From IMG/VR virus record IMGVR_UViG_3300044266_000171, positions 1 through 35,221 of that record: 35,221 bases of DNA; one strand, written 5' to 3'. Below the pieces are notes generated by a model. It worked only from the letters and a program-made list of their open reading frames with translations. It did not search any database and was not told where the DNA came from. This stretch comes from a virus (taxonomy: Duplodnaviria > Caudoviricetes). Both the position numbers and the translations under genes were made by a program. Below, piece after piece: positions 1-35,221 of this stretch. Position 1 is the stretch's first letter, and each line of letters opens with the position of its first letter.

Positions 1-65
1 CAACCAACTAAATCGCTCCAGTCACCGCTCCCGCTCCGACAGGAGCGATAAACTATATACAACAA

Positions 66-93
66 CTAACAATAAGACAACCCCGTAACATCA
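66..93 (-). promoter_or_regulatory. Putative phage late promoter motif (GTTACG-N8-9-TTATTGTTA on - strand)
   Basis: CTAACAATAA-N7-CCGTAACATCA recurs as CTAACAATAA-N8-CCGTAACATCA at 33462-33490 and partly at 25592-25615; both other copies sit directly upstream of - strand structural genes. Confidence 0.6.
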
Positions 94-131
94 CAACAAA
101 AACACAAAAACATGCCCTGACCAGCACCCCA

Positions 132-171
132 ACCAAAACTTTACCAAAACCTTACCAAAACTTTACCAAAA
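132..171. repeat. 11-bp tandem repeat ACCAAAAC(T/C)TT x3.6
   Basis: Units start at 132, 143, 154 and 165. Confidence 0.9.
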
Positions 172-180
172 ATAAGATAA

Positions 181-224
181 ACATTAACCAAACATTAACT
201 TAACGTTCACCCTACGTTAACCAA
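181..224. repeat. 11-bp tandem repeat resembling PHO/OmpR-family boxes
   Basis: ACATTAACCAA ACATTAACTTA ACGTTCACCCT ACGTTAACCAA; contains GTTCACCC-N3-GTTAACC. Confidence 0.7.
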
Positions 225-321
225 AACCACACACACAAACATGTACCGAACCATCAGGAATCATACAGGTTTCATAGGGGGTGGGGGGCCGTATACCCCG
301 TGCCTGCCCTAGAGGTGCGTG

Positions 322-363
322 TTAGGCATGCCTAGCGGTGTGTGTTAGGTCAGCCTAATCGAA
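322..363. promoter_or_regulatory. Two DtxR/IdeR-family-like boxes
   Basis: TTAGGCATGCCTAG (322-335) and TTAGGTCAGCCTAATCGAA (345-363; 16/19 match to TWAGGTWAGSCTWACCTWA). Confidence 0.55.
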
Positions 364-518
364 CGTGTGTTCGCCGAACTAGTGTTCGACGTACAAGTGT
401 TCGACGAACATATGTTCGCACACGAGCCGACCCCCGATCGAACGTATGTTCGATGGCATCCGTGGGCTGGGGGTCGAACGTTTGTTCGTCGTACGTGTGT
501 TCGTCGTACTGGTGTTCG
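360..518. promoter_or_regulatory. Array of eight LexA (Gram-positive/actinobacterial SOS) boxes
   Basis: CGAAC-N4-GTTCG at 360, 375, 405, 439, 475; CGTAC-N4-GTTCG at 390, 490, 505; mostly 15-bp period. Confidence 0.85.
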
Positions 519-614
519 TGCACAAGCGCACAAGCGCCGTTGTACGGCCCTAGGACGTTTCTAGGCACCTACGACCCATTTCGGGCGCGATCGGCCGTTA
601 GAAGCGAAACCCAC

Positions 615-680
615 ATTTCCACAGGGTTTTCCACAGTTTCCACAGGTTTGTTGTCCACAGTTTCCACAGGTTTTCCACAG
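615..680 (+). promoter_or_regulatory. Array of six co-oriented DnaA-box-like sites
   Basis: ATTTCCACA 615, TTTTCCACA 627, GTTTCCACA 636, TTGTCCACA 651, GTTTCCACA 660, TTTTCCACA 671; each followed by G. Confidence 0.8.
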
Positions 681-717
681 TTTCTCTCGCGCGCGATCCA
701 TTCTCTATTCACGTGAG

Positions 718-770
718 GATCGAACGTGTGTTCGATCGCGTGCTGGGTCGCGGTCGAACGTGTGTTCGAC
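718..770. promoter_or_regulatory. Two further perfect LexA boxes
   Basis: GATCGAACGTGTGTTCGATC (718-737) and GTCGAACGTGTGTTCGAC (753-770). Confidence 0.85.
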
Positions 771-874
771 GGAAATTGTTGTGCACTTGTTGTGAAGTTG
801 GTGTTGGGTTTGTGTGATTTGTCTGCCAGTCTTTCCCCATCGGCACCACGGGGTGCCACGAACAGCCAGAAGGT

Positions 875-885
875 TTCTGGCAGAA
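875..885. repeat. First copy of genome-wide palindrome TTCTGNCAGAA
   Basis: Exact copies seen at 875, 1454, 1534, 1878, 2126, 4007, 6770, 7313, 11821, 15229, 16056, 17371, 17602, 18647, 21723, 30155. Confidence 0.9.
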
Positions 886-900
886 GGTAGGACAGGACAG

Positions 901-1452
901 ATGAGCACCAACTACGAGACTGCAGCGGGACTGATTGCAGATAGCAGTGTCACGAACCTTGCGGGACTGTTGCTCGCATCGGCTCAAGCGGTCGCCGACG
1001 GGGTGATCGTGTGGGAGGCCGATAAGGCCCGATGCAAGCGCAATGGCGGCCAGAAGAAGGTCGTGGACCTTCTGACTGCGGCTCAGCCCGAACGGTTCGA
1101 CGGTATCGACCTTCAGGGAATGCTGTCGAAGTGTGTCAAGGCGCTGTTCGTGCTTGACGGAGGCGAGGCCACTCGGCTCGCATCGGACGATGATCGGGAA
1201 ATCGTGGCCTTTCGCATGGCGGGCAAGTACGGTAGCCTGAACGCTATGTCATCGGCGCTGTACCCTAAGCCTGAGGCCGATGATGAGCCGACTGAGGAGA
1301 CTGAGCCGACTGAGGAGACTGAGGAGACTGAGGAGACTGACGGTTTCGACCTTCTGGCGGCCGCGGTGACTCTCGTTCAGGCGGCCCGTAAGCGTGACAT
1401 CGCCGACGATGACATCCTGTCGGCTCTCATGCAGGCGATGGAAGGCCAGTAG
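901..1452 (+). CDS. Hypothetical early protein with acidic (EPT)EET repeat linker
   Basis: ATG at 901 after purine-rich GGACAGGACAG; first ORF of the + arm. Confidence 0.85.
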   Translation: MSTNYETAAGLIADSSVTNLAGLLLASAQAVADGVIVWEADKARCKRNGGQKKVVDLLTAAQPERFDGIDLQGMLSKCVKALFVLDGGEATRLASDDDREIVAFRMAGKYGSLNAMSSALYPKPEADDEPTEETEPTEETEETEETDGFDLLAAAVTLVQAARKRDIADDDILSALMQAMEGQ

Positions 1453-1468
1453 TTTCTGGCAGAAGGTA

Positions 1469-1518
1469 GGGCGGCGATGGTTCGCACGTTCGGGTTCGAT
1501 TCCCGACCGCCCACTCCA
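1469..1518 (+). ncRNA. tRNA-like mini-structure (acceptor stem plus T arm, no anticodon arm)
   Basis: GGGCGG/CCGCCC stem stacked on TCGGG-TTCGATT-CCCGA, followed by ACTCCA. Confidence 0.6.
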
Positions 1519-1550
1519 ACTAGGCCAGATAGTTTCTGGCAGAAGGTAAG

Positions 1551-1874
1551 GTGAGTGCAATGAAGCAGGCAGACATGAATCCGATGAGGGGTCGGGCTTT
1601 TGAGGGCGGCCAGCGGCGTACCGTGGGTGCGTGGTCGTTCTCCGACGGTTTCACCGATGAGGGGTTCCCCATCCGCTACGTGTGGCACTACCACACGATG
1701 ATGTTCACGTTCGTGTCGGAACATCTGGTTCCGAACGTGCTGGCGTGGGATGTTCACCCGATCAGCCTCGGCCACGGTAGCGTGTCCGATCAGATGGGGT
1801 GCAACCGCATCATCGGCAACACTAGCCCGTTCTACTACAGCCGTAAGGGTGGCGCAGAGTGGGTGCTGCGATGA
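1551..1874 (+). CDS. Hypothetical protein
   Basis: 107-aa ORF; ATGA overlap with next gene. Confidence 0.75.
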   Translation: MSAMKQADMNPMRGRAFEGGQRRTVGAWSFSDGFTDEGFPIRYVWHYHTMMFTFVSEHLVPNVLAWDVHPISLGHGSVSDQMGCNRIIGNTSPFYYSRKGGAEWVLR

Positions 1875-2125
1875 GCATTCTGGCAGAATCTGTGGCAATC
1901 GGCGACCAGCGGCTGCTGTTCCATACATGGTATCGGCACCCCAACTATCCGAATCGGATGATTCAGATCGCCTATCCGACCGTGCAGGGTGGTGGCATCA
2001 TGGCTGTACCGATGGGGTTGCTGCACGAACGGGCATGCGATGCAGACGGCCAATGGTGTTGGCGTGCTTACCGATGGATTGGGTTGGATGAGTGGGATGC
2101 GAAGATGATGAGTGTGCTGCTCTGA
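1871..2125 (+). CDS. Hypothetical protein
   Basis: Translationally coupled ATG at 1871. Confidence 0.7.
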   Translation: MSILAESVAIGDQRLLFHTWYRHPNYPNRMIQIAYPTVQGGGIMAVPMGLLHERACDADGQWCWRAYRWIGLDEWDAKMMSVLL

Positions 2126-2142
2126 TTCTGGCAGAATGATCG

Positions 2143-2196
2143 GGTGTGGTGACGGCTGCCCCACGGGGAAACTTGTGGGGTGGCAGTGTCTACATC
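2143..2196 (+). other. Long intergenic RNA hairpin with GAAA tetraloop
   Basis: 13-bp stem 2155-2167/2172-2184 with G.U pairs, plus outer stem GGTGTGG/CTACATC. Confidence 0.65.
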
Positions 2197-2229
2197 GGGT
2201 AGGCTACGGGCACACTAGGAGGGTGTGAC

Positions 2230-2604
2230 ATGGGTAAGGTGTTCATTTTGGCTGGGGTTGTGATGGGCGATTCGCACTGTGTCATCCATCAGTCGGCTAC
2301 TGACGCTATGGAGGCGTTGTACGATCTGCAAGAATTCTGTCCTAAGGGTTCGGTCAACGTGCGATGCCATGCGTTTGAGGGCATCGACTATGATGCGGTG
2401 GAGTGGCAGGGCGAAATCTTCGGTGAAGATTCTGCACAGAATGATGACGATGACAACGAGGGATACATCAACATCGTCGTTGATGATGATCCTGTGAAGG
2501 TGACCGAAATCATTGCCAAACTGAATGAGGCTTTGGCTGCTGCTGCGGCAGGGCCGAATCGAAAGCAGCGTCGGGCTGCTTTCCGTAACCGAAAGGAGAA
2601 GTGA
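2230..2604 (+). CDS. Hypothetical protein (acidic core, basic C-terminus)
   Basis: RBS AGGAGG; 124 aa. Confidence 0.8.
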   Translation: MGKVFILAGVVMGDSHCVIHQSATDAMEALYDLQEFCPKGSVNVRCHAFEGIDYDAVEWQGEIFGEDSAQNDDDDNEGYINIVVDDDPVKVTEIIAKLNEALAAAAAGPNRKQRRAAFRNRKEK

Positions 2605-2605
2605 C

Positions 2606-2779
2606 ATGGCACAGGATTCTGTGCAGAATGATTCGGCTGAGGTCGGGTTGGAATTCGGAAGGTGCGATGATTGCAACTTTCGTTACTGGGTGGCTGGCAG
2701 CGACCATGACCCTGAGACTGGGTTGTGCAATAGGTGTGCGCGGAATCGGGTGATGTATCCCGAATTCTATAGTTGGTAA
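2606..2779 (+). CDS. Small CxxC...CxxC zinc-binding protein
   Basis: RBS AAGGAG; CDDC and CNRC motifs. Confidence 0.7.
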   Translation: MAQDSVQNDSAEVGLEFGRCDDCNFRYWVAGSDHDPETGLCNRCARNRVMYPEFYSW

Positions 2780-2792
2780 TTGTGGTGGCTGA

Positions 2793-2822
2793 GGGCACAC
2801 CATTTGAGAGAATGGTGTGCCC
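2793..2822 (+). terminator. Intergenic hairpin (terminator or processing site)
   Basis: Perfect 12-bp stem GGGCACACCATT/AATGGTGTGCCC; no U-tract. Confidence 0.55.
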
Positions 2823-2831
2823 GACTGTCAG

Positions 2832-2883
2832 CATGATTGTTGACAACCATGATTGTTGCAAATGTTACAATCATGTTACAATC
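2832..2883 (+). promoter_or_regulatory. Promoter/operator region upstream of the AAA gene
   Basis: TTGACA at 2840; two TGnTACAAT extended -10-like motifs; direct repeats CATGATTGTTG x2 and ATGTTACAATC x2. Confidence 0.55.
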
Positions 2884-2960
2884 GGATTTAGGGGTTGTTT
2901 TTTGCCAGAATCCCTGATACGATGATTTCCGTAAACAAGAGCCGACCAACAGGAGGAACA

Positions 2961-4328
2961 ATGGCTCGTCCAATCAATGCAACAGCAGTGCGCCGTCGTG
3001 ACGGCGAAGGTACTATCGAAGTGCGTTCCAGTGGTGGACATTGGATTCCGTTTTCGATGCTCGGCTGGGCTGCCCAGTCCAACCTGTTTCGCACGATGCG
3101 AGAGAAGGGTTATGGGGATGTGTTCCCTTCTAACGGAGGGTTCTACTACGATCTTTCTGTGCAGAATATGCAGCAGCCCCAACCGCCGCAGCGTCAGGAG
3201 CAGCAGGTCGAATCGCCCGATTCTCAGGACACTGAGGGGCCGACCGACGATGTATCGCCCGATGATTCGGACGATGAACAGGACGGGCCGTTCGATACCG
3301 ATCAGCCTGACAGTAAGCAAGATCAGCAAACCCCGAACAAGGAGAATTCCGAAATGATGGTTGAGGACATCATTCGCCGCATCGCCAACGAATTGGACGA
3401 CAAGCGGGAAACCAAGATGAATCAGACTCTGGAGTCTCTGACAGAATCTTGGAATCAGAAGTTGGACGAATTGCAGGTGAACGCTCCGACTGCTCCAACC
3501 ACACAACTTGTTACCGTGTGCAACAGGGTGGAAGTTGTCGCCCCCGATGTGAACGTTGTCCGTGACGGGCTGTTCCACATGTCGATGCCTGACTTGCTGT
3601 TCAACATGCAGATGGGTATTCACACCTACCTGCCAGGGTCTCCTGGGACTGGTAAATCCCATGCTGCGGCTCAGGCTGCGGAGATTCTGGGCGGAATGTT
3701 CGGGTCGATTTCGTTCGGCCCGACCACACCAGAGTCCCGTCTGGTTGGTGGCATGACGGCTGACGGCTCGTTCTTTGAGCCGATGCTTCTAAAGTTGGTT
3801 CGCTATGCGATGGAGAACCCTGATTCGTATGCTTTCATGTGCCTTGATGAGATGGACAACGGGCATGCTGGTGTGCAGGCGACGCTGAATTCGATCATGG
3901 CGAACGGCTGGATGACTGCCCCGAATGGTGACCATCTGACTGTCGGCAAGAACCTTGCCTTCATCGCTTGTGCCAACACCTACGGTACTGGGCCGACTGC
4001 CGAATTTTCTGGCAGAAACAAGTTGGATGCTGCCACTCTGGACAGGTTCGCCTACCTGCCGTGGGAGATCGACACTGGTCTGGAAGAAGTGCTGGTTCGC
4101 CGCTACTTCGCTGACGACCAGCAGCATGTCGCTTCGCACTGGCTGGATGTGTGGCGCACCGCCCGTGCCAACGTTGCTGCGAACGGGCTGAAAATGTTTG
4201 TCACCCCTCGTGGCGCACAGATGGGTGCGAAGATGATTGCCGCTGGCCGTCCCGTCGATAAGGCTCTGGCTCAGGTGCTGGGCAACAAGGTTCCGTCCGA
4301 CCAGTGGTCGAAGATCAATCCTCTCTGA
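2961..4328 (+). CDS. MoxR/CbbQ/CobS-like AAA+ ATPase
   Basis: Walker A GSPGTGKS, Walker B MCLDEMD, sensor ACANT, LDAATLDRF; RBS AGGAGG before ATG 2961. Confidence 0.92.
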   Translation: MARPINATAVRRRDGEGTIEVRSSGGHWIPFSMLGWAAQSNLFRTMREKGYGDVFPSNGGFYYDLSVQNMQQPQPPQRQEQQVESPDSQDTEGPTDDVSPDDSDDEQDGPFDTDQPDSKQDQQTPNKENSEMMVEDIIRRIANELDDKRETKMNQTLESLTESWNQKLDELQVNAPTAPTTQLVTVCNRVEVVAPDVNVVRDGLFHMSMPDLLFNMQMGIHTYLPGSPGTGKSHAAAQAAEILGGMFGSISFGPTTPESRLVGGMTADGSFFEPMLLKLVRYAMENPDSYAFMCLDEMDNGHAGVQATLNSIMANGWMTAPNGDHLTVGKNLAFIACANTYGTGPTAEFSGRNKLDAATLDRFAYLPWEIDTGLEEVLVRRYFADDQQHVASHWLDVWRTARANVAANGLKMFVTPRGAQMGAKMIAAGRPVDKALAQVLGNKVPSDQWSKINPL

Positions 4329-4354
4329 CAGAAACAAACACTAGGAGAACTGTC

Positions 4355-5239
4355 ATGCGAACATACAAAGGTAAAGGTGTCGGCAAGAAGCCGAATGCCA
4401 CATACCATGTGCAAGAATTCGATTCTATCGCAGAGGTCGCCACCTATGCTGGCGGTAATCAGAACGTCGGCAAATCTGACCGATGGGCAGAGGATTACAA
4501 CCTGACCCGTTCGCTAGCCGACGCTTGCGCTATGGCTATCGAAGGCTGGCATGACCTTCGGGCACGGGTCGATGGGACTTTGCAACCGTTGCGAGAACAG
4601 TTGGGTGATGTTCTCGCTATCGAAACCGACCGTGTTTTCGATGTTGTCGGTGTCGAACCTGACATTGACAGATACATCGCTGGCGAAATGGAATGTATGC
4701 TGGATGATATTCTGGTAGAAGTTCCAAAGCAGGGCAAAGTGTTTCGCATGGTTGTCGATGTGTCGATGACATGGGCGAATTCCCCACAAGATATTGCTGC
4801 CCGCGGTGCGGTGCTGTGTGCGCTGGTCGAATCGTTCCTGCTGTTGGGTTACCAGTTGGAACTGTGGTCAGAGTATACTGCTCGTGGCGAGAAGAAGAAC
4901 GAGTATGTGTCGTTCATCACACGGCTCAACAAGGCTGGTGAACTGGTCGATATTGACTCGCTCATGTTCTGCATCGGCCACCCCGATTTCGGTCGGCGAC
5001 TCATGTGGTCAACAGGTGAGCAGCATCCTGTTGCTTCGGAACGCATGGGTTTTCATGATGGTGCAATGGGCTACTACGGTTATCAGCGTAACGGTTCGCA
5101 CCATTCGGAACGGCTGGGTGCTTCGTCGGTTGTTTCGCTGGACGGCAACTACAATATGACCCGTAATCCGATGAAGTGGATTACCGACCAGTTGGAGTTG
5201 CAAGGGATTTGGGAAGGGAGGAATTATGAAGAAGCGTGA
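4355..5239 (+). CDS. VWA-like partner of the AAA ATPase
   Basis: Adjacent to the MoxR-type ATPase; degenerate MIDAS strand VVDVSMT; RBS AGGAG. Confidence 0.7.
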   Translation: MRTYKGKGVGKKPNATYHVQEFDSIAEVATYAGGNQNVGKSDRWAEDYNLTRSLADACAMAIEGWHDLRARVDGTLQPLREQLGDVLAIETDRVFDVVGVEPDIDRYIAGEMECMLDDILVEVPKQGKVFRMVVDVSMTWANSPQDIAARGAVLCALVESFLLLGYQLELWSEYTARGEKKNEYVSFITRLNKAGELVDIDSLMFCIGHPDFGRRLMWSTGEQHPVASERMGFHDGAMGYYGYQRNGSHHSERLGASSVVSLDGNYNMTRNPMKWITDQLELQGIWEGRNYEEA

Positions 5240-5333
5240 CCCATATACTTGGGATGAGGTGGACAGCATCATGTCCACCATCATCTTCCTTTCGACAGTG
5301 GCTGCTATCACAGTTTGGATTTTCTCACGATGA
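5226..5333 (+). CDS. Small single-pass membrane protein (35 aa)
   Basis: MKKRDPYTWDEVDSIMSTIIFLSTVAAITVWIFSR; RBS GGAGG; not in the ORF track. Confidence 0.6.
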   Translation: MKKRDPYTWDEVDSIMSTIIFLSTVAAITVWIFSR

Positions 5334-5476
5334 ACAACGAGTTCGACCCGTCAGAGTTGTGGTGTTTTCACGAAACCATTTTGCCAGAATCGAACGAGGA
5401 TTCGTTCGATGAGGCTGAGGTTTGGTTGGCTGCACAGGATGTTCCTGATTGGACAATGATTGGAGGTGACTGGTAA
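5330..5476 (+). CDS. Small acidic protein (48 aa)
   Basis: ATGA overlap upstream, TAATG overlap downstream. Confidence 0.6.
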   Translation: MNNEFDPSELWCFHETILPESNEDSFDEAEVWLAAQDVPDWTMIGGDW

Positions 5477-5631
5477 TGTCAAGGATTCTGTTTTCGATGC
5501 AGGAACTTATTGACCGTGTGTTGGAGATTATTCCTTCGGCAACGTTCGATGAGGACAACGAGGGGCAGTTGGTTATTTACACTGGCCTTGTGGAAGTGGA
5601 CGACAATGCGACAGAGATGGAGGGTGTGTGA
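5476..5631 (+). CDS. Small acidic protein (51 aa)
   Basis: RBS GGAGGTGA; TAATG coupling. Confidence 0.65.
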   Translation: MSRILFSMQELIDRVLEIIPSATFDEDNEGQLVIYTGLVEVDDNATEMEGV

Positions 5632-5747
5632 TGTTGCATCAGAAACGAAATGTCAGACAGTGCGAGTGGGGGTGCTGCAAGGTGGAGGTGCCGAGCCGCA
5701 CATTGCGATGCCGTGAGAAGGCGGCTTGGAAGCGTGAGCAGTGGTGA
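5631..5747 (+). CDS. Small basic Cys-containing protein (38 aa)
   Basis: RBS GGAGG; TGATG coupling. Confidence 0.55.
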   Translation: MLHQKRNVRQCEWGCCKVEVPSRTLRCREKAAWKREQW

Positions 5748-5753
5748 CACGCT

Positions 5754-5933
5754 TAGTTCAGGTAGTGGTGTATACTTGAACTATAAGGCATTAGTTGATT
5801 GGTACAACCAACGGTTGGTTGTACCAATCAACAAGCCAATAGTATGTTTGCTAGTAGCGAACCAAAATCATTCTTGCCAGAATGATTTTGGTTCGGTGTC
5901 AGCAAACCTGCTGTACCCACACCGTGTGGTGTG
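5754..5933. repeat. Cluster of four adjacent inverted repeats
   Basis: 5754-5783 (11 bp), 5794-5832 (perfect 19-1-19), 5858-5895 (perfect 17-4-17, extendable to 5846-5907), 5918-5933 (6 bp). Confidence 0.9.
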
Positions 5934-5953
5934 TCTAGCGACCGAGGTGTCGT

Positions 5954-6616
5954 ATGTTTGAAGGTAACGAAGAACTGCTTTCCATCAACGTGTTCCGTGA
6001 TGAAAAGTTGTGTTACGATTATCAGTGCAAGTTCCGTGACTGGGTTGAGGAGCAGTATCCGACCGAGCCGTGCGAACTGGTGTTGCGTCAACTGCCGTTC
6101 GACACGGTTGTCCGTTCGTGGGAGTTGCGTCCGTTCTCCGCTTACGAGCGGGAGAACATGGCTGGCCCGATGATGCGGATGCGTATCGAAATCTTGGGGC
6201 CGTTTCTCAACGAGGCGGTGGCGACCGAGTTCATTCCGTGCCAGCCGCCCGATGATGAAGAACTGGATTACCGCATGGGTCTCAAGGCGATGTATGATGC
6301 TGTCCATGTGGTTGTTCCTGCTGTGCAGTCGGAGTATCTGTCCGATGTGTTCGACTATTTGGGTTGGGATGTGAACGGTTTTATCCGTGACGCTAACGTC
6401 GTGGGTTTGGACGAGTTGACTCAGAACAATCTGATGGAGTCACAGTTGTATCGTTACAACATGCTTCGCATGTTGGAACAAGGCATGCATGATGTGTCTC
6501 CGATGCAGATGCCGTTGTACCGTACCGTGTATGACGAGTTGGTGGCACATCTACAGAAGTCGTTTGATGCGGTCACTCATGCCGCTAACACCATCCAGAA
6601 CAAGGAGATGAACTGA
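5954..6616 (+). CDS. Hypothetical protein
   Basis: RBS GAGGTG; 220 aa. Confidence 0.85.
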   Translation: MFEGNEELLSINVFRDEKLCYDYQCKFRDWVEEQYPTEPCELVLRQLPFDTVVRSWELRPFSAYERENMAGPMMRMRIEILGPFLNEAVATEFIPCQPPDDEELDYRMGLKAMYDAVHVVVPAVQSEYLSDVFDYLGWDVNGFIRDANVVGLDELTQNNLMESQLYRYNMLRMLEQGMHDVSPMQMPLYRTVYDELVAHLQKSFDAVTHAANTIQNKEMN

Positions 6617-7011
6617 TGAGTATTCAAGTTGCTGTAGCAGGTTGCATGCACGGACATGATGTGTTCAATCGTGTGCGTGCCACGCTGGGGGCCGATGTGT
6701 TGGGAGGTGAGGTGGACGGGCAGATCGCCTATATGGATGTGCCGTCAGCGGTGCGTACCATCGTCCCGATTCTGGCAGAACATAACGTGACTCTGGTGGA
6801 CACGTTGCCTGCGACAGCGAAGAACGATCTGTTCGCTGCCGCCACCGCAGGTGCGTTGTTCTCCACAATCAACTGCAAGATGCGGTCGCGGCTGCAACCG
6901 AAATGTGCTGTCACCTTGTCGGGTGATGGTGACAAGATTTCTGCTTTGATGGTTGATCTTGTCCGTTCGGGGCTGTATAATATTGAGTGGATGAACGGAG
7001 ATAAGAAATGA
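6616..7011 (+). CDS. Hypothetical protein
   Basis: RBS AAGGAG; TGATG coupling. Confidence 0.8.
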   Translation: MSIQVAVAGCMHGHDVFNRVRATLGADVLGGEVDGQIAYMDVPSAVRTIVPILAEHNVTLVDTLPATAKNDLFAAATAGALFSTINCKMRSRLQPKCAVTLSGDGDKISALMVDLVRSGLYNIEWMNGDKK

Positions 7012-7397
7012 TGATTCCGACGTACACACCACAGGAGGGGGCGTACTGTCCGCACGGTTTGCCTGACTGTTTGTGTGATGTGCATGTCAGCAAGGTGGCC
7101 CCGATCTTTCGGGGCCACCACATGCTGCATGATGTTGTGTTGGATTTGATTGACGCTGACGGTGTGACCGAACGAAACCTGTACCAGTTTCTGACCACAC
7201 TGCTCGGCTGCTACGAAACCATCACCGAACCCGTCAAGACTCCGTACCAGCAGAGTCGTGACCTGTGGGAAGAAAAGCCGTGTGCATGGTGCGGCAAGGT
7301 TATTGCTGGACGTTCTGACAGAATAACCTGTAGCAACGCATGCAAACTAAAGAAGTCTCGTGCTAACAGAAAGGCGGCAGGAATTGCTGTTCGATAG
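7008..7397 (+). CDS. Cys-rich protein with C-terminal CxxC...CSxxC zinc finger
   Basis: CPHGLPDCLC and CAWC...CSNAC followed by a basic tail. Confidence 0.75.
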   Translation: MMIPTYTPQEGAYCPHGLPDCLCDVHVSKVAPIFRGHHMLHDVVLDLIDADGVTERNLYQFLTTLLGCYETITEPVKTPYQQSRDLWEEKPCAWCGKVIAGRSDRITCSNACKLKKSRANRKAAGIAVR

Positions 7398-8259
7398 TAA
7401 CGGAATCCACATCCACCAATCCGACCTGAAAAACCATTGTTTAGAGAAACTCAGGTTGGAAACCGTAGCGACAGGGCCACGTATGGAGAACGATGCGGCC
7501 ACCGTTGGTACAGCGTTCCATGCTGTGATCGAACATGAACTGTTGCAGCAACCGTTCGACACCCTGTATGACCTACAGGGTTGGGCTGCCCACTACTATG
7601 TTCATCTGTTGGAGCAGTATCAGCGTGACTGTAAGCCGTTCTCAACGTCATCGTTCGGTACACATGACCGTGCTATCGAACTGCTCACAAAGTTGGGTGC
7701 CGCTTGGTTCATGTCTGACGAGCGCGAGTTGTTGTTGACGGCAGGCGAGAAGCCTGCGGTCGAATGGCATTTCGACCTTCCGTTCTGTGAGGTGCCTGTG
7801 AAGAAAGGTGGGAAGAAGGAAGAAATCATCCCTGTGTTTCTCGCTGGTACGGCCGATATTGTTTGGAACAACGAGTTGTGGGATTGGAAAACTGCTGGTT
7901 CCGAATATCGTCGTTGGGAATATCAGCGGTGGGGACGCCAGCCTGATGTGTATACTTGGGCTGCTGCCCAGTCAGGTTTGATTCTTCCAGAATCTGACGG
8001 GTCATACATGTTCAAGTTCAAAGTGTTCATCCGCAACAATGATCCGACACTGGGTTGCCAGACTGTTGAAGTGTTGCGGTCTGCGAACAATTGGGGTTGG
8101 ATGCGTGAACTGGTTTCACGGCTGGTGAACTTTTCGTACAACATGGGTCTAGATAGGGAGTGGCCTGTTGACGACCAGCATGTGTTGTGTAGCCCGAAGT
8201 GGTGTACGTTCTACGACATGTGCAAGGGTGCACATGTTGATGGGCAAAGGTGGTGGTGA
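7384..8259 (+). CDS. Cas4/RecB-like PD-(D/E)XK exonuclease
   Basis: GTAFH, GTADIV, WDWKT, one N-terminal Cys plus C-terminal CSPKWCxxxxxC; start uncertain (7360 or 7384). Confidence 0.88.
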   Translation: MLFDSNGIHIHQSDLKNHCLEKLRLETVATGPRMENDAATVGTAFHAVIEHELLQQPFDTLYDLQGWAAHYYVHLLEQYQRDCKPFSTSSFGTHDRAIELLTKLGAAWFMSDERELLLTAGEKPAVEWHFDLPFCEVPVKKGGKKEEIIPVFLAGTADIVWNNELWDWKTAGSEYRRWEYQRWGRQPDVYTWAAAQSGLILPESDGSYMFKFKVFIRNNDPTLGCQTVEVLRSANNWGWMRELVSRLVNFSYNMGLDREWPVDDQHVLCSPKWCTFYDMCKGAHVDGQRWW

Positions 8260-8350
8260 CCATGTGGCAGGACTTTCTGGTACAGGTGACACTGGTAGTA
8301 ATCATGGGTGCTATACTGTTGAACACAATCTTCCCGAAGAAGGAGAACAA

Positions 8351-8635
8351 GTGAATACGTTGGTGAAGCGCAAGATCAAGCCTAAGCGTCGTGAACTCAC
8401 GCTCGCAGATATTTATGCGAACATGAACATGGACAGGTTCCGCCGTATCGAACGGCTGTATAGTGATGCTGTGACCGAAGCATGGGACGATGATGAGGTT
8501 TACAGCATCATGGATTCGGACGATTTCTATCGTGCGTTGCATAAGCGTACGAACGAGTTGTTCATCAAGAAGTGTGCCCGTGCCGCTAGCAAGGCGGCAT
8601 GGCATCGTAACAATCCCAACAAGGAGGGCAAGTAA
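8351..8635 (+). CDS. Hypothetical protein
   Basis: RBS AGGAG before GTG 8351; TAATG coupling. Confidence 0.7.
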   Translation: MNTLVKRKIKPKRRELTLADIYANMNMDRFRRIERLYSDAVTEAWDDDEVYSIMDSDDFYRALHKRTNELFIKKCARAASKAAWHRNNPNKEGK

Positions 8636-9177
8636 TGGAAGATCAGCAGATTATCGAAAGCAACAGTCGTAAGATCAGCGTGAGTTTCTCACGCAAGATC
8701 AGCGACGGCAACTATGGTACGGTCGAAGCATCCGCATGGGTGCAGGGCGAAGCCCCTGAGACTGCTACCGCTGGCGAGGTGGCTACCAGTCTTGGTGACC
8801 TGTTCGCTGCGGCAGCATCCGCAGTGTTTGACCAGTTGGGTATCGCTTTTGAGATTGACGAACAGTTGGTTGTTCGTGAAATCCCTAAGACCACGGTGCA
8901 GCAGGCACAGGCTAGTGTGGAACGTGCGTTCGGTGCATCCCCTGCGGATGAACTGGTTGCTGCTGCGAACCTGCGTGTGATGAACCCTACCGACCAGCAG
9001 GGTGCGTTGCCTGACTGGTTGTATGCTGCGTGTGCCCGTGACGGTGTGACGGGTGTGTGGGATAACCGCAAGTCGGCGGCTGGCACGAAGCAGCCCCACT
9101 TCAAGGAGGCGGTCGCACGGGGTGCGACTGGGCACGGCAAGGATGGGATGCCGAAGGGGTATTGGCCGCCCCGATAG
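8635..9177 (+). CDS. Putative single-stranded DNA-binding protein
   Basis: Lies between exonuclease and helicase; C-terminal VWDNR...KQPHFK resembles the WDNR..K.PDFK ssDNA-binding motif. Confidence 0.55.
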   Translation: MEDQQIIESNSRKISVSFSRKISDGNYGTVEASAWVQGEAPETATAGEVATSLGDLFAAAASAVFDQLGIAFEIDEQLVVREIPKTTVQQAQASVERAFGASPADELVAAANLRVMNPTDQQGALPDWLYAACARDGVTGVWDNRKSAAGTKQPHFKEAVARGATGHGKDGMPKGYWPPR

Positions 9178-9190
9178 ATTCTGGCCAGAA

Positions 9191-9227
9191 TGGGGAGGAA
9201 GCATTTACTGTTCATGCTTCCTCCCCA
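9191..9227 (+). terminator. Hairpin immediately upstream of the tRNA
   Basis: Perfect 14-bp stem TGGGGAGGAAGCAT/ATGCTTCCTCCCCA. Confidence 0.6.
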
Positions 9228-9231
9228 CCCA

Positions 9232-9308
9232 GCCTATCTACCCCAACAGGCAGAGGGAACCGACTCAAACTCGGTACAGTGTGGGTTCGACTCCCACGGT
9301 AGGCACCA
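9232..9308 (+). tRNA. trnL: tRNA-Leu(CAA)
   Basis: Acceptor GCCTATC/GGTAGGC, anticodon arm ACCGA-CTCAAAC-TCGGT, T arm GTGGG-TTCGACT-CCCAC, discriminator A, encoded CCA. Confidence 0.92.
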
Positions 9309-9335
9309 CAGTAACAACAATGCAAAGGAGCATCT

Positions 9336-9650
9336 GTGACAGAAGATAAGGAAACCCGACAGTTGAATTCGGAACTTCGCATGCATGCAAACTTGGGTGG
9401 CAGTCACGCCCATGTGCATCTTGTGTCCGATGAGAACGACAGGTTCGGCATCTATGTCGAAACTGGTGACACTCATGGTGGTGCGGTGCTTGGCTGGTTG
9501 GAACCTGAGGTTCCGCTGGAAGTCGCTGTGTCGCTGTTCATCACCCTGTCATGGTCACAACCTGCTGGTGGCACCGAGCGTGTCGCCGAGGTGCTAAAGT
9601 CTATTCTGCCTGACGAAGATCAGCCGAACGAGGGGATTATCATTCCGTGA
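9336..9650 (+). CDS. Hypothetical protein
   Basis: RBS AAGGAG; GTGA overlap with the helicase gene. Confidence 0.8.
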   Translation: MTEDKETRQLNSELRMHANLGGSHAHVHLVSDENDRFGIYVETGDTHGGAVLGWLEPEVPLEVAVSLFITLSWSQPAGGTERVAEVLKSILPDEDQPNEGIIIP

Positions 9651-10735
9651 ATCAACAGGACATTGCGGACAAACTGGAACAGTTCGATACCGTAGGAGCC
9701 TATGAACATTACCGTCCGCTGCGTGATGCAGCGGACGAGTTCATTTCTTGGGCTGCTTCACCGAACGAACGGGTCTACACGGGTATCGCAGAACTTGATG
9801 CTGCGATGCGTGGCACAGCCCCAGGTGAACTCACAATTATTCAAGGGTTCACCCATAGCGGTAAAACGTTGCTGGTGACAGAGTTGATTCTCAACAACCC
9901 TGACACACCGCTCGTGTTGTTCACCCCTGACGAGACTCGCCCGTTGGTGCTAACCAAGTTGACTAGCGCGTTACATGGGGTGGGTGCGAAAGAGTTGGAG
10001 GAACGCATCCAACGTGACGACGAAACCGCACGACGACTGCTGGTCGATACCGCTGAACGGTATGGGAAACTGGCTATCTTTGACGAGTCGGTATCGGTTG
10101 TTGACATGGATAAGATGATGGATGAGGCATGCCATGCATTCTCTCAGAAACCTATGGGTATCATCTTTGACTATGCGGAACTGTTGGAAGGGCCAGATGA
10201 TGTGAAGTCGAAGATGACTGCACTCAAGGCGTGGGGTAAGCGACAGCGTGTCGCCATGTTCGTACTGCACCAAACCTCCCGTACCAGCGGTAGCGGTGGA
10301 CGCAAGGTGGGTATCGACAGTGGTGCGTATGGTGGCGAGCAGCAAGCCACCCATGTGATTGGTGTGCGTCGCAAGAAGTATATGCACATGGCGATGTTGT
10401 CGTTGTTGGATGAGAAGATTGCGAACAGTACGAATCCGAAAGCGATTGAGGAATACAAGTCCCGTATCCGTCAGATCGAAACTGTTGATCTGCCTCGTGA
10501 TATGGATACGGTGACGGTTTCGTTGGTGAAGAACAAGCGGCCCCCGTGCGATCTTGTGGACGACATTGATTACAAGATTGATTTGGGTACTGGTCGTGTG
10601 CGTCGTATTGAGCATGTGCAGGACGAGTATGGGAACACGGTGCGTGTGTCGAAGGCTGCTGCGCTAGACTATTTGCGTCAACGCAGGCAGACGCAACAGG
10701 TTGAGGATGCGTTCACAGATTTGGAAGATTTCTGA
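9647..10735 (+). CDS. dnaB: DnaB-like (SF4/RecA-fold) replicative helicase
   Basis: TGIAELD, Walker A GFTHSGKT, IIFDY, LHQTSR, KNKR. Confidence 0.88.
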   Translation: MNQQDIADKLEQFDTVGAYEHYRPLRDAADEFISWAASPNERVYTGIAELDAAMRGTAPGELTIIQGFTHSGKTLLVTELILNNPDTPLVLFTPDETRPLVLTKLTSALHGVGAKELEERIQRDDETARRLLVDTAERYGKLAIFDESVSVVDMDKMMDEACHAFSQKPMGIIFDYAELLEGPDDVKSKMTALKAWGKRQRVAMFVLHQTSRTSGSGGRKVGIDSGAYGGEQQATHVIGVRRKKYMHMAMLSLLDEKIANSTNPKAIEEYKSRIRQIETVDLPRDMDTVTVSLVKNKRPPCDLVDDIDYKIDLGTGRVRRIEHVQDEYGNTVRVSKAAALDYLRQRRQTQQVEDAFTDLEDF

Positions 10736-11520
10736 TGCGGTTCTATCTTGGAACTGACGATCCCAGTTGGCTTAGAACATCCACAGTCCCACTGTTTATC
10801 TCTCGCCGTCGGCTCGCCATGCGGAAAACCCATGAGAGATACAAAACTAATGTTGATTGGTGCATTGATAGCGGTGGGTTTACCGAATTGAATCTGTTTG
10901 GCAGGTGGACAACAACGCCGCAACAGTATGTTGCGGAGGTTCGCAAATATTGCGAACAGATCGGTAGAGTTATTTGGGCGGCACCGCAGGACGCGATGTG
11001 CGAGCCGTGGATTCTGGAAAAATCTAGAGATTGGCTTGGTGGCACGGTTACTGCACATCAGGTGTATACTGTAGAAAACTATCTGGAACTGGTTGATATT
11101 GCCCCCGATCTCCCATTCATCCCAACCTTGCAAGGGTGGGAGTTGGATGACTATCTGGCACACATCGACATGTATCGACAGTATGGAATTGACCTTACCG
11201 AATTCGCTACCGTTGGTTTGGGGTCTGTGTGTAGGCGGGAAAGCACCACGCAGATTGCGGAGATAGTTGGAACGCTCCATAAGACTGGTATCAAACTGCA
11301 TGGATTTGGCATGAAAACTGGTGGGGTTGCAAAGTGTGGGCAGTTCTTAGAATCATCTGATTCTATGGCTTGGTCATTTGCCGCCCGACGTAGCGGCCCT
11401 CGTCCTTGTCCGCACAAAGGATTGAAGTGCTGTAATCATTGTTACGAGTTCGCTTCGGAGTGGCGAACCAATCTGTTTAGTAGAGCAAAAGCAAATGGTG
11501 TTTACATGGAGGATTTCTGA
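10735..11520 (+). CDS. dpdA: DpdA-like TGT-fold base-exchange (deazaguanine DNA modification) protein
   Basis: IDSGGF, PQDxMCE, IPTLQG, LHGFG, SSDSMAWS, C-terminal Cys cluster. Confidence 0.8.
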   Translation: MRFYLGTDDPSWLRTSTVPLFISRRRLAMRKTHERYKTNVDWCIDSGGFTELNLFGRWTTTPQQYVAEVRKYCEQIGRVIWAAPQDAMCEPWILEKSRDWLGGTVTAHQVYTVENYLELVDIAPDLPFIPTLQGWELDDYLAHIDMYRQYGIDLTEFATVGLGSVCRRESTTQIAEIVGTLHKTGIKLHGFGMKTGGVAKCGQFLESSDSMAWSFAARRSGPRPCPHKGLKCCNHCYEFASEWRTNLFSRAKANGVYMEDF

Positions 11521-12404
11521 TGGAAGCAGAAATGGTTACACGATTCGCCAGCCTGTTCACAGGCAGGCAAGATGCACACGGCACCGACACAGGCGGTGCC
11601 GTGTGGGCACCAGTCACCCTGCAAACCTATGAGCGGCACCTGACAGGCGTAGAACCCATCGGCATCTACCCTGTGATCGACAACGCTGTACGTTGGGGAT
11701 GTTGCGACATTGACACTGGTGACTGGTCGGAAGCATTCATGCTGGCAACCGCACTACAAGGCATGGGGTTGAAGCCGTGGGTGGAACGGTCACGTTCTAA
11801 GGGTTGGCATATCTGGATTTTTCTGCCAGAATGGGTGCCAGCATCTGCGATGCGTCGCTGCCTGAAAGTAGCGTACGCCGCTATTGATTTGCCTGCGAAG
11901 GAAGCGAACCCGAAGTCGGAGAACCTGCGACCCACCCAGTTAGGTAACTATGTGCGGCTCCCCTACAAGGCTGCTGCTGTTACCGAATCGGAACGGCAAA
12001 CAATGATGCAAGGCTGGTCTGCCACAGGTGACGGTCACCCTATGTCGGCCGACCTGTTTCTGTCAGAGTTGAACGACCCGTACTCTGACCCTGCGCGTGT
12101 CAAGCATTGGGCATCGAAATGGTATGAGCCTCCCCGCAAGGTTATCAACTGTGATATTGATGTGACGCAGGATGCGTTGGCGTTGGCTGACAGGCTGCCT
12201 GTAACGTGGCGTACAGTCTGGTTGGAAGGTGCGGTGCGTGACAGGTCAGCAACGTTTGTTGCGATGGCGTACGATTTGGCGAAGCGTGGCTGGCGACCAC
12301 AGGATGTGTTCAACATCCTGTGGTTCTGCCCGTGGAACAAGTATCGTGAACGCAACGATGGTGAAGTATATGTGCAGGACATTGTTGAAAGGGCTTTCTC
12401 GTGA
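11520..12404 (+). CDS. Archaeo-eukaryotic primase (AEP, TOTE-like)
   Basis: IGIYP, CCDID, ERSRSKGWHIWIF, GNYVRLPY, helical C-terminal domain. Confidence 0.88.
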   Translation: MEAEMVTRFASLFTGRQDAHGTDTGGAVWAPVTLQTYERHLTGVEPIGIYPVIDNAVRWGCCDIDTGDWSEAFMLATALQGMGLKPWVERSRSKGWHIWIFLPEWVPASAMRRCLKVAYAAIDLPAKEANPKSENLRPTQLGNYVRLPYKAAAVTESERQTMMQGWSATGDGHPMSADLFLSELNDPYSDPARVKHWASKWYEPPRKVINCDIDVTQDALALADRLPVTWRTVWLEGAVRDRSATFVAMAYDLAKRGWRPQDVFNILWFCPWNKYRERNDGEVYVQDIVERAFS

Positions 12405-12766
12405 CAAACAACTATAAGGAATACAATCCGAAGCATATGACATCCGAATATTTGGATTGGTCATTCAACGAACTGGTCGATCATCTGACCGATATGCGAC
12501 TCCAACTGGAAGAAGCCAAAACTGCCCGTGCCACCGCTGAGGCTGCGTTGGCAGCGTTCAACGCTGACGAAGAACTGGGACGGGAACGGCAGCAGTCTGC
12601 CGATCTGACTGAGATTCTGGAAGAATGGATTGATGTTGCCAACGACCTGTATGAAGGGCTGCTGGTCGCACAGGAACAGTTGGTGAAACACGGTGTAGGG
12701 TTGCGGCCTGTTGCACAGAAAGCGGTCACACTCTTTCTCAGCATGACAGAGGAAGATGATGGATGA
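12401..12766 (+). CDS. Hypothetical coiled-coil protein
   Basis: GTGA overlap; 121 aa. Confidence 0.75.
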   Translation: MTNNYKEYNPKHMTSEYLDWSFNELVDHLTDMRLQLEEAKTARATAEAALAAFNADEELGRERQQSADLTEILEEWIDVANDLYEGLLVAQEQLVKHGVGLRPVAQKAVTLFLSMTEEDDG

Positions 12767-13169
12767 CACGATCACAGTTTGGGTGCCGTTGCAGGCGGTA
12801 GCGAAGCAGCGGCCACGGTTAACACGGAAACGTAGAGGGGGAAGAAACATTGCTTATACGCCGCAAGCCACTAGAAATTTCGAGGTACAGGTGGCCGACA
12901 TTGTACGGTCAGCAATACCTGAGGGTTTCCATTTCGGTTCGAAACCCGTTTGTGTCACAGTCGAAATCCACAAGACTGGTTTCTCGTTACAGATTGAACC
13001 TGCGGAATCTAGTGTTAGACCTGTCGGTATTCGTGGGGACATAGATAACATTACGAAAGCAATCTTTGACGGGTTGAACGGTGTAGTGTGGGACGATGAC
13101 AGGCAGGTAGAGTTGATGTCTGTCGGGTTTGTTGGTGTGCCCCGTAAGGGCACACAGTACGGAGGCTGA
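12756..13169 (+). CDS. rusA: RusA Holliday junction resolvase
   Basis: KQRPR, YTP, GDIDNITKAIFDGLNGVVWDDDRQV. Confidence 0.93.
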   Translation: MMDDTITVWVPLQAVAKQRPRLTRKRRGGRNIAYTPQATRNFEVQVADIVRSAIPEGFHFGSKPVCVTVEIHKTGFSLQIEPAESSVRPVGIRGDIDNITKAIFDGLNGVVWDDDRQVELMSVGFVGVPRKGTQYGG

Positions 13170-13170
13170 C

Positions 13171-13377
13171 ATGGCTATCGGTTCAGACCCCGAGATTGGG
13201 ACACAGTTCGGTTCATGGTCAAACATGACCGACACGGAACGGCAACTGTGGTGGTATCATATGGTCACACATTGGGGAGCCGACCTTGCGGGAGGCTACG
13301 GAAAGGTGGTGTACGTTGACCCAAAGAAACGTGAAGAATACGGAAACGCTATACTATTATCGTTGCCCGAAATGTGA
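13171..13377 (+). CDS. Hypothetical protein
   Basis: RBS GGAGG before ATG 13171. Confidence 0.7.
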   Translation: MAIGSDPEIGTQFGSWSNMTDTERQLWWYHMVTHWGADLAGGYGKVVYVDPKKREEYGNAILLSLPEM

Positions 13378-13489
13378 GAAACGGGTAGGTCAAATTGACC
13401 CGACCTACAATCCGTGGTGCCTACATGGTGGCACCACATTTGATGCACACAAGATCACAATGATGATTGCCGAACAGGAGCAGCAATGA
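13331..13489 (+). CDS. Small zinc-ribbon-like protein (start uncertain)
   Basis: YRCPKC...WCLH; ATGA overlap with next gene. Confidence 0.45.
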   Translation: MKNTETLYYYRCPKCEKRVGQIDPTYNPWCLHGGTTFDAHKITMMIAEQEQQ

Positions 13490-13938
13490 GTTACAAAGAC
13501 AAGACATGGACAGAACGAGAAGGATTCCTCGGAGATGAGGCAGAGAAACAGTTTGAACACTGGTCAATGCACTACGATCTCGGGTATGAACGGTACGGTC
13601 TGCTGCGCCCCAATCTGGACATGCGTGAACTGCCAGCAGAACTGCGCTACACCCCCGACTATCTGACAGAATACGGGTTCGTGGAGGTGCAGGGCTGTGG
13701 GCATGATGGGCTGCTCAAGTTTAAGCATGACAAGTTGGATGCTCTCAAATGGTGGGATAAGATTTATCCTGTCACGTTCTGGTTGTGGAACAGTGCAACC
13801 AGCACTGATGCACAGTGCGGGTTGCGTGACGTTCTGGACAGGACAATGGATTCCAACTATGTGAACTATATGGTGGATGGCATGTTCGATGGGAACAAGC
13901 CGTACAGTACGGTACGTTTCACCGATCTGTTGCAGTGA
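13486..13938 (+). CDS. Putative PD-(D/E)XK-fold endonuclease
   Basis: G.EAE..F helix and YTPDY...FVEVQG; RBS AGGAG. Confidence 0.55.
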   Translation: MSYKDKTWTEREGFLGDEAEKQFEHWSMHYDLGYERYGLLRPNLDMRELPAELRYTPDYLTEYGFVEVQGCGHDGLLKFKHDKLDALKWWDKIYPVTFWLWNSATSTDAQCGLRDVLDRTMDSNYVNYMVDGMFDGNKPYSTVRFTDLLQ

Positions 13939-14345
13939 AATTCGGGCACCTATCCAAGCAGGATAGGTTTGAAGTTTCGGTTAAAGAGTTCCATCCGAAC
14001 GTGCATGACGCATCCCACCAACTGTGGGCGCATCATCGCCCACCAGAAACCGAATATCAAGCCATGATGGAAGCCATGCCACATGAACCTGTACCGATGA
14101 CAGCGGTTGAACGGGAACTGGATTGGAAACTATTTTGGCAGAAAGTTCGTGCAGCAAACCTGACTGCACGGGAACGTATCGTGGTGGACTGCATCATCTA
14201 CGGTGGCATGTCGCTGTTTCAAACTGCGATAGTGGTAGCACAAGCAGAAGGTCGGAACAAAGCGTTGTCAAAGATGACTGTGATGCGTTGCAGAGATAAA
14301 GCCTACAGTAAAATAAGAGCCGTGTTTGAGCAGGAGGACAACTAA
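13935..14345 (+). CDS. Sigma-70 region-4-like HTH protein (candidate late regulator)
   Basis: LTARERIVV...GGMSLFQTA...SKMTVMRCRDKAYSKIR. Confidence 0.72.
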   Translation: MKFGHLSKQDRFEVSVKEFHPNVHDASHQLWAHHRPPETEYQAMMEAMPHEPVPMTAVERELDWKLFWQKVRAANLTARERIVVDCIIYGGMSLFQTAIVVAQAEGRNKALSKMTVMRCRDKAYSKIRAVFEQEDN

Positions 14346-14791
14346 TGGGAACCGTATATCACGACTATGATGAGAACACTTGGGAATGGGCTGTGTCCCG
14401 CATCATTGTGCATCACGAACTAGAGATGCATAACGGGCAGCGTGCAGTCTACAAAGACCTGTTCCGACAGGGCATGTATCCCACGCTGGCAAGGACAGCG
14501 TGGGCAGAAGTGTTGGACTCAGGTGTGGAATGGACTGGGCCAGATATGATCGCACTGCTTTCTGGTAAGCAGCATGACTATGGTCATGCGAACATTATGG
14601 AGTTCGGTCAGCAAGGTGTGCTGGTACGATTGTGGGATAAGATTGCACGCTACGAAAACCTGATGCGCCGAGGGGTAGACCCTGAGAACGAAACGTTGGT
14701 TGACACGCTGCTGGACATGATCGGGTACTGTATCATCTATCTGATGTTGAAGAACAACACGTTCACTCTGCCGTTGGCAGGTGACCGATGA
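14345..14791 (+). CDS. Nucleotide modification associated domain 1 (DUF1599-like)
   Basis: KQHDYG, VRLWDKIARYENL, ETLVDTLLDMIGY. Confidence 0.82.
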   Translation: MGTVYHDYDENTWEWAVSRIIVHHELEMHNGQRAVYKDLFRQGMYPTLARTAWAEVLDSGVEWTGPDMIALLSGKQHDYGHANIMEFGQQGVLVRLWDKIARYENLMRRGVDPENETLVDTLLDMIGYCIIYLMLKNNTFTLPLAGDR

Positions 14792-15078
14792 TCTATGAGG
14801 ACAGTAACGGCGATATTGTTCATATCCCTGTGACCGAAGTTAAAGGTGAGAAAACGTTGCAGGATGGTTCCACCCGTTTCAAGTTTTTGGGTGGCCCCTA
14901 TCATGACATGGTTTTCAGGGTGTACCCACCGTATGACGAGTTGGTGTGGCCGAACGGTGACACCTATGCGATTCATCCACCGCTAAATTTGAAGCGGTCT
15001 AGTAAGTGGGTGTATGTGTATGATGCTATCAAGTCGAAAGAAAGGAGCGATGGGAATGGAAGAACGGATGCTGCATGA
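14788..15078 (+). CDS. Hypothetical protein
   Basis: ATGA overlap; FLGGPYHD motif. Confidence 0.7.
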   Translation: MIYEDSNGDIVHIPVTEVKGEKTLQDGSTRFKFLGGPYHDMVFRVYPPYDELVWPNGDTYAIHPPLNLKRSSKWVYVYDAIKSKERSDGNGRTDAA

Positions 15079-15265
15079 TGAGGTGCAAGAATGGTTGGGC
15101 ACGAAAGGTGTGTCGTTGTGGGCTAACTGGCTTGTCACGAGTGAGGATGGTATGGCAGAGGCTACTGACTGGTTTGTTGCAGAGTTGCGTGATTTTTGGC
15201 GGCACAGGATGGTTGCTAGAAACTTTTATTCTGACAGAAACACAGTCCAGTTTGATGTTGTATGA
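15056..15265 (+). CDS. Hypothetical protein
   Basis: RBS AAGGAG. Confidence 0.65.
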   Translation: MEERMLHDEVQEWLGTKGVSLWANWLVTSEDGMAEATDWFVAELRDFWRHRMVARNFYSDRNTVQFDVV

Positions 15266-15408
15266 CACGGAAACAGTTGCTTGATTTGTATGATGGGTTG
15301 AAGAAGTTGGAAGGCTTGTTGCAGGAGCATAAGGCTCCTGCTGCTGTTCGCCGTAGGGCACATGAGGCTTTGCTGGCTGTTTCTTGGGAGATAGATTATC
15401 GTGACTGA
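15262..15408 (+). CDS. Small helical protein (48 aa)
   Basis: ATGA overlap; MTRKQLLDLYDGLKKLEGLL...; not in the ORF track. Confidence 0.6.
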   Translation: MTRKQLLDLYDGLKKLEGLLQEHKAPAAVRRRAHEALLAVSWEIDYRD

Positions 15409-15461
15409 CATTCACTGTTTCGACCAGCAAAACTTCACCGTTTCGACCAAGGAGGCCAACC

Positions 15462-15665
15462 GTGGCTGACGACAGCGTGGAACGACTGTGGCATTGGCTG
15501 CATGAGGCTGGTGACTGTGTTTTGTGTGATGCCGCTGACGAGATCGAACGCCTGCGTGCCGCCCTCGCCATTGCCGCTGGGATTCTGTCAACACTCCCGC
15601 AGTACGAAACGTGGCATCCCGAAGCGGTGCTGGGGATGCTCATGCAGGAGGCCGACCGTGGCTAA
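15462..15665 (+). CDS. Hypothetical protein (AADEIERLRA motif)
   Basis: RBS AAGGAGG; flanked by 22-bp near-identical direct repeats. Confidence 0.75.
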   Translation: MADDSVERLWHWLHEAGDCVLCDAADEIERLRAALAIAAGILSTLPQYETWHPEAVLGMLMQEADRG

Positions 15666-15730
15666 CGCTGCACTTTCTGTCTCGCTGGTGCTGCACTTTC
15701 TGTCTTGCTGCCGAACGCAGGAGGCGCGCC

Positions 15731-16069
15731 GTGACTAACAACTGGGAACAATGGTCAGAAGAACATTGGGAACAATGGAACGAAGAAACCCAACACCTCA
15801 AACCGTTAGCAGACAAACTGGAACACAACAACAGCACCTCTAGCATCCCACTAGACACAGCCTGCATCGCATGCGAAATCGAAATCGACGCCAACCTAGT
15901 AGGCGACGTACTCAACGGTATCCGCTTCCTACTGGACTACTGTGATTCGCCAACCACAGGCGAATTCCTACTAGACTTAGGGGCTGCTATCGGTGAAGAA
16001 TATTTGTGTAGCGACCTAGCGTATGATGAGCCGACAGCGGATGCGGCCCAATGGTTTCTGCCAGAATGA
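15731..16069 (+). CDS. Acidic hypothetical protein
   Basis: RBS AGGAGG before GTG 15731; last gene of the + arm. Confidence 0.75.
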   Translation: MTNNWEQWSEEHWEQWNEETQHLKPLADKLEHNNSTSSIPLDTACIACEIEIDANLVGDVLNGIRFLLDYCDSPTTGEFLLDLGAAIGEEYLCSDLAYDEPTADAAQWFLPE

Positions 16070-16070
16070 T

Positions 16071-16244
16071 TCAGAACCCTGCAAGCGGGTCGGTCAGTAC
16101 GATCTGATCTGCCTCAATGTCGGCGGTTGGGAGACTGCTGTCATCCCACATGTAGATACCTTGTTCCGTGATTACGGGGTCACCCAGTAGGGTGGCCCCG
16201 TACATGTATCCTGACCAGTTGTTGATGCTAGACAAAGTTCCCAT
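16071..16244 (-). CDS. Small acidic protein (57 aa) coupled to the fibre gene
   Basis: TAATG overlap with the 792-aa gene; MGTLSSINNWSG...DPLAGF; not in the ORF track. Confidence 0.65.
   Translation of the reverse strand: MGTLSSINNWSGYMYGATLLGDPVITEQGIYMWDDSSLPTADIEADQIVLTDPLAGF
16173..16202 (+). terminator. Hairpin likely terminating the + arm transcript
   Basis: 13-bp stem TACGGGGTCACCC/GGGTGGCCCCGTA; the G.U pair forms only on the + strand. Confidence 0.5.
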
Positions 16245-18622
16245 TACGCCGTCCCATAGAGTTTACAGATTGCTGCAACATCGGTAGCAGTCAACGCCTT
16301 CGGAATGACTGCCACTGCCACCAGTTCAAAGTCGTTGTAGGCACCACCAGCAGCACCTCGGCCGATGGCGAGCGGCTGGTCGGATGCGACCGAGCCGACA
16401 GTACGGACAACACCAGAGAATGCGGTAGTGTTGTTATACAATGTGGGTGCAACGCCGACCACGTTGTTGACGAACGTCAATACTTCCAACGCCCCAGCGG
16501 TGGAGGTTGGTACAGCGTTGAACTGTGAAGTCAACGCATCACTGTTCAACGCGATGCCTGATTGGATTGGTGTGCCGAAACCGTTACGGATGTTAAACCC
16601 TGACTGGCCGCCCCATTTAGAGATGTGTGATGCTGAGGCAGGGAATGTTGCCCAACCTCGGCGTACAACAACAATGCTGAACGGGTCGTTCGGCCCGAAG
16701 TTGCACGGGTTAGCGTTCACAATGCTACAGTTTGTCAACTGCCATGTGTTGCGATAGAAATCGGTGTATGCTCCGCCAGAAGCAGAATGACCATATGCCG
16801 CCCAGTCTGCGATTACTGGCCCACCTATAGCGGAACGCACAATGATGCGCTTGTGCAACAGATTAGTATACAGAGCAAAAGTTATGTTGGCCGTATTCGC
16901 AGCAATACGGCCAGCAGCATTGGTAGACGAACTGATCGTTGTCCAGACAGAAGGTTCTGTAGTCTGATCGGCGGCATAATAAAATGTGATTACGCCTGTA
17001 GTGGAATCGCGAGTGACCTTAAACCAATACCAAGAGTTTTCGGTCAAAGCAGGGATTGCTGAAATAGCGGAAACCAAAGTTGTTGGAGCGGCTTCGGTCG
17101 AGAATCCCAGTCCAAGTCTACCAGTAGTGAGAAGTTGCACAAACCAACCACCTGTAGAATATGGGTGAGAAACAATTACCCTATCACTTGATGCGGTACT
17201 CCAAGTGCAACGCATAACGATCTCGCAGTCAGCATCAAAGTTTCCATTCGACTCAACAACATATGTTGAAGTCGCATCTGGAATAGTTGCCCATGCAGCA
17301 GTGACAGTCAACTGTGTTGCAGTGTTAGAAGCGATGCGTCGAACCTGTCCTGCCCCAGTTCCCCCAGTGATTCTGACAGAAATGTTAGCGTATGTGTTCA
17401 CTGTCCAAGTTTGGGTTGTATCATCCAGAGTTGTTGCCGCTCCCGCAGTAGCGGTGCTAGTAATAAATGCGGTATACAAACTTCTAGCGTATGCAGTCCC
17501 AGTCAGATTTGAAGAAAGGTATGCCCCATTAGGGTCGGCAGCAACCTCCATATAGTCATCCGTACCAAACAGCCACACAGGACGAACAACAGCCACACTC
17601 TTTCTGCCAGAAAGCGCACGGTTAATTGTGATGGTTGCTGCGTTCACCGATGATTCGGTGAACGAGGTTTGACCACCAGAAGTGATACCAGTCGTGAAGT
17701 CGGCATCCAATACGGTGGTGCCACCGATACCGTTGCGAATGATCGCACGATAAAACCCTCCGTTGAACACCGAACTTCCAGCAGCGAACGCACCAATATG
17801 CAAAGGCTGAACACTAGCACCGATAGAAGTCACCCCGACACCAGCAGCAGGTTGAGACATCGCAGTCCACGTTGTTGGCACCGACACAGAATCAGGTGCC
17901 CAATAGAACGACACCTGATGCCCGCTCGCCCCGTTGTCAACATCCAACACGGCACGCAACCAGTAGGTTTTACCTGCAACCATACCAGCAGCCCACACGG
18001 TATTGCCCGACGAGAAGAACGCTTCCGCTGTTCCCGTACTCCAACGCAACGTCATTGCGCCTGGACTTTGCAGATACCACCAGTAACCACCAGAAGTCGC
18101 AGTTGTCTGGTTGCTCATAATGCCGTTGAATGTCCCCGTGCTGTCGATTGATACACGAGCCAACAGTTCGATGTCGCCTGTGATTTGCAAAGGTGCGGTG
18201 GTAGGGGTGGTTGCATCATTATTGTTGACAGCAGGCAGGTATAGATAGTTGGTGCCCGAATGGGGCAGCAACACAGGGTCATTCGTATCCACACCCGTAG
18301 CAGAACCCAAACGGGCATCCATGTTCGCACCGTCACCAAAGTTCTTCACCGACTGGGTGGCCGCATTCGTACTGGAAGCATCCAACCAGAGCGACGAAGC
18401 CACCAACGGGCCACCCGACCAGTACGCGTAAGCAGCATCAGCATAGTTGCTGATGCCAGTAGCGTTCGTATAGAAATCAATCAACTGGTAACCCCACGCC
18501 GTAGGGGTTTCTTGCTGCCAACGCAAAAACACATCCTCAACATTTTGGGCAGCAGCAGTCACAGCATACCGCTGTGCCAGCCGCTCCCAAATCCAATCAG
18601 TCGTCGTATAACTCAAAGCCAT
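16244..18622 (-). CDS. Tail fibre/receptor-binding protein with concanavalin A/LamG-like beta-sandwich domains
   Basis: 792 aa, Thr/Gly/Ala/Trp-rich; two similar lectin-like modules; RBS AAGGAG. Confidence 0.75.
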   Translation of the reverse strand: MALSYTTTDWIWERLAQRYAVTAAAQNVEDVFLRWQQETPTAWGYQLIDFYTNATGISNYADAAYAYWSGGPLVASSLWLDASSTNAATQSVKNFGDGANMDARLGSATGVDTNDPVLLPHSGTNYLYLPAVNNNDATTPTTAPLQITGDIELLARVSIDSTGTFNGIMSNQTTATSGGYWWYLQSPGAMTLRWSTGTAEAFFSSGNTVWAAGMVAGKTYWLRAVLDVDNGASGHQVSFYWAPDSVSVPTTWTAMSQPAAGVGVTSIGASVQPLHIGAFAAGSSVFNGGFYRAIIRNGIGGTTVLDADFTTGITSGGQTSFTESSVNAATITINRALSGRKSVAVVRPVWLFGTDDYMEVAADPNGAYLSSNLTGTAYARSLYTAFITSTATAGAATTLDDTTQTWTVNTYANISVRITGGTGAGQVRRIASNTATQLTVTAAWATIPDATSTYVVESNGNFDADCEIVMRCTWSTASSDRVIVSHPYSTGGWFVQLLTTGRLGLGFSTEAAPTTLVSAISAIPALTENSWYWFKVTRDSTTGVITFYYAADQTTEPSVWTTISSSTNAAGRIAANTANITFALYTNLLHKRIIVRSAIGGPVIADWAAYGHSASGGAYTDFYRNTWQLTNCSIVNANPCNFGPNDPFSIVVVRRGWATFPASASHISKWGGQSGFNIRNGFGTPIQSGIALNSDALTSQFNAVPTSTAGALEVLTFVNNVVGVAPTLYNNTTAFSGVVRTVGSVASDQPLAIGRGAAGGAYNDFELVAVAVIPKALTATDVAAICKLYGTA

Positions 18623-18755
18623 GTCGCTTCACCATCTCCTTAAACTTTCTGCCAGAAAGATTCCCACCAGCATACAAACCACACGACGGACACACATTAC
18701 GGCACGCAACCGTAGGGAACTGTTCCCCACAGTTCACACACTCAACCTCATCCAC
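18597..18755 (-). CDS. Small zinc-ribbon protein (52 aa)
   Basis: CVNC...CPSC; fills the gap between endolysin and fibre genes; weak RBS. Confidence 0.5.
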   Translation of the reverse strand: MDEVECVNCGEQFPTVACRNVCPSCGLYAGGNLSGRKFKEMVKRHGFELYDD

Positions 18756-18761
18756 ACCCGA

Positions 18762-19274
18762 TCACCGAGGCCACATCGTCAACTTCTCACCATTATATTT
18801 CGACCGAGAGTTCGGCAACTCCACAGGCTGAACATGCCACAGTTCACCAGCAACAGAAAACTCTTTCAAACCGAACCTGCCACAATTCAACCGCATCCAA
18901 TTCAAATCGCCAATCAGATCGGCAGCCACACCAAACCCCTCGTAGGCTCCTTCTTCATGGTACGACAAGAACGGGGGTGCAGCATGAGCGGCACCCTTAC
19001 GCAAAGCATAACGCTTACCGTTATATTTGCAGCAGCCACCAATCAACACCTGCTCATGACGGGCAAGAAACAACGTTTCCTGCCCGCTGACAGAACGGGC
19101 GCCACCACCGATACCAAGATCGGTGCCAGCCTTCTTAGCAGCATCAAACATGGCGATCAGACGGTTACGGAACTCGGGATGCAACATAAACCATTGCCAC
19201 CGCTTATTCAACTCTGCCAACGTCAACAGCGACGCAGGCTTCTGATACCCGTACATGTAAACCGTATCCATCAT
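18762..19274 (-). CDS. Endolysin, peptidase M15 family
   Basis: RS..GQ..LF, AAPP..SYH, AADL, ELWHVQ. Confidence 0.82.
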   Translation of the reverse strand: MMDTVYMYGYQKPASLLTLAELNKRWQWFMLHPEFRNRLIAMFDAAKKAGTDLGIGGGARSVSGQETLFLARHEQVLIGGCCKYNGKRYALRKGAAHAAPPFLSYHEEGAYEGFGVAADLIGDLNWMRLNCGRFGLKEFSVAGELWHVQPVELPNSRSKYNGEKLTMWPR

Positions 19275-19597
19275 ACCTCAATCTGTAAAGTGGTTTTCTT
19301 TTTAGCAGGTTTCGTAACTTTCAAATCGACATCAACCACCATGTTAAACAACGTTTCCTGCGACTGACACAAACCATCAACCCTATCGTTAATCCGTTGG
19401 AACCCTTGCTCCGCCATATCCCGATGCAACTGGATAGTGTCCAACATCACATTCTGCCGATCCTGAATCGCCAACAAATGTGAAGTCTGTTCCTCATGCT
19501 GACTGGTAGAGGAACGGCGCGAAGCCCGCACCGTAACAATCACACCAAACAACGTTGCCACACCAGTGATAACAGCAGCCAACACGGTTTCCATCAT
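19271..19597 (-). CDS. Membrane-anchored coiled-coil protein (lysis-associated)
   Basis: N-terminal TM helix; directly upstream of the endolysin. Confidence 0.7.
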   Translation of the reverse strand: MMETVLAAVITGVATLFGVIVTVRASRRSSTSQHEEQTSHLLAIQDRQNVMLDTIQLHRDMAEQGFQRINDRVDGLCQSQETLFNMVVDVDLKVTKPAKKKTTLQIEV

Positions 19598-22500
19598 GCA
19601 CCAAACCCGAGACTGGCCTGCAACCTAGCCTGATTCTTAGCCTCCTGCTGGCGGCGCAACAGTTCACCACGTTGCGCCCTAGCATCCAACGGGCGGGTAC
19701 CGATACCAGTCAACCATGACACAAACGCCTGACCAGAGAAACCGCCACCCTCACCCGCAGGCATCAGACGAGACAACTGCCCCGTTGTCGGAATCAGCGA
19801 CTGCAACGCATTCGCATAACTAGCCTTCATCATCGGAGTACCATCAGCCGCCTTAGCGAACACATCGGTCGGCAGATCGCCACCCACAGCAGCGATAGCC
19901 TGCTGAAACCCGACAGGCACAGGAACATACTGATCCTTAAACGGAATACCTGTATACAACGACTTGCCAGTCAACGCTTCCAACGGCACCTTAATCAAAG
20001 GTGACGTTTGAGACAACAACTCGCTCCAACGAGAAGGATCAGTAATCTGCGAAACCTTATTCGGGAACAACGTCATCGGCAGATCGGTAAACAGATACTG
20101 CGGATTAGCACCACCTGTCAGGCGGATAGCACCAGCCTGCGTGAAATATCGGGGAACGACATTCGGGTCGTTCCCATCCATTTCCATGTTGCGCTTAAAG
20201 TTACCAACCAGCCTGTTGTAGCGTGCAGCGTTACGCACAAACGTTTGTGACTGCAACGCCAGATCGCGTGAGAAGAACGTCCAGAACGGCATAATCATCT
20301 TAGCCTTCTGATCCCACGATCCGATGTCGGTATAGTTGAAATGCCATTTGTTCACAATCTGCTGTGCCAAATCCATATTCCCACCCGAGCGTTCCAGCAC
20401 TGCGTACGCATGTGCGCCACGCACATGATCCTCAATCCAAGAACCCGCATCACGGCTCTTACGGAACAGTTTGTTGTTCGTATCAAACGGGTTCAAACTG
20501 CCCTTACCCAAAGACGACAGAGCGTTCACCGATTCAACCTGACCTGCACCAGAACCATACATGACCTGCAACGCCTGATCCAAACGGCCCGCACGCTCAG
20601 CACCAAACTTTGCGACAGCAGCATCCATATAGTTCTCAGGGTTCTTATCAACCATTCTGTAGAATTCGTGCCAATCTTTCAACGCCCCAACAGTAGCAGC
20701 CCCACCCTCCAAATACATGTTGACCATCGCACTATAGGCGTTACGCACATGGAAACCAGGTCGCAACGTAGCATAACCCTTGAACAGTGCAACATACTTT
20801 TCCATCCACACAGGCATCTTAGAAATATCGTTCATAATGTGTGAAGCAGTGGTTGCTTCAAACAGCCATGAAGCCATCTGTGTCTGCTCACCGATAGCGG
20901 TCATACCGCTACCGACTCGCATGACGGTTTCTTGCAAAAACTTTTTATCCTTTGCAATCTTAATCATATCCGACAACGTTCCGATACTGTCACCCATTTC
21001 GGCTGCAACAAAATCGGTGTTCGAAGCCAACGCTTCAAACTGTGCAAGGAACCGCATCTCGGGCGGAGCCGCAGGATCAGCAACAACTTTCAACAAGGTT
21101 TCCATCCTAGTTTTCAACTCGTTCTGCAACCTCAACGTCACCGTCTGATCCTTCGACAACGCAGGAACCTTACCCAACGAATCCAAACGTGCCTGCACAT
21201 CAGTCAACATCCCATTCAACCAGCGGGTAACATGCTGGCTGTCAGCAACCGCAGCCAGATGAGCATTTACCGCAGTATTAACATCATCCTTAGCAGCCTT
21301 AGCAGACAAGTTCAACTGTTTCACAACAGAGTTAGCACGCTGCACCGTAGCGTCTGCGCTACGGCCTGTAGCCAAAATAGTGTTCTGCTGTTCAGCACTC
21401 AGGTTGCCGATCACATCGGCAAACCCTTTCATCTGCTCGCTCAAAGCAGCCTTCTCAGCCTCCAACGAAGCCTGACGGGTCATCAACGATTCCCGTGCCT
21501 GCACCATCGGACGGGTACGTTCAGCCATCTGACGCACAGGAACATCCATCTGAGCAACCTGCTTGATCTGCACACCCAACTGTTTCGCCTCACCAACAAC
21601 AGCACGCTGCTCCCTGCTCAAAACAGCAACCTGCTTCTTAGCATCGTTCATAGCAACAACAGCCTGTGCCCGTGCATCACCCTTAAACGCTGCAACATCC
21701 TTCTTGGCGGCAGCCAAATTCTTTCTGGCAGAATCCAACTTAGCAACAATCGCATCATGCTTCGCCTGCACCCTAACAGTAGTCGCCTCAATCTTCGACA
21801 ACTCTGCCTCAACCTCACGCAACCGCACACGCAACTTTGTAGCCTGACTAGACAACATCTCTTTCGCCTGCTTGATGGTGTCACGCCGCAACGTGGCACC
21901 ATTACGCAACACCACCTGCTGCTCACCCACCGCCTGATCGCGCAACACACGCAACCGTTCGGCCTCTTTCACCCAAGACTTGTCAGGATTCAACTTTGAG
22001 ACAACTGTCTCAATCTTGGATTGCACCATACCGAAATGTTCCAACTGCTGAACAGTCTTAGCACGCTGAATCGCAGTCTCCATGCTGCGAACATACTTCG
22101 GCATAATAACCTGCAAGTTATCTTCAAACAGGTTCACACCAAACTTTTCACGGAACAAACCATTGATCTCCTCAATAGTTCCCTCCTCCAAAGCAGGCTT
22201 ATCCAAAAATGGTGAACCCTTCTTCAACGACCTAAACTTTTGGAAACCCTGCTCGTCACGCAACGACTCAAAAATCTTGCGAACCTCAGCATTCTTCTGA
22301 GCCAACCCGCGAGCCTTGTCGGTCACAATGTGAGGCACATAGCCCTCACCAAGATCGCCCATCTGCACACCAGCAGCAACACCATCCTCGCGGATAGTTT
22401 TCAACTCTGTACGACCAACATCTTCCAACGCACCAGTGCCACCCTTCTCAATGCTGTGAGTCGCTGCAATAGCAGCATCCTCACTAGCACGAGTCCAAGC

Positions 22501-23763
22501 AGGCGCGCCAGCAGTCTCAGCAGCCTTCGTAGCCACCTTGTCCACAGCACCCTCAGCGTCACGGACAACACCACCAAAGTTTTGGATAACACGACGCATA
22601 GTCAAACCACGCCAAGTACGGGCATCACGCAACGGCTGCTCCAAACCCTGAGAAGCAATCAACGCAACAGCCCGCTCCCCCATCGGACGGGCAGTATCAA
22701 ACACCACCTTCATCAAACCTTTGCGTTCAGCAGAAGTAAACCCTGCACGGAACGTCTGCCCCACAGCAGACGTACGCAAACCATACTTGACACCGCCTTT
22801 ACTGCCCTCAACAACATCAGCCCACATAGCAGACAACGGTACGGCCTTACCGAACAGGGTGCGCTGCAACTTGCCAACACCCAACTGTTGAGCCACCTCC
22901 GCAGTTATACCAGACTTTGCTAGCGCACGCGTAGTGAATGCACCGTTGCCACGCAACTGTGCATCAACCAGCAACCTGTTAATAGCCTCATCAGTAAATC
23001 CGCCACCCTCTTTCATGGCGAACCCTGCTGCTTCGGCAGACTTGCGGACAGCAGCAGCAATGTTCTTCGACCCGCCCTCACGGATAGCGGCATGCAACGC
23101 ATCCTCAGCCAACTGTTCAGCAGCGGACTTTACAACAACTTTCGTACCCTGCTTCATAGCGGTACCCATACCGCCAGCAATTACCATCGTCGGATCGGTA
23201 GCAAGATCGCCAGCAAATCCTACAGCACGCTTAACCCAAATGTTGCGGTCGGGAGCAATCTGATTATAGTAATCGCCCATACCCTTGTGCTGTTTCGCCT
23301 GTGTCCAAAAATCTTTCCACTCGAAACCGCCAGCAGCACCACTATCAACCAGATACTTGTTATACTCGTCAGCAGTACGCTGCTTAATCAACCAGTCAGG
23401 CATATGACCACCAGTGCCCATCCATCGGGCAACACCCGATGAAGCCCAAGCATCATTAACCTCTTTCACCATCGAAGCCACATACGCCCTAGGGGTATCA
23501 ACCCAATGCAACACCTTCATCAAACCATTACCCAAACCGCTAAACACCTGCTCCACAGCAGAAGGAGCCTCCACCCTAGAACCATCAGGATTAGCCTTGC
23601 CCTCAGAAATCAGTTTGTCCAACACAGGACGATAATCTGTATAGCCCTTAGGTAGCCCAGTAGCAGCAGAAGGTGCAGGCTTACCCACCATCCCAGTCGG
23701 AGACTGGGACTGTTGAGGATTGCCAAACAGTTTCGACAAAGCAGAATAATCTGTAGCCATCAC
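19594..23763 (-). CDS. Large internal virion/ejection protein
   Basis: 1389 aa, helical with central coiled coil; PGFHVRN and MPFWTF motifs; podoviral gene position. Confidence 0.75.
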   Translation of the reverse strand: MMATDYSALSKLFGNPQQSQSPTGMVGKPAPSAATGLPKGYTDYRPVLDKLISEGKANPDGSRVEAPSAVEQVFSGLGNGLMKVLHWVDTPRAYVASMVKEVNDAWASSGVARWMGTGGHMPDWLIKQRTADEYNKYLVDSGAAGGFEWKDFWTQAKQHKGMGDYYNQIAPDRNIWVKRAVGFAGDLATDPTMVIAGGMGTAMKQGTKVVVKSAAEQLAEDALHAAIREGGSKNIAAAVRKSAEAAGFAMKEGGGFTDEAINRLLVDAQLRGNGAFTTRALAKSGITAEVAQQLGVGKLQRTLFGKAVPLSAMWADVVEGSKGGVKYGLRTSAVGQTFRAGFTSAERKGLMKVVFDTARPMGERAVALIASQGLEQPLRDARTWRGLTMRRVIQNFGGVVRDAEGAVDKVATKAAETAGAPAWTRASEDAAIAATHSIEKGGTGALEDVGRTELKTIREDGVAAGVQMGDLGEGYVPHIVTDKARGLAQKNAEVRKIFESLRDEQGFQKFRSLKKGSPFLDKPALEEGTIEEINGLFREKFGVNLFEDNLQVIMPKYVRSMETAIQRAKTVQQLEHFGMVQSKIETVVSKLNPDKSWVKEAERLRVLRDQAVGEQQVVLRNGATLRRDTIKQAKEMLSSQATKLRVRLREVEAELSKIEATTVRVQAKHDAIVAKLDSARKNLAAAKKDVAAFKGDARAQAVVAMNDAKKQVAVLSREQRAVVGEAKQLGVQIKQVAQMDVPVRQMAERTRPMVQARESLMTRQASLEAEKAALSEQMKGFADVIGNLSAEQQNTILATGRSADATVQRANSVVKQLNLSAKAAKDDVNTAVNAHLAAVADSQHVTRWLNGMLTDVQARLDSLGKVPALSKDQTVTLRLQNELKTRMETLLKVVADPAAPPEMRFLAQFEALASNTDFVAAEMGDSIGTLSDMIKIAKDKKFLQETVMRVGSGMTAIGEQTQMASWLFEATTASHIMNDISKMPVWMEKYVALFKGYATLRPGFHVRNAYSAMVNMYLEGGAATVGALKDWHEFYRMVDKNPENYMDAAVAKFGAERAGRLDQALQVMYGSGAGQVESVNALSSLGKGSLNPFDTNNKLFRKSRDAGSWIEDHVRGAHAYAVLERSGGNMDLAQQIVNKWHFNYTDIGSWDQKAKMIMPFWTFFSRDLALQSQTFVRNAARYNRLVGNFKRNMEMDGNDPNVVPRYFTQAGAIRLTGGANPQYLFTDLPMTLFPNKVSQITDPSRWSELLSQTSPLIKVPLEALTGKSLYTGIPFKDQYVPVPVGFQQAIAAVGGDLPTDVFAKAADGTPMMKASYANALQSLIPTTGQLSRLMPAGEGGGFSGQAFVSWLTGIGTRPLDARAQRGELLRRQQEAKNQARLQASLGFGA

Positions 23764-24512
23764 TTACCTGACATGTTAGAAGCCATCAGGCCCTGCAAGA
23801 ACTGCAAACCCTGCTCCGACGGAATATTGCGCTGCTTACTAGCAGCCAAACGCATCTCCAAATACTTCTTACCCTGCTCAGCCAACCATTGATCCGCCTT
23901 CGCATTACCCGACATCGACTTCGTAGGCGGAGCCATACGGACACCAGTGCTAGCAGAAGGCTGTGCAGCCTTCGCCCCAGTACGCATATTCTTATATTGG
24001 CTATACAGGTTCTCTGCGGTCAAAGGCTGCCCAGCAGCCTGCGACCACACATCATACTGTGACTGCCCAACCAAATCTTGCATCGTCAACGGATGCGGCT
24101 TACTAGCCTGCTCAGCATTAAACTTTGCTTTCTGATATTCTTGCTGTGCCTGCCAGTTAGCATAATCCGCTTTATTCTGCCCGAATACTTCCGCATACTT
24201 AGCAACAATCGCAGGATAGTTCGCACCACCCGACAACGACTCATCCGACAAACCAGCCTTCTTAGCAGCAGCGGCAGGATCGGTGCCCTGCTGCACCAGG
24301 GCGAAAGCCTGAGCAACCTTCTCGTCAGAACCGTACACATCCATCGGATTATAGTACGTCGGTTCAGGCTGCTGAATGAACTGTTGCTGCACAGTATTAT
24401 CAAACGGCTTAAACCCTAAATCCTGTAGAAAATTCAACTTGGCCTGCTGGTTTTTCCCAGGGGCCAACTGCATCAAAGTATAAAACGCTTGCAACTCTTT
24501 AGCATCCATCAC
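23760..24512 (-). CDS. Putative internal virion protein
   Basis: Gln/Ala-rich; coupled to neighbouring genes. Confidence 0.7.
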   Translation of the reverse strand: MMDAKELQAFYTLMQLAPGKNQQAKLNFLQDLGFKPFDNTVQQQFIQQPEPTYYNPMDVYGSDEKVAQAFALVQQGTDPAAAAKKAGLSDESLSGGANYPAIVAKYAEVFGQNKADYANWQAQQEYQKAKFNAEQASKPHPLTMQDLVGQSQYDVWSQAAGQPLTAENLYSQYKNMRTGAKAAQPSASTGVRMAPPTKSMSGNAKADQWLAEQGKKYLEMRLAASKQRNIPSEQGLQFLQGLMASNMSGK

Positions 24513-25192
24513 TTCACCTGGCCCAACAATGCCTGATACGCCTGCAACATCGCATCCTGATTAGCCAACTCTGCCGCCTTAGTAACCTGAGTTTGACCCA
24601 ACATGGCACGCAACACATCCTGAGCCGACATACCGCCAATATCCAACTGTGTTGGCGCACCAAACGCTCCCAGCGTTTGTGCAGCACCAGCATTCCTAGC
24701 CTGCTCAGCCTGAGCATAATCGGCCAACAACTTTTGTAGCGCACCACTAGCAGCATCCCAAGCCCCACCAATATTGCCACGAGCGGTCTGACCTGCTGTG
24801 GTCAACTGGTTGATGTCCTGCTGACTCCACCGTGGCACCGCACGCACAGCACGAGCACCACCACCGCCAGTGCCGCCTGTACCACCATTCATGTATGCGT
24901 TAATCAAATCTTCCATCGAAGTAGAATCAGGAAGATAGCCACCCAAATCTTGCATCTGACCAGCAGCCAACGCATTCATATAACGCTCAGCACGATCAGC
25001 AGTCATCGTAGGCATCTTGTTAGAAGGCTCAGTAACAGTCTGCGCCTTAGGGGTATAATGCGGGGCAGGGCCACCGCCGCCCCAGCGAGGAGGCGGGGTC
25101 ATAATACGCTGCGGTTGACCTGCAATATAAAACTTGCCAGTCAACGGATCAACACCATTATACGGAGGATTAATACCAACACCCAAAGCCAT
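24509..25192 (-). CDS. Putative internal virion protein
   Basis: Gly/Ala/Gln-rich; RBS GAGGGG. Confidence 0.7.
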   Translation of the reverse strand: MALGVGINPPYNGVDPLTGKFYIAGQPQRIMTPPPRWGGGGPAPHYTPKAQTVTEPSNKMPTMTADRAERYMNALAAGQMQDLGGYLPDSTSMEDLINAYMNGGTGGTGGGGARAVRAVPRWSQQDINQLTTAGQTARGNIGGAWDAASGALQKLLADYAQAEQARNAGAAQTLGAFGAPTQLDIGGMSAQDVLRAMLGQTQVTKAAELANQDAMLQAYQALLGQVK

Positions 25193-25203
25193 CGTGAACC
25201 CCC

Positions 25204-25593
25204 TCAGAAACCCTTGATACCCTGAGCAGCCGCCTGCTCACGCAACGCCTGCAAAGCCCGCTCCAATGCCTGCTTACGGGCAGCCTGATCCATCTCAAAC
25301 TGTGACTGCGCCTGAGCCGCAGCCACATCAATATCCTGCATGCCACGACCAAAACTAGACACCATCTGGCCCATCTGGTCGCCCATCACACCAGACTTCA
25401 CACCAGACCCCAACCTGTGCGCCCACGAACCAGTGAACCGAGGGAACTGCTGTTGAAACTGGCGGGTCGCATCCTGCCTGCGGCGCGCAAAACGTTGCTG
25501 ACCAAGCATCCGACCGAACTCTTGGGCAGCATTCTGCGTAGAATAATCCGACAACAACCCCTGTCGTTGTGCAAACAAATCACCAATAGCCAT
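25204..25593 (-). CDS. Putative internal virion protein
   Basis: Gln/Arg/Ala-rich helical protein; RBS GAAAGGGG. Confidence 0.7.
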   Translation of the reverse strand: MAIGDLFAQRQGLLSDYSTQNAAQEFGRMLGQQRFARRRQDATRQFQQQFPRFTGSWAHRLGSGVKSGVMGDQMGQMVSSFGRGMQDIDVAAAQAQSQFEMDQAARKQALERALQALREQAAAQGIKGF

Positions 25594-25620
25594 AACAATA
25601 ATCCCCTTTCGTAACCGTTC

Positions 25621-26667
25621 TCAGGCCAAGTTTATAACCCCATTAAAAGTCCAGTTCACAATACTGGTACTGGCAGCGATATTCGTAGCCAACACAGTAG
25701 AACTACCAGAAAACACGATGGTGCTACCAGCAGCAGCAATACTTGCCATACGAGAAGTAGTGTTGTCATTAGCAAACAACAACTGGCGACTACCGACAGC
25801 AGTCGCAAGCACAGGAAGTGAAATAGAAAACGTACCCAAAGTAGCCACCGTGCCAGCAGTAAACACTCCACGCACAAACAACGTCTTACCAACCTGCATA
25901 TACGCACCCGAAATAGCACCACTAGTAACATTCGTGAACGTCGTAGTAGTCCACGCATTCCACTGGCCGCCCCAATCACCAACAGTAGTAGAGAACATGG
26001 CGTTCGTCACTGACCCAGCCGCAGGCGTAGCGGTCGGAGCAGCCCAAGTACCATCGGCGCGCAAAAAGTTTGTCGTACCACCATTAGACAACGGGGCCAA
26101 ACCCTTTAATGTCGAAGTAAACGTGTTCAACAACGCAGTAGCCTGAGTTGCAGTCAAATCTTCCACGTTGCCCGTACCTGCCGTTGTCCGCCCCTTGAAC
26201 GTTGCTGTAGCGACCGTAGCCAACTTGGTGTTATCAACAGCGTTGTTAGCGATGTTGCCTGTAGCGACAGTGATCGGATCAGAACCACCAGCAGTATGCG
26301 TAGCAGCATGAGCCGTAGGCGTACGGGCATCCGACAACCTAGAATCGTTACCCGCAGCAACCGTACCAGCCACCGTTCCGACGTTCAACACAGCGGCACC
26401 ACCCAACCCGAGGTTGGTGCGTGCCGTAGCCACCACCGCCACATCTGACAAGTTGTTCGACTTCAACAGATAGCGCAAATCGCCACGAGTATCATTATGA
26501 TACTGCGGATGATCGTCCGAACTAAGACCTGACAGCAACGCATGAACGGTCACACCGCCGCCGCCACCAGCGGCAACAGCGGTATCAACATATTCGCGCA
26601 ACCACACCAACGCCCTCAGCGTTGGTGCAGGTAACTGTTCAGAATGCGGGATACGTTTCGCTACCAT
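25621..26667 (-). CDS. Tail fibre protein
   Basis: DDHPQY, NNLSDV..ARTNLGLG, AAGNDSRL, NFLRADGTWA fibre motifs. Confidence 0.85.
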   Translation of the reverse strand: MVAKRIPHSEQLPAPTLRALVWLREYVDTAVAAGGGGGVTVHALLSGLSSDDHPQYHNDTRGDLRYLLKSNNLSDVAVVATARTNLGLGGAAVLNVGTVAGTVAAGNDSRLSDARTPTAHAATHTAGGSDPITVATGNIANNAVDNTKLATVATATFKGRTTAGTGNVEDLTATQATALLNTFTSTLKGLAPLSNGGTTNFLRADGTWAAPTATPAAGSVTNAMFSTTVGDWGGQWNAWTTTTFTNVTSGAISGAYMQVGKTLFVRGVFTAGTVATLGTFSISLPVLATAVGSRQLLFANDNTTSRMASIAAAGSTIVFSGSSTVLATNIAASTSIVNWTFNGVINLA

Positions 26668-27401
26668 CAGTCACCGATACGACGAACCACAATGTTCACA
26701 TCAAACGTGATACTAGCATTAGAACCATTAGTGAACTGTGTAGTAAACGTGTTACCAGCAGTAAACGGGATCACATAGGTTTCACCAATATAGGTAGCAT
26801 AATGTGTCGAAGGAGGCAGATAGTAGTTGTTAGGGCCAGGAGCAATAATGTTTGCATACGAACCGAAACCTTGAACAAAGTTGTTGCCCGCAGTCTGAGT
26901 CAAACGCAACGTGACAGCATACGTCCCAGTCTCAGGAATAGTGAACGTAGTGCTCGGAGTAGGAATAAAACTATCAGTATCATATGATTCCGTGGTGTAC
27001 GTCAAAGTTGACGTAGCCCCAGTAGCAACCACAATACCAGTCGCACTAGCAGAAACAGCCTGCGAACCAGCCACCAACTGCCACAACGAACCAGTCCAAA
27101 TACGGACACGACTCTTATCAGTCTCAAAAATCTGTTGACCCACCACAGGAGAAGCAGGACGAGCAGACGACAAACAAGTAGACATCTTCAAATCAACATA
27201 TGCCTTACGGGCCAACTGGTTATCAGACGACGGATCAACAGCAGGGCCAGAAGGCACCGCTGTAAACGGCTTTGACCCATCCAAATGCACAGCATTTGTA
27301 TTGATCCAAGTTACCAGATCAGTGAAATCCTGATTCACCTCAGCCGCAACAGCAGCAGTACCAACAGTAAACGAATATGTAACACTAGCAGCAGTAGCCA
27401 T
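26667..27401 (-). CDS. Short tail fibre/minor tail protein
   Basis: N-terminal AAEVNQDF anchor, RKAYVD, GQQIFETD, C1q-like C-terminus. Confidence 0.75.
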   Translation of the reverse strand: MATAASVTYSFTVGTAAVAAEVNQDFTDLVTWINTNAVHLDGSKPFTAVPSGPAVDPSSDNQLARKAYVDLKMSTCLSSARPASPVVGQQIFETDKSRVRIWTGSLWQLVAGSQAVSASATGIVVATGATSTLTYTTESYDTDSFIPTPSTTFTIPETGTYAVTLRLTQTAGNNFVQGFGSYANIIAPGPNNYYLPPSTHYATYIGETYVIPFTAGNTFTTQFTNGSNASITFDVNIVVRRIGD

Positions 27402-27413
27402 AACAACCCCCTA

Positions 27414-28979
27414 TTAACGATACGTCTTAATATAGTACGGCAAAGTCACACTATCAATCCACCACTTAGTAGCATGATCCACCATACGGAACTTCATCTG
27501 CACAGCATGCGACTTACCCAACGACTGAATCCGATCAAACTGATATGACGGATCGGAACCCTGCCAAGTAGCAGTTCCCCACAAACCTGTACCCCAAATC
27601 ATGTTACCAGAACCAGTTACTGTGATCGGCAACTGCTGCTGCTTCACAGGAACCGACTCGTTAAAATCATGATACACATCAATATTCAACGTAGCCTGAT
27701 CGCCACAAGCGACCGTGATATGCGGTCGTCGCCACTTCTTCCGCAACCCAGCATCCTTATCAGTAAACCAAGCAGTCTTATAGTAGGCGTTAACTGCCGT
27801 GGTCACACCCAACACCGTGTCCTGCACCTGCACAGAAGAAGCCATATCAAACAGGCCGCCCTTAGAATCCAACGTCAAATACAGGCCGTTAATGCTGGTG
27901 GCAGAACGCCACCAAAACATGCTAGTAGGAGCCAACGACCATCTAGTCCAAGCCCCACTCTTACCAACCTGAGGATCATACATAAACATCGTACGACCAC
28001 CAGCGTTCAACACCAGTGAAACAAACAGTTGATTATCAGCCCACACCACCGTATTCGCCGTAGACGACACATCTACAGAACCATCAACAACCACATTCGT
28101 AATACGATCACCCAACGGCACCACACCACGCCCATTATAGGCGTACACGTTACCATCCACAGACCACCAATAGCACACACCAGCATTAGCGGTCACACAA
28201 CCAGCAGAAGCCACACCAGCACCAGTAGTCAACCGTTGCACCGTAAACGAATCACGATCATACCCGTAGATCGCATACACTGCCCGCCGCTTAAACACCA
28301 GCAACGCATCCCTAAAAGGAACCAGCGCAGTAATCTGGTCTGTCTCATCATCAGGATCAACATCAAAATAGTCTGCGGCAGCAAAATCCTCAGGCTGCAA
28401 CGGGTGCGACCAACGCACCCTAGACCTGTAGCGCACAGCAGACTCCACAGTGTCAGCCCAAAACATGTGGCCCTGATGGTCACAAATCAGCCGTGCTAAC
28501 GGTGCATTACCACCCGTAGGTGCAGAATAGTTGTTATTCACCACGTTCGTCAACGTGGTGAACGCAGCACCATTCCAATACCTAGCCAACAGTGAACCAC
28601 CGTTCAACCAATTCGCAAAATAAAGTTTATTACCCCACGCAACACCAGTAACCGTCCGTCCCATATCGGCAGGAGAAGCCGTCACAACATTCGTAAACAC
28701 ACCACCAGTGGTATACGTCCACAACGCTCCCGCATTATTAATACCCCACAATACCTCAGTACCCGCAGAAAACTGACCACCAATATAGCCGCCAGACAAC
28801 AAAGCCTGAGTAGAAGTGGTACGCACACCGCGCCTAGAAGCAAAACCGCCACGAGCATTAAACACTACATCCAAACAGTCAGGTGATTCATTCAACTGCA
28901 AATCCTGACGGGAAGAACGATTGTTCAATCCGCCAGTGAAATCACTATAAAACACCACATTAAACTGTTGCTGCGGCAT
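27414..28979 (-). CDS. Tail nozzle/DNA stabilisation protein (P22 gp10/T7 gp12-like beta-propeller)
   Basis: DFTGGLN N-terminus; ITALVPFRDALLVFK; follows the adaptor gene. Confidence 0.8.
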   Translation of the reverse strand: MPQQQFNVVFYSDFTGGLNNRSSRQDLQLNESPDCLDVVFNARGGFASRRGVRTTSTQALLSGGYIGGQFSAGTEVLWGINNAGALWTYTTGGVFTNVVTASPADMGRTVTGVAWGNKLYFANWLNGGSLLARYWNGAAFTTLTNVVNNNYSAPTGGNAPLARLICDHQGHMFWADTVESAVRYRSRVRWSHPLQPEDFAAADYFDVDPDDETDQITALVPFRDALLVFKRRAVYAIYGYDRDSFTVQRLTTGAGVASAGCVTANAGVCYWWSVDGNVYAYNGRGVVPLGDRITNVVVDGSVDVSSTANTVVWADNQLFVSLVLNAGGRTMFMYDPQVGKSGAWTRWSLAPTSMFWWRSATSINGLYLTLDSKGGLFDMASSVQVQDTVLGVTTAVNAYYKTAWFTDKDAGLRKKWRRPHITVACGDQATLNIDVYHDFNESVPVKQQQLPITVTGSGNMIWGTGLWGTATWQGSDPSYQFDRIQSLGKSHAVQMKFRMVDHATKWWIDSVTLPYYIKTYR

Positions 28980-28982
28980 CCG

Positions 28983-29672
28983 TCACTCCAACATTCCGCG
29001 CACCCAACGCGTAAAGTTGGGTGCCACATAGTTCTGACCACCCATAACATGATTACGGGCACCAAAATCTTTGAACGATTCGTTCGTCACAAACTTATCA
29101 ACCATCTGCTCATACTCACGCAAATAGACACCAGCCATATTCACATCTTCCTGCGACAAATAATACGACGACAACATGTACCAAGCAATAGCCTCATGCA
29201 ACGGCTCAGGCAAATCAGGCACCGAACCAGCAGTAGTAGGCCAAACAGCAGGCTTACGCAAACCACGAACCGTATAGATACGGCCCGTAGTAGCAGGCTT
29301 CGGATACAACTTGACAACACTATTCACAATCGTGTATGCAACAGCAGTATCGGAAGTCATACCCACAGGTGCACCAAACGCCAAATCGCCATCCGACTCC
29401 GAAATATAGATCAGACGACGACCCAACGAATCCGAATCCACAATTGACGTAATCTTATCAATATCACCAATAGAAGCAAACGTGTACTCCTGCACGCCAG
29501 CCACCGTAGTGAACGTATCCGTTGTTTGCAACAACGGAAAATTAGTGCGAGAATGAATATCGTTATAGGCAACACGAGCATACACATCCAACGTGTCAGC
29601 AGGAGCATCAACAGCATCAGTATCAGCATGCTTGCGAACAAAAATACGCATCTGATCTATCGTCATCGACAT
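28983..29672 (-). CDS. Head-tail adaptor (tail tubular protein A-like)
   Basis: TVAGVQEY, LYPKP, PDLPEPLHEAI motifs. Confidence 0.78.
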   Translation of the reverse strand: MSMTIDQMRIFVRKHADTDAVDAPADTLDVYARVAYNDIHSRTNFPLLQTTDTFTTVAGVQEYTFASIGDIDKITSIVDSDSLGRRLIYISESDGDLAFGAPVGMTSDTAVAYTIVNSVVKLYPKPATTGRIYTVRGLRKPAVWPTTAGSVPDLPEPLHEAIAWYMLSSYYLSQEDVNMAGVYLREYEQMVDKFVTNESFKDFGARNHVMGGQNYVAPNFTRWVRGMLE

Positions 29673-29680
29673 AACAGCCC

Positions 29681-29956
29681 CTACTTCTTACGAACAGCCT
29701 TCGGTTTGATAACCTCAGCCTGAACCAAAGCATCCTCAAACTCGTCAACCCAACTATAATCACCCTCATCATCAGCAATATACGGGACAGCATCCTTCAA
29801 CGCCGACTCCATCGACCCATCATTCGCAGGCCGAACATCAAACCCGCCAGCCAACGCACGAGCATCAAACACCACCCCATCGCCCTTCACGGCAGACTGC
29901 CCATAGGCAGCCTCAAATGGTACAGCACCCTTCCAAGTGACCGTCAAATCAGGCAT
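29681..29956 (-). CDS. Hypothetical protein
   Basis: ATG at 29956 overlapping the holin stop; 91 aa. Confidence 0.65.
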   Translation of the reverse strand: MPDLTVTWKGAVPFEAAYGQSAVKGDGVVFDARALAGGFDVRPANDGSMESALKDAVPYIADDEGDYSWVDEFEDALVQAEVIKPKAVRKK

Positions 29957-30143
29957 CCAACACATCCTTAGCGTTCGGAACAGCCCACACAACCAGCGAC
30001 ACAACCGCAGCATCCACCAACACTGCAACCGTCCCAGCATCGATGTCCAACCAGCGATGCACACCAGCCACAATGACCGTACTCAAAGCAGCCACAACCG
30101 CCTTACGCACCCGAGCCACAGCAACCCTCAAACTACTATTCAT
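29949..30143 (-). CDS. Holin-like two-TM membrane protein
   Basis: RKAVVAA...VWAVPN pattern typical of actinophage small membrane proteins. Confidence 0.7.
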   Translation of the reverse strand: MNSSLRVAVARVRKAVVAALSTVIVAGVHRWLDIDAGTVAVLVDAAVVSLVVWAVPNAKDVLDA

Positions 30144-30169
30144 AGCATCCTTCTTTCTGACAGAATACG

Positions 30170-30202
30170 AAAGATGGGAGGGAGGCGAACCCCCCTCCCA
30201 TC
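30170..30202 (-). terminator. Rho-independent terminator after the capsid gene
   Basis: 13-bp stem with UUCG loop followed by TTT on the - strand. Confidence 0.75.
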
Positions 30203-30224
30203 AATCAACAGAAACCGTACCAGA

Positions 30225-31163
30225 TTACGGAGTCCAGATGGCTCGACCGAGGTAGCGGCGACCGTTCGTACCGAACGCACCGTAGCAGGTGATCAAACCA
30301 TACTTGGCGTCACGGTCATAAGGCTCCACGAAACCACGGAACTTCATCCAGTTACCCGACAGCACAGCCAACTTGACATGGCGACTGTTCAAGAAGTACC
30401 AGTAGGTAGCGGGCATCAGATCGCTCCACACAACCTTCGACCCACGGTGCAACAGGTTCGTGAAACCCGACTCGGCAGTCTTAGCGTCAGTGAAACGCTG
30501 GTTCGGCTGCAACTTACCCTCATAGGTTTCCCACAGCGTCTGCGTCGTGATCTGGAAGTCGCAAGCATCACCACCATACGACACAGTGTTGTACGCCTTA
30601 GAGTGCAACGCAAGGCTGTAGGTGGCGGTAGTCGGAGCATACGACTGCCAGTAAGCCTGCGTCGAACCGTCAATACCACCGCTGGACGACGTAGTACCGA
30701 CAAGGTTCGGCAAACCAGCCCAAGCCTTACCAGCCGACTCAGTACCAGTGTTCTGCAAGAACGCAGTCTCAAACTGCTCAGCAGCAGTCATCTCAGCGTT
30801 CTCCACCTTCGTCTGCAACAACTTGATAACAGCACGATCACCGCTGTTCTTCGCTTCCTCCATACCCGACATCGGGATGAAGATCGCAGCCTGCTTCCAC
30901 TGGTATTCAGCAGCAGTCACAATTTCTTCACCATGCACAGGGGTGAGAGCATCGTAACCACTGTAATACTGGAACGAACTATTCGCCTTATACTGGAGCG
31001 GGAACACAGCAGTGGAACCGCCCTGAGCGTCAATCTTCGCCGTGTTCTTCAACCAGTCAAGCGCAGCACTACGCTTAAAAATGTTGTCAACAGCCTTACC
31101 ACCCTCGGTGAAATAACGCTTAAGAGTAGTAGCAACAATGTTATCAAAGTTCGGGTTCGACAT
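30225..31163 (-). CDS. Major capsid protein
   Basis: 312 aa after the scaffold gene; VDNIF, YSGYD, AEYQWKQ, YFLNS motifs; strong RBS; downstream terminator. Confidence 0.9.
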   Translation of the reverse strand: MSNPNFDNIVATTLKRYFTEGGKAVDNIFKRSAALDWLKNTAKIDAQGGSTAVFPLQYKANSSFQYYSGYDALTPVHGEEIVTAAEYQWKQAAIFIPMSGMEEAKNSGDRAVIKLLQTKVENAEMTAAEQFETAFLQNTGTESAGKAWAGLPNLVGTTSSSGGIDGSTQAYWQSYAPTTATYSLALHSKAYNTVSYGGDACDFQITTQTLWETYEGKLQPNQRFTDAKTAESGFTNLLHRGSKVVWSDLMPATYWYFLNSRHVKLAVLSGNWMKFRGFVEPYDRDAKYGLITCYGAFGTNGRRYLGRAIWTP

Positions 31164-31187
31164 GATACCCCACCTTTCTGAAAAATA

Positions 31188-32114
31188 TTATGAACGTGTC
31201 TTTTCGACCTCGTAAGCAAAGATGTCCTCGAAAGAATCAAACTGCTTCCACGAATCATCAGCCTCAGCCGAAGCCTTCGAACCGCCCGACTGAACCGTCT
31301 TAGCCGCCTTCCGAGCCTTCGCTCGTGAAGCGGCAGCCGCCTCAGCCTTCTTACGGGCATCCTCCGAAACCTTCAAATCGGCCTCCAACCTATCAGCCTT
31401 CCACAACTTGTACGCCTTATCCATTGACAAACCATTCTCAATAGCAATCGGCAAAACAAGCATAGGATCAAAATCCTGATAGCGTGAACGCATCGAATCC
31501 AACTCGGCCTGAACATCAGCATCCACACGAGAAGCCTGCACCTGTTGCGTCTGGCGACGCAACTCTGCCAACTCCTGCTGAGTACGCTTCAATTCATCAA
31601 CAACAGGCTTAAACTCTGGATCAATATCCTGCCACGGATCATCCGCCTTGTCAGCCAGCCCAAACTGTTCCTGCAAATAGCGAATACTCCCAGCGGGATC
31701 AACCCTGAAAGCCTCCTGCATTTCACGCGCCCACTGCAACACCTGTGAATCCGCAGCAACCTGCTGCGTCTTACGAGTATAATCAGCCTGACGCATGTAA
31801 CCATTCCGCAACTCGGACAACGGAACCTCAAAAGTTTCCCCGTTAACCGTGACCGAAACAGTATTATCTTTGATAGAGTCGAAATCAAACACATCCTCAG
31901 GTGCATCATCAGAATCAGAACCTGCATCGTCCTGCTCTACAATGTCATCGTCCGTGTCATCGACTTCACTATCGTCAACATCCGAAGTTTCAACAGAAAC
32001 TTCTTCATCATCTCCCAACGTAACCTTAGCGTTACGACTGATAGGAGAATCCTCTACGATCCCCACATCCTCCGCCGAAGCCTCATCGAACATGGTCATC
32101 AAATCGTTATCCAT
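31188..32114 (-). CDS. Capsid scaffolding protein
   Basis: Acidic N-terminus; VTVNGETFEVPLSELRNGYMRQADYTRKTQ; coiled coil. Confidence 0.88.
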   Translation of the reverse strand: MDNDLMTMFDEASAEDVGIVEDSPISRNAKVTLGDDEEVSVETSDVDDSEVDDTDDDIVEQDDAGSDSDDAPEDVFDFDSIKDNTVSVTVNGETFEVPLSELRNGYMRQADYTRKTQQVAADSQVLQWAREMQEAFRVDPAGSIRYLQEQFGLADKADDPWQDIDPEFKPVVDELKRTQQELAELRRQTQQVQASRVDADVQAELDSMRSRYQDFDPMLVLPIAIENGLSMDKAYKLWKADRLEADLKVSEDARKKAEAAAASRAKARKAAKTVQSGGSKASAEADDSWKQFDSFEDIFAYEVEKTRS

Positions 32115-32146
32115 TTTTCCCTTTCAAGAATCCCTAACGGGGTGTT

Positions 32147-32422
32147 CTACCATTTAACTTTGTCAGCCCAATAAGCAGCCGACATATTGCCCTTTGCAAT
32201 ATTGCTTGCATGCCTAGCCTTAAACGCTTCCCGTCGATGACGGTAAGCAGCAGATTCCCCAGCCTTCTTCGGAGAACCCTTAACGCCCTGCTGGCCGAAA
32301 CGAATCAACTTCACCTGATCGCCCGACTTTGCCAGCACAGCATGCGACTTTGTAGGATGGCTTGGTGTACGCTTCGGCTTGTTGTAGCCTGCAAACGTTT
32401 CCTTACCACGCTTAATAGTCAC
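32147..32422 (-). CDS. Small basic phage protein
   Basis: PTKSHAVLAK, IRFGQQG, FKARH, SAAYWA. Confidence 0.8.
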   Translation of the reverse strand: MTIKRGKETFAGYNKPKRTPSHPTKSHAVLAKSGDQVKLIRFGQQGVKGSPKKAGESAAYRHRREAFKARHASNIAKGNMSAAYWADKVKW

Positions 32423-32781
32423 TTGCCCTTCTTGCCCTTCATCTTACCAGCATACTTCATATTATTTTTTGCTACATCCAGCACAGTCGGCGGCTTTGTT
32501 GAAGGATACTTCTTTGCAGGGGCAGCCTTCTTGGGAGCAGCCTTCTTAGCAGGGCCACCCATTCGGGCACGCTTAACAACACCAACCAACTGATTATTCT
32601 GCTTCTCGCGAGCAGCCTTAAACTCCGCAGTCCCAGGACGATAACCCTGAGCAATCAACTTATCAACAAGAATCTTGTTCAACGCAGCCAATCCAATTTG
32701 CCCAGTACGGGGCTTCTCGGGATTTGCAGGAGTATACTTATACTTCTTTTTAGGCGGCTGAGGAGGAAATGCTGTAGGCAT
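32419..32781 (-). CDS. Lys/Ala/Pro-rich basic protein
   Basis: PAKKAAPKKAAPAKK histone-H1-like repeats. Confidence 0.75.
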   Translation of the reverse strand: MPTAFPPQPPKKKYKYTPANPEKPRTGQIGLAALNKILVDKLIAQGYRPGTAEFKAAREKQNNQLVGVVKRARMGGPAKKAAPKKAAPAKKYPSTKPPTVLDVAKNNMKYAGKMKGKKGK

Positions 32782-32784
32782 AAC

Positions 32785-32946
32785 TCACTTCACTTTCTTC
32801 AAACGAGGATTTGCTCTCTTAGCAGCAGCACCCGCCTTGCGGGTTCCAGCCGCAAGAATAGCACCAGCCGACTTCATTGATACATCCTGCTTAGCAGCAA
32901 TCTTCTTCTGCACCGCTTTAAAACCAGGATGTGCCTTCTTAACCAT
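32785..32946 (-). CDS. Small basic protein (53 aa)
   Basis: MVKKAHPGFKAVQKKIA...KRANPRLKKVK; TGATG coupling; not in the ORF track. Confidence 0.75.
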   Translation of the reverse strand: MVKKAHPGFKAVQKKIAAKQDVSMKSAGAILAAGTRKAGAAAKRANPRLKKVK

Positions 32947-33086
32947 CAGGACGACTTCTTAATCTTACTGAGGCTAAACTTCTTCATATGGGCAGGGGTA
33001 TGCGAAGCAACACCTGAACCAGCAGACTGGCCAGTATTCACACGGTAATGATTGCGTCGCTTACCAGCGTTTGACAAGTAACCCAT
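32946..33086 (-). CDS. Small basic protein (46 aa)
   Basis: Fills the gap exactly; coupled at both ends. Confidence 0.6.
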   Translation of the reverse strand: MGYLSNAGKRRNHYRVNTGQSAGSGVASHTPAHMKKFSLSKIKKSS

Positions 33087-33087
33087 A

Positions 33088-33435
33088 TCAGTGAGCAAAC
33101 CAAGTCGAAACGCCCGAAACCTCCGACACCTTGATAATCTTACGAGAAGCGTTCTGAGCAGCGGTAGCGGTACCCGTCAACACATCGGTACCCGTCTTAG
33201 CCACAGTCAAACCGCCAGCACCGTTCGAGAACAGGGTGATAACAGTACCAACAGGGTACGAAACTGCCGAAGTGGCAGGAATCGTAGCCGTGGTAGCCGC
33301 AGCATTACTGTAGGTGATAAAGCCGTCAGCATCGGTTGCTACCAACGTGTCGGTAGCAGCCGTAACGTTACGATACACTGCACGGTTTACAAAACGCTCG
33401 TTAACCTGACCACTCTGGTTGTCACTATAAGCCAT
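33088..33435 (-). CDS. Beta-rich virion protein (possible decoration)
   Basis: RBS AAGGAG; TIPAT..VSYPVGTVI fibre-like domain. Confidence 0.7.
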   Translation of the reverse strand: MAYSDNQSGQVNERFVNRAVYRNVTAATDTLVATDADGFITYSNAAATTATIPATSAVSYPVGTVITLFSNGAGGLTVAKTGTDVLTGTATAAQNASRKIIKVSEVSGVSTWFAH

Positions 33436-33461
33436 GTTCACTCCTTAAAGAAACTTTGATT

Positions 33462-33490
33462 CTAACAATAAACAAGAAACCGTAACATCA
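33462..33490 (-). promoter_or_regulatory. Putative late promoter (second copy)
   Basis: TGATGTTACGG-N8-TTATTGTTAG; overlaps TGnTAGAAT. Confidence 0.6.
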
Positions 33491-35221
33491 ACCCATCGAG
33501 GGCATGCCCTGAGGCATGCCTTGTGGCATTGCCGCCATCTCAGGCGGCATACCTTGCGGCAACCCTTGCGGCAACCCTTGCGGCAACCCTTGCGGCATTG
33601 GGGGAGCCTGAGCGACCCCACCCTGATCGGTGCCAGCAGCACCAGCAGGAGCGGTATGAATAAACGACGACGGGTCTTTAATGCCAAAACCGTTACGCAA
33701 CACATGCTCAGCCAACTTGCCAGCATCAACCACACCAGCCTGAATGAACGGTGCCATCGCATCCAACAACTGTAGAGCAGACTGACGGCGGAACGACTCG
33801 TTAGTCGGCTGCGTAGACCCAGCCTCCACCACAAAATCATACTCACCCTGCACCGACTCACGATCATACGGCACCCACTGAACGCTACCCTCAGGGCCAA
33901 CAACCTTCGCAACCTGCTCGGTAGTCATAAATTCCTGTGCCAAAGCCACCACACGAGAAGCAACCTCACCGATAGCCCGCTCAATCGTAGCCAACTTGTC
34001 AGCCGACCTAGCGTTCGACATGTCCTGAATCATCGAAGCCTCAGTCGCAGTACGACGAACCTCCGACACCGAACCGCGCTGATATTCAGTCACCGCACTC
34101 GTACGATCCATGTCATCCAAAATCATAGCGGTCTGATTATAAAACTCGGGAGGCAACGCCGTAGTCTGCATCGGAGCAATAACCTCACCAAACGGCCCAT
34201 CAGAATCCACAGGGATCAACGCGTTATCATCCGAACTGGTCAAAGCAGCCAAACCGTCAGGCCCAATCAACTCGGGCTTATACATATACATGCGACGGAA
34301 CCGTTTACGGTCATTCACCATCTGCGTACGAGTCAACGCTAGTTCAATCTGCAACGGCAGAATCGACTCTAGATCACCCATCGGATACAACTTCTCAGGA
34401 ACCACATGGTTCAACATAAACACAAACGGATGACCAAACGGATACGGAACCTCAGTCGGTTCCACCAGCCACTCGCCACAACCCTCAGCGAACGTACAAA
34501 CCTGATTTGCAATCAGATCATAATACTCCCACACCACCACAAAATCGGACTCACGACCACGTTCCTCACCAGAAAACATCAGATCATAATCCTTCTTAGC
34601 CTGCGACATCGCAGTACCCTTCAACTTCTTACGAGCCTGCTCATCCCAAGCCTCATGATTCTGCGCCTCCCGCAACGGAACATACATCCGTTGCGCCAAC
34701 CAGCGAGCATTCTTAAAACGAGTAGCATCAGGATCAACATACACATCAAAAGGTGACACACGTTCACAATGAGGACGATCCTCAACAGCAACCGTACGAG
34801 TCAACGGGATCGAACTAATGATTTCTTCCTCAGAAGGGAACTGCATATCCAACCCAGCCTGCTGCGACTGCAAAACACCCATCGCACGCTGCGTCAAAGC
34901 CTCCTTCACATCCTCCACATAGATATCATGCGGGGTATCTTCGGTTTCTTCCTGCAACATCCAAGTGGTTTTCACCACACCCAACCCCAAAGTAACAAAA
35001 TCCTTCACAGCAAGACGCAATTCTTCCTGAAAATCCAGATACTGCCACAAATAGTTCACCATCGACTCAATAATCCAAGCCTGCTCAGCGTCCTCAGGAC
35101 GCCGAGCGGTCACAGTGATCTTCGGATAGTTCACCATCACCGAAGGAACAATCACATTCGCAGTAGAAAACATCATATTCGGCGCAACAATGTCCGTATA
35201 GCCAGACAACTCCGAATATTC
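33488..35221 (-). CDS. Portal protein (probably 5' truncated by the window edge)
   Basis: ERVSPFDVYVDP, RRTATEA, YDFVVEAGST, PQG-repeat tail; reading frame is open to position 35221. Confidence 0.9.
   Translation of the reverse strand, partial: EYSELSGYTDIVAPNMMFSTANVIVPSVMVNYPKITVTARRPEDAEQAWIIESMVNYLWQYLDFQEELRLAVKDFVTLGLGVVKTTWMLQEETEDTPHDIYVEDVKEALTQRAMGVLQSQQAGLDMQFPSEEEIISSIPLTRTVAVEDRPHCERVSPFDVYVDPDATRFKNARWLAQRMYVPLREAQNHEAWDEQARKKLKGTAMSQAKKDYDLMFSGEERGRESDFVVVWEYYDLIANQVCTFAEGCGEWLVEPTEVPYPFGHPFVFMLNHVVPEKLYPMGDLESILPLQIELALTRTQMVNDRKRFRRMYMYKPELIGPDGLAALTSSDDNALIPVDSDGPFGEVIAPMQTTALPPEFYNQTAMILDDMDRTSAVTEYQRGSVSEVRRTATEASMIQDMSNARSADKLATIERAIGEVASRVVALAQEFMTTEQVAKVVGPEGSVQWVPYDRESVQGEYDFVVEAGSTQPTNESFRRQSALQLLDAMAPFIQAGVVDAGKLAEHVLRNGFGIKDPSSFIHTAPAGAAGTDQGGVAQAPPMPQGLPQGLPQGLPQGMPPEMAAMPQGMPQGMPSMG

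Follow-up and report, generated by a model that had tools for sequence, protein, structure and literature searches.

What could a phage gain from a leader, free of genes, in which operator-like sites for several different host regulators are lined up in tandem? The question is raised by the left end of an uncultured virus genome (Duplodnaviria; Caudoviricetes), IMG/VR virus record IMGVR_UViG_3300044266_000171. The stretch analysed here, called the window, has 35,221 nucleotides and comprises the entire record, which is 87% complete. A sequence-only reading had proposed that the DNA ahead of the first early gene is a sponge or landing pad for host DNA-binding proteins, which might titrate these proteins as the genome amplifies, carry them as a coat on the first-ejected DNA end, or use host LexA and DnaA as repressor and initiator. 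Here we describe this element, which is real, family-wide and apparently undescribed, and infer its function.

Phage genome and setting

The phage is a podovirus of ~40 kb with divergent gene blocks. Minus-strand genes encode a P22/SU10-type portal, a capsid protein and internal virion proteins, and plus-strand genes encode a CobS-type ATPase, exonuclease, helicase, primase, DpdA and RusA (47 and 25 ORFs were scanned). The terminase genes terS and terL are absent from the record and would be expected left of base 1, as in relatives; a contig from a freshwater metagenome run, the one run that contains the record and possibly its source, reaches 1,639 bases beyond base 1. A search for tyrosine integrases in five genomes (the window phage and four relatives) gave no match. 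Among the ORFs scanned we found no DNA polymerase and recognised no initiator, although helicase and primase are present, and the 47 ORFs scanned include no iron, phosphate or arginine cargo gene. One tRNA gene lies at 9232–9305. AGCT and CCGG do not occur in the 35 kb and CGCG is found at 0.36 of expectation; the DpdA gene of the same phage is located at 10735–11520.

The leader has no Rfam match, and overlapping ORFs considered as hidden genes proved to be repeat-derived. A search with the leader sequence matched one uncultured record, and it revealed no cultured relative with known genome ends. Searches with single blocks returned six chance-level matches for the LexA block and none for the DnaA block.

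Operator-like blocks in the leader

Bases 128–770 contain ten LexA-type boxes, six DnaA-type boxes, two IdeR-type boxes and a PHO-type 11-bp array, and every block listed in the sequence-only reading was recovered in its place. The LexA-type boxes are split, as originally described, into eight at 360–518, with runs at a 15-bp period, and two at 721–768 adjoining the early promoter region. Seven are perfect CGAAC-N4-GTTCG sites (360, 375, 405, 439, 475, 721 and 755, hence both of the latter pair) and three are CGTAC variants (390, 490 and 505); the remaining 34.3 kb holds no perfect box and four with one mismatch. The six DnaA-box cores were likewise confirmed as T[TG]TCCACAG at 616, 628, 637, 652, 661 and 672 (plus strand, 616–680), with no DnaA-trios alongside and one further copy in the window. 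The two DtxR/IdeR-like boxes correspond to TTAGG-N4-CCTAA palindromes (≤1 mismatch) at 322 and 345 (322–358, 23-bp period), a motif with no other occurrence in the window.

Two repeats had to be redrawn. The 11-bp repeats reported at 132–224 are present, but form one plus-strand array of nine units in an 11-bp register over 128–226, the best units of which (183, 194, 205 and 216) are of the PHO type (PhoP/PhoB family). The repeat reported at 776–805 also exists but is the weakest item, consisting of three imperfect units in G/T-rich DNA; it spans 776–808, overlaps the candidate early −35, is an inverted partner of 87–149, and is absent from the TRF output and from the direct-repeat families.

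In 1,000 dinucleotide shuffles of bases 1–900, mean counts were 0.065 (LexA), 0.022 (DnaA), 0.009 (IdeR) and 0.019 (PHO pairs), with maxima of 2, 1, 1 and 2, respectively; the observed 10, 6, 2 and 3 were reached by none. A co-occurring strain differs from the window at ten positions within 127–214. One change weakens a unit of the array and two restore one, while the others fall in spacers, a degenerate unit or the edge.

A conserved core and variable modules in related leaders

Relatives were gathered by terS, independently of the motifs, giving 13 viral and 14 metagenome loci. Fourteen leaders were mapped, namely those of the window, of MW202803 and of 12 among these 27 loci, after removal of duplicates and of contigs with too little early-side sequence. 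Absence of comparable arrays from related phages had been named in the sequence-only reading as grounds for rejecting it, and such arrays were found.

All mapped leaders share a core, 58 bp long in the window (243–300), composed of a GTAC motif, GAATCAT, a 12–15-bp G/C run (G-rich or C-rich) and TATAC, in this order. It lies about 450–600 bp upstream of terS, and farther in L209, where an ORF with paired cysteine motifs (~330–590) is inserted between core and terS; this ORF is missing in the near-identical L210. Keto skew flips sign at the core in 14/14 leaders, and also tracks transcription direction. Left of the core, the CGTAACA element (84–90 in the window) is kept at a distance of 150–220 bp in most relatives, and CTGACCAG (117–124) recurs in several, with no enrichment at host dnaA loci.

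To the right of the core, modules vary in order and number among the 14 leaders. LexA-type modules occur in six, DnaA-type in eight, IdeR-type in eight and ARG boxes in two, together with several others, so that the repertoire extends to ArgR, CRP, parS and Fur-like types; the names CRP, parS, Fur-like, TetR-like and GntR-like are labels that we presume to fit these other modules. The GCACAAGCGCACAA module (520–533) recurs in L185 and L186, where its position differs. Modules flank the core on both sides, the first beginning 22–74 bp away in 12 of 14 leaders, and those on the left are PHO-type, GTNAC-type or DnaA repeats; the DnaA-type module of L187 is one of these. The content mixes repressors, activators and an initiator, and is interchangeable among leaders. 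Half-sites keep their exact sequence, in contrast to the variable spacers between boxes.

No module is universal. DnaA modules are missing in five leaders and in L202, which has no module at all on the early side, and LexA modules are missing in several as well. DnaA boxes number 0–8 per leader, on either side of the core, and neither number nor order is conserved, unlike in T5. A parS site was found in one of 14 leaders, L186, as a near-perfect copy. The more distant relatives L212, L213 and L219 carry few modules or none, as judged by eye.

Two further properties were seen outside the modules. Long alternating purine–pyrimidine tracts, possibly capable of forming Z-DNA, lie directly upstream of the early promoter region in L185, L195, L196, L208, L210 and L008 and at window 687–696. 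In L191, L195, L196, L210 and L008, untranslated stretches of 500–1,000 bases with hairpins, possibly non-coding RNAs, separate the early promoter region from the first gene.

Correspondence with operators of candidate hosts

The class Acidimicrobiia was chosen as candidate host because a related terL (55% identity) falls in the bin of an Acidimicrobiaceae MAG, which is a pointer to the host and not proof of it. Motif names were assigned beforehand, and the 25 best-scoring loci were then read per test. Against these genomes the original assignments to LexA, DnaA and IdeR hold. A LexA-type box precedes lexA in 25/25 loci, GTACG variants included, with 1–5 boxes per gene, and the DnaA 9-mers of the window are among the commonest at host dnaA loci. 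IdeR-type palindromes were found before iron-uptake-type genes at 10 of 24 loci (FTR1 in four, solute-binding proteins in four, a siderophore pair and an imelysin); genome-wide, the 14-mer is no commoner in the hosts than its reversed control.

PHO pairs precede pstS-like genes at 16/25 loci, compared with 2, 1 and 0 of 25 at control loci, with sense orientation in 16/25 and antisense in 1/25. The ARG box taken from relatives' leaders stands before argC at 14/25 loci vs. 1 and 0 of 25 in controls. Three other motifs gave no assignment: Rex was dropped as binder of the 520–533 module (exact 15-mer pattern in 0/61 host genomes), the TTGCG module occurs in 11/61 host genomes with no clear regulon among neighbouring genes, and CTGACC was rejected as an origin mark, with seven matches at dnaA loci vs. 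3–4 in controls.

The same operator motifs are in use across Actinomycetota, and the host can therefore be placed at the phylum level only. One copy of the phage genome carries seven perfect LexA boxes, compared with a median of 17 per host genome (range 2–39; 32 genomes ≥1.7 Mb). Nine Acidimicrobiia genomes of 0.6–1.1 Mb have 0–1 perfect box each, which disfavours streamlined Acidimicrobiia as hosts.

Position of the sites relative to promoters

All promoters discussed here were predicted with a matrix whose training set included some of them; 11 leaders have an early call and three have none. In the window, the candidate late promoter (TTGTCT-17-TATAGT, 52–80, minus strand) faces the missing terS/terL and is the top minus-strand matrix match. 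The candidate early promoter (TTGGGT, 17 bp, extended −10 CAGTCT; 804–832, plus strand) was called by analogy with relatives. It is weak and not the top matrix match, with alternative matches at 776 and 787.

Two classes of sites can be distinguished, promoter-adjoining ones with fixed spacing and core-side modules without register. To the first belong CRP-type boxes, which end 33 bp before a −10 in five of seven cases, and GTTAC pairs placed 27, 37–40 or 47 bp before a −10, those at window 2863–2883 included. At 2863–2925, GTTAC direct repeats stand 38 bp before the −10 ahead of the CobS-type gene, a register kept in several relatives, and probably represent a site for a host OmpR-family activator. 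Core-side sites behave differently: only 1 of 93 in the 11 leaders lies within −45 to +60 of a called −35, with ~14 expected (by hand sum) if evenly placed, and most are found 100–500 bp upstream of the called early promoter.

In the window, eight of the ten LexA boxes lie 290–440 bp before the called, weak −35. The boxes at 721 and 755 are close, 36–83 bp before this −35 and only 7 bp before the alternative match at 776; the alternatives at 776 and 787 would bring the box at 755 into promoter range. L191 has the same geometry. The pair at 721–768 plausibly comprises the only LexA-type boxes able to regulate the early promoter, and no LexA box occurs downstream of the predicted early start (839–901), the arrangement known from phage GIL01. 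The PHO units are ~580 bp from the early promoter and, at 183–226, point at the core and away from the adjacent late promoter, so that neither promoter has a PHO pair next to it in the sense orientation.

The core as a probable packaging site

The core is probably a pac or terminase site, given its conserved position upstream of terS in the relatives, and we infer headful packaging from it. The associated terL is of the Terminase_6N type, with T4-like best cultured matches. A scan with the left half of the core returned 36 matches, 25 of them not cores, and contigs read through all 11 true ones; three of five right-half matches were unrelated. The metagenome-run contig spans the core and shows neither a joint nor a signal of an end, and the near-complete relatives G003 and G068 circularise elsewhere. 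No fixed genome end was found, and every contig long enough runs through the core. No terminal repeat was seen in the contigs, although the phage may have short ones. Contig ends of L194 and L200, 30–50 bp short of the G/C run, were considered as termini; a break at variable DNA is likelier, because the entire early start is missing from the L194 record. The proposed protein coat on the first-ejected end requires a fixed end at this place and thus loses ground.

A probable phage-encoded regulator

The palindrome TTCTG-N-CAGAA occurs in 16 copies in the window vs. a shuffle mean of 0.01, and in 5/5 relatives; some relatives use other palindromes. The first copy, a probable phage operator, is located at 875–885, and the others start at 1454, 1534, 1878, 2126, 4007, 6770, 7313, 11821, 15229, 16056, 17371, 17602, 18647, 21723 and 30155, before early genes and within genes in a stoperator-like manner. 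A one-mismatch copy falls in the spacer of the promoter at 2890–2925.

The first early gene (901–1452, plus strand) belongs to a fast-evolving all-helical family (L186:2098–2631, L187:1817–2269 and others; 13–21% identity to the window copy) in which the middle part is HTH-like and a pair of C-terminal helices is conserved; three of nine members have weak HTH matches. No homologue was found for the window copy, the model of which has a pLDDT of 57. A relative's model (pLDDT 84) gave no fold match at E ≤ 0.001, only weak ones to HTH regulators. The product of the first early gene is a candidate binder of TTCTG-N-CAGAA, and the 16-copy palindrome together with the HTH-like first gene makes a phage-encoded regulator likely. 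The original statement that the phage has neither repressor nor integrase accordingly stands for the integrase and is doubtful for the repressor.

LexA-type pairs in other phages

Paired LexA boxes with the 4-bp spacer were found in ~460 viral stretches (an estimate from 18 of 64 parts) vs. 40 with a 5-bp spacer, i.e., right-spacer pairs outnumber wrong-spacer pairs ~11 to 1. We fetched 127 loci, 84 of them with flanks, and annotated 108 representative ORFs of 393 clusters, so that short terL pieces may be missed. By this annotation, terL of several families is present in 20 of the 84 flanked loci and was not found nearby in 64. The array is upstream of terL in all 20, by 0.5–2.7 kb where the start is visible.

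With the proteobacterial-type box, for which the E. coli consensus of PMC9578287 was used, terL is present in 32 of 69 loci, many of which belong to one family; the pair is upstream in 25 and not upstream in seven. Which motif occupies the terL-upstream address thus depends on the phage group, in agreement with host phylum. In the group L489–L557 (e.g., L507, L519 and L526), two proteobacterial-type boxes stand directly before the probable terS, which suggests SOS-gated late expression and resembles promoter control. A second actinophage family (L025, L045, L057, L058, L082 and L094) has a G/C-run core of its own, which precedes a different terL, and tandem promoters that alternate with LexA, IdeR, CRP and parS sites.

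Possible functions of the leader

We tentatively favour the view that the leader is a swappable cassette of host-operator look-alikes serving as a gene-free decoy for several regulators, to which we give somewhat less than an even chance. Among the three original ideas, titration fits best, because the sites are exact, tandem, mostly out of promoter register, interchangeable and sometimes absent; the 64 LexA-pair loci with no terL found nearby are also expected if position is not essential. From its place between the predicted divergent promoters, the cassette, once present in tens of genome copies, would bind LexA, DnaA, IdeR and PhoP off the host chromosome. Loss of free LexA would be predicted to derepress SOS partially (RecA, division block), and loss of DnaA to stall host initiation while sparing the host polymerase; iron uptake would be derepressed and the phosphate-starvation response blunted. 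Relatives would tune other regulons, such as arginine, metals and carbon. In E. coli, the Pho response came late or failed altogether when plasmids supplied 96–672 PhoB decoys (PMC8599769).

Several points speak against a decoy. LexA autorepression via 1–5 boxes buffers titration, and titrating activators (PhoP, CRP) brings no obvious benefit. SOS induction could also wake host prophages. A decoy needs no fixed place, yet the modules hug the core and the arrays lie upstream of terL in all 20 terL-bearing loci with LexA-type pairs; spare non-coding room may explain this placement. Finally, L202 manages with no early-side module, and L212, L213 and L219 with few or none.

The sites might instead sense host state by controlling the early or late promoter, in lytic deferment or a carrier state; stress would release repressors from the sites and recruit activators to them. 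Precedents are known from GIL01/LexA, CtrA phages and cyanophage Pho boxes, and the closeness of the boxes at 721 and 755 to the called −35, repeated in L191, is what such control would look like, as are the interleaved promoters and operators of the second actinophage family (L045, L082) and the proteobacterial-type pairs before terS. We nevertheless consider this doubtful for the cassette as a whole: a single core-side site of 93 is at a called promoter, the PHO units face away from the nearer promoter, the 47 ORFs scanned include no cargo gene for iron, phosphate or arginine, and the GIL01 boxes lie downstream of the start site, where the window has none. A little less probable still is a coat of host proteins over the packaging site or the DNA end that shields it from exonuclease-helicases, ratchets or halts entry, or gates the terminase. 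It would account for modules close to the core on both sides, for their exchange irrespective of activator or repressor role, and for the terL-upstream address across several terminase families. For the T5 injection-stop region with its eight DnaA boxes, a tethering role has been proposed (10.1101/866236). The missing fixed end, a terL resembling headful types and the majority of LexA-pair loci away from terL argue against a coat. RecBCD-type motors, moreover, evict bound proteins.

Plasmid-like upkeep, with DnaA boxes initiating, parS partitioning and LexA restraining lysis, appears very unlikely. Six clustered DnaA boxes, the skew flip at every core, the parS of L186, and a helicase and primase with no integrase and no recognised polymerase or initiator are suggestive, but a strict pattern of DnaA box plus DnaA-trios was found in 0/14 phage leaders vs. 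11/25 host dnaA loci, the DnaA modules are dispensable, parS is confined to one leader, and the skew follows transcription as well. The same absence of trios, and of LexA and DnaA modules from several relatives, weakens the original idea of host LexA and DnaA serving as repressor and initiator. Marginally less probable again is a near-neutral spacer of host operator snippets picked up and amplified by slippage with no selected role; fast turnover, the module-free relative and the ten differences between co-occurring strains agree with it, whereas exact half-sites between varying spacers, the recurrence of at least five validated host motifs and the excess of right-spacer pairs do not. The readings are not exclusive, as the two promoter-nearest boxes may regulate while the others titrate. 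We also speculate, as an improbable extension of the decoy, that the interchangeable operator library acts as both a gene-free takeover device and a copy-number switch. With few genomes, low-copy host regulators would saturate the core-flanking sites and block terminase; once replication outruns the host pool, bare copies would let packaging start, and host SOS, iron and initiation control would collapse together.

Comparison with known systems

The E. coli datA locus is a DnaA titration site associated with IHF-dependent hydrolysis. Like datA, synthetic DNA sponges and PhoB decoy plasmids, the cassette presents clustered high-match sites outside promoters, in numbers that reach the range shown to matter for PhoB (PMC8599769). 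It differs from datA and the decoy plasmids in being phage-borne, in addressing several regulators and in having its content swapped among relatives, with titration being a prediction here. Like the leader, the T5 injection-stop region is a long piece of untranslated DNA in which DnaA boxes cluster among other repeats (10.1101/866236; PMC13250531). T5 keeps eight DnaA boxes in fixed order within a 10-kb terminal repeat, whereas in this ~40-kb podovirus DnaA modules are optional and mobile, and the contigs display no terminal repeat.

GIL01 has the same 14-bp box consensus and is also a phage without integrase-type lysogeny; there, two sites follow the P1 start and LexA has a co-factor (PMC4551915), in contrast to the ten boxes of the window, which precede the predicted start and are interspersed with other operators. 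CtrA-dependent lytic deferment (PMC9437464) and cyanophage Pho boxes (PMC10976474) are further cases of lytic phages with host regulator sites. In both, these sites belong to promoters of particular genes and to one regulator, whereas the cassette has many, mostly out of register; predicted phage Pho boxes did not always bind in the latter study. The DnaA 9-mers are those flanking host dnaA, as in actinobacterial oriC, from which the leaders differ in having no trios and no conservation of DnaA boxes across relatives. In the literature searched, which does not extend to most subscription papers, no report of a phage with a multi-operator cassette was found.

Implications

Should the cassette indeed titrate host regulators, DNA alone would suffice for a phage to reprogram its host, and such reprogramming would escape gene-centred surveys of auxiliary metabolic genes. 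The leaders with different modules, together with the one without, form a natural comparison series, and they are relevant to a long-standing question, the retention of host-factor arrays by T5-like phages. The modules are also host markers for uncultured phages and list operators of regulators yet to be assigned.
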